DNA of 64,000 nt from Candidatus Cloacimonadales bacterium (lineage in GTDB: Bacteria; Cloacimonadota; Cloacimonadia; Cloacimonadales; DAONDQ01). Location: NCBI GenBank assembly GCA_963662275.1, contig OY759316.1, positions 2,208,001 to 2,272,000 of the forward strand, read 5' to 3'. The stretch's first letter is position 1, and the number at the start of each line of letters is the position of its first letter. The position numbers and the translations under genes are program-made. The notes under the pieces were generated by a model. It did not search any database, had not been told where the DNA came from, and saw only the letters and a program-made list of their open reading frames with translations. Below, piece after piece: positions 1 to 64,000 of the stretch.

Positions 1-114
1 TTCTTCAAATATACACTCTGCAGAATATACGCACTGGGTGCATTTTGCCACCTCACGGGATGAGGCGTTCCTCTGCCAATTCTTTAAGAAATAAAGACAC
101 CGCTTTTCGACATA

Positions 115-855
115 TTATTTTATCTGCACCACATTTTTTAGCAAATCATGTTGATATGCATAGATAAGTGCCCCGATAATCAGTAGAATTACTGCAAAGA
201 TCAGGTTCAGTGTCATGCACCAAATCCCTTTCAGAATATCGACAAACCGGATTTTCTTATCATAGAATGACCGGATATAATAGGAAATGATAATTAAAAA
301 CATAACCGGTAATTTCAAATCCGGGAATTTGTAAAATGTAACCAAATTGAATACCGCTGAAATGAAAAATGACATCCCAATGATATAGAAATTGAGGAAG
401 AAATGCTCAGCAAGATTGAATTTTCTGCTTCTAAATACTAGGTAATTTCCAAGGGCGGAAACAGTGGTAAAGATAAAGATTATGGGACGTGTGTACTGCT
501 CGATGTTAATAGGGGAACTAGCTCCATTGATCATTATTGTCCCGGGTTCATCTGTTCCGACATCTCCAACGAGAAGGGAAATGATGCCCTTAAAAATAAG
601 GATGAATAGAAAAAACTGCACCGCTCCGGTATAGCCGACTCTTTTCCCTGCCAGGTAGTTTTCCACCATTTTCTTGGGATTCAAAAGCAGGGATTTTATA
701 GTGAAAAGCATCCCTTTATGGAAAGTAAAGTTATTGAAGATAAATTCCTGCGTACAAAAAGCCCAATCAATCCTCTTTATGGAAGTGCACTGTCCGCAAT
801 GAGCACAATATTGATCAGTCGTTTCGGAGTTACAATTCTTGCATAAATTACTCAT
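115..855 (-). CDS. DUF3667-like membrane protein with N-terminal zinc ribbon
   Basis: N-terminal CxxC...CxxCGQ, 'KGMLFTIKSLLLNP...YLAGKRV' motif, several hydrophobic helices; GAGG RBS. Confidence 0.75.
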   Translation of the reverse strand: MSNLCKNCNSETTDQYCAHCGQCTSIKRIDWAFCTQEFIFNNFTFHKGMLFTIKSLLLNPKKMVENYLAGKRVGYTGAVQFFLFILIFKGIISLLVGDVGTDEPGTIMINGASSPINIEQYTRPIIFIFTTVSALGNYLVFRSRKFNLAEHFFLNFYIIGMSFFISAVFNLVTFYKFPDLKLPVMFLIIISYYIRSFYDKKIRFVDILKGIWCMTLNLIFAVILLIIGALIYAYQHDLLKNVVQIK

Positions 856-1283
856 GAATACCTCATTGAAAGAAGGTTTTAGGTGCCAGGTACTAGGTGT
901 TCGGTTTCAGAGAATATAAATAACAATATTAGAAAGAGGTCAATAAATTTCTGTTATGCACAAGTCTCTAACCTCTAGTATCTATCTACTTCTACACATT
1001 GCATCCTCGACCTGATCGGGGATCCATCTTTTCTGCACTGCTCTAACCTATATCCATATCCTATGCAGGGAGTCTTTTCAGTTTTATATGGATAAAGCAG
1101 GGAAGTTCAGATGCGACCTTTCAACATCAGTAGTGAAAACCCCTTTTCTGGAAAGTTCGAAAGACGGGTTTACTACCGCAAACCCGTATTGCAGCAATTC
1201 CATCAGGGGCAATCTCACTTTTACCCTTTGAGGCGATGATCACTCTCTTCTCAATTCTTCAATGCGTATCACCTGTTCTGATT

Positions 1284-2264
1284 TTATAATTCAATTTTGA
1301 TTGCTTTGTTGGGTATCAGATATAGTTTGTTATGGAAATAATCAAAAACTGTATTGAATTTCATAAACAGAGGCAAACCAATTACTCCCAGATTATCCTG
1401 ATGAACACGGGCTGTTTTACCATTGCTGAAAACAACCTCGGGATTATTGAAAACATATTTCCCAATAGACATTTCTTTAATTTTGCATTTATAGTCAGAA
1501 CATTCACCTTGGACTCCATAACTTTTTAAAGGTTGTGCTCCGATAGGGGTTTGTATATTTTGATTATTGTTAGTGGCTATATTAAGTGAATATATGCCTC
1601 CTAAATCAATATCAACATTACCGTTATAGTGAGATCCATCCTCCAGTGCAAAAGACATCGGAACAGAATAAGCACCATTTTCTTCCAGTTTCATATCTAA
1701 AACGCTACCTTTTCCATTATACTTGAACTTGTCAGGGCTATGCAAAATTATTTCTGATTTATGAAAATCAAATTCAACGATGAAATGCCCAAAAAATGTA
1801 TTACATAACTGTCCGTCTGTCCCTGGAAACATTGTGCAAAAACCTGCCGACTTTAGAGATATAAGCGCACTTTGATCATAAAATACTATATCGTCAAACT
1901 GAAGAGTCAATCCATCAGCATTATATGCCTGAGTCGGATCGTCTTTGCCTGTCCCGCCAATTTCAGCTTGTTCCTTAAGTGCTAAATCAAGAGAATCAAC
2001 CAAAGGCGAACCCATCAGCCAAATTTCATTCCACAGTGTTCCATTGTCAATCATCAGCAGGGCATCTTTTCCGTTAATCTTAAGCTTCATTAACGGCTTT
2101 CCATAATGCATTATGAAAGGAATATGAATTTCACTTTTAACTCCACTTAAAACTTGATAATGCCCGGGTCCTTTCACTACTTTCGCACTTGTGGTATCTA
2201 TTGCTGCTAATGCCAATGCGCTGAATGACATAATTGATAAAGTGATTAGATTTGATAAACTCAT
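1284..2264 (-). CDS. Secreted retropepsin-like (aspartyl protease family) protein, two tandem domains
   Basis: ATG at 2264 with GGAGG RBS, signal peptide; 'MIDNG' and 'DIDLG' degenerate D(T/S)G motifs; 'GVIGLPLFMKFNTVFDY' tail. Confidence 0.6.
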   Translation of the reverse strand: MSLSNLITLSIMSFSALALAAIDTTSAKVVKGPGHYQVLSGVKSEIHIPFIMHYGKPLMKLKINGKDALLMIDNGTLWNEIWLMGSPLVDSLDLALKEQAEIGGTGKDDPTQAYNADGLTLQFDDIVFYDQSALISLKSAGFCTMFPGTDGQLCNTFFGHFIVEFDFHKSEIILHSPDKFKYNGKGSVLDMKLEENGAYSVPMSFALEDGSHYNGNVDIDLGGIYSLNIATNNNQNIQTPIGAQPLKSYGVQGECSDYKCKIKEMSIGKYVFNNPEVVFSNGKTARVHQDNLGVIGLPLFMKFNTVFDYFHNKLYLIPNKAIKIEL

Positions 2265-2769
2265 GCGACCTCCATTACTTCCTATTGGATAATATATCTC
2301 TATGATATGAAAACTATATCTATTCGATATAATCAATAAAGACAATAACTAAAATCCTTTCTCAAAATCGAGGCTACGTCTACAATCTGCATAACTCGAT
2401 TCAGTTGAAATACCTGGACCAGAAAGTAAATTGCAAATATTATACCAAATATGCTTGATGACTGATCATCCCTAAATGTCACATGGCTTCTGCAAAGCAA
2501 GCGGTTTCCGAGTGATCATTATGCTTATGTGCTAAAGAGCTGCCAGATCCAGGAAGAGTTCACTAAAATAGGTCATATTTTCAGACATTGCCTCAAGTAT
2601 TTAAAGATAAATATACCAATGTAACAATGTGAGAAGTCTTTCTGTGTATATTAGGAGGTAATACTTTTCGTTACAAACTTACTTCTTTCCGCAGAGTCTA
2701 ATTCTTCATTCTTAATTCTTTGAACTCCCCCAATCTTAAATCTAAAATGAACTACTTTCCCATTGCCAT

Positions 2770-2824
2770 ACCATTACGGTAGCATTACGGTAAAAAACCG
2801 TAATGCTACCGTAATGCTACCGTA
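2770..2824. repeat. 11-nt tandem repeat (CATTACGGTAG) arranged as an inverted pair
   Basis: accattacggtagcattacggta followed by accgtaatgctaccgtaatgctaccgta. Confidence 0.85.
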
Positions 2825-2907
2825 TAGGTACCGTAGTGCGCATTAGTTGTACCTGTCGTCCGTACTGAACTTCTTTTCCAATCTTGCTTTTTGCAATTTT
2901 CTCCAAA

Positions 2908-2950
2908 TCCTGTAAGGATGAAAGATATTAACACCTGATTTCAATCAGGT
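2908..2950. repeat. REP-like palindromic repeat, intact copy of the intron target family
   Basis: ggatgaaagatattaacacctgatttcaatcaggt with ACCTGATT-TC-AATCAGGT hairpin; related copies at 5105-5130 and 30551-30730. Confidence 0.8.
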
Positions 2951-2992
2951 TATATGCCTTGTCCCCTTTCTAAATCCCATCGGGATGAAAGA

Positions 2993-5104
2993 ATCGAGTA
3001 GGGTGATGCTGGATAATTAATCCCAGCATCATCCCTCTCACAGAACCGTGCGTACGGGTCTCGTACACGGCTCCTGATAATCTTTGTAATTACTCGCAGT
3101 AATTAAATAAAACACTTGTCTGAAGCGATGTCAGATCAAACAACTTCAGTCCTTCAAACCACTTGTTCGGCAAGGCAAAGTTTAGGTGGAAGCTCAGGGA
3201 GTTACGCCATCTGGTCATGGATAGTTTTGGACATTCTCCTTTGAAGCCTTATCTCCGTAATGCTTTATGGAACGCTTTCCAGCTTTTCCATTCACGCATC
3301 TTCTTCATCCGAAGCCTCCTTCGTATCCATTCCATCAGGCTCTCAAAGATGCTCTTACAGCTTGCAGCCCTGAAATAGTTACCCCATCCTCTTAGTATAG
3401 GATTCAGGTTTTCTATTATCATGGCTATGGGTATGCCACTGTTGCGGGGAGTAAGTTTTCGTATCTTATCCTTGAAGCGTTTCAAACGTTCCCTGTCGAT
3501 ACAGACACGCTTACCTTTGATGTTAAATCCAAGATAACTGACCCCGCTGCTGATACTGCTGATATGAGTCTTTTCCAGATTGACTTGCAGGCGAAGTTCT
3601 TCAAGTATCGCTGTCGCTATCTTTTGATATTGCTCTGCCTTTTTCCTGGTCGGAGCAAATATCAGGATGTCATCAGCATAACGTACTATCCTGATATTCC
3701 GCTGTTTCATCTTCTGGTCGAACTCATCCAGATAGATATTCATCAATAAGGGTGAGATTACTCCACCTTGCGGACTGCCTATCTCAGTAGCTTTGAAATC
3801 CCCATCGACCATTACTCCTGATTTGAGAAAACGGCTGATTAATCTCAGCAATGTACCATCACTGATTTTCCTGTTCAGACGGCTCAATATCCGTTCGTGG
3901 TCTAAGGTGTCAAAACATTTGGATAAGTCCATATCCACGGCATAACCCAAATTGTAAGCTGTAAGAAAACGCTGGGCTTTTGCTACGGCATGCTGGCAAG
4001 ACCGATGCGGTCTGTAACCATAACTGGACGGATGGAAGTCAGGCTCAAATATCGGTTGTATGATATTCAGGATTGCCTGCTGCACTACTCTGTCTCTTAC
4101 CGTTGGAATGCCAAGCGGTCTCATTTTGCCATTGGGTTTGGGTATCTCTACCCGCCTTACAGGTGATGGCTCGTAAGTACCTGCCATTAGTTCGTCGTGA
4201 AGTTGGTTGATGTTCACTGCCAGTTGTTCGTCAAAGTTTGCTATACTCTGCCCATCAATGCCTGATGCACCTTTATTTCGTTTTACCGAAGTGAAGGAAG
4301 CATACAGGTTGGGCAGGGAGTACACCTTGTCGATTAAGCTGTAGTATTTTCTCATGACATTTCCTGTCTCATTGTGATTCGTCTTGAGGTGTTCATCGAT
4401 GATGATTGTCTCTTCATCAGGTCGTCCTGCCTTCTTTAGCATATAGCAATATGGCAGAACTGCTAATTTTGTGCTTTGCCTGATTAATCAGTCTCGTGCG
4501 GTCGGGGTTGAAAGGAAGTTCGTCACCACTGTCAAACCGAGCCTCGAAGCATTTCAGCTCCTTCCTTCGTTTCTCACTTTTCATCGATTACTTTCCACAT
4601 TTCAAATCATGCCTTCGGATTATCTTCATCCCTTCGCATGAACTGCATCCTTTTGAGATACAGAACTCAGCATTACCGTGAATGCTGTCCCTTTTGTTTT
4701 ATCCTCCAGACTGTCACCAGCTTTCATAGGCAAAAGGTTAATCACTACTACGGAATCATCTGCCACCTGCTACCGCTTGGCTTCTCACTTGTCTTTCAAC
4801 TTGATCGAAGCTACTACCTTAAGTAGACAATAACAGGCTTCCCCAGTTAAGTTTTCCTGCCTGAATATGAAGCCATCTGTCATAATCTGTAGAGTTATCC
4901 AGCTTTCGGGCTTTCCCACTTTTAGAAAGGTTACCCACTCTACAAACCAACATCAGTTCACTTGCGCTGTGTTCCATATTCCCTCTGCGTCTTACTTCAG
5001 ACCCTGCCGTTGCCGGCAACGCCCTTGACCTCGAGTTGACTTCCCGCTGATTAGGTGTCAGGACTTCTTCCAGTCCATCGGCGCAGAAAACATTCTGGGC
5101 AAAC
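2993..5104 (-). mobile_element. Group II intron, class C (IIC)-like
   Basis: 5' GTTTGCCCAGAATG at 5104; DV GAGCCGTGTACGAGACCCGTACGCACGGTTC and DVI ending CCCTACTCGAT at 2993; RT ORF inside; inserted just downstream of a hairpin. Confidence 0.9.
3090..4355 (-). pseudogene. ltrA: Group II intron reverse transcriptase/maturase without En domain; in-frame TAA at 3249-3251
   Basis: RPLGIPTVRDRVVQ, PQGGVISPLL, RYADD, GWGNYF motifs; the frame continues 52 codons past the TAA (..RWRNS..ALPNKWFEGLKL..) to a TAA at 3090-3092. Confidence 0.85.
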
Positions 5105-5504
5105 TAATAACACCTGATTTCAATCAGGTGTATAGCACGAAGATCAGCCAAAGTCCCAGCGGGACGATAGATTACTAGCCTACAAACACTACTGTCCAGT
5201 AATCTTTCGTCCCTAGAGGACTGATTTAGTTGTCGCCTTTAGTCACATATCGCCGGATTGAAATCCGAGCGTTAATATCTAACGTCAGTACCTGACTTGA
5301 TTGTTACCGTCATTTTTGACTCGATTATAACTGTTACCATCATTCTTTCTCAGATGAGAATCCAGGACTCCATCTTCTCTACTCTGCCAATCTTCAATCT
5401 TCCAGCTTAACCTCGCACCAGTTGCAATTTCTGTTGACAGGAAAAAGTGTGATTGCAATGAATAAATTCGAAAGATAGATATCAGTATCATGAGAGGAGA
5501 GCCA

Positions 5505-6539
5505 ATGTTTTCTAAAATTGTTTTTAATGAATTTACGGTTTTTACAAAACTTGAAATCCCATTTTCTCCAGGCATTAATGTCTTTATTGGAGAGAATGGA
5601 ACAGGGAAAACTCACATCCTGAAAGCCCTGTATGCCTCTGCTGATATCACTACTTCAGCGATAACCCAGAGTTTCGCAGATAAGATAAACAGAGTATTTT
5701 TACCATCTGAAAGCCATATTGGGAGATTGGTTCATCGAAAGATTGGCAGAAAAAAAGGGTCAATAGAAGTATATCGTGAAGGCAATGGAAATCAGTTAAA
5801 AATCAAATTAGAAATAACAAATATGATGAAGAACTCTGATTCAGCAAAGAAAAATGGTACTGATAAGTTATGGCTAAGCAATCCGGTTGAATCAGTTTAT
5901 ATACCTGTTAAAGAAATGTTATCCAATGCTCCAGGTTTCAAATCTGAATATGAGAATAAAAAGCTCGCTTTTGAAGAGATTTATCCGGATATAATCAGTA
6001 GAGCATTGCGTCCTGTAACAAGAGGTACTGCAGATCAAACAAAAAAGCAGCTAACTAAAATTCTTCAAAAGGCTATTGACGGCAATGTACTAACGAAAGG
6101 TGAAGAGTTCTTTTTGAAAAACAAGCAGGGAAATCTTGAATTCACTCTATTGGCTGAAGGGTTCAGAAAACTTGGATTGTTATCTATTCTTATCCAGAAT
6201 GGTACTCTAGCAAGCGGTTCTGTATTATTTTGGGATGAGCCTGAAACCAATCTTAATCCAAAGCTAATTAAAACTGTCATTGAGATTCTGATAAAACTAC
6301 AGCAAATGGGCATGCAAATCTTCATTTCGACGCATAATTACGTTGTCCTGAAATGGTTTAACCTGCTTTCTCAAAAAGAGGATAAGATATTATACCATTC
6401 GTTATTTCGGGAAGACAATGAGATTAAGATTCACACTACAGATAATTATGATTTAATCTCTCCGAATGCCATCGATGAAGTCTTTGGCGATATCATTGAT
6501 GAGGAAATCACAAAAGATATGGGGAATGCAGGAAAATGA
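5505..6539 (+). CDS. ABC/AAA_21-type ATPase
   Basis: Walker A GENGTGKT, signature LAEG, Walker B LFWDEPE, H-loop ISTH; GAGGAG RBS before ATG 5505. Confidence 0.85.
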   Translation: MFSKIVFNEFTVFTKLEIPFSPGINVFIGENGTGKTHILKALYASADITTSAITQSFADKINRVFLPSESHIGRLVHRKIGRKKGSIEVYREGNGNQLKIKLEITNMMKNSDSAKKNGTDKLWLSNPVESVYIPVKEMLSNAPGFKSEYENKKLAFEEIYPDIISRALRPVTRGTADQTKKQLTKILQKAIDGNVLTKGEEFFLKNKQGNLEFTLLAEGFRKLGLLSILIQNGTLASGSVLFWDEPETNLNPKLIKTVIEILIKLQQMGMQIFISTHNYVVLKWFNLLSQKEDKILYHSLFREDNEIKIHTTDNYDLISPNAIDEVFGDIIDEEITKDMGNAGK

Positions 6540-7057
6540 ACACAGTTGAATGTGATGGTTTGAATTTCAACTTTCCCGATGCTATAGATGTCTTCAAGTT
6601 TGATGAAATGGATAAAACAAAACAAACCTTTCACTGTGGTTTCATGAAAGCTGTTGACATTGTAGCTGTTTTTAAAGACTATTCTGTTTTTATCGAACTT
6701 AAACAACATAAACAAGATTTGTATGATTTTTACAATACCTCAGATATAGCAGAAAGGACTACTCGATTCAATAAACTCCAAGACTTAAAAAGAGAATTGG
6801 TTTTAAAATACAGAGATTCTTTTCTATATCGTTATGCAGAAAAAGAAACCGATAAGCCAATCCATTACATCTGTCTTTTAACTCTCGACAACGCATTAAA
6901 TGGTCACATTGCCGGACTATTAAACAAAGAAATCCCAGTTGGTAAACCCAATCCAAGATGGAAGAAGGATATTGTAAAAAGTTGCAAGGTTCTTAATTTT
7001 AAAATGTGGAATAGAGCTTTCCCAAAATGGGTTGTTACAGGTATTGAGAACTCATAA
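6536..7057 (+). CDS. Putative PD-(D/E)xK nuclease, coupled to the ATPase
   Basis: ATGA overlap with the upstream gene; 'KAVDIVAV...VFIELK' motif. Confidence 0.6.
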   Translation: MNTVECDGLNFNFPDAIDVFKFDEMDKTKQTFHCGFMKAVDIVAVFKDYSVFIELKQHKQDLYDFYNTSDIAERTTRFNKLQDLKRELVLKYRDSFLYRYAEKETDKPIHYICLLTLDNALNGHIAGLLNKEIPVGKPNPRWKKDIVKSCKVLNFKMWNRAFPKWVVTGIENS

Positions 7058-7539
7058 TGGAAAACAAATTGGATGTGAAAGATTCGGAATCACATAGCCA
7101 GCAGCACGAAGCTTTGTGTAAAGCTGTAATCAGTCATTTCGTTCCAAAGTTTATGCCGGATGCGGTTTTGGTTTATTCCACTCTATCAATTGATTCTCCT
7201 GACCTCGATAAAGATCTTCAAACTAAGTTATGTATTCCAACTGATAATCCACAAGCATTACCTGATATTATTTTATATAAATCTGATTCCAACTGGTTAG
7301 TATTAATTGATTTAGTAACCGGACACAGAGTCATGGGCAATAATCGTTGTAAAGAATTGATAAGAATGTTCAAAGACTCTCCTATTGAACAGGTTTTCGT
7401 AAATGCATTTCATAATAAAAAGGAAATGACAGATTCTCAAACTGATATAGCATGGGGAACAAATGTCTGGTTTTCTGAAGAACCAGAGCATATGATACAT
7501 TTTGATGGGAATCACGTTGTGGAACCGTACAAGAAATGA
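7057..7539 (+). CDS. BsuBI/PstI-family restriction endonuclease C-terminal domain (stand-alone or truncated)
   Basis: 'HEALCKAVISHFVPKF', 'LPDIILY..NWLVLID', 'DIAWGTNVW..EEPEHMIHFDG' resemble the BsuBI/PstI C-terminus; no N-terminal domain or methylase nearby. Confidence 0.75.
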   Translation: MENKLDVKDSESHSQQHEALCKAVISHFVPKFMPDAVLVYSTLSIDSPDLDKDLQTKLCIPTDNPQALPDIILYKSDSNWLVLIDLVTGHRVMGNNRCKELIRMFKDSPIEQVFVNAFHNKKEMTDSQTDIAWGTNVWFSEEPEHMIHFDGNHVVEPYKK

Positions 7540-7831
7540 CTATTCAGTAATTTCTTATTTTTCACTATTTCAAGGTTGTGATAATATTCTTTGATATATC
7601 TTCTGCAATATTAATTTTGAACTGCTATTAAATGAGCATTCCTTAATTAGCAGACCTAAATCTCATTTGCTATTAATTAATATTGACAAGTTTTGAGATA
7701 TCTGTTTATGAGTAATCAATATTTTGTGAACGTCCTTGTATTAATGAAGTTACACTGAGCATAGGGAAAATTAACAAAGATACTCAGAATATTGAAACTT
7801 ACAAAATATCAAGGGATCAAAGGAGGATACG

Positions 7832-9793
7832 ATGAAATTAAAATCATTTCGAGTAACTGAATTCAAGTCTATTATCGATTCAAATGAAATACTAATCAAT
7901 GATATCGGATGTTTGGTCGGAAAAAATGAAGCTGGAAAGACTGCCTTATTACAAGCATTGTATAGGTTGAATCCGATTGATCAGGTCAATACGGACTTTA
8001 ATGTAACTAATGATTACCCTCGTGCAAATGTTTCTAACTATGAGATGGAAGTTTCAGAAGGTGAAAGATTTCCTTCTACAGTTATCAGTGCTGAGTTCAT
8101 TATCGAAGATTCTGACTTTATAGAAATGGGAATTGATCCAGCAATGCTTCCTGAAAAAAAAATAACTTTATTTAAAGGCTATGATAATATTGACTATTTT
8201 ACCTTATCCGTTTCACAAGATTTATATATAGAATGGCAATTTAGCAAGGTCAATTATTCTGAAGATGAACTAAATAAAGATCTAATTAAAACTATCATTA
8301 ATTGCAATACTATTAAGGATTTTGCTACAATAAACACCGAACCATTTAAAGGAGTGACGCAATGTGCGACTCTTGTAGAATTTATTACAAACATTCAAAA
8401 GCAACATCCTTCTCATGAAATTTATACAAAATATGTTGCACCGATAGTGCCTAAATTTCTATATTTTGATGAATTTTACCAAATGTCTGGAATGGTCAAT
8501 ATTCCGAAACTTAAATCAAGAGTTAGTAATAATCAAATCAAAGATAGTGATAAACCAATGTTAGGGTTAATAGAACTTGCTAGGTTGAGTCTTGATTCTT
8601 TTGATCAAATTAAAGAAACAAGGGAATTACTTAATAAGCTTGAAGGGGCATCAAATACCATTCAAAGATCTTTTATGAAATATTGGTCTCAAAGTAGCAA
8701 CATAAATCTGCAACTTGATTATCGTGAGGGTAAAACTCAAGATCAAGAAGAATTTCGATCAGGTGGCAATATTATAACTGCTATAAGAGACAATCTACAT
8801 CAAGTGACAACAATGATTGGAGAGAGATCGAGAGGTTTTATTTGGTTCTTTTCTTTTATCGCTTGGTTCTCACTTCAAAAATCAAAATATAAGAATAATA
8901 TAATTCTCCTATTAGATGAACCTGGTCTAACCTTACATGCCAAAGCACAATATGATCTTTTAAATTATATTGAAAAAGAATTAAGCCCTTACCACCAAGT
9001 AATTTATACTACACATTCCCCATTTATGATAGATATGAAACACATTGAGAGGATCAATATTGTTGAAGACAAGGGTCTTGATATTGATGAGATTATTGGA
9101 ACAAAGGTGACGCAGGACATTCTTGAAACGGGGAAAGATAGCTTGTTCCCTCTTCAAAGTGCATTGGGATATGAAATTACTCAATCTTTATTTATTGGTC
9201 CATATTGCTTGATTGTCGAAGAGCCTTCTGATTTACTATATTTAACTGCAATTTCTTCAATACTCGAGAAAAATGGAAGAGTATTTATAGATCCGCGATG
9301 GGTAATTACCCCAGTCGGTGGTATTGACAAAGTGCCTGCATTTATTTCATTATTTGGTTCTCAAAAAAATATGAAAATTGCCGTATTAATCGATTTTCAA
9401 TCAAAAGATAAGCAACTGATTGAAGGATTGTATAAAAAGAAACTGATTAAACAGACTAATGTGAAAACATTTTCTGATTATCTTAGTGGAAAAGATGCAG
9501 ATATTGAAGATATTTTTGATAATGAATTTTATATCAACTTAGTAAATTCAGAATACAAACAGGATTTGGCAAAACCGATAACAACAAAATTTCTTAATAC
9601 TAAAATTCCGCGTATCATTCTTCAACTGGAAGATTATTTTAAATCAAATCCACTGAAAAACAACATCACATATAATCACTACCGCCCTTCTAGGTATTTT
9701 AATGAAAACCTTGGTAAATTACAGGGAGCATTATCTGAGGAGAGTCTAAGTAGATTTGAATCAATTTTCAAAGATTTGAATACACTACTATAA
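7832..9793 (+). CDS. OLD-family-like ATP-dependent nuclease (ABC ATPase + TOPRIM)
   Basis: GKNEAGKT, RSRGFIWF, LLLDEPG, YTTHSPF, TOPRIM-like LIVEEPSD and DIED; GGAGG RBS. Confidence 0.8.
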   Translation: MKLKSFRVTEFKSIIDSNEILINDIGCLVGKNEAGKTALLQALYRLNPIDQVNTDFNVTNDYPRANVSNYEMEVSEGERFPSTVISAEFIIEDSDFIEMGIDPAMLPEKKITLFKGYDNIDYFTLSVSQDLYIEWQFSKVNYSEDELNKDLIKTIINCNTIKDFATINTEPFKGVTQCATLVEFITNIQKQHPSHEIYTKYVAPIVPKFLYFDEFYQMSGMVNIPKLKSRVSNNQIKDSDKPMLGLIELARLSLDSFDQIKETRELLNKLEGASNTIQRSFMKYWSQSSNINLQLDYREGKTQDQEEFRSGGNIITAIRDNLHQVTTMIGERSRGFIWFFSFIAWFSLQKSKYKNNIILLLDEPGLTLHAKAQYDLLNYIEKELSPYHQVIYTTHSPFMIDMKHIERINIVEDKGLDIDEIIGTKVTQDILETGKDSLFPLQSALGYEITQSLFIGPYCLIVEEPSDLLYLTAISSILEKNGRVFIDPRWVITPVGGIDKVPAFISLFGSQKNMKIAVLIDFQSKDKQLIEGLYKKKLIKQTNVKTFSDYLSGKDADIEDIFDNEFYINLVNSEYKQDLAKPITTKFLNTKIPRIILQLEDYFKSNPLKNNITYNHYRPSRYFNENLGKLQGALSEESLSRFESIFKDLNTLL

Positions 9794-9812
9794 AAAAAAT
9801 TAAGGGGATAGA

Positions 9813-10682
9813 ATGAAAAATACTGGGCGAGAATACGAAGAACTTACTGAAGAAATCTTTAAAAGTATTTTAGATATGAAAAACTATGTTACTTTACGTT
9901 TAGATAGGAATGTAAAAGTAAAAGGGAAATCAGGACAAAAACATGAAATCGACGTATATTGGGAATATCAATTAGGTCATGACCCCTCTCCGAAACTCAT
10001 CTTATTTCAATCAAAAGATTGGAAATCAAACGTCTCAAAAGGAGATGTTATGGCTTTTCATTGTGTTCTGCAAGATATTCCTGGTCAACCAAACGGAATT
10101 TATGTTACTAAGACTGGATATCAATCTGGAGCTATTGAATATGCTAAGTTTCACGGTAATCCACTATGGGAACTTAGACCTCCGACAAAAGAAGATTGGG
10201 AAAATCGTATTAAAGATATTCACTTTGAAATCCATTGTTCTACTCCAGATGTTAAATTGGAATTCAGTTTTGATAATGAATGGGCTAGGAATAAGTTCGA
10301 TGAGTTAGGCATTGAACCTGTTGAATTATCTATGGCGGGTATGAAACGCGACATTTACATTTTTGATAAACAATTTCAACAAACCAATGAAACTTTAGAT
10401 TCTATTGAAAATAAATATATTAAAATTTGTGAAGATTCTAAATCGGATCATATGGAAATAGAACATGATTTTGTTCCAGAATCATATATACGTACAAATA
10501 ATGATGCATTTCCATTTATGAAGATTAACGGAATAAAATTTGATATCAACATTCTGAAACATAATGAGACGATGATAATCAAAGGAGAAGACGTCGTCAA
10601 ATATAAATTATCTGAATGTTTTTCCGGTGCTCTATTTACAATTAATAAGGACAATCGATTAATTCCTCATTCAAATACCTGA
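9813..10682 (+). CDS. Mrr-like restriction endonuclease domain protein
   Basis: 'GREYEEL', 'GKSGQKHEIDVYW', 'FQSKDW', 'GIYVTKTGYQSGAIEYA'. Confidence 0.75.
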   Translation: MKNTGREYEELTEEIFKSILDMKNYVTLRLDRNVKVKGKSGQKHEIDVYWEYQLGHDPSPKLILFQSKDWKSNVSKGDVMAFHCVLQDIPGQPNGIYVTKTGYQSGAIEYAKFHGNPLWELRPPTKEDWENRIKDIHFEIHCSTPDVKLEFSFDNEWARNKFDELGIEPVELSMAGMKRDIYIFDKQFQQTNETLDSIENKYIKICEDSKSDHMEIEHDFVPESYIRTNNDAFPFMKINGIKFDINILKHNETMIIKGEDVVKYKLSECFSGALFTINKDNRLIPHSNT

Positions 10683-10753
10683 GGCGAAGTTGTTAACAAA
10701 ACACCTTCAAATTACTTTGAAAACAGTTATTAAAATATCAATAGGAGGTCAGC

Positions 10754-11878
10754 ATGCCAAACACTGCACTATATTATCCCTGGATAGACATTTCCCAAGA
10801 AGGTGAATCATGGCTGAAAACATCCTATCTATTTTGGGATAGCATACGAACTATAAACCCTGAATTCCTAACAAAACCGTATCAATTAGTAACTGCTCAA
10901 ATCTTAATGAACGAGGGGTTTTTGGAACCATATCTGGTAAATAGTGATATGGAAATTGTAAATAGTGCATCATGGGAATTTATTCAAAATTTTTTTAGTA
11001 ATGAAGTAGCATCTATGATGCTAAATAGCATCGATACAAATCCAGTGATCCATTTGGATAAACTTAATATGGTTCAATTTGATGTAATGGGTAAACGATT
11101 ATTAACAGAGATGTCATATGATTTCCCGATTCATCACAATAAAATGAATTATGAATTAAGACAAAGATTAAGGAAAATGTTCAACAGTAATAATGATAAT
11201 TCTGAATGGTTACATCTTCCATCATTTATTTCAGATTCATACATGACATTTCTAGCAAATGCAATCTCAGAGAAGGAAGGCTATGGTTCTCTAACATCAA
11301 AAACAACTGCTCGTAATCTTTATCAAATCGCAAAGTTCGACGCACAAGTTTATTTTCAATATTCATTTAGTGAGGAAAATGTTAATATTGATTACCGAAC
11401 TTTAGCGACTGGTATTTTAGCAAATATGTCTATCTCAACTCCAAAAATACGCGAGGATGTTTCAATTAAAAATTTGATGAAATTTAAAGTGAGATATTCT
11501 GATGAGTTAATTGCTTTTAGAAATAGCATAAATGAGTTAACAAAATCTATCAATAGTGATGTAGAATACAATGCAATGATGCATTTGATAGACGAACTAT
11601 ACAATAACCATGTGAAATTGAATCTAAGGAATCTGGAAAGAGCTCTTGATGGAATGAATATCAAACATACTGCTACAAGTCTGTTCAACACTGCATTCTT
11701 TTCTGTCGGTTCATCTTTATTATTGATGAATAGTGGGTTTTCAACTCCGCAGGCAATACTAGCCGGTGCTGGAATTTCTCTGGTCTATTCGTCAATTCGT
11801 TACAACCATGAAAAAGAAGAGTTGCTACGTAATAATCCTTATTCCTACTTGATGCATATTCAAAGAGATTTTAGATAA
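10754..11878 (+). CDS. DUF6236-like hypothetical protein with C-terminal hydrophobic segments
   Basis: 'ALYYPWI..WLK..LFWDSIRTI.P' start and 'NPYSYL' end; GGAGG RBS. Confidence 0.55.
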   Translation: MPNTALYYPWIDISQEGESWLKTSYLFWDSIRTINPEFLTKPYQLVTAQILMNEGFLEPYLVNSDMEIVNSASWEFIQNFFSNEVASMMLNSIDTNPVIHLDKLNMVQFDVMGKRLLTEMSYDFPIHHNKMNYELRQRLRKMFNSNNDNSEWLHLPSFISDSYMTFLANAISEKEGYGSLTSKTTARNLYQIAKFDAQVYFQYSFSEENVNIDYRTLATGILANMSISTPKIREDVSIKNLMKFKVRYSDELIAFRNSINELTKSINSDVEYNAMMHLIDELYNNHVKLNLRNLERALDGMNIKHTATSLFNTAFFSVGSSLLLMNSGFSTPQAILAGAGISLVYSSIRYNHEKEELLRNNPYSYLMHIQRDFR

Positions 11879-11948
11879 TTAAATATTGCTTTGCAAAATA
11901 TAAATATCTATTAATAATATTGCGTACAAATTTCAACAAGGAGTTTAC

Positions 11949-13499
11949 ATGATTTCATCACCAAGAGTTTTCGTTGGATCCTCTACAGATGCTGAAGAAG
12001 TCGATTTTCAGGTACGAGCTATTCTGGAAAAAATAGGTGCTACAGTTGTTGGTTGGAGAGATGTTTTCAAACCTGGTGATGTTACACTATTAGAATTACT
12101 GAAACTTGGTACATCTGTAGATGCAGCATTACTTATCGCTTCTCCAGATGATATGACTCAACGCCACGAAGATAAACACCTTTCCCCTAGAGATAATGTT
12201 TTACTTGAGTTAGGTATATTCCTTTCTTGTTTTGGCATGCATCGAACAGGAATACTTCATGTGAAAATTGGTGATAATATGGCTACGTTACCGACTGATC
12301 TAAAAGGAATTACTACAATTACATATGATACAAACAATCCAAATGAAAACACTAAGAAATTAGCTCAATGGATTGAATGTGTCAAAAAAGAACTCGATGC
12401 AGAATATCCTGGAATAAATATGGTTCTAAATAAAATTCAAAGTTATTTCAATTCCATACATCCAAGCTGGCTAAAACAAGTTGAACGTTATATTCTTCAT
12501 AAATTTGTCTTAGATTTAAAACTAGCTGCACATGGACATATTATCTTGTCACCTGGAAGATATTTTGAAGAGCTTTTTGACGAATTAGAAAATGTCTCAG
12601 CGGATTATGAAATTTCGGCAATTGCAACTTTATCCTCATCATTTTGGTCTCATGACCAAGAACAGCAATTATACGTAGATAAAAACATCGAAGCATCAAA
12701 AAAAGGGGTTTCTATTCGAAGAATGTTCATCATTCCTGATCAGAAATGGCGAGCATTCTTTCCTGTAATTCATAAGCAGATAGAAGCAGGAATAGAAATT
12801 CGAAGAGCTAAACCATCTATTTTATTAGAAAATCCTTCTTTAGAAGATATGGTGCTTTTTTTAAATAGGAAAACTAATGACTTAAGAGCTTATACTGCGG
12901 AACAAGTAATTGGAAACCCTAATATAATACGCCGTGGCAAAATAATATTAGATTCAGAAGAACGTTATGATTTACTAAGAGCGTTCGAACGTGCATGGTC
13001 TGTAGCATCTGTGATAACCGAAAAAGATATTAAAGTTTCACCATTTGTCGAAATCGCTTTTAGCAAACAAGTTCAAAATTTGAAAACTTATTACCTAAAT
13101 TCAAATGTGATTACCTGCATTGAGGCTGCAACTGCTAAGGGAATACCTCTAAAGAATGAGTTAAAATCTATTCTTTTATCTTCTTCAAAAGGTTATATTG
13201 TCGTTCATTTACCCGGAGATGCTGAAGTATCATTGCATAAAGTTAAAAAGGACTTAGATCTTCGAGAAGCAAGTTTAGCATCACTCAGTCAATTAAATAA
13301 AATAGGACTTAAGCCGGGTACAATTTGTGCTATTAAAGACCCTGTAAGGAGTTTTCAAAATCTTATCAGTAAAAGAGTTTTTGAATTAGATTACGTTTCG
13401 ACCAATAATGGAACCTTGCGTGGATATTATAATTTTCCGCCATCATTATTACTTGAAACCGAGAGTGTAAAAATGGGAGATTATGAAATCGATAGATAG
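11949..13499 (+). CDS. TIR (CAP12/PycTIR-type) + PLD-like/DUF6879-like + YbaK/tRNA-edit fusion protein
   Basis: 'RVFVGSS', 'SPDD', 'PRDNVLLELG', 'LPTDLKGIT' (TIR); 'KGVSIRRMFII' (PLD-like); 'ELKSILL..VVHLPGD..GLKPGTIC' (YbaK-like). Confidence 0.7.
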   Translation: MISSPRVFVGSSTDAEEVDFQVRAILEKIGATVVGWRDVFKPGDVTLLELLKLGTSVDAALLIASPDDMTQRHEDKHLSPRDNVLLELGIFLSCFGMHRTGILHVKIGDNMATLPTDLKGITTITYDTNNPNENTKKLAQWIECVKKELDAEYPGINMVLNKIQSYFNSIHPSWLKQVERYILHKFVLDLKLAAHGHIILSPGRYFEELFDELENVSADYEISAIATLSSSFWSHDQEQQLYVDKNIEASKKGVSIRRMFIIPDQKWRAFFPVIHKQIEAGIEIRRAKPSILLENPSLEDMVLFLNRKTNDLRAYTAEQVIGNPNIIRRGKIILDSEERYDLLRAFERAWSVASVITEKDIKVSPFVEIAFSKQVQNLKTYYLNSNVITCIEAATAKGIPLKNELKSILLSSSKGYIVVHLPGDAEVSLHKVKKDLDLREASLASLSQLNKIGLKPGTICAIKDPVRSFQNLISKRVFELDYVSTNNGTLRGYYNFPPSLLLETESVKMGDYEIDR

Positions 13500-13619
13500 C
13501 ACTTACTTTATTCGAGGTCGAGGTGACTTTCTCTCTAAACAGACGGGGTTACTGCCATGAACCCCAACATTGCACCACAGGTTACTGCGGACAGCTAACA
13601 GCGCAGAGCAGAACAAACT

Positions 13620-13646
13620 GTAACGCCTTATTCATAAGGTGTTACA
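13620..13646. repeat. REP-like palindrome GTAACGCCTTATTCATAAGGTGTTAC
   Basis: Near-perfect hairpin; further copies at ~17684-17708 and, inverted, at ~17761-17784. Confidence 0.8.
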
Positions 13647-13691
13647 AAATAGCAAGATCGGCGTCTTACTCTACAAGTAGAACAAATTATA

Positions 13692-13773
13692 TTGACCATA
13701 GATACATTATGTAATATATTGTTATCATATATTATTAACACATATACTACACGATAACACAGTATATGTTATC
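13692..13773 (+). promoter_or_regulatory. Sigma70-like promoter with downstream inverted repeats (possible autoregulatory operator)
   Basis: TTGACC-17 nt-TATATT at 13692-13720; taacacatatact...agtatatgtta and tgttatc/gataaca repeats. Confidence 0.5.
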
Positions 13774-13805
13774 ATGCAAATATGATGTTACTAAAGTGAG
13801 GTTGT

Positions 13806-14783
13806 ATGCAGAATCTGAATATTTTGGAAGACTATGTTTACGATATATTGGGAATAAAAGTAAGAGTGAATAAAGTCGATATCGCTAGCAGACTCCCTTT
13901 TTATCTTCAGAACAATTATCACTTTTATAGCATTCAAATCTATAATCATGATTACAATTTGATGTTAGCTAATGATGAGAATGAGATAACTCCTGCCCAG
14001 ATCAATAAGCATATTGGAGTTGTTAAGGAAAAAACAGGTCGGGAGACTATCTTTTGCTGTTCCAGGATAAGCTCATTCAATCGGAAGCGTCTGATAGAGT
14101 ATAAAATTCCATTTATTATCCCAGGTAATCAGATGTTCTTACCTGATATTGGTATTGATTTAAGAGAATATTACAAATATAGAAAACAGGCAACAGGAAA
14201 GCTAAGCCCTTCAACCCAGGTTATCGTATTAGATGCCTTGCTAAATCATGATTATACACCCAAAACGACATCACAACTCTCAAATAAACTGCCTTATACC
14301 AAAATGACCATAGGCAGGGCTTTTGATGAGTTGGAAGCAAATGAGATAGCCAAAATTGAGATGCTTGGGAAGGAACGTATTTTACATTTTAATCATACAG
14401 GCAAAGAGCTTTGGGATACAGTGTACAGCCTTTTACGTAATCCTATTGCAAAGAGGATTTACATAAATGAGCTTAATCCAAAAGAATCCATGCCTATTTC
14501 CGGTTTCACTGCGTTATCTCTGGAAACGATGATCAGTGAATCTCAATATCGAACTTATGCGATGAGCAGAGAAGAATATAAATTACTCCAGATAAGAAAT
14601 AACGTAGTTGAACTCGAATATCCTGCTCAGGATGCAATTGAAATTGAGATTTGGAGTTATTCTCCACGGTTGCTGTCACAAGGGGAACGTGTTGATAATC
14701 TCTCCCTGTATTTAAGTTTGAAAGATAATGAAGATGAAAGAGTTGAAATGGCTTTGGAATCACTTTTGGAGCAGATACTATAG
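13806..14783 (+). CDS. HTH-containing protein, probable antitoxin/regulator of an HTH + nucleotidyltransferase (type IV TA-like) pair
   Basis: 'RKRLIEYKIPFIIPGNQMFLPDIG', central wHTH 'TKMTIGRAFDEL', C-terminal 'VDNLSLYLSL..DERVE'. Confidence 0.6.
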   Translation: MQNLNILEDYVYDILGIKVRVNKVDIASRLPFYLQNNYHFYSIQIYNHDYNLMLANDENEITPAQINKHIGVVKEKTGRETIFCCSRISSFNRKRLIEYKIPFIIPGNQMFLPDIGIDLREYYKYRKQATGKLSPSTQVIVLDALLNHDYTPKTTSQLSNKLPYTKMTIGRAFDELEANEIAKIEMLGKERILHFNHTGKELWDTVYSLLRNPIAKRIYINELNPKESMPISGFTALSLETMISESQYRTYAMSREEYKLLQIRNNVVELEYPAQDAIEIEIWSYSPRLLSQGERVDNLSLYLSLKDNEDERVEMALESLLEQIL

Positions 14784-15079
14784 ATTTAAAAAGCTTAGGA
14801 ATGAAAGGGATTTCAGTTGAGGAAGTTATCCAATGGATATTTCGGAGTGAGAGAGCATAGTGTACGCTCCAACAGAGCCACGTCTTCGGAAAAATAGAGC
14901 CACCTAATTCGGAGATGAGAGCCACTCTTCTATTTTCAATAATTAATACAGGTAATATACAAAAAAATAAGCTATAACTAATCTTTTTGCGACGGCTGCC
15001 GTGAAGTGAGGCCGTAGGCCGAGCGAAGCGGCAGCCGTCGCCGGGAAAGTTGTAGTACCATCCCAAGTATTAACTATCG

Positions 15080-15826
15080 TTATTCTTTCTTAATGCCATT
15101 GCGTTCTCTCATTGACACTTTACCATCGATAAAAATAGGATAGGAATCGTGTATAATCCGGTCAAGGATGGCATCGGCAAGGGTTTCCTGACCAATCTTC
15201 TCATGCCATCCTCCGGTTCTGAACTGAGAACAGAAGATCGTTGATGAGTGCTGATGCCTCGCTTCGATAATCTCCAAAAGATCTCTTGCCTCTTGTTCTC
15301 TGAGTGGTGTCAGCAGCCATTCATCAAGTATCAGCAGTTTGATCTGCTTGTATTGTTTTATGACTTTCTTAAAAATACCTTCACCTCTGGCAACTGCCAG
15401 GTCATCCAGCAATTCGGGAAGTCGTATATATCTGACAGGATAATAGTTCCGGCAGGCTGCTATCCCGAAAGCACAACCCAGCCAGGATTTCCCGTTTCCT
15501 GATGCTCCCATAATGATTATATTCCGATTTTCGCTGATGTAACTGCAGGTTGATAAACGGATAATCTCAGATCGATCCAGCTTTCTGTCATCATGATATT
15601 CTACGTCTTCAATACTTGCCTGGCTGAACTTCAAGTTTGCCTTCTTAATTAGCCTCTGCAGTCTGTTATTTTTGCGTCTGGCCCATTCAGCATCTACGAG
15701 CAGACTGAAGCGTTCTTCGAAAAGCAAATCCTTAAATGCACCATCATGTAATTGCTGGCAGAAAGTATCAGCCATAGCACTCAAATGCATCTCGTGAAGC
15801 TTATTGACTGTTGATTGGCTGATCAT
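15080..15826 (-). CDS. istB: IS21 helper ATPase IstB
   Basis: GASGNGKS, LLILDEW, ADAILDRIIH, SMR. Confidence 0.95.
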   Translation of the reverse strand: MISQSTVNKLHEMHLSAMADTFCQQLHDGAFKDLLFEERFSLLVDAEWARRKNNRLQRLIKKANLKFSQASIEDVEYHDDRKLDRSEIIRLSTCSYISENRNIIIMGASGNGKSWLGCAFGIAACRNYYPVRYIRLPELLDDLAVARGEGIFKKVIKQYKQIKLLILDEWLLTPLREQEARDLLEIIEARHQHSSTIFCSQFRTGGWHEKIGQETLADAILDRIIHDSYPIFIDGKVSMRERNGIKKE

Positions 15827-17367
15827 TTATTTTTCCTCCCGTAGTAGTCTGCACCTCTGGTAATACCAAAATCAGAAGCAGGATCATTCTTTGCAGTCTC
15901 TGCCGCATTATTGATCTTATCAAAACCCGTCTTGAGTATGGTTTGGATATTTTTATAACCGGGATTGGGTGTATAAGATAATGCCCTTTGACATGCACTT
16001 TCGAGCCTCTGCACAGAATACCTGTCAGCTGATTTCAGAAGTGCCATACAGGAACGGTATCCCTGCTGTTCAACACGATAGGATGCCAGAATAGACTTAA
16101 TTACGATCATCGTATGTTCCCCTATTTCCTTTGCCCAGGAGATAAACCTCTCTGCATTCCATTCCTGATATTTCTGATGCTGTTCAGGCATATGTTCAGG
16201 GAGTGTCTGATACTGACCGGGATGACCAAATTTCCTGACATGGGAAGCGATTCTGTTGGAGTTATAGAAAACCTCGACAACTCTGCTTGTGATGCGTACA
16301 TCCACATAGTATTTTATGTATTCATAAGGAACCGAATAGTACATCTTATCCACGCTTATATGATAATTGAACTGTACTGTTGCCTTTGACCAGGCAGCAA
16401 GCTCATATGGCGACAATGACAATGGAATAAGCATGGGCTGTTCTTCTGCCTGAAAGACACTTTCTCTGCTTCCTTCTTTCTTTTGAAAGGGCTTGGTATT
16501 GAACTCTCCCAGTTTTTCCCTGATTGACATATTGAGTTCATGAAGCGAAAAGAATGTCTGGTTTCGCAAGGCAGCAATGATCCAGGTTGAGATGACTCCA
16601 ACTGTGCCTTCTGCACTGGGCTTATCCTTTGGTCTTCTAACTCTGGCAGGTATTACCGCAGTATCGTAATAAGCAGACATTTCTCCATAGGTTCTGTTGA
16701 TAACGGGAGTATACCACGACACATGGTCAACTCCCGTCTTAAGATTATCAGGAACAAGTATTTTAGTAACTCCATTAAAGTACTTGAAGCTATTTATATG
16801 AGCCTGAATCCAGCTTTCCATATTCATGGAAAGAAAGGCTTCCACATAGGAATAACCACTGTACGGGAGGGTTGCTACAAAAACATAGGCTTTGATCGGT
16901 TCACCGGTAATGTTGTTTTTGATGGCGGCAGTCTGTCCAGCCCAGTCCACTTCCAGCTTTTCTCCTGGTTTGTGTTTTATTCGCATGGTTGCTTTTGTCT
17001 TTTGTGAGTAATCATGGTAATGTTTGCAAAATTGCGTATACTTGTAGGGAATAGCCTGATTATTCCTGCATCCCTCAGAGTATTCATGCCAGAGTAGCGA
17101 CAGTGTTACACCACTCTTGGCAAGTTCCTTGTGTATGTGTTCATAATCAGGCATCTTCTGCGGGTTTGACGATAAGTAAGCCGGAAAGAGCTGCTCTTCG
17201 ATCATCTCATTTGTTAATGTATCAGGAAGCGGCCATTCAAGGCTCTGGTCTGTTGCCCTTTGAATGATCATCGACACGTTATTGCGGGAACAGGATAAAC
17301 TCGCCGCTATGCCTCGTCTGCTTATTCCCTGGCTGTGTAAGCGAAGGATCTCTCGGTAATTGGTCAT
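15823..17367 (-). CDS. istA: IS21 DDE transposase IstA
   Basis: EVDWAG, VPDNLKTGV, PKDKPSAE; GGAGG RBS before MTNYREIL. Confidence 0.95.
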   Translation of the reverse strand: MTNYREILRLHSQGISRRGIAASLSCSRNNVSMIIQRATDQSLEWPLPDTLTNEMIEEQLFPAYLSSNPQKMPDYEHIHKELAKSGVTLSLLWHEYSEGCRNNQAIPYKYTQFCKHYHDYSQKTKATMRIKHKPGEKLEVDWAGQTAAIKNNITGEPIKAYVFVATLPYSGYSYVEAFLSMNMESWIQAHINSFKYFNGVTKILVPDNLKTGVDHVSWYTPVINRTYGEMSAYYDTAVIPARVRRPKDKPSAEGTVGVISTWIIAALRNQTFFSLHELNMSIREKLGEFNTKPFQKKEGSRESVFQAEEQPMLIPLSLSPYELAAWSKATVQFNYHISVDKMYYSVPYEYIKYYVDVRITSRVVEVFYNSNRIASHVRKFGHPGQYQTLPEHMPEQHQKYQEWNAERFISWAKEIGEHTMIVIKSILASYRVEQQGYRSCMALLKSADRYSVQRLESACQRALSYTPNPGYKNIQTILKTGFDKINNAAETAKNDPASDFGITRGADYYGRKNK

Positions 17368-17780
17368 TGCATTGACCTCCATGAATTGATTTACACTGAT
17401 ACAGTGCATTAATTCATGTTGGTTTTTTCTTTCAAAATAGCAAGGTGGCTCTATTTTAGCGAAGACGTGGCTCTAAAACTCCGTACAAGTGGCTCTCATT
17501 TAGAATATTATTCAATCCAAAGATTGTTGGTGATTTACGAAATGAAGAGCATACTTTAGGATGCTTCTTCGTAGCGCTGACTTTAGGCGGTATCTATTTC
17601 TGTTTGGGAATTACCTCCTGAAGTAGGTGCTACATGCAGAAGGTTACAGCTAACAGCGGACAGGTAACAGCGCAGAGCAAACTGTAACGCCTTATTCATA
17701 AGGTGTTCCGCTGAATTTATTCAGTTTTTCTCCAGATCAGATACAATATAAATATTGTGGTACACCTTATGAATAAGGCG

Positions 17781-19136
17781 TTACAAAACAGCAAGATCCG
17801 AAAAAGCATCTTTGAGAGTTCTCTTCAGCGCATGGCGGTTTTTATACGTAATTAACAGGTGATGAATCAAAGCTTTCGTAGGTTCCAGACCGCCCTGTAT
17901 CTTGAGCATTCTTCTCAGGTATTTGGCTATCTTTTCATAGTTCGTTGTGAATTCTGCAAGTCTATGGATATTGCTTTCATAGTAAGAGAGCATTTCGGTA
18001 GGATATTGTTTCCAGACAAAACGGGCGTATGGATCTATATCATTAAGTGGTAAAGTGCCATTCAGTATTATCTTGAGTAAACGATCTATGAATCCTTCAG
18101 CCGCATAAATATCAGCAAGATAACGTACATGAAGGAAATTACGTTTTAGTGTTTCAAGGTGGTAATTGATTAATTCTTCAACTTTATCCTTCCACGGTTC
18201 AGGCGGGAAGAGGGCTTTCAGTTTTACATAGCTTTCTTTTCTGCAATTATGGGACTTATATTCTTCTTCAGCGTATTTCTGCTGATCTTCCAGGTTGTTT
18301 TCGATTTTAGCAATATTCTGGAGATGTCCCAGGTAAGTGGTGCCGATATGGCTATACCCCATATTACTGCTATGCATCATTGCTTCACAGCAAATGGCTT
18401 TAGCTTCTGAGAGGATGCCCTCTGCAATAAGCTTTTCCACCAGTAGATGCCTGAACGTATTCAGATTAGGATTTGACTTAATAATGTCATCAGCTTCATC
18501 AAACTGCTCCCTATTCTTGAAATAGTAATACTTCCTTTTCAGCAGTTTCTCAACGATTAAGAGTTTTTTTGCATGCATATTTTTTTGAATCAGATCATCA
18601 ATAAGAGCAAGAAATTGGGTATCCTTCGTTTGATCAGTGACGGTTTTATCCATAATATCCAGGATGTAATTGCCATTCGATTCATTAAATAGGTGTTCTT
18701 CATGATACAACCGGTTAAAGGTATCGAATATCTCATCTTGCAAACTGGTATCCGCAATAAAATGTATATGCTGCACAGTATTCACTAAAGCTTCCATCAA
18801 ATCATCAAAACCGTAGTATTCGCTACTTGTGCTGCATTCATCTTGAAGTATCTGCTCGGTTATGCAGCGTGTGATTGCCCAAGCCTGAATCGTATCATCA
18901 TTATCTGCTAATGTTTCCGCTTTACTGATAAGATCATGCAGATCATCAAAACATTTCTTTATATTGTCGAAAACAGCCTCAATTTCTTCAAGCCTTCGGA
19001 ACCCGAAGTCTTCGAAATCAGGGTATTCCTCAAAGCTCATGATGATTTCAGCTACGATCTGCTGGTATTTCTGATATAGATCACCGGGTATCTCTTTTTC
19101 AAAGTGATGAATAGTAACCATAATAACTCCCTTCAA
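17781..19136 (-). CDS. Hypothetical alpha-helical protein resembling the C-terminal part of SWIM-finger-family proteins
   Basis: Long ORF; 'YEKIAKYLRRM..YKNRHAL' tail; no SWIM motif seen. Confidence 0.55.
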   Translation of the reverse strand: MKGVIMVTIHHFEKEIPGDLYQKYQQIVAEIIMSFEEYPDFEDFGFRRLEEIEAVFDNIKKCFDDLHDLISKAETLADNDDTIQAWAITRCITEQILQDECSTSSEYYGFDDLMEALVNTVQHIHFIADTSLQDEIFDTFNRLYHEEHLFNESNGNYILDIMDKTVTDQTKDTQFLALIDDLIQKNMHAKKLLIVEKLLKRKYYYFKNREQFDEADDIIKSNPNLNTFRHLLVEKLIAEGILSEAKAICCEAMMHSSNMGYSHIGTTYLGHLQNIAKIENNLEDQQKYAEEEYKSHNCRKESYVKLKALFPPEPWKDKVEELINYHLETLKRNFLHVRYLADIYAAEGFIDRLLKIILNGTLPLNDIDPYARFVWKQYPTEMLSYYESNIHRLAEFTTNYEKIAKYLRRMLKIQGGLEPTKALIHHLLITYKNRHALKRTLKDAFSDLAVL

Positions 19137-19195
19137 GACAAAGAATAAAAAAATTGGCAGAGCTGATGGATCCTCGCATTCCCAATGTCTTTCAG

Positions 19196-21763
19196 CTATT
19201 TTACCAGCATCATCTTCCTAGTTTGAACTCTTCCGTCGCTTACTAGCCTGCTGAAGTACAGACCGCTGCCGACCTTATTCTTATGAATATCTGTTCCATC
19301 CCAAGTACAGCTATGCGAACCTCTGGATAGTTCATCATTTATCAGTGTCTTCACCAATTGCCCCTTGATGTTATAAATGCAGAGATTTGCTCTATTGGTT
19401 GTTTTTAATGTAAAACTGATAGTTGTCGTTGGATTGAATGGATTGGGATAGTTCTGAAGACTAATATTCGATGCTGTAATTGGGTCTTGACTGGATACTG
19501 CATTTAAATTCAAATAAGGATAACCGTTACAAATTCCAGTAAGGTCAGCATGCCAGGTTGTATCAAAATCCCAACCAACATACGTATTCTCTGAATAGGG
19601 AAAGGTCATTTCATCTGTTGTTCTGCCTTCGCCACCTGCTGATACATTGATACCCGAGGTTTCAATATTCCAGTAACAGTTAGTAAATGTATTTATATAA
19701 TCATAATCATAGCCAACTAATCCTCCTGTAGCTGAGCTAGAAGGAAAGCCAGGAGTAGTACCAAGTGATCCGATAGAATAACAATCATGAAGACTACAGT
19801 TATCCCTTATTTCACCACCCAACCCCCCAGATTCATTATGACCTGTAATATTCGCTAAAGAATTACAATTAGTGATTGTTGTCTGGTTATTAATCAATCC
19901 AATTAATCCGCCAACACAGGTAAAACCATTTACGCTGCCAGTTGAACTGCAATTATTTACTCTCGAATACCAAATTTCACCTGCCAACCCACCTACCCAA
20001 TTGACACCATTTACATTCACATTCGTTAATATAACATTGTTGAGTTCTGCCATAGCAACCAAGTTGAATAACCCTAAACTACAGTTTATATTAGTGTTAT
20101 TCAAGTCAGGATTAATATATAAATTAGAAATAAAATATCCATTCCCATCATATGAACCGGTGAAATTATCTATAGGCAACCAACCATAGCCGGTATTATA
20201 TGGAATTACGTCCAGATTAATACTAGCTGTTTGCCGATAGTGTTTATCATTTACTTCCCGTATATGATTTAGCTGATCTGCTGTTGCAATCAGATATGGA
20301 CTCTCTAGTGTACCAACACCTCCATCAAAATAATTCAATCCATAGGAAACAGATACAGTCATACTAGGCAGCCAATCATCTTGAAAAGCTCTGGCTTTAA
20401 TAGTAACTGAATTCTCAATCTGAATTGGATCCATATAAATTGGTGAATCCATATCTGGATTTGTACCATCATTTGTATAATGGATTTCTGCATTTGGAGT
20501 TTCACAGTTAATAGTTAGTTGAAAAGATGAATCGTAATATCCAGCGGTATAAGAAAAAGTAGGGTTAGAAACTATATTTGGAGCGATTAAATCGATAAAA
20601 TATGGATAACCTTCATTTATATTACATTCAATATCTGAAGACCATATCGAAGTAAAATCCCAACCAACATAGGTATTTTCAGCATATGGGAAAGACATTT
20701 CGTCTGTAGTTCTCCCCTCTCCCCCAGAAGAAATTTCACTTCCTGAAGTTATCATATTCCAGTAACTTGCATCGACGCTAGTCTGTCCACTATTATAGAT
20801 CAAGCCACCTGCCCAATCATAAAAAGATATCAGTTGTCCAACAGAATAGCAATTGATAATGTTCCCTGAATTTACCTCTCCTATCAAACCACCACCCCAA
20901 TCACTTTCAACACTTCCTTTCGAATAACAATTACTGATCAAAGAAGTACCATAACTTCTACCAATTAGTCCCCCCATCTCTAAAGCTCCTCCTTCAATAT
21001 TGCCCGTTGCATAACACTGACTAATATCGGAATCATTATTAGATCCAACTAATCCACCCCCACCATCCATATAACAATGTACGATTGCAAGTGAATAACA
21101 ATCAGTTATATTTGTATTTTCGTTAGATCCAACCAATCCTCCAATTCCTGATGCTCCACTAACAGTTCCTATTGAATAACAATTATGGAGTTGGCTTCCA
21201 GACGTAGTTCGACCAACCAATCCCCCAGCACGGCAGCCTGCAATATGAATTAGCTGATCACTTGCGTATAGAGTTCCAGTTACGGAACATCCTATGATTG
21301 AAGTAGTTATGCAAATACCAACAAGACCACCTACATCACTTGCTCCAACCATATTAACGTTTTGTAAATGAATATTATTCAAGCTTGCACCATCAGTCAC
21401 TCCAAAAAGACCAGTCGGATAATCATCATAGTTTTCCAAATTGATAAATAAATTGGAAATACTATATTCACTACCATCATATGCTCCTGTAAAATAATGA
21501 ACAAATCCATTGTCATATGCTATCGGGTTGAATCCGGTACCCTGGTTGTAGGGTGCTAAATCCATATCTATATTTGCAATTTGTCTATAACATGAATTTG
21601 GATGCATTCTTATATTATCCAGATGAGTTGGAGTTGCTATCAGATAGGGATCATTTGCAGTTCCATTCCCTCCACCAAATTGGGCAAAGAGACTGGACAT
21701 GCTTAACAGAATTATACAAGTTAGTAATATGTCTCGGAAATCAGTCAACAGTGTCAGTTTCAT
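19196..21763 (-). CDS. Secreted GLUG-repeat protein with Fn3-associated domain and FlgD-Ig/T9SS-like C-terminal domain
   Basis: Signal peptide, two 'GGxGT..PYLIAT' modules with GGLVG repeats, 'IHYTNDGTNP', 'NYPNPFNPTTTISF'. Confidence 0.8.
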   Translation of the reverse strand: MKLTLLTDFRDILLTCIILLSMSSLFAQFGGGNGTANDPYLIATPTHLDNIRMHPNSCYRQIANIDMDLAPYNQGTGFNPIAYDNGFVHYFTGAYDGSEYSISNLFINLENYDDYPTGLFGVTDGASLNNIHLQNVNMVGASDVGGLVGICITTSIIGCSVTGTLYASDQLIHIAGCRAGGLVGRTTSGSQLHNCYSIGTVSGASGIGGLVGSNENTNITDCYSLAIVHCYMDGGGGLVGSNNDSDISQCYATGNIEGGALEMGGLIGRSYGTSLISNCYSKGSVESDWGGGLIGEVNSGNIINCYSVGQLISFYDWAGGLIYNSGQTSVDASYWNMITSGSEISSGGEGRTTDEMSFPYAENTYVGWDFTSIWSSDIECNINEGYPYFIDLIAPNIVSNPTFSYTAGYYDSSFQLTINCETPNAEIHYTNDGTNPDMDSPIYMDPIQIENSVTIKARAFQDDWLPSMTVSVSYGLNYFDGGVGTLESPYLIATADQLNHIREVNDKHYRQTASINLDVIPYNTGYGWLPIDNFTGSYDGNGYFISNLYINPDLNNTNINCSLGLFNLVAMAELNNVILTNVNVNGVNWVGGLAGEIWYSRVNNCSSTGSVNGFTCVGGLIGLINNQTTITNCNSLANITGHNESGGLGGEIRDNCSLHDCYSIGSLGTTPGFPSSSATGGLVGYDYDYINTFTNCYWNIETSGINVSAGGEGRTTDEMTFPYSENTYVGWDFDTTWHADLTGICNGYPYLNLNAVSSQDPITASNISLQNYPNPFNPTTTISFTLKTTNRANLCIYNIKGQLVKTLINDELSRGSHSCTWDGTDIHKNKVGSGLYFSRLVSDGRVQTRKMMLVK

Positions 21764-22197
21764 CAGTTCCTCCAAGAATCATCGTGCTATTCTAATACTA
21801 ATTACTATCATTTGATATTAATTTTTACGTATTCGATGTTTTCTTGTCAATAGTTTTTTTGCATGTGAGCTGAAAGTTAAAGAAGCCTTAAGAATTTCGA
21901 TAACAACCAGAAAGCGAGAAATATACGGTAGCTCACCCTTAAGTTTGGTGGTAATTACTTCAGGAGTTGTTTGCTGTGAAGATTCCTGAAGTAATCTCTA
22001 CGTTTCCTAAAGAAAACATTACTGTATTCTTAAATACTAGTCACGTAACCCAGGAAGGACTTACTGGGCTAGCAGAGTGACGTCCTGCGGACTGCATAGC
22101 AGGATAAATTGTATTCATATGTTTCGAGGTCGGTACGACCTCTCACAAAACAGACAAGACTATCTGAGACACGAGTCTAAAACCTCCTTCACTAACC

Positions 22198-24492
22198 TCA
22201 CTGGCTATCTGCAGCGATAATCCTATAAAAGAACCTGGATTCTGCTCTTCTTGTTAAAACAGCTTCCGGGGTCGTTGTCGCCATGATATAGTTTGAAGGT
22301 GAAGGTATGAAGTTCGGATTTATACTACCATAGACCCGATATGTGATTAAATTGACTTCAGGATATGAATTCCCTGCCCAGGTACCAGTAGCGATAGGAT
22401 TCCATTTCAATTTAAGCTGTGAAGGACTATAAGATTCAAGCGCAATACCCCTGGCTGCATCTGGAGGAATATTATCCACACTGTAGCCATATCTCGTTAT
22501 TGACTGGAATATACCTGTTGTATAATGAAAAATCACCATGACAGTAATTCCATGCGTACCCGTTGTGGAAGAATCCTGTGCAGTAGGAATGATTAAACCA
22601 TAATCAGTAAATGTCACGGCAGGAACTTGTCCTAAATAATACCATACACTTCGTCCATTTGTATAGTAGTAATCTGATATATTTTTTGATGGTTTGAATG
22701 TACTCATATTTGCAACTCGAGTTCCAGTGCTTGCTTTACTGGCTCCTTCTCTCCAGACAGAATAGAATATATTGGGAATGAAGGAAACATCGATATCAGA
22801 TCTTTTCCACCGTAAATCTAATTGATGCCCCTGGTCTGGAGTGACATCTGCTAAAAAAGAGATCATAGGACTGCACTGTCTAGCATAAATACCCATATCA
22901 CTTATGCTTCCATCCAAATCAAGAGTAACCGGACTGCCAGTATTTATGCAGGGAGAAGCGTTTTGCAATCTCCAATCTGCAATTAGTGCATTATAAGAAG
23001 TATTTAGTCCTGCTGTTGGAGAAACAAAAAGTGGATTTGCTGATAAATTTGAAAGGAAGTAAGATGAACTTATACCAGCTCCACCCACTCCGCTTGTACC
23101 GCCTTGTAAACAGGAATAACTGATAAAGATAGATGTGTTAGCGTGGTTATTAATGATTTGAGTCGCGCCATTAGCATAGATGATGGAACTATTGATATTG
23201 CAAGCAGAGACAATATCCATTACGACCGCAGTAGCCACATTGTTGACTATATCACAGTGATTGATGTACAGATTACTCCCGATGAGGTTAACTCCATTGT
23301 TGCTGTTGTTGGCGATTAAGCACCTATTCAATGTTGCACTCGGTACATTGGTCAGGCACAGAGCAGCTTCAAGCGTAGTGTTATTTGTTAAATTACAATC
23401 ATTCATTGTTATATTGCCAAGAGTAACATCAATTGTACTTGAAGTTGAGCTTTGATTGTATTTGAAATTGCATCTGTTAAATATGAAATTACTTGCATAA
23501 CTGTATATCGCTCCTCCATGAAAATCAGAAGTATTAATATCGAAAGTACAATTATTTACAACAATATCGCTATTTACGAGATGCATACAGCCTCCGTCAA
23601 CCCCAGAATCAATATTTGTATTAAAGGTGCTGTTACTGACCCTCAGTTTTGAGAAATGATCTGCATATATGCCACTTGATTTGCTCTTACCTATATTTGC
23701 ATAGTTTACGATAGATGAATCAGTTGCATCTGAATAGATAAAGTTTATGCCACCCCAGTAACTTGACATATTCACACTTAGGAAATTCACATGCTGGGTT
23801 TCTGTTCCATTGACAATCAATCTTCCAAGAACCAGGAGATTAGTTGTATCACCAAAGTAAAAACAACTCCCCGGGTCGATAGTCATCGTGTAACCATGTG
23901 GTACAACAATAGTCCCAACAGGATAATAGATATCTGGAGGCCATATTCCATAGCCAAGTGTATTTGCATAGGTTAAGAGGACATCATCTAAATACCAATA
24001 GTTCAAATCATTGTTATTACCGGTAAAAAAGAAAGCGATGTATGTATGTTCTGATATACCATTGGTATAAGGTATGCTAACGGTTTCTATGGAGGCAGGA
24101 ATACTGGAACTACCTGTAACCGACCACAGTGTTGTCCAGGATGTGAGGTTTGTAGAAATCTGAACACCGATAGTGTAGGTATTTGTTGTTGAATAGTCAT
24201 CTAGTAAATGCTTGAATGTTAGCGTCATGTCATGTACTTTTCTTGAATCGAAAACAGGAGATATCAATCGCGTTGTCCCTGTTGATGAAGGTGAAAAACC
24301 TAAATATGCTTCACCAAGAGTCCCCCCTGTATGCGTTGTACCTGCAATATGCCAGGCTGAGGTTTGAGTACCAGTGATAGTCCAACCTGCCGGGATGGCT
24401 GGATAAGATGAAAAGTTCTCTTGTATCAAATCAGCACTATAAAGAGATAAAGAAAAAGCAATAAATACAAATAGAATCAAATAGATCTTCAC
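22198..24492 (-). CDS. Secreted right-handed beta-helix protein with Fn3-like C-terminal domain
   Basis: GTG start after GGAGG, signal peptide, parallel beta-helix repeats, 'SPCINTG..DLDGSISDMG'. Confidence 0.7.
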   Translation of the reverse strand: MKIYLILFVFIAFSLSLYSADLIQENFSSYPAIPAGWTITGTQTSAWHIAGTTHTGGTLGEAYLGFSPSSTGTTRLISPVFDSRKVHDMTLTFKHLLDDYSTTNTYTIGVQISTNLTSWTTLWSVTGSSSIPASIETVSIPYTNGISEHTYIAFFFTGNNNDLNYWYLDDVLLTYANTLGYGIWPPDIYYPVGTIVVPHGYTMTIDPGSCFYFGDTTNLLVLGRLIVNGTETQHVNFLSVNMSSYWGGINFIYSDATDSSIVNYANIGKSKSSGIYADHFSKLRVSNSTFNTNIDSGVDGGCMHLVNSDIVVNNCTFDINTSDFHGGAIYSYASNFIFNRCNFKYNQSSTSSTIDVTLGNITMNDCNLTNNTTLEAALCLTNVPSATLNRCLIANNSNNGVNLIGSNLYINHCDIVNNVATAVVMDIVSACNINSSIIYANGATQIINNHANTSIFISYSCLQGGTSGVGGAGISSSYFLSNLSANPLFVSPTAGLNTSYNALIADWRLQNASPCINTGSPVTLDLDGSISDMGIYARQCSPMISFLADVTPDQGHQLDLRWKRSDIDVSFIPNIFYSVWREGASKASTGTRVANMSTFKPSKNISDYYYTNGRSVWYYLGQVPAVTFTDYGLIIPTAQDSSTTGTHGITVMVIFHYTTGIFQSITRYGYSVDNIPPDAARGIALESYSPSQLKLKWNPIATGTWAGNSYPEVNLITYRVYGSINPNFIPSPSNYIMATTTPEAVLTRRAESRFFYRIIAADSQ

Positions 24493-24790
24493 TATGCCTC
24501 CAAAGATGTATTTTTTTACATGAATATTTGAGATAAGTAACTTCACTTTATAAGTATCTAATTTTTATATTGTTCATGTCAACAGATATTTCTAACCAAC
24601 TTATGTAAATTATCGAATTCTTATTCCACAACATAATTCAATAAGATCGGAATCTTATTCCACATTGCATTCCGTCCATCATAGCAATTTACGATTATTC
24701 ATATATGAAATAGCTTTTGACGGGAAATCAGGATTGGAATTATTGGGATTCAATTGATTTTGATAGTTACAGTCAGTAAAAATATAGGTT

Positions 24791-25432
24791 TTGGAGAAAA
24801 AAATGAAATTAAAAAGTACTATATTAACATTAATTATTACCTTGTCTATCTCATTGGCATTTAGTCAGGATATGACTAAAACAAATTCTACATCAGTTCA
24901 AAAAGAGGAGCAAGGTCTCAATCATCGTAATTCAATAGGAAGCACGCTATTCCTCATGGGTAATTTAGATTCGGGAAAGCCTGTGAATTTTCTTCAATTG
25001 AACTATGGATACAAGCTCACTGCCAAAGATAACATAGTAGTCGAAGCTATCACTTGGACATATTACGAACCCCTAGGGACATATAACGATTCCGATGAAT
25101 TTTATCCGGGTAAGATCAGAGCTTATGGTGTGGGTGTGGGTTATCAGAGATTCCATTGGAAGAACGCCTATACGACAGTTGAAGCGACCCCTTTCCTTCA
25201 GCAATTCTATAGTGAAGGAGACAAAAAAATACAGAAAGGTTTTCAATTATATCTTCAAGGTATCGCAGGTTACCGTTTTGAATTCTGTATAAAACGCCTG
25301 TTCGTAGAACCTGCTATTGCCATAAAATATTGGCCTGTGAACACCAATTTCCCTGACTCATTTGCAGCGATAGAAAGTGGAAAACCAAAATACAAATTTG
25401 AACCTGGGGCGAATTTTGGGTTTAAGTTCTAG
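24791..25432 (+). CDS. Hypothetical exported protein, possible outer-membrane beta-barrel
   Basis: Signal peptide, alternating aromatic strands, C-terminal FGFKF. Confidence 0.6.
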   Translation: MEKKMKLKSTILTLIITLSISLAFSQDMTKTNSTSVQKEEQGLNHRNSIGSTLFLMGNLDSGKPVNFLQLNYGYKLTAKDNIVVEAITWTYYEPLGTYNDSDEFYPGKIRAYGVGVGYQRFHWKNAYTTVEATPFLQQFYSEGDKKIQKGFQLYLQGIAGYRFEFCIKRLFVEPAIAIKYWPVNTNFPDSFAAIESGKPKYKFEPGANFGFKF

Positions 25433-25492
25433 CTTGCTTCTTCCATCTTTTTCTTGACTTTGTTTTCAGTCCAATAATAGCTATCCAAATGA

Positions 25493-28400
25493 ATGGAGGC
25501 TAAGATGACAAAACATTGGATTTCCCTAATTATTATTCTTTTAACTGCATCGTTTCTGCTTTCTGCTCCAATATCGCCTGAAAAGTCTACTCTTGCGGCT
25601 AATCAGTGGATGAATTACAAAACGAAAGGCAACCATAACGGATATTATATCCATGATGTTTTGGAACAATCACTCGATGGACAGCTTTGCTTTTACGTTT
25701 TCAAAGTGAAATCCAGCATAGATAATAAAGACGGATTTATTCTTGTTTCCGCTGTAGATTCTTATAATCCTGTTATCGGTTATTCCTTCGATTCTCCATG
25801 GGATAATAATTATACTGATGAAGCAAGGAAACAATTCTTTGATAGTATGAAACACAGTGTGATTGAATCAGTAAATCGAAATACTCCAGACCCAGTCATT
25901 AATAATCAATGGCGTGATCTATTAGCTGGCCAGTTGAGTTCCTTCCGTGATGATCGGGATGTTGCTCCACTAGTAACGACCAGGTGGAATCAAAGCCCTC
26001 TTTACAATAACTTATGCCCAACCATCAATAACGCTCATTGTCCTGTCGGCTGTACCGCTGTTGCTATGGCACAAGTCATTCGATACCATGCCTATCCCCC
26101 ACAAGGGGCCGGAACTCATAGCTACACTTGGCATGATCAATTACTGACTGCGGATTATGGTTCAACTATTTATAATTGGTCGAATATGCCAACTAACCTG
26201 AATGGAGCCACCGCTGCCCAGATAAGTGCAACCAGTCAATTCCTGTATCAAGTGGGAGTATCCATCAATATGGATTATGGCACTGATGGTTCAGCATCAT
26301 GGTATTCAACAAATGCATTCACCAATTATTTTCTTTATCCCAATTCCATACAACTTGCTACCCGCGCAGGCATGGGTCTCCAAGCCTGGAAGAACCTTCT
26401 GCGTTTCGAGTTGGATAGAGGCAGACCTCTTCCCTATGGTAATGCCTATCATGCATTTGTCTGTGACGGATACCAGGGAACAGAGTTCTTTCATTTCAAT
26501 TTAGGTTGGGGTGGAGCAAATGATGGTTATTACCAGGTAACAGCCCTGACTGCCGGTGGTAATCAATTCTCATTTGGACAGGATGCCATCGTTGGTATTG
26601 AAAATCCTTCTTATTCATATCCAACTAACTTGCAGCAATCTATTTCCGGTGACAATATTCTTTTACAATGGACAGGTACACCAGATTTGCAATGCCTGGG
26701 ATATAAGGTCTATGTAGATGGCTTGTTTGTTGGACAGACTACAGGTGATACACAGTATTCATTACCTAATACAATACCTTCTGCCAGGAAAGCAATATTT
26801 GTCACTGCTTATTACCTAAATGGTGAATCTGTTGCTTCAAATATCGTCTTTGCAGATGCCATTGTATCTACCCGATTCCAAAGAATGAACAATCTTACGA
26901 TCAGTAATGATGGCGGTTGTTCAGAAGGCTCAGCCTGGATAGATATTGATAATGATAGTGATCTCGATCTGGTTGTCGCTAATTATTCTGAGCCAAACTT
27001 TCTCTACCGTAATGAAGGGAATGATGTTTTCACGAGGATTATGGACGGTTCTCTCGCCAATGATAACAGAACGACTGAAGGTCTGACCTGTGGTGATTTT
27101 GATAATGATGGCTTTGTTGATGTCCTAATGGCTACTTTAAGGGATAAGAACCTGTTATTCCATAATGGAGGTACCGGTAATTATTCTCTTGTACATAATA
27201 CACCAGTGGGTGCAGATGATACAAATTGCCGTGGTGCCTGTTTTGGAGATTATGATAATGATGGCTGGCTTGATCTCTTCTATGGTCCTAATTATCTCTT
27301 CCATAATGATAATGGCGTTTATACACGTGTCACTACAGGTCCTATCTATTTCAATACAGGCGATGCCAGTACAGCAACCTGGGGTGATGCAAATAATGAT
27401 GGATTACTAGACTTGCATGTTTTTGACAGTTCTTCAGGTATTCATCAACTATTTAGAAATACGGGCGGTGGACAATTCGTCGTCCATGCCGATGCAGCTT
27501 TCAATACTAACTATATCTATTCACGTGGTGCAAGCTGGGGAGATTATGATAATGACGGGTTTGATGATGCCGTCATAACACGATACGATGGACAGACAAA
27601 CGTTTTACTTCATAATAATGGCAATGGCTCATTCACTCGAATCACGACAGGTGCTATCGCCACTTCTACAGGAAATGGAAGAGGCAGTTCCTGGGCTGAT
27701 CTCGATAATGACGGTGATCTTGATTTAATCATCGTCAGTTTCGGTGAACCAAATCTCCTGTTTTATAATAATGGAAATGGTTCATTCACACGTGATACAA
27801 ATGACCTGGTCGTGCAGGATGGAGATATGTCCAGTACGGTTGCTGTAGCAGATTATAATCGTGATGGAAAGCTGGATGCCTTTATCACGAATGAATGCAC
27901 CAGTAATAACATGTTATACAAGAATACCGGTACTACAGGTAATTACCTGACAATCAAATGTACTGGTGTAATCTCTAATTCTCAAGCCATAGGAACAATC
28001 ATTCGGGTCAAAGCCAACATCAATGGTACACCTGTATGGCAGAAACGAACCGTATCCAGTCAAACAGGGCACGAGACAATGAATACCTTTGAACAACACT
28101 TTGGTTTAGCACAGGCTACTATTGCTGATTCGATCATTGTCACCTGGCCTAATGGCATCGACCAGATTATGGTAAACGTACCGGTAAATCAGTATCTAAC
28201 CATCACTGAATCCGGCAATCTATTGAATGCATCAATATCTGCAGATAATGTTAATATTAATGTCGGGACTGAGGTACAGTTTCATAGTATCGTCCAGTCT
28301 TATCCAAGCCCAGTTAATTCCTACCAGTGGTGTTTTGATTATCATGGCACGCCAACCCTTGATTCAACCGATCCTAATCCTACATGGACATATTCAACAC

Positions 28401-30148
28401 CCGGATATCACACTGTTCGACTAATCGTAGCAAATACTTCAATGACAACCACAGTACTCCAGGAAGAAATGATTTATACCAATTATTTCCAGGCTAGTAC
28501 CTCAACATCTATTTCTCAGGGTGCGAATTTCATGGGAGTTGCCTGTCCTGATTTGAATAATGACGGTTATCCTGACTTGTATTTCTCATGTGCAGCCAAT
28601 CAATTTAACCATACACTTTTGAACAATCGTGTCGGTGATTTCACCCAAGCATCTAATCTTGGAATCACATCGTACAATAACAATACAATCTCCTCTACCT
28701 GGGGTGATGCAAATAATGATGGTATAATCGATGGCTATGCTGCTGATCGAGGGACACAGGCAGATCAGTACTTCTTGGGAGTACCCGGATTCACATGGAT
28801 CACTGATCCAATCTCCGAGAATATCTTTCCATACCTGGAGAATTCAATGTCACCTTCCTTTGTGGACTTCAATAACGACGGTCTTCTAGACCTGTTTGTC
28901 GCTCTCGGGAATAGTTCAAGGCATAGATTATGGAAGAATGTGTCAACGCTTGAGGTTGCTTACGAAGAGATGACAGGCACTCCATTCGAATCCACTGGCA
29001 GTAATGCGAATTCAGCAATATGGGCAGATTTTAACAACGATGGCTACCAGGATTGTTTTATCGCAAATACTGGTTTGGATTTTCTTTATAAAAATCATGG
29101 AAACAGCTCATTTGAGCAAATCATCTCAGGTGAACTTGTTACACTCAATAGTAGTACTTATAGTGCATCAGCAGGTGATTTTGATCGTGATGGTGACCTG
29201 GATTTGTTTGTCACTAATTCGAACTGTCCAAATAGACTCTATCGTAATGATGGCAATTTCGTGTTTACTCCTTTAACCAATATAAGTTTCGGAGATCAGA
29301 CCTTACTTCCAAGAGGTTCAAGCTGGTTGGATTTCGATAATGATGGCTGGTTGGATTTGATTATTGCTAATAATAGTGGACCTATCCAAATTTATCGCAA
29401 TGAAGGAAATGGTCAATTCCGGTTCTATAATCGGGAAACCCTATCTCAAACCAATCATAATGCCAATGGAATAGCTGCTATTGATTTTGATAGAGATGGC
29501 AGCCTGGATTTTATCGGTATGCATAACAGCCCAATACTGTATCGCAATTCCAGTATATCAAACCATTGGTTCGAATTACATTTGGAAGGAATTACTTCTA
29601 ACCATTCTGCTATTGGCGCGAGAGTTGTCATTTCTTACCTGGAAAATGGTCAACGTATTCATCAGAGACAGGATGTTTTGGGTCAAACAGGTTATGCTTC
29701 ACAAAATCCACTTACATTGCATTTCGGGTTGGGTAGTGTTGGGATTATTGATACTCTTTTCATTTACTGGCCTTCAGGAACTATAACTCAAAAACTGAAT
29801 GTGGCTGCCAATCATTTCTTAGGACTCAGGGAGGATGGCACTGTTGCGAACTCCGACCAGGTAGTTGTTCCCACAAAGATGACATTAACGAACTTCCCGA
29901 ATCCTTTCAATCCTTCAACTACCATCGCATTTGAAATACCTGAAGCAAGTACATGTAATATAGAGATATTCAATGTACGCGGTCAGAAGATAGTATCTCA
30001 TGAATTAAATCTTTTACAGGCAGGTCATCATGAATGGCTGTGGAATGGCACTGACTCGCAAGGAAGATCAGTTACATCAGGTGTCTATTTCTGCAGACTG
30101 GTTGCTGGGAATAAGATGATAAATCGGAAGATAGTGATGGTGAAATAG
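25493..30148 (+). CDS. Peptidase C10 fused to FG-GAP/VCBS repeats, two ASPIC/UnbV domains, PKD and FlgD-Ig/T9SS-like tail
   Basis: WNQ, GCTAVAMAQ, HAFVCDGY, HFNLGWGG; many DxDNDGxxD repeats; two 'SN..AIG..HFGL' segments; NFPNPFNP. Confidence 0.85.
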   Translation: MEAKMTKHWISLIIILLTASFLLSAPISPEKSTLAANQWMNYKTKGNHNGYYIHDVLEQSLDGQLCFYVFKVKSSIDNKDGFILVSAVDSYNPVIGYSFDSPWDNNYTDEARKQFFDSMKHSVIESVNRNTPDPVINNQWRDLLAGQLSSFRDDRDVAPLVTTRWNQSPLYNNLCPTINNAHCPVGCTAVAMAQVIRYHAYPPQGAGTHSYTWHDQLLTADYGSTIYNWSNMPTNLNGATAAQISATSQFLYQVGVSINMDYGTDGSASWYSTNAFTNYFLYPNSIQLATRAGMGLQAWKNLLRFELDRGRPLPYGNAYHAFVCDGYQGTEFFHFNLGWGGANDGYYQVTALTAGGNQFSFGQDAIVGIENPSYSYPTNLQQSISGDNILLQWTGTPDLQCLGYKVYVDGLFVGQTTGDTQYSLPNTIPSARKAIFVTAYYLNGESVASNIVFADAIVSTRFQRMNNLTISNDGGCSEGSAWIDIDNDSDLDLVVANYSEPNFLYRNEGNDVFTRIMDGSLANDNRTTEGLTCGDFDNDGFVDVLMATLRDKNLLFHNGGTGNYSLVHNTPVGADDTNCRGACFGDYDNDGWLDLFYGPNYLFHNDNGVYTRVTTGPIYFNTGDASTATWGDANNDGLLDLHVFDSSSGIHQLFRNTGGGQFVVHADAAFNTNYIYSRGASWGDYDNDGFDDAVITRYDGQTNVLLHNNGNGSFTRITTGAIATSTGNGRGSSWADLDNDGDLDLIIVSFGEPNLLFYNNGNGSFTRDTNDLVVQDGDMSSTVAVADYNRDGKLDAFITNECTSNNMLYKNTGTTGNYLTIKCTGVISNSQAIGTIIRVKANINGTPVWQKRTVSSQTGHETMNTFEQHFGLAQATIADSIIVTWPNGIDQIMVNVPVNQYLTITESGNLLNASISADNVNINVGTEVQFHSIVQSYPSPVNSYQWCFDYHGTPTLDSTDPNPTWTYSTPGYHTVRLIVANTSMTTTVLQEEMIYTNYFQASTSTSISQGANFMGVACPDLNNDGYPDLYFSCAANQFNHTLLNNRVGDFTQASNLGITSYNNNTISSTWGDANNDGIIDGYAADRGTQADQYFLGVPGFTWITDPISENIFPYLENSMSPSFVDFNNDGLLDLFVALGNSSRHRLWKNVSTLEVAYEEMTGTPFESTGSNANSAIWADFNNDGYQDCFIANTGLDFLYKNHGNSSFEQIISGELVTLNSSTYSASAGDFDRDGDLDLFVTNSNCPNRLYRNDGNFVFTPLTNISFGDQTLLPRGSSWLDFDNDGWLDLIIANNSGPIQIYRNEGNGQFRFYNRETLSQTNHNANGIAAIDFDRDGSLDFIGMHNSPILYRNSSISNHWFELHLEGITSNHSAIGARVVISYLENGQRIHQRQDVLGQTGYASQNPLTLHFGLGSVGIIDTLFIYWPSGTITQKLNVAANHFLGLREDGTVANSDQVVVPTKMTLTNFPNPFNPSTTIAFEIPEASTCNIEIFNVRGQKIVSHELNLLQAGHHEWLWNGTDSQGRSVTSGVYFCRLVAGNKMINRKIVMVK

Positions 30149-30184
30149 AGGTTGTAGGTTGTAGGTTGTAGGTTGTAGGTTGTA
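30149..30184. repeat. Heptamer tandem repeat (GGTTGTA)x5
   Basis: Directly visible after the stop codon. Confidence 0.9.
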
Positions 30185-30326
30185 GCCCCCCTTGAGAAGG
30201 GGGGTGGTTACTGAGCGAAGTCGAAGTATAGGGGGGCAAAAGTGCATTGTTCACAAGTAACTGCAATTATAGTGCTGCTTTCTGCTCATGCTGAGTAAAA
30301 GAAAGGCACATGAACCCCTCCTCTAT

Positions 30327-30392
30327 CACCACCTAACTACCATCTAACAACCACCTAACCACCACCTAACCACCATCTAACCACCATCTAAA
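30327..30392. repeat. 11-nt tandem repeat (CACCAYCTAAC-like)x6
   Basis: Directly visible; loosely inverted copies at ~30397-30428. Confidence 0.85.
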
Positions 30393-30550
30393 GTATTTTA
30401 GTTCCTGGTTAGTTCTTGGTTAGGTAGAATATAGTATAACTTTTCTTGGTCGTTTAGGAGCCATATATGTGCAGTATCAGTGTTTTCCTGTAACTTTTAA
30501 CCGTAAATTTTAATACTTCCATCTTCCATCTTCCATCTTACATTCTTCAT

Positions 30551-30730
30551 TCCCATCGGGAAGAAAGATACTAACACTGGATTTCAATCTGGTGATTTAT
30601 CCTGAAATGCTGTACCATTCCCGTAGGGAAGAAACATATTAACACTGGATTTTAATCTGGTGATTTATCCTGAAATGCTGTACCATTCCCATAGGGAAGA
30701 AACATATTAACACTGGATTTTAATCCGGTG
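30551..30730. repeat. Three tandem ~69-nt REP-like units
   Basis: ccc(a/g)t(c/a)gggaagaaa..t..taacactggattt.aatc.ggtg repeated three times; same family as the intron target. Confidence 0.85.
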
Positions 30731-30878
30731 ACAATAGCTCAAAGGAAGTCCAAATCCGTACCTGACTTTCCTATAAGCTACAAGCTATCAGCTATAAGCT
30801 AATATTTCCCTTGACTTCAATATATACCTTATCCATAAATTGTAATATTCACAATCACATTATCTTTGTGGAGGATTC

Positions 30879-31862
30879 ATGCGTTATACTCTACTCCTTA
30901 TTGTATTCCTTTGTCTATTCTCTTTTGCCTATAGCAGGATCATTACAGTGGATAACAAAATACCATCCATCGGTCAATATTCTACTTTACAGGCAGCACA
31001 TGATATTGCAAATAATGGCGACACCATACAATTAATGCCATCAGGAACTCCATATAATGCGATTTCTATTACAAAGTCGATAAAAATTGTTGGATGTGGA
31101 TGGCAACCATCTTCAAATTTCTTTATTAGAGGTACAGATTTGAATGGAACTCTAACTATTGCATCTAATAATGTAGATGTTGAAGGATTGGGCGGTAGAT
31201 TTAGTATATCGACATATAACACATTAAACAACATTATTGTTTCAAAGTGTTATATAAGTGATTTATCAATCAGTGAAAATTGCTATAATATTGTCATTAA
31301 GCAAAATAGAATTTCTAACAGTTCAAGAACATCAATAACCTGGGGTAACAATGTAAATATTATTTTTTGTAATAATATAATACAAAATTGTTTTCAAACT
31401 GGGTATGGAAGTTCCACAATATTTGATGTATTATCATCTAATATTTCAATCATAAATAATACTCTTATCGGTAATTCATGGGCACAAGCACTATCCACAA
31501 ATTATAGTAGTACTCCGCTGGTTATAAATACTGCTTATGGAAATCTAAATCAAGAGTACTATAATGGAGCATTTCAACAATTTATGCCAGACACCTATAA
31601 TGTATTTATAGGTATTTTTCCCAATTCATCTGATTTTCATTTAATACTAGGCTCCCCAGCCATCGATGCTGGCAATCCAGACCCAATGTTCAATGATCTG
31701 GATGGAAGCAGAAACGATTGCGGAGCTTATGGCGGTCCAACCCCTTTTGTGGATGGTGGGATAACAGGATTACCTGCAATCTACCAAATCTCCGGTCCGC
31801 AGGTTGTAGGACATGATGAAAACTGGGAACTGCAGATCAAAGCTAAGACTAATCGGGAATAG
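30879..31862 (+). CDS. Secreted beta-helix protein (paralog 1)
   Basis: Signal peptide, 'YSTLQAAHD.A.NGD.I', 'SPAIDAGNP..NDLDGSRNDCGAYGG'. Confidence 0.75.
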   Translation: MRYTLLLIVFLCLFSFAYSRIITVDNKIPSIGQYSTLQAAHDIANNGDTIQLMPSGTPYNAISITKSIKIVGCGWQPSSNFFIRGTDLNGTLTIASNNVDVEGLGGRFSISTYNTLNNIIVSKCYISDLSISENCYNIVIKQNRISNSSRTSITWGNNVNIIFCNNIIQNCFQTGYGSSTIFDVLSSNISIINNTLIGNSWAQALSTNYSSTPLVINTAYGNLNQEYYNGAFQQFMPDTYNVFIGIFPNSSDFHLILGSPAIDAGNPDPMFNDLDGSRNDCGAYGGPTPFVDGGITGLPAIYQISGPQVVGHDENWELQIKAKTNRE

Positions 31863-31870
31863 GAGGAATA

Positions 31871-32893
31871 ATGAAAGCACTATTATTAATTCTTTTTTTT
31901 GTATCATCATATTCTCTTTGGTGTGCAACGCTGATTGTTGACAATAATATACCATCCACAAGCCAGTATACAACTTTGCAAGCTGCTCATGATGCAGCAA
32001 GTAACGGGGATATTATTCAGGTTATGCCATCAAATGGAGCTTATTCGGGTATAACTATAACAAAAAGAATTGAGATTATCGGAGTTGGCTGGAATCCAGA
32101 AGGACAAGATACATACACAATCAAAAGAACAAATATATTAGATTTATTTACATTTTCAACAGGATCTGCTGGTTCACGTCTAATTGGATTTGGAGGAGTA
32201 TTTTATCTATTGATACAGCAGGATAACATTACAGTTAAAAATTGTAATTTAAGCTTTGTAGTTATAGGATCGAACAATACAACAGCGTATAATACATTAT
32301 TGATTAATAATCTTATTTATAGTGTTTATTGTCCCCCATTAAGGTTATACTGTAACAATGGCTACAATTCTTCCGTTTCATTACAGATGTACAATTGCAT
32401 GGTTATTTACGCCGGTGCGTTTATTTGGAACGAATATAATCAAAATTATGGAGTTTATCTTAGTAGTAATTATGTATTTATTAATAATACAATTCTTTAT
32501 GCTTATGAGGGAATGGGATCATTTACATGGGATGATCGGGGTGATTATACTAACGCTACTTTAATGAACAATATCGTTACTGCAAACTTGGTTTCAAGTC
32601 CAAATTTTACATATAATGTGACTGGTAATTCTGCCATATATTGCATCTCTTCTGATTATTACACTCTTCCAGGATCTGCTGCAATAGATGCAGGCAATCC
32701 GAATATAGCTTTCAATGATCTTGATGTAAGCAGAAACGACTGCGGTGCATATGGCGGACCAACACCCTTTGTAGATGGAGGAATTCCGGGATATCCTTCT
32801 ATCTATGAGATCAATGGACCTGGGGTTGCACACCCAATGAAAGTATTCCAATTCAAATCAAAGCCAAGACGAACAGGGATTAGGAGGAGGTGA
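31871..32893 (+). CDS. Secreted beta-helix protein (paralog 2), probable 3' frameshift
   Basis: Same N- and C-terminal motifs as paralog 1; an alternative frame near the end reads ..QIKAKTNRD* (TAG 32881-32883). Confidence 0.7.
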   Translation: MKALLLILFFVSSYSLWCATLIVDNNIPSTSQYTTLQAAHDAASNGDIIQVMPSNGAYSGITITKRIEIIGVGWNPEGQDTYTIKRTNILDLFTFSTGSAGSRLIGFGGVFYLLIQQDNITVKNCNLSFVVIGSNNTTAYNTLLINNLIYSVYCPPLRLYCNNGYNSSVSLQMYNCMVIYAGAFIWNEYNQNYGVYLSSNYVFINNTILYAYEGMGSFTWDDRGDYTNATLMNNIVTANLVSSPNFTYNVTGNSAIYCISSDYYTLPGSAAIDAGNPNIAFNDLDVSRNDCGAYGGPTPFVDGGIPGYPSIYEINGPGVAHPMKVFQFKSKPRRTGIRRR

Positions 32894-35800
32894 TGAAAAA
32901 ATATCTAATTGTATCATTCTTTGTTTTTCTAATCTCGTTGTGCACCGCTGGTAATTCTCCTTATCCGATAATTTTTGTGCATGGGCTAAAGGATAGTGAT
33001 AAATGTTTCCTTAGTACAATGAGAATACTTAATACAAAAAATGGGAATTCACCAGATGATATCAAAATATATGACGTGATACTGAATGCTGATAATGATA
33101 ATGGCAATTCCTTATTAGCAGATGATGTGAAAGATACACCATTTATTTTACAGAAACACAACGATGTATATGCAATCTATCCCGGAAAAAGAATGTATGC
33201 TGAGTCAGTTAATGATTATGATATGAGTTGGCATGGCGATTCACAGATTTTTGCAGTTAACTTCGATAGTAAAAGAATAAAGGGAACCTTGGGTGAAGTA
33301 TGTGACTTAAGTAATCAGGCTGCTATTTATAAACAAGGTTGTGCCTTAGGAAAAATGATCCAGAAAGTGCTGGATTACACAGGTAAAGACAAAGTAATTT
33401 TAGTCGGTCATTCCTTGGGAGGTTTAGCAATTAGAGAATATCTCCAAAGAACAGATACAGGAATGCCCAATTCACTTCATACATGGTGGGTAGATAAAAA
33501 TGACGAAGAGAATGGACATAAGGTAGCAAGGGTTATTACAATTGACACACCACATTTAGGCTCTAATTCAAGTATTTTTGAACCACTGGTCAAAACAAGA
33601 GAATTTCCTTGGGAAGCATTACCTGATGAGTATAGTGAAGCTGTAAGAGATTTAAGAGTAAGTCACAATTCTCTCGGAGTAGAGCTTAATGGAGTATATT
33701 TATTTGGTGGTATGGAGTCAATTCCAGCATTGCTTTATCATAACTTTGATACGAATTGTAATGGAAATGAAACTGATTATATTACAGGGCTGAATTCTGG
33801 AACTGTGGCAAACCCGGCAATTAAATTACCTGATAATATACCTTATACCTGGGTAACTTCTGATTGTGGTGATGGTGACAACTCCTATTGGAATAATTCG
33901 TATTCTCCCGGTGATGGAGTTGTGTTTTTAGAGAGGCAATATTTATATTCAAATGATTTTATACCCTCTCCAGTAGGCTTAGCAGATACTCTTTTCACAC
34001 ATTACTTACATACAAGTCTCCCTGGAATAGATCATGAATCTGTGTTAAGCCATCCTGAAGTAGCAATCAGAGCTTTGGATGAGCCAGATACAGGTAGTTT
34101 TGCATATTTAGTGGAACCTAATAAGTGGTATAGCGGATTTATTACATATCAACAAGATATGTCTACGATGGATATTGATTTCTATAAGATGGAAGTATCC
34201 ATACCCAGTTTAATTACTTGCGAATTGTGGACGAACCAAACTGGATTACACCATGCTTATTTTACTGATTCTAATTTCGTTGTAATTCACGAACCCGTTA
34301 TTTTGGCAGATGGTCAGAATATCATTACATTTACTGCTTTACCAGGAACGATCTATATTAAGCTTGTTGGAGATGCATACGGTGGTATTTCTGGTAATAA
34401 TGCTTCAACAGATGATGCCTATGATTTTTATATAACTTCTTCTCAGATTTCAATGACAGCTCGATATCACGCTACACCTCTTGCCGGAAATACTGAGACT
34501 AATTTCCATTTTTATGATGATTCTACCACCCAAAACACAACGATAACAACATGGCAATGGGATTTCAACGGGGATGGTGAAGTCGAATCCACAGAGCAAA
34601 ATCCGGTATGGGTATACGACACTCCCGGGACATACAATGTGATTTTAAGAGTAACTGATGGTAGTGGTGCTCCGGGAAATGACGGAATTCATGCTGATTA
34701 TGAGATGAAAATGAACTATATTATTGTTAACGGCTTACCAAGTGGGAATGATAATGAAATTGTCTGGATGGAGTATTTCATCGATACTGATCCTGGAATC
34801 AATAACGGAGAACCCATATTTTTAATTCCTGCTCCGGATATTACTGCTGATGTTTCCATTAACATTGGTAACTTATCAGAGGGACTTCATAGGCTATACA
34901 TAAGGGCTTTGGATTCAAATGGCAAATGGGGACTTCCTCAATGCAAACCTTTCATCGTTCAGCAGACTTCTCCGCAGCAGCCTCTTCCGAATATCACCCA
35001 GATGGAGTATTTCATCGATACCAATGTCAGTCCCGGTAGTGGTACAAGTGTGCCTATCTCATCTTCAAGCGACGTAACTGCTACTACAAATGTGGCTTTG
35101 AATAACCTGACTGAAGGTTTACATCGGATGTATGTTCGAGCTAAAGACGCTAATGGCAGATGGGGTCTTCCTCAATGCAAACCATTCATCGTTCAGCAGA
35201 CTTCTCCTCAGCAGCCCTTACCTAATATCACACAGATGGAGTATTTCATCGATACAAGTGTCAATCCGGGTAGTGGAACAAGCGTGCCAATCTCTCCTTC
35301 TAATGATGTTACTGCTACTACAAATGTAACTTTAAATAATCTATCTGAAGGTTTACATCGAATGTATGTGAGAGCAAAAGATGCAAATGGCAGATGGGGA
35401 CTTCCTCAATGCAAGCCGTTCATTGTCCAGCAGACTTCTCCCTTTGAGTCTTTGCCGACAATCACTGAAATGGAGTATTTTTATGATACTGATCCGGGTA
35501 TTGGACAAGGTTCGCCAATTGCCGTGAGTCCTTCTTCAGATGTGACCGTGAATGCGACTTTGCCTGTCAGTGACCTTGATTTGGGCAATCATACCTTGTA
35601 TTTGCGAGCGAAAGATAGCTTAGATCGATGGGGATTACCACAGTCCATTGGTTTCCAGCTTGTAGTCAGACCGGATACACCTAAGAATGCAGAAATCACT
35701 ATACGGGATGGTGTTTTAGAGATAAGCTGGGATTCAGTCACACAGGTAACGGGCTATAAAGTCTATGCATCAGATAACTCGGTTTCAGGCTTTGCAGATA

Positions 35801-35970
35801 TTACGAACCAGGGAACTGTGAATCTGAGTCGAAGCAGAATGACCTGGACAACTTCGCTATCCACTGCTGCACATCAGTTCTATTATGTGAAATCGCATAA
35901 TAGTGAGAGGGCAGTCAAAGAGTTATTGAGCAGTAAGAAGCAGGAAAGAGAATTAAAAATTAAGAATTAA
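32890..35970 (+). CDS. Secreted alpha/beta-hydrolase (lipase-like) with PKD domain, four ~77-aa repeats and Fn3-like tail
   Basis: IIFVHG, GHSLGG, TPHLGS, GDGVV; WDFNGDG PKD; four 'MEYF.DT..PG....H.LY.RA.D....WGLPQ' repeats. Confidence 0.8.
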   Translation: MMKKYLIVSFFVFLISLCTAGNSPYPIIFVHGLKDSDKCFLSTMRILNTKNGNSPDDIKIYDVILNADNDNGNSLLADDVKDTPFILQKHNDVYAIYPGKRMYAESVNDYDMSWHGDSQIFAVNFDSKRIKGTLGEVCDLSNQAAIYKQGCALGKMIQKVLDYTGKDKVILVGHSLGGLAIREYLQRTDTGMPNSLHTWWVDKNDEENGHKVARVITIDTPHLGSNSSIFEPLVKTREFPWEALPDEYSEAVRDLRVSHNSLGVELNGVYLFGGMESIPALLYHNFDTNCNGNETDYITGLNSGTVANPAIKLPDNIPYTWVTSDCGDGDNSYWNNSYSPGDGVVFLERQYLYSNDFIPSPVGLADTLFTHYLHTSLPGIDHESVLSHPEVAIRALDEPDTGSFAYLVEPNKWYSGFITYQQDMSTMDIDFYKMEVSIPSLITCELWTNQTGLHHAYFTDSNFVVIHEPVILADGQNIITFTALPGTIYIKLVGDAYGGISGNNASTDDAYDFYITSSQISMTARYHATPLAGNTETNFHFYDDSTTQNTTITTWQWDFNGDGEVESTEQNPVWVYDTPGTYNVILRVTDGSGAPGNDGIHADYEMKMNYIIVNGLPSGNDNEIVWMEYFIDTDPGINNGEPIFLIPAPDITADVSINIGNLSEGLHRLYIRALDSNGKWGLPQCKPFIVQQTSPQQPLPNITQMEYFIDTNVSPGSGTSVPISSSSDVTATTNVALNNLTEGLHRMYVRAKDANGRWGLPQCKPFIVQQTSPQQPLPNITQMEYFIDTSVNPGSGTSVPISPSNDVTATTNVTLNNLSEGLHRMYVRAKDANGRWGLPQCKPFIVQQTSPFESLPTITEMEYFYDTDPGIGQGSPIAVSPSSDVTVNATLPVSDLDLGNHTLYLRAKDSLDRWGLPQSIGFQLVVRPDTPKNAEITIRDGVLEISWDSVTQVTGYKVYASDNSVSGFADITNQGTVNLSRSRMTWTTSLSTAAHQFYYVKSHNSERAVKELLSSKKQERELKIKN

Positions 35971-36170
35971 GAATTAAGAATTGGCAGAGAAGAAGCTTAT
36001 AGCTGATAGCTTGTAGCTTATAGGGGCAGAGCGAAGATTGAAGAAATTAAGAATTAAGAAATGGCAGAGAAGAGCGGAACACTTCTGATTCTTCGATCTT
36101 TTGTAAAGAGAAGACAGGAACACTTTTGATTCCCCGCTCTTTTGTAAGGAGAAGACCTGTTCCCTCTGAT

Positions 36171-36717
36171 TCCCCGCTCTTTTGTAAAGAGAGGGATTAG
36201 GGGAGAGTTAGAATATCCAAAGTTGTGAGGGCATTATGAAAGTCATCAATCATATTTCTACAAAACGAAAGAGATCTGATCTTAGAAAAAAGCAAACTGA
36301 AGCTGAAAAGAAACTATGGTCACGTTTGCGAAATAAGAGTTTTATGGAACTTAAATTCTTCAGACAGTCTAGTATTGGTAATTATATCGCTGATTTCTAT
36401 TGTCCGTAAATGAAGTTGGTGATTGAGGTAGATGGTAGTCAGCATTTTGAAGAATCTAATCTTGAATATGATTTAAAACGTTCAGAATATTTTAGAAGTC
36501 TTGGTATTAGAGTTCTAAGATTCAATAATGGGGATGTTCTGATAAATATCGACGAAGTTATGGAACGCATTTACCTATTTTTGAATGAACCTGATCTGAT
36601 AATGAAATAGGAAACTAACTCTCATTTGATGCAGGAAGTTCTGGTATAATAAGGTAGGAGCTGGTTCAGAGAAGAACTAACTCTCCCCCAACCCCTCTCT
36701 TTACAAAAGAGCGGGGA
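36171..36717. mobile_element. DUF559 cassette bounded by 41-bp inverted repeats
   Basis: 36171-36211 vs 36677-36717 match at 39/41 as inverted repeats; tandem partial copies outside on both sides. Confidence 0.55.
36236..36610 (+). pseudogene. DUF559 (Vsr-like) endonuclease with internal stop
   Basis: 'LRKKQTEAEKKLWSRLRNK..KFFRQ..IGNYIADFYCP*MKLVIEVDGSQH..D..R..LGIRVLRFNN'; TAA at 36407-36409. Confidence 0.85.
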
Positions 36718-36824
36718 GTTAAAGCAATATAGAGCGGGGAGTTAGGCAATATAGAGCGGGGAGTTAAAGCTTTCCAGAGCTGGGAGTTAGGCAATATAGA
36801 GCGGGGAGTTAAAGTCCAACATAA

Positions 36825-37928
36825 TTACTCTTTATCAATATAAAAATCCATCACCAGTTGTTCATTTTCTTCCGAATCCTCAAACACAAGATTAGACATG
36901 GAAATTCCGAGTAATCTTACTTTCTGGGTAGGATTAACTTGAATCAACAAATCCCGAACTTGCCTGAAGATGCTTTTCGCATCATCAATAGCAATTAGTC
37001 CTGTTTTGCATCGAGTTATTGATTGAAAATCTTCATACTTCAATTTCAGCGTTGTTGTTTTAGCTTTTGCCCCTTCTTTTTTCATGCGTTTTTCCACTTC
37101 CTGTGATAATTCCTCCAAGACTGTTATCATTTCAGGGAAATTATCCAAATCACGATCAAAAGTAGTCTCATGTCCAATGGATTTGCTCAGTCTTTCCGGT
37201 GTTACAGGTCTGTTATCAATTCCCCTGACAATACAGTAATAATAGTATCCGGTTTTGCCAAATGTACGAAGCAAATCCTTTATATCCCATGATTTCAAAT
37301 CAGCTCCGTTCTTTATTCCCAGTTCAATCATCTTCTTTTCAGTGACTTTCCCGATACCGTAGAACTTTCCGATTTCCAACTTTTCAAGTACTGCTTCCGC
37401 ATTCTCAGGACGAATCACAACAAGACCATCGGGCTTTTCTAATTCAGAAGCTATCTTGGCTAGGAACATATTATAAGATACTCCCGCAGAGCAGGTCAAT
37501 TGCGTTCTTTCCAGTATTTTCTGTTTGATTTCGCGTGCAATGTTCGTAGCTACAGGATTATTCATTGTATTCTGGGTTACATCCATATAGGCTTCATCTA
37601 AGGACATGGTTTCCACAAGATCGGTATATTCATGAAAGACTTCCCTGATAATACGCGATGCTTCCCGATATGCTCCAAAATTAGAATGTACAAAGATACC
37701 TTCAGGACATAATCTTCGAGCCAATGAACTTGCCATTGCTGAATGAACTCCAAACTTCCTGGCTTCATACGAACATGTGGACACCACTCCCCTACTATTT
37801 GGGTTTCCCCCAACAATGACAGGCTTACCCTTCAATTCAGGATGATCCCGAATCTCCACAGCAGCAAAGAAAGCATCCATATCCACATGGATGATCTTAC
37901 GGGTTGTGTCATTATGTTCTAATAGCAT
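36825..37928 (-). CDS. dinB: DNA polymerase IV
   Basis: IIHVDMDAFFAAVE, SYEARKFGV, SLDEAY, VRLLG. Confidence 0.95.
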   Translation of the reverse strand: MLLEHNDTTRKIIHVDMDAFFAAVEIRDHPELKGKPVIVGGNPNSRGVVSTCSYEARKFGVHSAMASSLARRLCPEGIFVHSNFGAYREASRIIREVFHEYTDLVETMSLDEAYMDVTQNTMNNPVATNIAREIKQKILERTQLTCSAGVSYNMFLAKIASELEKPDGLVVIRPENAEAVLEKLEIGKFYGIGKVTEKKMIELGIKNGADLKSWDIKDLLRTFGKTGYYYYCIVRGIDNRPVTPERLSKSIGHETTFDRDLDNFPEMITVLEELSQEVEKRMKKEGAKAKTTTLKLKYEDFQSITRCKTGLIAIDDAKSIFRQVRDLLIQVNPTQKVRLLGISMSNLVFEDSEENEQLVMDFYIDKE

Positions 37929-37999
37929 TTATCTATTCCCTTTTTCTATATGCTGTAAGTACCCTGTACCCTTAACTAGTTAACCGCCTAAAGCCAGTG

Positions 38000-38305
38000 C
38001 TACATCAAATACTTCTTAAAATCGATTTTATCTCTCTCATCAAAAACGATACCTTCTTTTTCCAGGAGGCTTTTCTGCAATTCATATCCACAACCGAGGG
38101 GTAATGAAATCTTCCCTTTGCTATTGATAACACGATGCCAGGGCAGCTTTTCCTTGTCACTAGAGGAATTCAATACCCATACTACGACACGTGCAGCCAA
38201 TGGACTGCCTGCGAGAGCTGCGATCTGTCCATAAGTTGATACCTTTCCCTTTGGAATGGAACGGATTATCTCGATGATACTTTCTGCTAATGTTCTGTCT
38301 TGCAT
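38000..38305 (-). CDS. Alkyltransferase-like protein (MGMT family, PWHRV)
   Basis: IPKGKVSTYGQIA, LPWHRVIN (Trp in place of the catalytic Cys). Confidence 0.9.
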   Translation of the reverse strand: MQDRTLAESIIEIIRSIPKGKVSTYGQIAALAGSPLAARVVVWVLNSSSDKEKLPWHRVINSKGKISLPLGCGYELQKSLLEKEGIVFDERDKIDFKKYLM

Positions 38306-38599
38306 AAGCTACCTTCAGAAATGTGATCTGGTATTGATGATTAAATATAAAATTTCAGTCAAGTACTAATCCTATTAAGAAATAAGTTTCTCTTATATAT
38401 GATTGTGAGACGATCTTAAATAAACTCGTATCTTCTTATATAACAAACGATATCCTGATTATCATGATATCCTCTTTATATCTAATAAAACGGCTACATT
38501 ATTATACTACATTCTTTTACAAATATGAAATTCCTTGACTTAATATTGTAGCCTTTGTTTTATATGATTCATATGAAATATTTCAGTAGGGGTGCTGAT

Positions 38600-40090
38600 A
38601 TGGCTGGAAATGAAAAGTTAAAACGTGCAAGCCGTTCTTTTCTGCTACGATTTGAATCTTTTTCTGAAGAAAATCATATCATCCTCAATGGTATGAAGAT
38701 CATTATCGGTGTCTCAGGTGGAGCAGATTCCATGGCTTTATTGCAGTGTCTGAATCTACTGCGTCAAAAATATCAGCTTTCTCTCTTGGTAGCCCATGTA
38801 AATTATCATTTACGGGGTGCTGATTCTGATCGAGATGCTAAGCATGTGAAAGATTTCTGTTTCAAGCATAATTTGTCCATTGTCATGAAAGATGCCCAAC
38901 TTAGTACTACTGTAGACCTTGAAAACCAGGCACGTAAGATTAGACGTGATTATTTCCAAGGTTTGATACAAACATATAACATGGATGTGATTGCGCTTGG
39001 ACATCAGCAGAAAGACCAGGCAGAGACATTCCTTATGAATATGATTCGTGGTGCCGGCTTGACTGGTTTGCATGCCATCCTGCCAAAGTCAGGAAATACT
39101 ATACATCCGCTTCTTCCTTTTTCCCGAAAGGAGATATGCGATTTTCTCAATGCAGAAGGAATTAGCTGGTGTGAGGATAGCAGTAATCAAGATACTCATT
39201 ACAAAAGAAACAAAGTCCGATTGGAATTGCTTCCCTGGATAGAAAATAACATGAATCCGGCAATTATTGAACATCTATCTGATTTGGCATCTGTTTTTGC
39301 TTCCACGGATACTTTCATCAGGGACACTGTACGGATCAAATTAAAACAACTCATAGTGGCACAGAACCAGGATACCATTTGCATTGAACTAGCTCCTCTA
39401 GTATTATTAAATCCAACATTGCGCTTCTACCTATGTCGAGAGCTATATTATCATTTTTCAGGAACTGAGCAGAATTTCTTCCGTCCTTATTGGGAGGATA
39501 TAGAAGCTCTCTACCATTCAAAAGGCTGTAAATATACAGTTCTTCCTAACCATATCTTTGTGATTCGAGAGTATGGAGAATTGATCTTTACAATCAAAGA
39601 CCCTAATATCTTACCAGAAGAACAGGAGCGAGAGTTATCTAATTTACGAAATCGCTTTGTTTTTGGAAATTACCGTATCGATTTGAAACGTTTGAAAGGA
39701 TTACCTTCAAAACGCTATCCTTTTGAAGATAAAAGCACTGTCTATCTTGATGCAGACCATATCACCTTCCCTCTTTGTATTCGTTACCGGAGAAATGGAG
39801 ATACATTCCAACCGCTTGGATTGAAGGGTAATAAGAAGCTTAAGGATTTTTTCATTGACGAAAAGATTGCTAAAACTGAGAGAGATAAGATTCCAGTCTT
39901 TGTAGATCAGGAGAAAATCCTGTGGATCAGTGGAATGAGAATAGATCAAAGAGTAGCAGTACAACAGAATACCAGGAATATTCTTATGATCCATATCGAA
40001 AAGATGAGTGAAGTAAAACAGCGTTCTGCGGAACGGATATCGAAGGAAGAAGCTGAACCTACTGCGAAAGATGTCTTTCTTCTTCGCTAA
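38600..40090 (+). CDS. tilS: tRNA(Ile)-lysidine synthetase
   Basis: SGGADS, DQAETFL, RNKVR, KKLKDFFIDEKI; upstream of hpt-ftsH; start uncertain. Confidence 0.93.
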   Translation: MAGNEKLKRASRSFLLRFESFSEENHIILNGMKIIIGVSGGADSMALLQCLNLLRQKYQLSLLVAHVNYHLRGADSDRDAKHVKDFCFKHNLSIVMKDAQLSTTVDLENQARKIRRDYFQGLIQTYNMDVIALGHQQKDQAETFLMNMIRGAGLTGLHAILPKSGNTIHPLLPFSRKEICDFLNAEGISWCEDSSNQDTHYKRNKVRLELLPWIENNMNPAIIEHLSDLASVFASTDTFIRDTVRIKLKQLIVAQNQDTICIELAPLVLLNPTLRFYLCRELYYHFSGTEQNFFRPYWEDIEALYHSKGCKYTVLPNHIFVIREYGELIFTIKDPNILPEEQERELSNLRNRFVFGNYRIDLKRLKGLPSKRYPFEDKSTVYLDADHITFPLCIRYRRNGDTFQPLGLKGNKKLKDFFIDEKIAKTERDKIPVFVDQEKILWISGMRIDQRVAVQQNTRNILMIHIEKMSEVKQRSAERISKEEAEPTAKDVFLLR

Positions 40091-40119
40091 AAACTATTAT
40101 ATTCTTTTATGAGGACTAT

Positions 40120-40665
40120 ATGACACAAATGAACAAAGATATATCTGCTGTTCTTTATGATGAACGGATGATAGAAACTCGTATTCGGACATTGGGTGAA
40201 CAGATTTCTAAAGACTATCACGGTAAAATACCGGTATTTGTCTGTATCCTGAAAGGCAGCCTGGTATTTCTTTCTGATCTGATCAGATGCGTAACCATTC
40301 CCATTGAAATTGATAGTATGGCAGTTTCCAGCTATGGTAACAGCCACGTTTCTTCCGGAGTGGTCAAGATCAAAAAGGATATTGACATCGACCTGTTTGA
40401 ACGGGATGTCATCATTGTGGAAGATATCGTTGATTCCGGTTTGTCACTGCAATATATCAAAGAATATCTTGCCAAGCATGAACCTTCATCTGTAAAAGTC
40501 TGTGTTTTCCTGGATAAGCCGAAGGCTCATAAAGTACCTGTCGCAATAGATTATTGTGGCTTTGAAATTGGTAATGAATTCGTAGTCGGATATGGATTGG
40601 ATTATGATGAGAACTACCGTAACCTGCCCTACATTGGAATCCTCAAAGAGGAGATATATACATGA
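40120..40665 (+). CDS. hpt: Hypoxanthine phosphoribosyltransferase
   Basis: IVEDIVDSGLSL, FVVGYGLDY..YRNLPYIG. Confidence 0.95.
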   Translation: MTQMNKDISAVLYDERMIETRIRTLGEQISKDYHGKIPVFVCILKGSLVFLSDLIRCVTIPIEIDSMAVSSYGNSHVSSGVVKIKKDIDIDLFERDVIIVEDIVDSGLSLQYIKEYLAKHEPSSVKVCVFLDKPKAHKVPVAIDYCGFEIGNEFVVGYGLDYDENYRNLPYIGILKEEIYT

Positions 40666-42677
40666 ACGATCAAAATCCGAATTCGGAGAAAAAACCTACT
40701 CCCCCATCTTCGAAACCACGGTCTCCCAAAAGATCGCAATCTATCACTTTCTGGCTTGTCATGATCCTGCTAATGGTCATTATTTATGAATATGCCGGAT
40801 TAAGCAAACCCAAGATCATTGAGACAAGTTATACTCAGTTTTATCGAATGGTGGAATTAAAAAAAATAACGAAAGTTCAATTCAATAATAAAGATGTGAA
40901 TTTCCAGGATACGACGAATAAACAATTTCATACCTATCTGGCGACTGAAGATCCGGAACTGGTGAAACAATTAGTTGCCCTGAATATAGATGTCAAATCA
41001 ACCAAGCCATCGCAATGGATGGCGATTTTGATAGGCTGGTTGCCATTTATTCTTCTGATAGGCTTCTGGATATTCATGATGCGAGGTATGAACAGCGGAG
41101 GTAACAAAGCTTTCAGTTTTGGTAAAAGTAGGGCACGTCTCTATGAAGCCGGAAAATCCCAAATCACTTTCAAGGATGTAGCCGGTGTGGATGAAGCAAA
41201 AGAGGAATTGGAGGAAATTGTCCAATTTCTGAAAGACCCTCGCAAATTCCAGCGACTCGGTGGTAGGATTCCTCGCGGCGTGTTACTTGTTGGTCGTCCT
41301 GGAACAGGTAAGACCCTGTTGGCTAAGGCTGTAGCTGGTGAAGCAAAAGTCCCCTTCTATAGTATCAGTGGTTCCGATTTCGTTGAAATGTTTGTAGGTG
41401 TGGGTGCAGCGCGCGTGCGTGATCTTTTTGAACAGGCAAAGAAAAGTGCGCCATGTATTGCCTTTATAGATGAAATAGATGCCGTTGGCAGGCACCGCGG
41501 TACCGGTCTTGGGGGCGGTCATGATGAAAGAGAACAGACTTTGAATCAGTTGCTTGTTGAAATGGATGGATTCGAAATTAACGATTCAGTCATTATCATT
41601 GCAGCAACCAATAGACCTGATATCCTTGATCCGGCTTTACTGCGTCCTGGTCGTTTTGATCGTCAGGTCATGGTTGATCTTCCAGATATTAAGGGGCGTT
41701 TTGAGATATTAAAGGTACATTCTTCCCGTATTCCATTATCGGAGAATGTGAATTTACAGATTATTGCTCGTGGTACTCCCGGATTCAGTGGTGCTGATCT
41801 TGCTAACCTGGTGAATGAAGCAGCTTTGATTGCAGCCGGTAAAAACAAGAAAGCGCTTGAAATGGATGATTTTGAGGAAGCGAAAGATAAAGTAACTTTG
41901 GGAAAAGAAAGGAAAAGCCGCGTCATTGAAGAAGATGAGAAACGTCTCACAGCATATCATGAAGTTGGTCATGTATTATGTTCCATATTCCAGGATAAGA
42001 CTGAACCAGTGCATAAAGTGACAATCATTCCACGTGGTTTTACTGGTGGAGCAACACACTATCTATTAACCGATAAATCCAATTATGCGAAGTCCTATCT
42101 TGACCAGATGCTTGTGACAATGATGGGCGGTAGGGCAGCAGAAGAAATAATCTTTGGTGAATTAACTACCGGTGCCGGCAATGATATTGAAAGAGCAACG
42201 GATATTGCCAAGAAAATGGTCTGCAGTTGGGGTATGAGTGAAAAGATAGGACCTATGACCATTGGTAGAGAACAAGGTGAAATCTTCTTGGGGAAAGAAA
42301 TTGCCCAGCGTGATTTTTATAGTGAAGAGACTGCTCAGCTAGTTGATACAGAAATCCGCAGTCTTATCAATAAGTCCCATGATGCTTCGATTGAAATCCT
42401 CAAAGCTCATCGTAATATCCTTGAAAAGATGTCTTTGGAACTCCTTGATAAAGAGACTTTGAATGCTGATGAAATATTCAGCCTGATTCTTGAATCCATA
42501 GATGATGCTACTCGTCAGATGGTGACGAAGAAGTATGATAAAGCTAAAGAATTACGTTTTGGTATGGAATCTGATTTACCTGATGATTTGCCAACTAACA
42601 CACAACCTGAAACGGATGAAGATAATCCCGGATTATTACCAGAACAACCAAATGATAATAAAGAGCCTATTAGCTAG
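40662..42677 (+). CDS. ftsH: ATP-dependent zinc metalloprotease FtsH
   Basis: Two TM helices, [21 protein letters not shown]. Confidence 0.97.
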
Positions 42678-42703
42678 TACTTATCATAACTGTATTAACC
42701 CTC

Positions 42704-42730
42704 ATGGCTGCTATCAGGCAGCCATATTTT
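42704..42730 (+). terminator. Possible intrinsic terminator/hairpin after ftsH
   Basis: ATGGCTGC-tatcag-GCAGCCAT followed by a T-run. Confidence 0.5.
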
Positions 42731-42751
42731 ATGAATCATAGGTAGGATGAA

Positions 42752-43285
42752 ATGGAAAAGTGGATGGGAACGACCATTATTGGTATTCTCAATAATGGTA
42801 AATTAGCTATCGGTGGAGATGGTCAGGTTACCTTGGGAAACACCGTGATAAAGGCTAATGCACAGAAGATTCGCAAATTATATGATGGAAAGATCATTGC
42901 CGGTTTTGCAGGTGCTACTGCTGATGCATTCACACTGTTCGAAAAATTCGAAGAAAAGCTAAAAGCATATAAAGGTAACTTGCGTAAGGCAGCAGTCGAA
43001 TTAGCAAAAGATTGGCGTTCAGATAGAGTTTTAAGGCATTTAGAAGCAATGATCATTGTGGGAGATAAAGATGCACTGCTAATCATTTCCGGAAGCGGTG
43101 ATGTTTTGGAAACGGATGACAATATTGCTGCCATTGGTTCTGGAGGCAGCTACGCACTTGCAGCCGCACGTGCTATGACAAATAAGACAAAGATGAGTCC
43201 TGCTGATATTGTCACTGAATCTCTTCATATAGCCGCAGATATCTGTATCTATACAAATCACCAAATACACGTTGAGGAATTATAA
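42752..43285 (+). CDS. hslV: HslUV protease, peptidase subunit
   Basis: [30 protein letters not shown]. Confidence 0.96.
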
Positions 43286-43287
43286 TC

Positions 43288-44658
43288 ATGATACACCATG
43301 ACCAGCTTACACCAGCCAGGATCGTTTCCGAACTGGATAAATACATTATTGGGCAGGATCGTGCTAAACGTTCGGTTGCCATCGCATTAAGAAACCGATG
43401 GAGAAGACAGCAGATCGTTGGTGATATGCAGCAGGAAATTATACCGAACAATATTATTCTCATCGGTCCAACAGGAGTAGGTAAGACTGAAATAGCCAGG
43501 CGTTTATCCCGTTTAGCAAACGCACCTTTCATTAAAGTGGAAGCTTCAAAATTTACGGAAGTAGGTTATGTCGGTCGTGATGTCGAATCCATGGTGCGTG
43601 AGCTTATGGATATAGCAGTCAACCAGGTAAGAACCGAGATGATGTCAGATGTCCAGGAACTTGCTCTTCAACACGCAAAAGACAGAGTCCTGGATATCCT
43701 GGTTCCCTTGCCTAAGAAACAGCCTAATGGAAAGGATGAATCTGAAACACTAGCAGAACGTCACAGGCGTACCAGAGTCAAGATGGCTAATATGCTTGAA
43801 TTGGGAAAATTAAATGACAGGGATGTTGATATCAAGATAGAAGACCTCCATGAAACCCCGCATGTCGAGATATTTTCCAATATGGGTATGGAACTCATGG
43901 ATTTCAATATCAATGAAATGATGAATAACATCCTTCCTTTTAAGGGTGGTTCGAAAGAAAAGACGAAAAAGATGAAGGTTCCTGAAGCCATCGAACTTCT
44001 TGCGGAAGCTGAAGCAAATAACATGGTTAATAAAGATAAAGTAATTGAAATTGCGAAAGAACTAGTGGAAAACAATGGTATTATTTTCATTGATGAAATT
44101 GACAAGATTGCTTCAACAGATAAATCATCCAATGTTGATGTATCCAGATCAGGAGTACAACGTGACCTTCTTCCTATTGTGGAAGGATCGAACGTTCCAA
44201 CCAAATATGGTATCGTCGACACAGCTCACATACTGTTTATTGCAGCAGGTGCATTCCATGTAGCCAAACCTTCCGATTTAATACCTGAATTGCAAGGTCG
44301 TTTTCCCATCCGGGAAGAATTATCATCTCTTACAAAAGAAGATTTTGAAAGAATACTCATTGAACCGGAGAATGCACTAACAAAGCAATACATAGCTATC
44401 TTTGCTTCCGAAGGAGTGAAACTGTCTTTCGAGAAAAAAGCCATATCTCTTTTAGCGGAATATGCCACTCTGGCAAACGAAAAAATGGAGGATATTGGAG
44501 CTAGGAGACTTCATACCATAATGAACCATCTGTTGGAAGAATACTTATTCGACATGCCTGATAAAACATTTAAGCATGTGATAGTCACACCGAAGATGGT
44601 GAAAGAAAAGCTGAACAAAATTATCCAGAATGAAGATCTCTCGCGTTACATCCTCTAA
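43288..44658 (+). CDS. hslU: HslUV protease, ATPase subunit
   Basis: ALRNRWRR, GPTGVGKTE, GYVG, PELQGRFPIR, C-terminal RYIL. Confidence 0.97.
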   Translation: MIHHDQLTPARIVSELDKYIIGQDRAKRSVAIALRNRWRRQQIVGDMQQEIIPNNIILIGPTGVGKTEIARRLSRLANAPFIKVEASKFTEVGYVGRDVESMVRELMDIAVNQVRTEMMSDVQELALQHAKDRVLDILVPLPKKQPNGKDESETLAERHRRTRVKMANMLELGKLNDRDVDIKIEDLHETPHVEIFSNMGMELMDFNINEMMNNILPFKGGSKEKTKKMKVPEAIELLAEAEANNMVNKDKVIEIAKELVENNGIIFIDEIDKIASTDKSSNVDVSRSGVQRDLLPIVEGSNVPTKYGIVDTAHILFIAAGAFHVAKPSDLIPELQGRFPIREELSSLTKEDFERILIEPENALTKQYIAIFASEGVKLSFEKKAISLLAEYATLANEKMEDIGARRLHTIMNHLLEEYLFDMPDKTFKHVIVTPKMVKEKLNKIIQNEDLSRYIL

Positions 44659-45949
44659 ATTCAAGAATCGCGTTCGCGATACCTTCAGGGCACTCGAAAA
44701 CAGGAATTACCGCTTGTTTTTTGCAGGGCAGGGTGTTTCTCTTATTGGTACTTGGATGCAAAGGACCACGATGGGATGGTTTATCTATCGTATCACCGGT
44801 TCTGCATTCCTATTAGGTTTGATGGGCTTCCTCTCCCAAATACCAATTCTTTTCCTTAATCCTTTTGCAGGTGTCATCGCAGATAGGTACAATAGAAGAA
44901 CGATACTCATTTTCACTCAAATCGCATTTACAATCCAAGCGAGTATTCTATCAATACTTGTCCTGACTAATACGTATAAGATATGGATGCTGCTTACTTT
45001 GGCAGTTTTCCAGGGAATGATTGATTCATTTGATGGACCTGTGCGGCAATCCTTTGTTGTAGATATGGTAGAAAATAAAAAGTACATCACGAATGTTATC
45101 GCTTTGAATTCAGCTATGTTCAATATCGCTCGCTTAATTGGACCTTCTGTTGCGGGAATTCTGATCATCAAATTAAGCGAAGGTTATTGTTTTGCTATTA
45201 ATGCGATTAGTTATATAGCTGTTATTATATCATTGCTATTAATGAAGATAACTCCTAAAGTAATTCAAGTAAGCAAGCGTAAATTCATTACCCACATCAG
45301 GGAAGGTTGGAAGTACACTTTCAAGCATCCTATTCTTAAACATTTAATACTAAACATTGCGGTATTTACTTTATTAGCCATGTCTTATACAACCTTATTA
45401 CCTATATTTGCTAAAGATATTCTCCATGGTAATTCCAAGACCATGGGATTACTAATGTCCATGGCAGGTGTAGGTGCGTTGATTGGTGCCCTATATCTTG
45501 CATCACGCAAGACATTAAAAGGATTAGTAACAAAAATGCTAGTAGGTGGTTGTGTAGTTGGCATAACTTTACTGATCTTTTCACAATCACATATATTTGC
45601 TTTAAGCTTTATCCTCATGTTTTTTATAGGTATCGGTATGATGATGCAGATGGCTGTCAGCAATTCGCTCATTCAAACACTTGTTGATGATGATAAGCGT
45701 GGAAGGGTGATGAGCCTGTATATGATGTCTTTGATGGGAGTATCACCTTTCGGCAGTTTTCTTGTCGGATCAGCAGCAAGCCGATTCACAGCCCCGAAAA
45801 CAATGACGGTTTGTGCGTCTTTGCTATTGATCTGGATTATTTATTCTGCAATAAAAATGACGAAAATGAGAGGATTGATCAACACCTCAATACAAAATAA
45901 GTTAGAAAAAGAAGAAGTCCGTTCCTATCAATTAAAAACCCCAAATTAA
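44630..45949 (+). CDS. MFS transporter
   Basis: ~12 TM helices, 'NYRLFFAGQGVSLIGTWMQ', GVIADRYNRR. Confidence 0.9.
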   Translation: MKISRVTSSKFKNRVRDTFRALENRNYRLFFAGQGVSLIGTWMQRTTMGWFIYRITGSAFLLGLMGFLSQIPILFLNPFAGVIADRYNRRTILIFTQIAFTIQASILSILVLTNTYKIWMLLTLAVFQGMIDSFDGPVRQSFVVDMVENKKYITNVIALNSAMFNIARLIGPSVAGILIIKLSEGYCFAINAISYIAVIISLLLMKITPKVIQVSKRKFITHIREGWKYTFKHPILKHLILNIAVFTLLAMSYTTLLPIFAKDILHGNSKTMGLLMSMAGVGALIGALYLASRKTLKGLVTKMLVGGCVVGITLLIFSQSHIFALSFILMFFIGIGMMMQMAVSNSLIQTLVDDDKRGRVMSLYMMSLMGVSPFGSFLVGSAASRFTAPKTMTVCASLLLIWIIYSAIKMTKMRGLINTSIQNKLEKEEVRSYQLKTPN

Positions 45950-46490
45950 AAACCGGTAGAACTGAAAAGAAAACAGACTTTTCACGATAGATCAATTGTG
46001 ATTGAATGGAAGAAAAGAAAGCTGAGAAAGCAGATGGAATTCACTGAAAACTGCTTGAAAAATCTCTTAGCATGTGAGAGATTGGTGAGTGGATCCTGAG
46101 GGAATTAAGAATTAGACTCTGTGGAAAAAAGTAGCTAAGGAATACTGGAGTCCAAATCGCCACCGTGACTTGTTGATAATCGATTAAATATTAGCAATAC
46201 GGACTTTTCATGAAAGCTAAGAGTTTGGAGTTCAAATGCCCTAAACAAATTATCATTGAATACTTAACTAAAAGGGCATTCGGACTTCAAAATCGACCTT
46301 TCATTCTCGGTAGCGAAAATCATTTTCTGGGAAGTTCAGTATTCCAATTACCTGAACAATTGATTATTATCACTTTAAATTCGTTTATTTTCGCTAATGC
46401 CAAAGTCCGCAATTCCTATAAATTGGCAGTAGTATGGTTGTTTTCGTAGGAATTTTGAACTCCGGCATGCGTGTCTACAGAAGGTGCTCC

Positions 46491-47189
46491 CTACTCCCTA
46501 TTAACTCTAGCCTTTTTCGATATTGCCTTAACAGGGCAACCGGCAAAATCATCATTATTCCCGTTACGGCAAATTCCGCAATGGATACATTTACTAAGGT
46601 CAATCAAAGCCTTGTTGTCGATGAATTGAATTGCTCCCACGGGGCAATGTGATACACATAACTGACACCCAATACAAATTGAAGGATCAACTTTATAATC
46701 GAAATCTTGTGGTTGTTCAATTGCGTTTTGTTTTATAGGTGCGGTGTTCTTCACTTGCTTTTTTGCTGGAGCAATCCCGGTTATAGACATCGGTTTTATT
46801 GTGCTGTTTGAATCAGAATTAACTTTCACCCCTTGATTGATCACAACCTTTATATTTGCTGAAGTTTTCGTAACATCGGGAGATGTATCTTGAACGGGTG
46901 CTTTGTGTATAACAGGTGATGATGTGCTTTCAGGTCCAAATGCTCCGACCGGACAACCCTTGTAATTTAACTGGTTACCTACCTGGCATAACTTACATCC
47001 AATACAAGTTTCCCGATCGATTACTGCCTTACCAAAATGAATGTGGATCGCATTTACAGGGCATACTTTCGTTTCGCAGCAATATCCGCAGGTAATGCAT
47101 TTCTTTTGATCAACACGGTATTTGATCATCTGGCTGTAACTAATGATGATCATAAAAGTGAGTAATACTGCAAGTATTGATTTCTTCAC
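46491..47189 (-). CDS. Duplicated 4Fe-4S ferredoxin-domain protein with N-terminal signal/anchor
   Basis: GTG start overlapping the upstream TGA; four CxxCxxC...CP motifs in two modules separated by a linker. Confidence 0.8.
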   Translation of the reverse strand: MKKSILAVLLTFMIIISYSQMIKYRVDQKKCITCGYCCETKVCPVNAIHIHFGKAVIDRETCIGCKLCQVGNQLNYKGCPVGAFGPESTSSPVIHKAPVQDTSPDVTKTSANIKVVINQGVKVNSDSNSTIKPMSITGIAPAKKQVKNTAPIKQNAIEQPQDFDYKVDPSICIGCQLCVSHCPVGAIQFIDNKALIDLSKCIHCGICRNGNNDDFAGCPVKAISKKARVNRE

Positions 47190-47980
47190 TGCATTTTCCG
47201 GTAGGGACATACATTACATTCAGCTAATGCATCTTTTTTTGGACATCTATCAATACAAATCTGGCAGTGAATACAATTAGGATTCTTAACCAGTTCCACA
47301 TCCTTGATCTCAATATTCATGGGACACATCCGATTACAAGCTCCGCAATCAATACAAACTTCCATGTTTCTTAAGACCATTTTTCTTTTAAAACCTATGA
47401 AACCAAATACATATTGAAGAATATTCATCAAAGCACCATACGGGCATAAATAACGACACCAAATCCTTTCCGTAAGCAATGTGCCAAGAAAGAGAATTGC
47501 CAGCGTAACAACGCCTGCGAGAGTCATTTGAATCGGATAGGAAACAACCATGACGGGACAGAACTTCATGTACAGATAAGAAAAACCGAATAATCCACCT
47601 GCCAGGGTTATTAAAAAGACTAGATATTTTATCCACATGATCTTTTTATCAATAAAATGAGGAACTCGTTTTGTCAGACGGTATTTCTGATGACGGGTCA
47701 TAAAAAGCAATTCCTGGATTGTACCAAAGACACATACATGTGAACAGAACCATCTTCCCCAGAATATTGCGGATAAGGCGATCAGGAATCCAATAATCAT
47801 GGTCATGGGATACATGAGATAAGGTAGAATCTTATGAAGTCCGATAGTGCCGAAACACACGTTTGCATAAGGACAAAACTTATGGGCAATCTCGAATGTC
47901 CCTGCCATCAATAGGACAAATAAGAGAAGCTGAATGCCTAAAAAGAAGAATTGTATTTTATTACGAGTATCCTGGTACAT
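47186..47980 (-). CDS. Membrane 4Fe-4S-binding protein (NapH/MauN/YccM-like)
   Basis: GRWFCSHVC, WCRYLCPYG, two CxxCxxCxxxCP motifs, TM helices. Confidence 0.85.
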   Translation of the reverse strand: MYQDTRNKIQFFFLGIQLLLFVLLMAGTFEIAHKFCPYANVCFGTIGLHKILPYLMYPMTMIIGFLIALSAIFWGRWFCSHVCVFGTIQELLFMTRHQKYRLTKRVPHFIDKKIMWIKYLVFLITLAGGLFGFSYLYMKFCPVMVVSYPIQMTLAGVVTLAILFLGTLLTERIWCRYLCPYGALMNILQYVFGFIGFKRKMVLRNMEVCIDCGACNRMCPMNIEIKDVELVKNPNCIHCQICIDRCPKKDALAECNVCPYRKMQ

Positions 47981-47994
47981 ACATCAGCTTTCAT

Positions 47995-48228
47995 TTATAA
48001 GCAGGTGGTTTCTTCTGTATCTTCTGTGTAATGAAGCTTAAATTCTTCCATAAACCTGGCAGCATCGATATCACGTAAGCTGATTTTTTCTATATAATCG
48101 TTATGATTCATGGTAACAGCCAAAGAGAATTTAAGATCTATGTATGAATAAGGTTTCACAAATTTCTGAACATACATCACCTTATCAAAAGGAATTATAT
48201 AAAGATCATTTTCAAAATAAGCCTTCAT
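47995..48228 (-). CDS. Small hypothetical protein
   Basis: GGGAG RBS before ATG; co-oriented upstream of the ferredoxin genes. Confidence 0.5.
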   Translation of the reverse strand: MKAYFENDLYIIPFDKVMYVQKFVKPYSYIDLKFSLAVTMNHNDYIEKISLRDIDAARFMEEFKLHYTEDTEETTCL

Positions 48229-48514
48229 CGATACTCCCATTTCTATTTTTGTAAAGTTCTAATGCATAACACATTCCATTACTCATTAATTTTCGGTCAA
48301 GAGAGATTTACAGAAGGTATTTGGACACACTACTATGAAATGGATAAAAACCTGCCCAATATGTTAATTATTGATGATAATAATCCGTAATGCCAGTGTA
48401 CGAATCGATAAATAAATTGAAATATTGACATCATATCCAATTCATTATCATAGGAATAGATTATTAAAAGCAGGATCGTTGTCCTGCTCTACATTTTAGT
48501 ATTAAGGAGCGTAT

Positions 48515-49864
48515 GTGGATAAGATTTATGTATTAGATACAAACGTATTAATTCACAATCCCAATGCCCTATTTTCATTTGGAACACATCGAGTTGTTGT
48601 ACCAATCGTTGTCATTGAAGAAATTGATCAGTTTAAGAAGGGCGTTGATGAAAAAGGTAGGAATGCCCGACAAGTAGGTCGTTATCTCGATGCATTACGT
48701 GAACAGGGTAGTTTACAGGAAGGTGTGGAGAATGAGCAGGGTGGAATTATCCAGGTTACGGTTAAGAATAGTTTCACTGAAGATTCAAACAACTTGTTCT
48801 TCAGTGATAAAAATGATAACCTGATCATTGGAACAGCTCTCTATTTCAAGGAAGCCTATCCAACTGCACAAGTGATCCTGGTCTCCATGGATACAAATGT
48901 CCGTATTAAAGCAGATTGTGTGGGAATTAATGCAGAAAGCTTTGAAAACGATGCTGTGAAATTTGATGAACTCTATACAGGTGTCGATAATCTTGTTGTT
49001 TCTGCTGAAGCACTTCAACATATGGAAGAGAATAACTTCTTGGAAAATACATATAAGGATTTTTATCCAAATCAATTTATCCGATTACTCGATGCTGAAG
49101 AAAACCCAAGCAGGATTATCGTTACTCGTTACGATTTAAAATCAAAGTCATTCCATCCTTTTTCCTTCTATAAAGGACAATCCGTGTTTGGTATCATGGC
49201 ACGCAACCAGGAACAGGCAATGGCATTAGAACTTCTATTGGATGATAACGTAAAAATGGTTTCTCTTTCAGGTATTGCAGGAACCGGGAAAACTCTTCTC
49301 GCCATGGCAGCCGGTCTTCATAAAGTGATTGAGGAGAACAAATATACCAGGCTTGTGATATCTCGCCCCATCTCTCCCATGGGAAAAGATTTGGGTTATC
49401 TACCGGGTACAAAATCAGAAAAGTTCAATCCCTGGATGCAGCCTATCTATGATAATATGGATATACTTATTATGCAGCATAGTGAGAATGACCCAAGTGA
49501 TAGCGGTCGTCTCTTCGGTAAAAAGAAAGCGACACTTCAAGACTATCTCGATTATGAATTCATAGAATTAGAACCTCTCACGTATATCCGAGGACGTAGT
49601 CTTCCCAACCAGTTTATGATTATTGATGAAACTCAGAATTTAACACCTCATGAAATGAAGACCATAATTACACGAGCTGGGGAAGGAACAAAGATAGTAC
49701 TGACCGGTGACCCATATCAAATTGATATCCCTTACCTTGATTCTGAAAGTAATGGCTTAAGTGTTGCTGTGGAGAAGCTGAAAGGTGAAGAAATCATAGG
49801 GCATGTTACACTGGAGAAAGGTGAACGCTCAGTGCTTGCAGATATTGCGGCAAAGTACTTTTAA
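48515..49864 (+). CDS. PIN-PhoH family protein (PhoH2/YlaK-like)
   Basis: YVLDTNV PIN start, GIAGTGKT, YIRGRS, IDETQN, LTGDPYQID. Confidence 0.92.
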   Translation: MDKIYVLDTNVLIHNPNALFSFGTHRVVVPIVVIEEIDQFKKGVDEKGRNARQVGRYLDALREQGSLQEGVENEQGGIIQVTVKNSFTEDSNNLFFSDKNDNLIIGTALYFKEAYPTAQVILVSMDTNVRIKADCVGINAESFENDAVKFDELYTGVDNLVVSAEALQHMEENNFLENTYKDFYPNQFIRLLDAEENPSRIIVTRYDLKSKSFHPFSFYKGQSVFGIMARNQEQAMALELLLDDNVKMVSLSGIAGTGKTLLAMAAGLHKVIEENKYTRLVISRPISPMGKDLGYLPGTKSEKFNPWMQPIYDNMDILIMQHSENDPSDSGRLFGKKKATLQDYLDYEFIELEPLTYIRGRSLPNQFMIIDETQNLTPHEMKTIITRAGEGTKIVLTGDPYQIDIPYLDSESNGLSVAVEKLKGEEIIGHVTLEKGERSVLADIAAKYF

Positions 49865-49866
49865 AT

Positions 49867-51765
49867 ATGGATAATACTATGCAAGATCGAAGTTGGACAG
49901 AAATCAATCTTAGTCATTTTGCCCATAATCTGAAGCAATTAAAGACTTTTCTTCCTGATAACACTTCTTTTATGCAAATCGTAAAAGCTGATGCGTATGG
50001 TCATGGTGCATTTGAAATAGCTCAAATAGCCATTCGTGAAGGTGCTTCCTTCCTTGGTGTAGCAAATGCAGAAGAAGGTGCATTACTAAGGTATAAGGGG
50101 ATCTCTATACCCATTTTGATCCTTTCTCCTTCATTGGTTGCAGAAATTCCCATTATTCTTGATAATAATCTACTTTGTACGATCTCTGATCTTTCTTTTG
50201 CAGATACTTTGCATTTGGCAGCACTGGAAACAGGGAAGGTTGCATCTGTGCATATCAAACTAGACACTGGTATGCACCGCAATGGCTTTCCTTGTATTGA
50301 AATCCAGAGAGCATTCGAGGTCTTATCTAATTTGAAAAGCTTGGATATCAATGGAATCTATTCTCATTTTGCTGCCAGTGAAAATGATGAAAATTTTACA
50401 AAACAGCAGGTTAAATTATTTGAATCTTGCCTGGATGAACTTCCCCAAAGACCTAAATATATCCATATCTCGAACAGCGCTGCTGTACTAACTTTCAATA
50501 CTACTACCACAAATTTAGTTAGATTCGGTTTATTAAGCTATGGTATCTATTCAAATTATTCTCAGCAAACAAGAGTTAATCTCAAGCCTGTCATGATTTT
50601 TAAAACGAAAATAAGTTTGCTTAAGGTATTGTCCCAAGGAGATAGTGTTGGATATAATCGAACTTTTTATGCGCATCAGGATATGAGAATTGCCATATTA
50701 CCTGTTGGCTATGCAGATGGTTATGATTATATGCTTTCGAATAAGGGCTGTGTTTTACTAAATCATAAATTATGTCCCGTTATCGGTAAGATCAGCATGG
50801 ATATGATTGCTATTGATGTCTCTCACGTAGATGATGTCCAGGTCGGACAGGAAGTTATTCTCCTCGGGGGTGAATGTGAAGAGCTGAGAGCAGAAAATCT
50901 TGTCGCTCTCTACCAGGGAAATCCTTACGAATTGTTATGCCAGATTGGTAGAAGAGCTAAGCGTTATTACTATGAAAATGACAGTTTAGTATCCAGTTCT
51001 CCCCTACTCCGCAGGGAATTTGTATCTCATGACTTCACTGACCAGAAGTTATCGACAATCATTGAATCTGCTCTTTCACAAAGGTTGCAAAGCAAGGAGC
51101 TGTCTTCTCTTATCGTTCATGATATTCTCAAAATGTTCTTTTTCAATCGTGACAGGAATATTCATTATCGTCAGCAATTTGAACATGAGATTTCATTCAG
51201 AGAAAATCAGGAAGTATCCCGAGCAGATTATTTCCTAACTGATACCAGGCTTTCATATCGAAAAGTACTTCAGAATGATTATTTTATTGTTGCCTGTGCT
51301 AATAATTCGAAAACATTGGATAAGTATTTTAGAAGACAAGATATTGAATATAGATGGCTTATAGATGAGAATTTCAATTTAGACAAGGATAGTTTTAATG
51401 TAACATCCGTTAAAGTTAATGATCTTGATTTAATAGTCACAAACCAAGTAAAGGATGGATGCCTGGAAATTCATTGTACGCATGAAGCACTTAAGAATCT
51501 TGTTGGACAGGAAGTAGTATTTTCTATTGAGACTCAAACCTACTATTCTCGTCTTTCTCATCAATTAAGTATCTTTATCAATGACCTGACTCGAGGTGTG
51601 AGTGTGCGATTCAACTTCCCTTCTTACCTGGAGGTCGAAGCTATCCCTATTTTTGCAGGACAAAACAAGTTTCCAAAAATTGATGCTGATGATAATAACA
51701 TAAGAGTCTATTCAAATCAAGACGAATGGATATTCCCTCAAAGCGGTATTGTGTTTGCATACTAG
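49867..51765 (+). CDS. alr: Alanine racemase with ~260-aa C-terminal extension
   Basis: VKADAYGHG, HIKLDTGMHR, SHFA, GYADG, SMD; extra domain after 'RAKRYY'. Confidence 0.88.
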   Translation: MDNTMQDRSWTEINLSHFAHNLKQLKTFLPDNTSFMQIVKADAYGHGAFEIAQIAIREGASFLGVANAEEGALLRYKGISIPILILSPSLVAEIPIILDNNLLCTISDLSFADTLHLAALETGKVASVHIKLDTGMHRNGFPCIEIQRAFEVLSNLKSLDINGIYSHFAASENDENFTKQQVKLFESCLDELPQRPKYIHISNSAAVLTFNTTTTNLVRFGLLSYGIYSNYSQQTRVNLKPVMIFKTKISLLKVLSQGDSVGYNRTFYAHQDMRIAILPVGYADGYDYMLSNKGCVLLNHKLCPVIGKISMDMIAIDVSHVDDVQVGQEVILLGGECEELRAENLVALYQGNPYELLCQIGRRAKRYYYENDSLVSSSPLLRREFVSHDFTDQKLSTIIESALSQRLQSKELSSLIVHDILKMFFFNRDRNIHYRQQFEHEISFRENQEVSRADYFLTDTRLSYRKVLQNDYFIVACANNSKTLDKYFRRQDIEYRWLIDENFNLDKDSFNVTSVKVNDLDLIVTNQVKDGCLEIHCTHEALKNLVGQEVVFSIETQTYYSRLSHQLSIFINDLTRGVSVRFNFPSYLEVEAIPIFAGQNKFPKIDADDNNIRVYSNQDEWIFPQSGIVFAY

Positions 51766-51900
51766 GGGCTAAGCACAGAGAAGAGAAAATAACGCAATTT
51801 GTGAATATAGAAACACCAAATTGATTTTAGTGGTTATCAAATTACTTTCAACTTCTGCTCTGATCTAACACCTAGAACCTAGAGCCTAGCACCTACGAAA

Positions 51901-53661
51901 TTACGGATACATTCTTTTTAGAAATCCGTTTAACTGGTCAGAGTCCTGGGCAATCTTGTTAATCAATAATGACTGAACTGTAATTATTTTATCCGCTTTC
52001 TGGCTGACAAATAAGAAGGTCATTTCCACAAGTTCATGATTTTCAGAATCAAGCAAGCTACCTGTTACTTTCACATAATAGGTGTTTGCACTTTCAGAAG
52101 AAGCAATCCAATTAGTATTCGTCAGGATATTATTAATACTGTCACCGATCTTCATGCTGGGATAATTATCAAGATAATGCTCCTTCACATAACCGATAGC
52201 ATCGTCAAGAGTATAAGTTTCCTGTTCTGTCTGCTGATTCTGTTCTTGCTTCAACGAATCAGTCACATCCTGAGGAATGGTTTGATTTGTGGAAAAGAAC
52301 AGGTCATTTTTATCTCGAATATGATGCCAGAAAGCATAACCGGCAATTGCAGCAATGATGAATATAACGAACCAGATCATAAAGCTATTTCCCTGCTTAT
52401 TGTGGACAGTTTGCGGTGAGAAGGAAGAAGCCTGTTTCTGATGCGGTTGTTCTTTTGTTTTTTCCAGGTAAGGATTACCATCATAGTAAATTCGACTTAA
52501 CTCAGCATTGGTTTTGATGGCTTTTTGGAAATAATCTTCAGCAGCAAGATATCTTTCCTGCTTATAATTCAGAAGTCCAAGATAATAGAGTACCTTATCA
52601 TTCCATGGTTGCAATACAAGGGCTTTTGTGAGGAATTCCTGAGCTTCAGGGAAGTGAGACTTTTCCAAGCTGATCATTCCCAAATAATAGTATGCAAGTG
52701 CATTCTCCGGTTCTTTTTCCAGGATGAGCTTAAATATCATGGCAGCTTCATCATGCTTTTGCTGTTGGAATGCATCCTTTGCTTTCACAAACAATTCTGT
52801 AGCAGATTGCATACTGAGGACTGATAAATCTAATCCATTGGAATATGAAAACAACTGTTGCCGGCATTCTACAGCAGTTGCCATACGCTTATCTCGATCT
52901 TTGACCAGTAAACTATTCAATACAGAGAGTGTTTGCTGAGACATCTCGGGTTGAAGTAATCTTGGATCAGTAACATTTCCTTCGGTGATCTCCTTCATGA
53001 GAAGAAAATCACTATCCGTTTTGGAATGATATGGACTTTGCCCAGTAAGCATTTCGTATAAAATAACTCCTAAAGAAAAGAGATCAGCACGACCATCAAT
53101 ATTATCAATTGAAAGTACTTGTTCAGGGGAACGATAGCGGAGACTGTCATTGGATTTATTGATAACAGATAATCGTTTTTCCAGTAATGAGCCAAACCCG
53201 AAGTTAGCCACTTTCACCGAGTCAGTACTACTCACGTAGATATATCTTGGATTTAAAGCTAAATGATAAATGCCATATTTATGAGCTTCAATGAATGCAT
53301 TCAGTATCTGGCTTACAATGATCAGAGCTTTCTGTTCCTGGAACACTTTTTCTTTATCCATCAGTTCTCTTAAGTTTGTTCCATCAGAATAGTCTGTCAC
53401 TAAATAATATTCATTCTTCTCACGAAAGAAAGATTGGAGAGAAAGAATATTAGGATTTGATATCTCTGCCTGACGATTCACTTCTTCAAATAACAGATTG
53501 ATCAAATCGTCATCATGTTCAAACCTGGAAGCTAAAACACGGATGAAGATTTTACGCTGTAAGACGATATCCTCAGCGGAATAGACTTCACCCCATAAAT
53601 CTTCACTTACTTTTTTAACAATCCTAAAATCTCGTATCTTGGAGTTTTCTGTAATTGCCAT
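51901..53661 (-). CDS. Ser/Thr kinase-fold protein (probable pseudokinase) with TPRs, a TM helix and an extracytoplasmic domain
   Basis: YRSPEQ, ADLFSLGVILYEMLTG; TPR helices; TM FMIWFVIFIIAAIAGYAFW. Confidence 0.8.
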   Translation of the reverse strand: MAITENSKIRDFRIVKKVSEDLWGEVYSAEDIVLQRKIFIRVLASRFEHDDDLINLLFEEVNRQAEISNPNILSLQSFFREKNEYYLVTDYSDGTNLRELMDKEKVFQEQKALIIVSQILNAFIEAHKYGIYHLALNPRYIYVSSTDSVKVANFGFGSLLEKRLSVINKSNDSLRYRSPEQVLSIDNIDGRADLFSLGVILYEMLTGQSPYHSKTDSDFLLMKEITEGNVTDPRLLQPEMSQQTLSVLNSLLVKDRDKRMATAVECRQQLFSYSNGLDLSVLSMQSATELFVKAKDAFQQQKHDEAAMIFKLILEKEPENALAYYYLGMISLEKSHFPEAQEFLTKALVLQPWNDKVLYYLGLLNYKQERYLAAEDYFQKAIKTNAELSRIYYDGNPYLEKTKEQPHQKQASSFSPQTVHNKQGNSFMIWFVIFIIAAIAGYAFWHHIRDKNDLFFSTNQTIPQDVTDSLKQEQNQQTEQETYTLDDAIGYVKEHYLDNYPSMKIGDSINNILTNTNWIASSESANTYYVKVTGSLLDSENHELVEMTFLFVSQKADKIITVQSLLINKIAQDSDQLNGFLKRMYP

Positions 53662-53728
53662 CTGATATATCCTTATCTTTCAAGAATAATTAATTCCACG
53701 TAAGTCTATTATACATACATTGTCAATC

Positions 53729-55027
53729 TTATTCGATAAGACGTCCGATAAGAGTACCACCTGTGGCGTCTTCTATTTTAACAGGAATGATAGTTCCAAT
53801 CATCGATTTATCTCCATCTCTGATAACCGTTATCTTGAAATCGTCTGTCTTGCCGGATATATCCTTCTCAGATTTTTTACTGAAATTCTCAACGTAAACT
53901 TCTTTTATTTTGCCTATCTGTTGCTTAAATTTTGTCAGAGTAATGCTATGCTGCAGATTGATCAATTGCTGTAAGCGATTTAACCTTATTTCTTCCGGGA
54001 GATGATCGTCAAATTTGGCTGCTGCTGTCCCCTCCCTGGGAGAATATTTAAATGTAAACGCATAGTCAAAGGCGATTTCTTCCATCATGTGATATGTGTT
54101 CTGGAATTGAGCCTCTGTTTCACCTGGAAAACCTGCAATAATATCTGTCGTAATCCCAATATTCGGGATTGCCTTTCGTAATTTGCTGATTAGACCTAAG
54201 TAATGAGCGGAAGTATATTTACGATTCATCTTTTCTAAAATGACATCATCTCCACTTTGCAATGGGAGATGTATGTGATTGCATATCTTTTTTGTATCAG
54301 CCATAACTTGGATCAACGAATCGGATAAATCCTTGGGATGTGATGTCACAAATCTCAATCTCCACACTGATTCCAGGTTATTAATCTCTGACATTAATCG
54401 AGGGAAATCAATTCCTTGATAATTATATGAATTCACATTCTGACCTAAGAGAGTGATATCTCTGAAACCTGCCTTTGCAGCTTGATCTACTTCCATCAAG
54501 ATATCATCCAAGGGGCGGGATCGCTCTCTACCTCTTACATAAGGAACGATACAATAGGAGCAGAAGTTGTTGCATCCGCGCATAATCGTAATAAAGCCAC
54601 AAAGACCTTGTTTCCTGATAGGATAGATACTTTCATAAATTTCCAATTCATCAAGCTCAGTAAGAACCGCATGACCGGGGTGTTCCCCAAGTATTAATTC
54701 AGGAAGATGCTCATATTGATCAACACCGGCAACTATATCTATACCGGTCTTCATTGCTAACAGCTTCTCACCTAATCTTTGTGCCATGCAGCCAATCACA
54801 CCAATCTTCAGATTTGGCTTGGAAGATTTACGTGATTGTTCATTAGAAATCCGTCCAATCACACGATCTTCTGCATGTTGACGTACAGAACAGGTATTAA
54901 ATAAAATAACATCCGCATCATCTATCGTTTCTGCCTGAATGAAACCAGCCCTGATTAAGATGGATGCAACAAGTTCACTATCGGATACATTCATTTGGCA
55001 ACCGTAAGTTTCAATGTAAAAATTCAT
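53729..55027 (-). CDS. miaB: tRNA methylthiotransferase MiaB
   Basis: TYGCQMN, NTCSVR, GCNNFCSYC, FPGETE, C-terminal TRAM domain. Confidence 0.95.
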   Translation of the reverse strand: MNFYIETYGCQMNVSDSELVASILIRAGFIQAETIDDADVILFNTCSVRQHAEDRVIGRISNEQSRKSSKPNLKIGVIGCMAQRLGEKLLAMKTGIDIVAGVDQYEHLPELILGEHPGHAVLTELDELEIYESIYPIRKQGLCGFITIMRGCNNFCSYCIVPYVRGRERSRPLDDILMEVDQAAKAGFRDITLLGQNVNSYNYQGIDFPRLMSEINNLESVWRLRFVTSHPKDLSDSLIQVMADTKKICNHIHLPLQSGDDVILEKMNRKYTSAHYLGLISKLRKAIPNIGITTDIIAGFPGETEAQFQNTYHMMEEIAFDYAFTFKYSPREGTAAAKFDDHLPEEIRLNRLQQLINLQHSITLTKFKQQIGKIKEVYVENFSKKSEKDISGKTDDFKITVIRDGDKSMIGTIIPVKIEDATGGTLIGRLIE

Positions 55028-55191
55028 AGCCTCCCCTAATTATAATCTATTGGGTTATTCCAGGTTAGTAGCCTCAAAGGTCAATGATTTTTTCATCTTA
55101 TGATATGTATTATTAAAAATTGATAGACAGCACAGCACTGACTATTATATTGAAATTTAGAAAAATATTTCTATACATGGATGGAATTTAA

Positions 55192-56094
55192 ATGGATTGG
55201 AAAGAACTGGAATTATCTGACAAAGATCTAATCAATAGTTATTTTAAAAATAGTATCAGTGAAGCTTCAGAATTAACATTTACAAATCTCTTTCTCTGGC
55301 GAGCTGGTTATGATATCCAGTATAAAATCATCGAAGGAATGTTATGCATCAGGCATGTCGACATTATGAGACAACCCTTACTGTTCATTCCCTTGGGTTG
55401 TAGTTCCACTGCTAACGTATGCGGTTTGGTAATTAGTGAATTAATGAAGGAATGGAATACCAGGACTTTTCCTCTTATTTTATCTCCATTAACCAAGCAA
55501 CAGGCTGATACAATCATGAACTCCTTTCCTGGTAAATTTGATTTTTACGAAGAATCAACTAGTTCTGATTATATATACTCAATTCCCGAACTTATTAATT
55601 TACAGGGAAGGAAATTTCATAATAAAAAAAATATGGTTAATCGCTTCAAACGTGATCATGGATTTGAATACCTCCCTATCACTTCTGATATCATAGATGA
55701 TGTTGTGACTGCTGCAGAAGAGTGGTGTGAGATTAAGGATTGTGAAAACTATATTGAGCTGGAACATGAGAAAGAAGGTATCTTTGAGTGTTTGGAGAAT
55801 TTCCAGAAGCTTGATTGTGATGGTGGTGTTATCAGAATTGATGGAAAGATTATTGCATTCACTTTTGGAGAAGCATTAACTGATAATATGGCTGTTATTC
55901 ATATTGAGAAAGCTGATCCTCGTATTATCGGATCATACCAGATCATCAATCAGCAATATCTCGCCCATAGATGGTCAGGATACAAATGGGTAAATCGTGA
56001 AGGTGATATGGGTATCGAGGGTTTACAGCAAGCTAAATTGTCCTATAATCCTGTAAGAATGATTCGCAAGTATTCTTTAAAACAAAAAAGATAA
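55192..56094 (+). CDS. DUF2156 family protein (aminoacyl-transferase-like GNAT fold)
   Basis: 'FTNLFLW', 'DYIY..L.GRKFHNKKN..NRF', 'HIEKA', 'NREGDMGIEGL..AKLSY.P'. Confidence 0.85.
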   Translation: MDWKELELSDKDLINSYFKNSISEASELTFTNLFLWRAGYDIQYKIIEGMLCIRHVDIMRQPLLFIPLGCSSTANVCGLVISELMKEWNTRTFPLILSPLTKQQADTIMNSFPGKFDFYEESTSSDYIYSIPELINLQGRKFHNKKNMVNRFKRDHGFEYLPITSDIIDDVVTAAEEWCEIKDCENYIELEHEKEGIFECLENFQKLDCDGGVIRIDGKIIAFTFGEALTDNMAVIHIEKADPRIIGSYQIINQQYLAHRWSGYKWVNREGDMGIEGLQQAKLSYNPVRMIRKYSLKQKR

Positions 56095-56148
56095 TAGAAT
56101 ACAATTTATTAAATCTGTTACAAAGCGATATTAATTAATAACTATAAA

Positions 56149-56937
56149 TTACGATCTATTCCAAAGACTGTTGAAAATCTCTAAAGGTTTAATAATGTCT
56201 TCAAGAATATCCGGACTGATCGTCTGCGATGCGTCACAAACAGCCTGATCAGGATCAATCTCAGTCTCAATGATTAATCCATCGGCACCAGCTGCGAGAG
56301 CTCCCCAACTCATCGATTTAATCAATTCACGATCACCGCTGCTATGAGATGGATCAACAATTACCGGAAATCGACTCAGGTTATGAGCAATTGGTATGGC
56401 AGCCAAATCAAGAGTAAAACGTGTTTTAGGTTCAAATGATCGAATACCTCGTTCACAAAGAATAATGTTCATATTTCCATTTTCAGAAATATATTCAGCA
56501 GCGTGGAGCCACTCCTGGATAGTACTGCCCATGCCTCTTTTCAGAATAATAGGATTATGGATTCTACCCAGCTTTTCTAAGAGAGGATAATTGTTCATGC
56601 TTCTTGTACCTACCAGGAGTATATCAATTTTACCGGACATGATATCAATATGATCAGAATCTATAATTTCGGAAACTGTGACCATATTCAATTCCTGCCC
56701 TACTCGATGAAGAATTTCAATTCCTTCATCACCTAACCCCCGAAAGCTATCACGCGAAGTGCGTAATTTGTATGCACCTCCCCGTAAAATACCAATTCCC
56801 ATTTGCTTCAATATTTTGGCAGTAGCTAACAAACGAGGGTAGTCAGATATTGTACATGGTCCAGCTATGATCTGAACTGGTGAAGTTCCAAATTCAATCC
56901 CCTTGATTCTTATATTTTTTTTATTATCATCTATCAT
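56149..56937 (-). CDS. Type Ibeta DAHP synthase family enzyme, catalytic barrel only, divergent
   Basis: IAGPC, RGGAYKLRTS, LKRG, LCERGIRSFE, DPSH. Confidence 0.8.
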   Translation of the reverse strand: MIDDNKKNIRIKGIEFGTSPVQIIAGPCTISDYPRLLATAKILKQMGIGILRGGAYKLRTSRDSFRGLGDEGIEILHRVGQELNMVTVSEIIDSDHIDIMSGKIDILLVGTRSMNNYPLLEKLGRIHNPIILKRGMGSTIQEWLHAAEYISENGNMNIILCERGIRSFEPKTRFTLDLAAIPIAHNLSRFPVIVDPSHSSGDRELIKSMSWGALAAGADGLIIETEIDPDQAVCDASQTISPDILEDIIKPLEIFNSLWNRS

Positions 56938-57142
56938 TCAAACCTCTTTTATAAAATCACATTGAAATTGGTTAAAATTACACAAAATACATCAATGAGA
57001 ATTATTTAGAGAAAAAGCTCAGTAAACTTGTCAATGATTATTGAGAAAGGATGATATTAATCATAAATTGTGGTTATGATTTATACGTTGATATAATTCA
57101 TCCTCAAGATGAAAAACATCGAAATGTAGAATTATTTAATAA

Positions 57143-57340
57143 TTAGAAGAATCTAGCTGATAACTCGCAGCCGGCACAACTGCCATTTGTCAAATATCCT
57201 TTTGGTGAAACGACTTGTGTCTGTCCCACAGATTTGGAAATATGATCATCATTATCATTGGTTTTTGAAATCAGGATTGAACTGTCACTTACAAATCCAC
57301 CATAACCAAGAGTATTAAGCATATCACTGATTGTTCCCAT
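57143..57340 (-). CDS. 65-aa peptide, candidate RiPP precursor
   Basis: GGGAG RBS 5 nt before the ATG, ~20 nt after the rSAM stop; C-terminus NGSCAGCELSARFF. Confidence 0.55.
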   Translation of the reverse strand: MGTISDMLNTLGYGGFVSDSSILISKTNDNDDHISKSVGQTQVVSPKGYLTNGSCAGCELSARFF

Positions 57341-57361
57341 AACAACTCCCAATAAAATATT

Positions 57362-58888
57362 TTAGTTTGAAATTCTGCGTTTCATATTGTTATAAATATG
57401 AGTATAAGAACGATTTGGTTCTAGCTGCTTTTCATGAATGTTATCCCAATAAGGACAACGATAATCTGGAAAATCTTCTCGCTTAAATTTTTTCAGTGAT
57501 TCTCTCCAGCATCTGCCTTTTTGCTGTGTACAATTCATAAATAGAGCTTCATCACAATAACTGCAAGGACTATCAAGTGGCATCGCACTTTGCTGTGGAG
57601 TGATGATATTCCATCTCTCCGGTGAATCGAAAACCTCAAGTAAGGTTTGTTTTTTTAAATCACCTATCATATATTTAGGATTCCAATATAGCTCTTCACA
57701 ACAGGTTACTTTACCATCTGGAAGGATAATAATACCTGATCTGCCACCATTACAATTTTTTCTGTTCAGATATTCTGTTTCATTTAATTGAAAGTTCTTT
57801 CCTACCCATATCGGATCTTCGTTAAATTTCAGGAAAATATCCTGATCCTGGAAGATACTTTTTGTAATATGAAGCTGGTGTAAGTATTCTGGAATATCAT
57901 CTTCATGCAGCATAATCGATTCCATCCCCTCTTTGTACAGGGAGAATTCAGCAGCATCTATGGCAATTCGATAAATGTTGCTGTATACGGCTAGTTGCTG
58001 CATGGTAACGTAAATATCATGATAATTCAATCGTGTCTGTATACTATTAATCGAAAGTTTTAAGCCAACTTTTTCTGCAGTTTCGATGGATGTGATTAAT
58101 TGCCTTTTATATTCTTCCGGATTATTAATCTGTAGAATTTTTCCCAAATGATCTGAATCGAAAGTATCTAAACTAATCTGATAACTTCTAAATCCCAGTT
58201 CCAACAAATATTGTTGATCAGCAATACTTAATGGTGTTTTCGTTGGTAACTCAGGATAATAATGATAGTAAGCAAGGATAGCTACCAAATCCTTCCAGTG
58301 CGGATACTGAAAAATATCGCCCCCCGATACGGAGATATCTTTTGCTCTATATATGGTAGCTGCATCATATATAATTTTTTCCCATTGATCCATCGATAAC
58401 GGTTCATAAACAAAATTCTTATCAGCATAACAATAACAGCAATTCACTTTACAATTCATGTTAGGTATGAGCAAAAAAGTATTTGGATAAAATAAATAAT
58501 TCGTGGTCATATCGAATTCGTTAATCCGATTTAAATCAGGCAGGATTTCTGAAAGATCATATTGTCGATTCTTGATCGGTAAGGGATATGGACTCGAAGA
58601 ATAATAAACTTCAAGACATCCAGAGAGGAGTTCATCAAAATTATGAAAATCACTTTTGTTCAATTTAAAGTATTCAGAAACAAATTGAACAATCGTCCGA
58701 TAATCTCTCGTTCCATCCATAAGATACAAAGCAGTAGCTAAATCAGGACTTAAAGCTGTAAAAGGGATCACATGATCTTCTGATTTTATCATATATTCAT
58801 GCTGTCGATCCCGAAAATAGATAATAGTCCTTTTCTTATCGGATCGTAAGATTACATTGTCTTTAGTATGTAAATAACCTGATTTCAT
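57362..58888 (-). CDS. Radical SAM/SPASM domain protein with N-terminal extension (possible RRE)
   Basis: CKVNCCYC, SGGD, SPASM-like CNGG..ILPDGKVTCC..IGD..CSYC..C..GRC..CP. Confidence 0.88.
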   Translation of the reverse strand: MKSGYLHTKDNVILRSDKKRTIIYFRDRQHEYMIKSEDHVIPFTALSPDLATALYLMDGTRDYRTIVQFVSEYFKLNKSDFHNFDELLSGCLEVYYSSSPYPLPIKNRQYDLSEILPDLNRINEFDMTTNYLFYPNTFLLIPNMNCKVNCCYCYADKNFVYEPLSMDQWEKIIYDAATIYRAKDISVSGGDIFQYPHWKDLVAILAYYHYYPELPTKTPLSIADQQYLLELGFRSYQISLDTFDSDHLGKILQINNPEEYKRQLITSIETAEKVGLKLSINSIQTRLNYHDIYVTMQQLAVYSNIYRIAIDAAEFSLYKEGMESIMLHEDDIPEYLHQLHITKSIFQDQDIFLKFNEDPIWVGKNFQLNETEYLNRKNCNGGRSGIIILPDGKVTCCEELYWNPKYMIGDLKKQTLLEVFDSPERWNIITPQQSAMPLDSPCSYCDEALFMNCTQQKGRCWRESLKKFKREDFPDYRCPYWDNIHEKQLEPNRSYTHIYNNMKRRISN

Positions 58889-59022
58889 TTTTCTCCATTT
58901 TAGTCTGTACGAAAATGAATTCAGTTTTAAATAAAAATGGTGGATATCCAGGGGATATGAAAACTACTCGTCGCGGAGAGCAATAAACACGGCTGTACTT
59001 TCGAATATCCACCATAATTTAT

Positions 59023-59223
59023 TTATTTCTGGAGTTTTACGATGTACGTTTTGCCTTCAACGACAACGACTAGATAATCACTTCCTTCATAGATAGTACG
59101 TGCTACTACCTTCTTGATATCGCCTTCAAAAATTGGAATACTTTCTTCAGCCCATAGCTTGGAAATAACCGATACGGTTGTGAGCATATAGCTCAAACTT
59201 AGAAATACAAATATCTTTTTCAT
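59023..59223 (-). CDS. 66-aa exported small protein
   Basis: GGAGG RBS; MKK + hydrophobic stretch ending LWA. Confidence 0.7.
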   Translation of the reverse strand: MKKIFVFLSLSYMLTTVSVISKLWAEESIPIFEGDIKKVVARTIYEGSDYLVVVVEGKTYIVKLQK

Positions 59224-59262
59224 ATAACCTCCACTATTTATATAGTGGAGGTTATATGAAAA
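59217..59262. promoter_or_regulatory. Perfect 21-bp hairpin covering the RBS and start codon of the 66-aa gene
   Basis: TTTTCATATAACCTCCACTAT-ttat-ATAGTGGAGGTTATATGAAAA. Confidence 0.75.
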
Positions 59263-59290
59263 GTTGGTGGACAGCTTGTATGTAATTGCT

Positions 59291-60208
59291 TTATTTTCGG
59301 TACTTTAAAAGATCTTCAGTCTCTTCCCTCGAAAGCTCTAATTTGCCTTTATCCAGGAAACTATCTAAAGTAAACTCGGTATTATCTGCCTCAATCATTA
59401 CAAGACTCGCCTCGAAAATGTGCAGAACATGAAGATAGTTCTTTTTATCGAAGTTGATTAAGAAAATAGGCATTTTCACTTGCGCATCAAATGTAATACA
59501 AACAAGAGATAGACGATAATTATCTTCCTGGTATCCAATAGACCATTCGCGACATTCTGCAATATCGCTAAAAATTGTTTGAACTTCCTCTGGGTTAATA
59601 CCTCTCAGATAGTTATTCAGATTTGTAATTGTCTTTTCCTCAACCGATTTCACAATTGTCCTGATAAATCTGGTTATGTTATTAAATTGCGCGAAATTAA
59701 GGACTTTTGTGCTATACCTCCATCCTTCATTCCAAAGTACATAGGAGAGAAGATTCCTTTTTATTCTTTTCTTTTGAAATGAGGCTGTATTATAACTCAG
59801 TTTTTCTTTTTCAGAATATTTTAGAATATTGAAATCAAGTTTTTTAAACTTTTGATATATTTTAAAATCTTCAACTGATAGAGCTTTTCTCACAAGTTTA
59901 TCATCTACCTTGGGAAGTGCTTCCGAATCATCATCAACTACTTTTGCAGGTTGAGGACTAGAAAATTTATTAATCGTGATATCATTATTTCTTTTAGCCT
60001 CTTCCAATTGATGCAAAGCTTCACGTTTCACAACTGTACGTAGCCAAGCGTAAGGACTGGTTACTTCTGTCTTCGATGAAATTAATTGCAGCATGGCGTT
60101 TTGGGCGATATCATAAGCTGAATCTTCATAACCTATGAATTTATAGGCAATACTCAGAGAGTATTTATACAGATCTTTGTAATCATTTTCCTGTAAAATT
60201 ATACTCAT
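59291..60208 (-). CDS. ECF-like sigma-70 factor with long C-terminal extension
   Basis: Region-2-like 'AYDIAQNAMLQL..YAWLRTVVKREAL', region-4-like helices, ~150 extra residues. Confidence 0.65.
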   Translation of the reverse strand: MSIILQENDYKDLYKYSLSIAYKFIGYEDSAYDIAQNAMLQLISSKTEVTSPYAWLRTVVKREALHQLEEAKRNNDITINKFSSPQPAKVVDDDSEALPKVDDKLVRKALSVEDFKIYQKFKKLDFNILKYSEKEKLSYNTASFQKKRIKRNLLSYVLWNEGWRYSTKVLNFAQFNNITRFIRTIVKSVEEKTITNLNNYLRGINPEEVQTIFSDIAECREWSIGYQEDNYRLSLVCITFDAQVKMPIFLINFDKKNYLHVLHIFEASLVMIEADNTEFTLDSFLDKGKLELSREETEDLLKYRK

Positions 60209-60714
60209 ACTACCACCTGCATTTTTTTAGAAACATTTATAAAGCATAAACACTGTCAAGAGTTTTTTATAAATCATATATGTGTATTTAAATTTTTAAA
60301 AAGCAGCTTGATAATGTAAAGTGATTAGCAATGTATAGTGAATTATGATTTTTATGAAGAATAACACTATTTTATTGAATAGAATGATGAAATTTATCTG
60401 ACTCTTTGCTTACACAAGTATTATTAGGATGTCTATTTCGCAATTCGCTCTCGATCAATAATCGCTTTATCAATACTAATTTGAAGAACTGATTCCAGGC
60501 TCATAGAAAACCTCCGCAGGTAAGGGGTAATTAGATTTTAAATGCACTATTTAGTTGAATTGAATTTAATGAAAATAGATGCTGCCGGTGAATTGGTCAA
60601 TGTAGTAGGAGATGCTATGGAATTGGTAGAGACTTGCCTGAAAATCTTTTTGCATTGATCAATTTGTAACGGATGTGTTTTCCTGCTATATTCTGAAGTT
60701 TGTAACTTTATGGC

Positions 60715-61176
60715 TCGTAATATAGAGTGGTATTCTGTTATATGAGGGGATTGGTAATCCCTGATAGAATCTTCATCCGATAATACCATTATCAAATACA
60801 ACACATTGCCAATGTATGCCACGCACAGTCGTAACATAAAGTGGTACTTTGTTGTATGAGTGAATTGGTAATCCCCGATTTCCTTTCATCATTGTTAACT
60901 GGCAATAACTGAATAAAGAAGAATCCGACAATACCATTGTCTTATACAACAGTTTATCAAACTATGTTACGGACGTCGTAACATAAAGTGGTACTTTGTT
61001 GTATGAGTGGATTGGTAATCCCCGACTCCCTTCTGCTTTCATATTAGCTGGTAATCTCCGATAGAATCTTCATCCGATAATACCATTATCGAATACAACA
61101 CATTACCAATGTATGCCACGACTCAGATTCCGACAATACTATTGTCTCATACAACAGTTTACCAAACTATGTTACG
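60715..61176. repeat. Array of imperfect palindromic elements (REP/MITE-like)
   Basis: Left arm TCGTAA(C/T)ATA..GTGGTA..TGTT(G/A)TATGAG..ATTGGTAATCCC at 60715, 60829, 60976; right arms CCGA(T/C)AATAC..ATACAACA..TATG(TT/CC)ACG ending at 60823, 60971, ~61120, 61176. Confidence 0.85.
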
Positions 61177-62293
61177 CCCCTGCATTCTGAAAATCAAGGG
61201 AAATCCTACACACACGAAAGCCTACATACGTATAGCTGCTCGTCGCATAAATGTAGCTCCGATCGGAAACGGTGCTATTGCTCGGACCACTGTTCCAGCT
61301 ACCACCGCGGTACACTCGGTAAGACCCACTGACTGCCCCATGCGGGTTATTTTGCGCTCCGCTCGGATATGTACCCGGAATGTCCCAGTTCCACTCCCAG
61401 ACGTTACCGGTCATATCAAACAGACCCAGTTCATTGGCTGTCTTGGTGCCTACAGTGTGTGTTGTACTGCTGGAGTTACCACTATACCAAGCCACCTCAA
61501 TAATGTCATTACTACCGCTATAGGTAAAACCATGTGTTGAGATACCACCACGTGCAGCAAACTCCCATTCAGCTTCTGTCGGAAGACGATAACCATTCGC
61601 TGTCCAGTTACATATAATATTAGTATGGTTATTATAATCGGAGTTCCAACTGGAAGGCCAGGAAGCTGGATTTGTGCCATATGTAAGATAACTGTAACAA
61701 GGGGTCTGACCTTCATTTATACTGCGTTTGTTACAATATTCAATGGCATTGAACCAGGATATATAGTATACCGGATAATTGCTGCCGACACCGTATCCCG
61801 ATGCTGGATTGTTTCCCATCACTGCCTGATACGCAGCTTGTGTCAGCTCGTACTTATCCAAATAGAAACTGCTCACGGTTACATCAGATACGCCATTATT
61901 GAATGTTCCACCTGCTATATAAATAAAGTTCTCGGGTATAGGTATGCTATCCCATGCCTGGACGATAAAGGCAAACTGGCTGCCATCAAAACTCTGCGTT
62001 TCATTGCCTGCCTGCCAGATGATGTGTTTTCCCGTACCTATATGGATTTTACCAGAAGCTCCGCTGAGATTGGCATTATTCGGAATTATAGTATAAGTAC
62101 TTCCACCGTCATTGGACAAATTCAGTGTGATATAGACGCTATCAGCGGTTGCGTATGAGACATCAAAGTAAATATCGACAATTTTTGAGCCATCGGTGCG
62201 CTGGGAGGCTGTGGCATTGGTTACCACCGGATCGGCGGCATATATTGCAACTGAAAGAATAAGTAAAAGCAATAAAAGTATTGTATTCTTCAT
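61172..62293 (-). CDS. Secreted FGE-sulfatase (CLec-fold) domain protein
   Basis: Signal peptide, YELTQ, YRLPTEAEWEFAARGG, GLFDMTGNVWEW, RVYRGGSW, GFRVCR. Confidence 0.9.
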   Translation of the reverse strand: MKNTILLLLLLILSVAIYAADPVVTNATASQRTDGSKIVDIYFDVSYATADSVYITLNLSNDGGSTYTIIPNNANLSGASGKIHIGTGKHIIWQAGNETQSFDGSQFAFIVQAWDSIPIPENFIYIAGGTFNNGVSDVTVSSFYLDKYELTQAAYQAVMGNNPASGYGVGSNYPVYYISWFNAIEYCNKRSINEGQTPCYSYLTYGTNPASWPSSWNSDYNNHTNIICNWTANGYRLPTEAEWEFAARGGISTHGFTYSGSNDIIEVAWYSGNSSSTTHTVGTKTANELGLFDMTGNVWEWNWDIPGTYPSGAQNNPHGAVSGSYRVYRGGSWNSGPSNSTVSDRSYIYATSSYTYVGFRVCRISLDFQNAGA

Positions 62294-62511
62294 TTTTTCT
62301 CCTTATATATTTTAATTTAACTGAAAGCAGGGAAAAGCAGAAAATCAAACTCTCCCTTAATCCCTCCCTTTATCCAAAGGGAGGGAAATCAGACAGGATA
62401 CATTTCTATGAAGTGCCAGTCTGGAAAATTCCTCCCTTTGTATAAAGGGAGGTGGCAATTTATAGCTTTGATAGGGAAATTGAATTCCAAAATCTATCTG
62501 TGCACAGCCCA

Positions 62512-63618
62512 TCATTCCGCCAACCTGCGTTTGAATTCCAGCCAGCTAATAGGCTCTTCTTTGCGATTCATTCCAGCCAGGACTGCACTCAATTTCCTAT
62601 CATAATCCACCACTGCTGTGACCCGATAAAACATATGCTTGGCACGACGAGCAACATTATGGTGTGTATAGCTGGTCGCTGTTTCTGTTTCACCTAAGTA
62701 ATAATAGGCAGCGGTATTTGATGAATCTGCAGTCGAATTATACCAGATGAGATAGGCAGAGGGAACAATTGGACCACCCAGGATAGTCTCCGTCACAGGA
62801 CTCCATGAAATCTCTGCATCGCGGTCAAGGACAATTAGTATTCTCACCTGTGGTGGTTTGGGTGGTACATAACTAATACTGAAAGGATTCTGCGATATAT
62901 CATTGGAAGTATTGCCAAAGGCATCACTCACCGTCAATCTGACTAAAGTCTGAACAGAAGTAATGGTGGGCATCTGCCAGCTATAAGTTCCATTATTAGC
63001 CAAATCGGGTTGAATAGTAGTCCAAATACCGGAACTGACCTTTTTGTATTCCAGTTTGATTGGTAAACTAATTAAGTGGTTATCACTGGCAGACCAGGTA
63101 ATATCATTTGATACGCCTATATACCAGGCTTCTCCGCCATTGGGTGTAAGCAAATCTGCCGTTGGATTGATCGTATCCATCGGGAAAAGCGATGTAATGG
63201 AAATCGTTGTGCCGGGTAAACTGAAAGAACCATCGCTGACATCATACCCGACATTCCCAAAGCTATCCACAGCAATTACTTTGACTATCGAATGCAAAGC
63301 AGTCAGGACAGGTATTGTCCAAGGGTAAGTACCATCATTAGATTCGTCTGCTGCTAAAATTGAGAAGGCTTCACCATTGTCAGTACTTAGATCAACTGTG
63401 ATTGGATTGCTGATCAGATGGCTGTCACTTGCGCTCCAGGTGATATTTTTGGAAGTGTTCATCAGCCACATCTCCCCGCCGTTAGGAGAAATTACAGTTA
63501 CTAGCGGATTCACAGTGTCCATGGAAAACATGGGAGTAACCATCATCCCCATTGCAGCTAAAGATAGACAGCTTCCCATTAATACGATAATGCATAAGAG
63601 ACTTCTTATCCTGTGCAT
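62512..63618 (-). CDS. Secreted protein with two Ig-like 'PNGGE' domains and Fn3-like tail
   Basis: GGAGG RBS, signal peptide, duplicated 'MDT.NP....PNGGE.W....ITWSASD'. Confidence 0.7.
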   Translation of the reverse strand: MHRIRSLLCIIVLMGSCLSLAAMGMMVTPMFSMDTVNPLVTVISPNGGEMWLMNTSKNITWSASDSHLISNPITVDLSTDNGEAFSILAADESNDGTYPWTIPVLTALHSIVKVIAVDSFGNVGYDVSDGSFSLPGTTISITSLFPMDTINPTADLLTPNGGEAWYIGVSNDITWSASDNHLISLPIKLEYKKVSSGIWTTIQPDLANNGTYSWQMPTITSVQTLVRLTVSDAFGNTSNDISQNPFSISYVPPKPPQVRILIVLDRDAEISWSPVTETILGGPIVPSAYLIWYNSTADSSNTAAYYYLGETETATSYTHHNVARRAKHMFYRVTAVVDYDRKLSAVLAGMNRKEEPISWLEFKRRLAE

Positions 63619-63803
63619 GGATACCTCCTGAGTTATTATTGTTGTTAATTTCATTCAATATCGTAAACATTCAGGGATATATTTTATTCTTTTTCAATTA
63701 ATTAAAATATCTTTTAGCTTGTCAATATCTAAAATTGAATTCGTAAATTGAAAGAGTCAGGTACTGACGAAAGACAGTAGTATGTATCGTACCACAAAGA
63801 TTA

Positions 63804-63858
63804 TTCCTGTTTCATACCAGTTTCAATCCTGTTTCATACCAGTTTCAATCCTGTTTCG
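63804..63858. repeat. 11-nt tandem repeat (..CC(T/A)GTTTCA)x5
   Basis: Directly visible; followed by a short inverted copy. Confidence 0.85.
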
Positions 63859-64000
63859 CGAAACAGCTTTGAGATTTGTATGTAATAGGATTCAGGTTGG
63901 ATTGAATTTGTATTGATATTGGTATTTTATAGGTGGAATATTGTCGGATTCAAATCTAACGAATATGCACGCTGCTTAAGTCACAACTTCAATCGGTAGC

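Follow-up and report, generated by a model that had tools for sequence, protein, structure and literature searches.

TIR-domain NADases are a central effector in bacterial, plant, and animal immunity, and the systems that employ them differ in how the effector is switched on. In the stretch of DNA analyzed here (64,000 nucleotides from a Candidatus Cloacimonadales bacterium, hereafter the window), a single gene, whose product we call P0001, joins a domain of this kind to two folds for which, to our knowledge, no role as immune receptors has been described: that of a PLD nuclease, here dead, and the tRNA-proofreading fold of YbaK. What might such a protein respond to, and does it act alone? Judging from sequence and predicted folds, the design is conserved yet undescribed, and its probable role is to sense infection and then stop the cell. 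The reading that we prefer, and to which we would give even chances, is that P0001 is a single-protein abortive-infection NADase with the PLD-like/YbaK-like module as its receptor.

The gene and its layout

The gene is one uninterrupted ORF that begins with ATG, the strand opposite it is full of stops, and it is the sole copy in the 4.38-Mb genome. The first-pass annotation had described such a 516-aa ORF with three domains, and the ORF proves intact and the architecture real, as judged by profile matches and fold comparisons. The features are as follows.

11949..13499, + strand: whole ORF of P0001, 516 aa plus stop
11934..11939, + strand: AAGGAG hexamer resembling a ribosome binding site, 8 nt before the ATG (consensus match only)
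11890-11918: weak promoter-like site within the 70-nt gap downstream of the preceding gene (consensus match only)
11961..12338, + strand: TIR domain of the Cap12/PycTIR class, aa 5-130
12339..12530, + strand: helical linker, aa 131-194, made up of three long helices, with little conservation except at W174
12531..13019, + strand: PLD-superfamily fold domain without HKD motif, aa 195-357
13083..13487, + strand: YbaK/ProX-fold domain of a distinct subtype, aa 379-513

Promoter-like sites were not above expectation (30 observed against 23.6 +/- 3.8 by shuffling). The order of the domains is TIR, helical linker, PLD fold, and YbaK/ProX fold; the full-length model reaches a pTM of 0.45, and so does not predict how they are arranged in space.

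A TIR domain with a complete active site

Residues 6-127 match the Pfam family CAP12-PCTIR_TIR (PF10137) at an E value of 2.8e-23 (82.6 bits, cut-off 24.7). The best PADLOC matches of the domain are to the CBASS "Effector TIR" models (6.8e-30) and PycTIR (3.3e-20), with no ThsB model among the matches listed, and the nearest solved chains are Cap12 TIR-STING (9lmq and 7un8; E 8e-16 and 1.6e-13) and PycTIR (8jsj; E 4.8e-10). Against the NCBIfam Cap12 equivalogs, P0001 reaches 79 and 67.5 bits, below their cut-off of 450.

The active site of SfSTING is made up of F6, S10, W33, F37, L47, R78, N80, the catalytic E84, and the trans-acting D110, in the account of Morehouse et al. 2022 (PMC9402430). 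In our alignment, all nine residues of that list are present in P0001, as F8, S12, W36, F40, L50, R81, N83, E87, and D117, respectively. E87, in the motif NVLLELG (codon at 12207-12209), aligns with E84 of SfSTING, which bears out the earlier assignment of a CAP12/PycTIR-type TIR that keeps its catalytic glutamate. W36, L50, R81, N83, and E87 are invariant among the 23 full-length members of the family. From these residues, we infer that the TIR domain is an NAD+ glycohydrolase.

A PLD fold without the catalytic motif

The middle domain had been labeled "PLD-like/DUF6879-like", a label of which the first half holds and the second is only weakly borne out. The model of residues 155-365 (pLDDT 96.5) has the PLD-superfamily fold, with VIA Z scores of 14.7 to TrmBL2 (5bpd), 14.5 to Nuc (1bys), 14.4 to NucT (6ehi), and 14.3 to SauUSI (7clg), in each case over 134-150 aligned residues at an rmsd of 2.7-2.9; FAM83B scores 13.5, and Foldseek matches the domain to the PLD fold at an E value of 2.7e-6. 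For the TrmB, FAM83, and Nuc folds as a whole, Z is 12-15 over 130-150 residues at a sequence identity of 6-15%, and the domain of P0001 differs from them in an additional pair of long N-terminal helices. As for DUF6879 (PF21806, cut-off 23.9 bits), P0001 itself gives no match at E<=1, and among 70 relatives, 5 match at E<=0.01, with only P0124 (28.6 bits) exceeding the cut-off. A distant relationship, short of membership, is likely.

Some PLD folds are catalytic (Nuc, NucT, and Zucchini), whereas others are not (the effector-binding domain of TrmB/TrmBL2 and the DUF1669 of FAM83). P0001 resembles TrmB and FAM83 in having no invariant His/Lys pair: no histidine or lysine is invariant or near-invariant between residues 195 and 357, whether 23, 28, or 70 sequences are aligned, and the HKD motif (HxK(x)4D) is therefore absent. 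The domain does keep nine family-invariant residues (G196, Y205, W233, Q239, Y242, N246, R258, D300, and W350). An active PLD nuclease or phospholipase was considered and is ruled out by the missing motif.

A distinct subtype of the YbaK fold

The C-terminal domain was thought to be YbaK/ProX-like with a conserved lysine, and both points stand. Pfam tRNA_edit (PF04073) covers residues 386-463 (E 7.3e-12; 45.9 bits, cut-off 25.5). With the AF2 model, Foldseek returns Thermus thermophilus ProX (2cx5_A, E 4.9e-10, TMt 0.79) and Haemophilus influenzae YbaK (1dbu, 3.7e-8), the fold being shared with the YbaK/ProX/ProXp deacylases 1dbu, 2cx5, 1wdv, and 2dxa at a TMt of 0.77-0.80. K406, in the motif ELKS (codon at 13164-13166), aligns with the conserved lysine of IVKTL/IVKSL in 1wdv and 2cx5 and is invariant across 28 + 29 + 11 aligned sequences; we take the conserved lysine of the YbaK family to be the catalytic one.

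In other respects, the domain departs from these deacylases. Apart from its fusion to an effector, it carries a signature of its own (C390, A393, E404-L405-K406, G457, and T485-N486), of which C390, E404, and T485-N486 are invariant in the subtype, where the solved YbaK/ProX proteins have Gly-rich loops. The substrate-loop proline (GGVPP in 1wdv and 2cx5) is missing, with an alanine aligned to it in the PGTICAI of P0001, whereas standalone YbaK-like relatives retain PGTVCPF. Compared with the Cys-tRNA(Pro) deacylase equivalog (NCBIfam TIGR00011), P0001 reaches 18.7 bits, far under the cut-off of 153.25. There is precedent for a YbaK fold in regulatory, non-editing multidomain proteins: SadB of Pseudomonas (9qzk) and Maqu_0641 (3mem), both among the Foldseek matches of P0001, combine it with HDOD. 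SadB, which unlike P0001 has neither a TIR nor a PLD-like domain, is described as a proteolysis adaptor in which ligand binding is unlikely (PMC12075610).

Mean pairwise identity within the family is highest in the YbaK-like domain, at 60.5% (TIR 53.8%, PLD-like domain 47.3%), which fits a conserved ligand. With its lysine retained, this domain could also be an enzyme instead of a receptor. One might go further and see in P0001 a translation trans-editing or regulatory factor with no role in immunity: its YbaK-like domain would strip the amino acid from a mischarged tRNA, and its TIR-like domain would be an appendage that binds a nucleotide or has a regulatory function. Such a role would suit the deacylase fold with its lysine, the strong conservation of the domain, and the detection of no second tRNA_edit domain in this genome. 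However, the low equivalog score and the conservation of the full NADase active site speak against it, as do the distribution and location of the gene given below, and we hold it to be the most improbable of the readings weighed here.

A conserved module with exchangeable N-termini

If the fusion were an assembly chimera or a one-off, it should not recur. It is neither, because the architecture is conserved across phyla: TIR and tRNA_edit occur together in 25 of 33 word-index matches, and the search for the same architecture that had been proposed yielded 23 loci and 19 clusters of full-length proteins (50% identity); the host phyla include Acidobacteriota, Myxococcota, and Actinomycetota, among others. 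The family is small, its hosts are mostly uncultured soil and sediment lineages, and its spread is patchy, with at least 8 loci, from several phyla, in 185,579 species genomes (a lower bound set by the search pattern), which is not what one expects of a translation factor. No full-length member was found on viral contigs, where alignment A2 gave 8 TIR-only matches and alignment A5 none; an ESM Atlas search gave no usable match.

Throughout the family, the PLD-like and YbaK-like module is constant, and the N-terminus is a Cap12-type TIR, a TIR_2 domain (P0059, P0061, P0064, P0065, P0067, P0027, and P0028), a DUF4062 domain (P0051), or a two-helix membrane hairpin (2TM; P0069, P0072, P0073, P0074, P0077, P0078, and P0086). 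Forms consisting of PLD and YbaK only were also seen and may be truncated gene calls on short contigs. In CBASS and Pycsar, Cap12-type TIR and 2TM effectors are fused to SAVED, STING, or cNMP receptors; by this analogy, the N-terminal variants of the family are the effector set of CBASS and Pycsar receptors. A C-terminal module that is kept throughout, behind N-terminal domains that vary between members, suggests that sensing falls to the PLD-like/YbaK-like part and that the TIR acts as the effector, in agreement with the division first proposed. One locus of the 2TM variants was found (L183), and its neighbors, named from PDB sequence matches only, are an arginyl-tRNA synthetase and a TPR protein; the synthetase is a further point for a role in translation.

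The genomic island

Between a group II intron and IS21, GC falls to 31-35%, as against 37-44% in the flanks, and the gene is part of this low-GC island; in a Rfam search of 1-20 kb at the gathering threshold, the group II intron was the only match. The PADLOC scan covered the ORFs of the window between 3.2 and 19.1 kb. Upstream of P0001 are HEC-02A/B (E 5.6e-123 and 4.2e-53), an OLD/AriA-like ATPase, and a Mrr nuclease, and the first-pass placement at the end of a defense island is thus upheld on the upstream side. A search of 40 related genomes found the gene in none, and the clade therefore does without it; this, together with an island bordered by mobile elements, again argues against a housekeeping role in translation.

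The claim that the window holds no cyclase or ThsA was also sustained: PF00211 has 11 matches in the genome and none within the window, SMODS has none in the genome, and the single SIR2_2 match lies outside the window. Nor does P0001 share an operon in the window with any CD-NTase or Pyc cyclase.

A DUF6236 gene precedes P0001 by 70 nt on the same strand. A simple hydropathy scan of its product revealed no transmembrane segment, PADLOC gave no match, and DUF6236 is present in only 1 of 232 genomes of the phylum, that of the window. Neither this gene nor the downstream 325-aa ORF was found next to any other family member, and both were rejected as partners.

Neighbors in other loci and possible partners

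No neighbor is universally conserved across the 14 independent contexts of the family. Strong PADLOC neighbors occur in four of them (the window, L002 with Shedu, L003 with PD-Lambda-5, and L006 with PycTM and PDC-S01), conflict-type domains lie near the gene in five more, and the remaining five (L001, L004, L007, L086, and L090) lack a defense-type neighbor. Two associations should be kept in mind: a conserved asparaginase, and a SLOG(LSDAT_prok)-DUF4231-SLATT_1 gene that ends 4 bp inside the family gene in L008. Because of these, some family members may work with partners, of which the genome of the window has none. The proposal of a single-gene system accordingly holds insofar as no neighbor is universal and the genes of the cassette described below were found neither in the complete genome of the window nor in five other host genomes, and is qualified by the asparaginase in 5 of 14 contexts and by the L008 overlap.

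The L008 pair bears on a Thoeris-like scheme, in which the PLD-like/YbaK-like part would sense, the TIR would make an ADP-ribose-derived signal, and a neighboring membrane protein or other effector would act. L006, where a PycTM-like 2TM gene lies directly upstream (80 nt), and the co-oriented DUF6236 gene of the window could be read the same way, and TIR plus SLATT gene pairs have been put forward as putative Thoeris types, with PF10137 among the TIR families (10.64898/2025.12.03.692087). Nevertheless, a SLOG-SLATT gene, as in Thoeris ThsB with SLATT/SLOG effectors, stands beside the TIR protein only in L008, and a PycTM-like gene only in L006. The TIR matches CBASS and Pycsar effector models and no ThsB among the matches listed, the upstream gene is different in every context, and DUF6236, whose product shows no membrane segment, is found in no other locus. 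Finally, the replacement of the TIR by a 2TM hairpin in some members suits the position of an effector and not that of a signal synthase. We consider the scheme very unlikely for P0001.

The asparaginase lies 0-3 genes from the family gene in 5 of the 14 contexts, is 66-79% identical across hosts whose GC ranges from 0.38 to 0.62, and occurs at 7 of 23 full-length loci as against 0 of 137 loci with other Cap12-type TIR proteins. It belongs to a co-oriented cassette of decarboxylase, cyclase-FGE, asparaginase, and YbaK-like-racemase in L166, L167, and L006; a FAD oxidoreductase replaces the decarboxylase in L168, and a TIR-FGE protein replaces the cyclase-FGE in L090. Further cassette genes stand beside both the asparaginase and the family gene in L006 and L090, with the class III cyclase-FGE in L006; L166-L168 have the cassette without a family gene. 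The cyclase domain scores 25.6, 23.8, and 22.1 bits (Pfam cut-off 21.9) and matches the adenylate cyclase 1fx4 at an E value of 3.3e-6, whereas the L006 match, at 17.9 bits, is under the cut-off. The racemase fusion has the YbaK-like signature of P0001 (C, A, ELK, G, and TN), so that a putative receptor domain is common to two proteins of one operon.

These associations hint at a signal-driven system, and the asparaginase in 5 of 14 contexts together with the cyclase-FGE of L006 points to an operon-made signal over direct sensing. P0001 would then be the NADase effector of multi-gene, Pycsar-like signaling, its YbaK-like domain reading a molecule made by partners (the class III cyclase-FGE, possibly with the asparaginase, PLP decarboxylase, and YbaK-like-racemase), and the window copy would be an orphan that responds to a signal from elsewhere, or from the phage itself. 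Against this, the cassette is missing from 9 of 14 contexts within the DNA covered; its type of asparaginase was not found in the genomes of the window, L001, L002, L005, L007, and L008, where the best matches are 28-35% identical or there are none; it occurs without the family gene; and no cassette protein matches any PADLOC model, PycC included. The enzymes could also be ordinary amino-acid metabolism under cAMP control. Overall, we regard a signal-dependent effector of this sort as rather unlikely.

A more specific version is that the YbaK-like subtype with the pattern C...ELK...G...TN is a new receptor domain for an amino-acid-linked or ribose-ester nucleotide signal, issued by an infection-sensing class III cyclase-FGE. 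Asparaginase, racemase, and decarboxylase would perhaps help to make this signal, and YbaK-like domains on the Cap12-type TIR, the 2TM hairpin, and the Asp/Glu racemase would read it. We think this quite unlikely; if true, it would amount to a new immune-signaling branch with a receptor borrowed from tRNA proofreading, some effectors of which might deplete amino acids and not NAD+.

A proposed mechanism

In the preferred reading of a single-protein NADase, the TIR would be inactive while P0001 is dispersed, and the receptor would be the C-terminal module, formed by the catalytically dead PLD fold and the special YbaK-like domain. Binding of a trigger would lead P0001 to self-associate via the helical linker and the PLD-like domain; the TIRs would pack together, and Asp117 of one would complete the active site around Glu87 of its neighbor. 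NAD+ would be destroyed, and the infected cell would stop growing.

The most likely site for the trigger is the pocket of the YbaK-like domain; in relatives, this pocket accommodates the aminoacylated 3'-adenosine of tRNA. Provided that the single-protein reading is right, a small molecule of nucleotide or aminoacyl-ribose type comes a little short of an even chance, the 3' end of (aminoacyl-)tRNA or a tRNA fragment is possible at perhaps a third, and a phage protein is doubtful. Should the pocket recognize the 3' end of tRNA, aminoacylated or free, the protein would couple abortive infection directly to the state of translation. Should it recognize a small molecule, it would be a new class of receptor alongside SAVED, STING, CARF, SLOG, and Macro, and a new signal might then come from the cyclase-FGE/asparaginase/racemase cassette.

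Relation to described systems

The closest parallels are the Cap12 TIR-STING (SfSTING) and TIR-SAVED proteins of CBASS, which share with P0001 the PF10137 TIR, the nine active-site residues, and the order of an N-terminal TIR and a C-terminal receptor-like module. P0001 differs in having the PLD fold and YbaK-like domain instead of STING or SAVED, and in having neither a CD-NTase in its operon nor any SMODS match genome-wide. No SAVED, STING, or cNMP-binding domain was detected in the protein, its Pfam and PADLOC matches being confined to residues 4-153 and 386-463. The TIR class is also that of PycTIR, and the occurrence of PycTIR and PycTM as a pair in Pycsar is paralleled by the TIR and 2TM forms of our family; unlike Pycsar, P0001 has no cNMP-binding domain and no class III cyclase in the window, with a cyclase-FGE nearby only in L006.

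No published account of a TIR, PLD-like, and YbaK-like design was found in the literature searched, which agrees with the earlier remark that the architecture was not recognizable among described systems; nor did that literature contain any work tying YbaK to TIR domains or biological conflict, or asparaginase to TIR defense islands. Among the papers listed, none named PF04073 together with PF10137 and none named DUF6879, and the one that brought up YbaK in connection with anti-phage work is, by its title and abstract, about CRISPR arrays. YbaK, tRNA, and DUF6879 are not mentioned in the main text of Yirmiya et al. 2025 (10.64898/2025.12.03.692087). The family may have been missed by systematic screens because it is small and lives mostly in uncultured soil and sediment lineages. 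As a side observation, the screen of Yirmiya et al. included PF10137 among its TIR families and, by design, removed TIRs in standalone proteins.

Domain architecture of the protein

The gene under study (window 11949-13499, + strand), which encodes protein P0001, is one open frame of 516 codons, as the first-pass annotation had it, with an ATG start, AAGGAG 8 nt upstream, and many stops closing the opposite strand. It is single-copy in a complete, single-contig genome of 4.38 Mb.

Residues 6-127 match the Pfam family CAP12-PCTIR_TIR (E 2.8e-23; 82.6 bits vs. a cut-off of 24.7). Among PADLOC models, the region matches the CBASS "Effector TIR" (6.8e-30) and PycTIR (3.3e-20), with no ThsB model among its matches, and the closest solved chains are Cap12 TIR-STING (9lmq, 7un8) and PycTIR (8jsj). 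The NADase pocket described for SfSTING consists of F6, W33, F37, L47, S10, R78, N80, and the catalytic E84, together with D110 from a neighboring TIR (Morehouse et al. 2022, PMC9402430). Counted along the alignment, with chain numbering offset by 8, these residues align with F8, W36, F40, L50, S12, R81, N83, E87, and D117 of P0001, respectively; W36, L50, R81, N83, and E87 are invariant in 23 aligned full-length Cap12-type members. The Cap12/PycTIR-type assignment and the catalytic Glu proposed at first pass are both upheld by these matches, and the domain is predicted to belong to the NAD+-depleting effector class, with a complete predicted pocket that would need Asp117 from a neighboring TIR.

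The C-terminal domain had been called YbaK/ProX-like with a conserved Lys, which agrees with a Pfam tRNA_edit match over residues 386-463 (45.9 bits vs. 25.5), superposition of its model on Thermus thermophilus ProX, Haemophilus influenzae YbaK, and APE2540 (TM ~0.8), and a profile alignment in which K406 of "ELKS" falls on the conserved Lys of "IVKTL"/"IVKSL". Judged by its signature, the domain is a separate subtype: four groups share C390, A393, E404-L405-K406, G457, and T485-N486 without exception, namely the family of P0001, free-standing proteins of 140-190 aa (33-47% identity to it, 28 aligned), fusions to a two-helix membrane hairpin (2TM), and racemase fusions. Where this subtype has "TN", solved proteins of the YbaK/ProX fold have Gly-rich loops, and the proline of their "GGVPP" loop is replaced by Ala in P0001. 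Against the Cys-tRNA(Pro) deacylase equivalog, the domain scores 18.7 bits (cut-off 153).

Across the 23 full-length members, the parts differ in mean pairwise identity: YbaK-like domain 60.5%, TIR 53.8%, PLD-like domain 47.3%, and helical linker 32.6%. That the YbaK-like domain is the most conserved part hints, in our reading, at a ligand that has stayed the same and not at a quickly changing phage protein. The Pfam tRNA_edit search found no further YbaK, ProX, or ProRS-INS domain in the host.

In the full-length AF2 prediction (pLDDT 83.2, pTM 0.45), residues 131-194 form three long helices. Modeled on its own from 70 sequences, the 155-365 segment (pLDDT 96.5, pTM 0.90) has a predicted PLD superfamily fold from about residue 195. 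When this model was compared with 48,161 chains using VIA-align, the matches included TrmBL2 (Z 14.7), Nuc (14.5), NucT (14.4), SauUSI (14.3), FAM83B (13.5), and TrmB (12.4), the next unrelated folds scored Z <=6, and Foldseek was concordant. The HKD catalytic motif is missing, because no position keeps a His or Lys throughout the alignments or almost throughout; W233, N246, and D300 are invariant in the 70 sequences, as are Y205, Q239, Y242, R258, and W350 in a closer set. The description "PLD-like/DUF6879-like" thus holds in its first half only: DUF6879 has no match in P0001 at E<=1 and is matched at E<=0.01 in 5/70 relatives, one of them above the Pfam cut-off, so that the resemblance appears distant at best.

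Distribution and modularity

The fusion is neither a one-off nor a chimera. A word-index search returned 33 matches besides the query, of which 23 combine PF10137 with PF04073 and two combine PF13676 with PF04073 (35-52% identity), including MAGs labelled Polyangiaceae and Thermoanaerobaculia. Searched exhaustively, 1.84 billion representatives yielded 57 matches below 1e-30, and at least 19 clusters among the matches listed align over nearly the whole length. DNA scans, which are pattern-limited and give lower bounds, found at least 8 full-length loci in species genomes (Holophagales, Polyangiaceae, Thermoanaerobaculia, an unclassified bacterium, Vulcanimicrobiota, Ca. Angelobacter, Actinomycetota, and Hyalangium versicolor) and at least 15 metagenome loci. 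The Holophagales copy (L001:8001-9587) has an in-frame TGA within the TIR, at the codon aligned with Arg99, and an otherwise intact frame.

What varies among members is the N-terminus; the PLD-like and YbaK-like module stays the same. Most members carry a Cap12-type TIR; the other forms are:

TIR_2 N-terminus: P0027, P0028, P0059, P0061, P0064, P0065, P0067
DUF4062 N-terminus: P0051
Hairpin of two hydrophobic helices (subfamily of 450-472 aa): P0069, P0072, P0073, P0074, P0077, P0078, P0086
TIR and PLD-like domain without YbaK: P0057, P0062, P0070, P0080, P0083, P0109, P0124

Members that seem to have no N-terminal domain may be truncated, because their contigs are often barely longer than the gene. 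In CBASS and Pycsar, Cap12-type TIRs and 2TM hairpins are attached to SAVED, STING, and cNMP receptors. To keep one C-terminal module and exchange the killing domain is the pattern of a receptor-effector fusion.

One metagenome contig (L099:852-4375) carries three tandem Cap12-type TIR genes, encoding a TIR and PLD-like protein without YbaK, a TIR alone, and a TIR-FGE-sulfatase.

We found no description of the TIR, PLD-like, and YbaK-like design in the literature searched, which was thin on subscription journals, nor any paper there on YbaK with a TIR domain, on YbaK with TIR and defense, on YbaK with biological conflict, or on DUF6879. The sole paper pairing YbaK with anti-phage is, judging from title and abstract, about CRISPR arrays. 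A recent screen of TIR clusters included PF10137 and removed TIRs in standalone proteins; the main text does not mention YbaK, tRNA, or DUF6879 (Yirmiya et al. 2025, bioRxiv 10.64898/2025.12.03.692087). We rate P0001 as a predicted NADase effector of the TIR kind whose putative receptor module is new to the literature searched.

Genomic neighborhood

The gene ends a same-strand run bounded by mobile elements, with a GC content of 31-35% vs. 37-44% on both flanks:

3249-4442 and 4852-5019, group II intron: reverse transcriptase and RF02001 (Rfam), respectively
Upstream in the run, HEC-02A and HEC-02B (PADLOC E 5.6e-123 and 4.2e-53)
7057-7539, +, BsuBI/PstI-type restriction enzyme fragment, 160 aa, matching only the C-terminal catalytic domain
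7832-10682, +, AAA_15/OLD-like ATPase (653 aa), then Mrr_cat nuclease (289 aa)
10754-11878, +, DUF6236 protein, 374 aa, 70 nt upstream of the P0001 gene
13806-14783, +, 325-aa ORF without a Pfam family, between the P0001 gene and IS21
15080-17409, IS21 element

The placement at the end of a defense island is borne out by HEC-02A/B, the OLD-like ATPase, and the Mrr nuclease upstream. The 160-aa ORF shares 1 base with the end of the HEC-02B gene, covers positions 172-316 of a 317-position model, and seems to be either a fragment or a minimal nuclease. The window has, as claimed, no cyclase or ThsA: class III cyclase domains number 0 in the window and 11 elsewhere in the genome, SMODS is absent from the genome, and the genome's sole SIR2_2 match lies outside the window.

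It would be highly improbable for P0001 to be a translation-quality or regulatory factor; it holds the only tRNA_edit match in the genome, but the gene sits in a mobile low-GC island, and none of the 40 same-genus or same-order genomes searched has it.

Several neighbors merit separate mention. The ATPase matches AriA, Old, and GajA models, and the nuclease gene starts 20 nt later; PADLOC names no such system, and the two are a candidate two-gene defense pair. The DUF6236 protein is the sole match among 232 genomes of the phylum, has no PADLOC match, and has no counterpart beside other family loci. A 306-nt gap follows the P0001 gene, in which 13500-13650 is G+C-rich, unlike its AT-rich surroundings, and has no Rfam family at gathering score. 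For the 325-aa ORF beyond it, PADLOC gives only CARF3, weakly, over residues 136-200 (E 2.9e-4).

Neighbors in other genomes

We compared 14 independent contexts, including the window, once duplicates had been merged (L004=L088, L082=L083=L084, L085=L086, and L094=L095) and contigs with no room for neighbors excluded. No neighbor is common to all. Strong matches to known or candidate defense models occur in four (the window, L002, L003, and L006), and conflict-type domains in five more:

L002: Shedu SduA directly upstream; PRTase-NACHT protein, RT, TIR-kinase
L003: PD-Lambda-5 A and B directly downstream; patatin
L006: PycTM-like directly upstream; PDC-S01 downstream
L082: SIR2-STAND
L087: CHAT and integrase
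L089: Ppx/GppA-TIR_2 protein
L008: SLOG-DUF4231-SLATT
L095: caspase and transposase

The remaining five (L001, L004, L007, L086, and L090) have no defense or conflict-type neighbors. For a 2TM variant, the one locus found (L183) is flanked by arginyl-tRNA synthetase on one side and a TPR protein on the other. In an Actinomycetota MAG (L007:7098-7868), a NUDIX-NrtR winged-helix protein is encoded directly upstream; NrtR is an ADP-ribose-responsive regulator.

In Hyalangium versicolor (L008:6112-7944), the SLOG-DUF4231-SLATT gene is directly upstream and overlaps the family gene by 4 bp. This overlap would suit a TIR that makes a signal for a neighboring effector, as in Thoeris; we think this quite improbable, since the TIR is of the CBASS/Pycsar effector type and 2TM variants occur in its place.

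Proposed mechanism

The reading we favor, at about an even chance, is that P0001 is a predicted single-polypeptide abortive-infection NADase. The PLD-like/YbaK-like module would fill the place of the STING, SAVED, or cNMP domain of TIR relatives, and trigger binding would cause self-association and switch on the TIR; we infer the trigger-binding domain, the trigger, and the assembly alike. The obvious place for a trigger to bind would be the YbaK-like pocket, because in relatives this pocket holds aminoacylated 3'-adenosine. The trigger may be a small ribose-ester or nucleotide-type molecule, a tRNA end, or a protein. The dead PLD fold may dimerize or bind ligand; Nuc is a PLD-fold dimer, and the TrmB domain is a PLD fold that binds ligand. 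In SadB, a YbaK-like fold can act as a protein adaptor (PMC12075610). Of the first-pass interpretation, a new single-gene anti-phage system with YbaK as sensor, what stands is the architecture, the conservation, and the receptor-effector logic.

An asparaginase and cyclase-FGE cassette

A 370-aa asparaginase lies 0-3 genes from the family gene in 5/14 contexts (L003, L004, L006, L082, and L090), with 66-79% identity between hosts that belong to different phyla and range from 38 to 62% in GC. It occurs in 7/23 full-length loci vs. 0/137 control loci with other Cap12-type TIR proteins. A search seeded with it found three more loci (L166-L168) with a co-oriented cassette and no family gene. The genes are:

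PLP decarboxylase (FAD oxidoreductase instead in L168)
Protein of 500-520 aa: class III nucleotide cyclase domain at the N-terminus, FGE-sulfatase domain at the C-terminus
Asparaginase, after the cyclase-FGE gene
YbaK-like domain fused to Asp/Glu racemase, with the same signature as P0001
Loci: L166:3993-10626; L167:3862-9592; L168:4016-9699; L006:1376-7063; L090:1131-5816

The cyclase domain scores 25.6, 23.8, and 22.1 in Pfam vs. a cut-off of 21.9 (17.9 in L006), and its profile matches trypanosome adenylate cyclase 1fx4 (E 3.3e-6). No cassette protein matches a PADLOC model. In L006, the whole cassette adjoins the PycTM-like and family genes; in L090, where cassette genes are the sole notable neighbors, the row is Cap12-TIR-FGE protein, asparaginase, 274-aa protein, YbaK-like-racemase, and family gene.

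P0001 could be the effector of a signal-producing operon, namely this cyclase-FGE cassette, and an orphan copy in the window, which we consider unlikely. The window's genome has no cassette-type asparaginase (best match 33% identical and far away), and YbaK-like-racemase was not found there; the asparaginase is also absent from the L001, L002, L005, L007, and L008 genomes. If the link is true, P0001 would be more than a TIR NADase with a new receptor module.

The FGE-sulfatase domain has 66 matches in the window's own genome, with one copy at window 61199-61909 (-) and several inside one repeat-rich open frame of 3333 aa (G000:C1:2908047-2917556).
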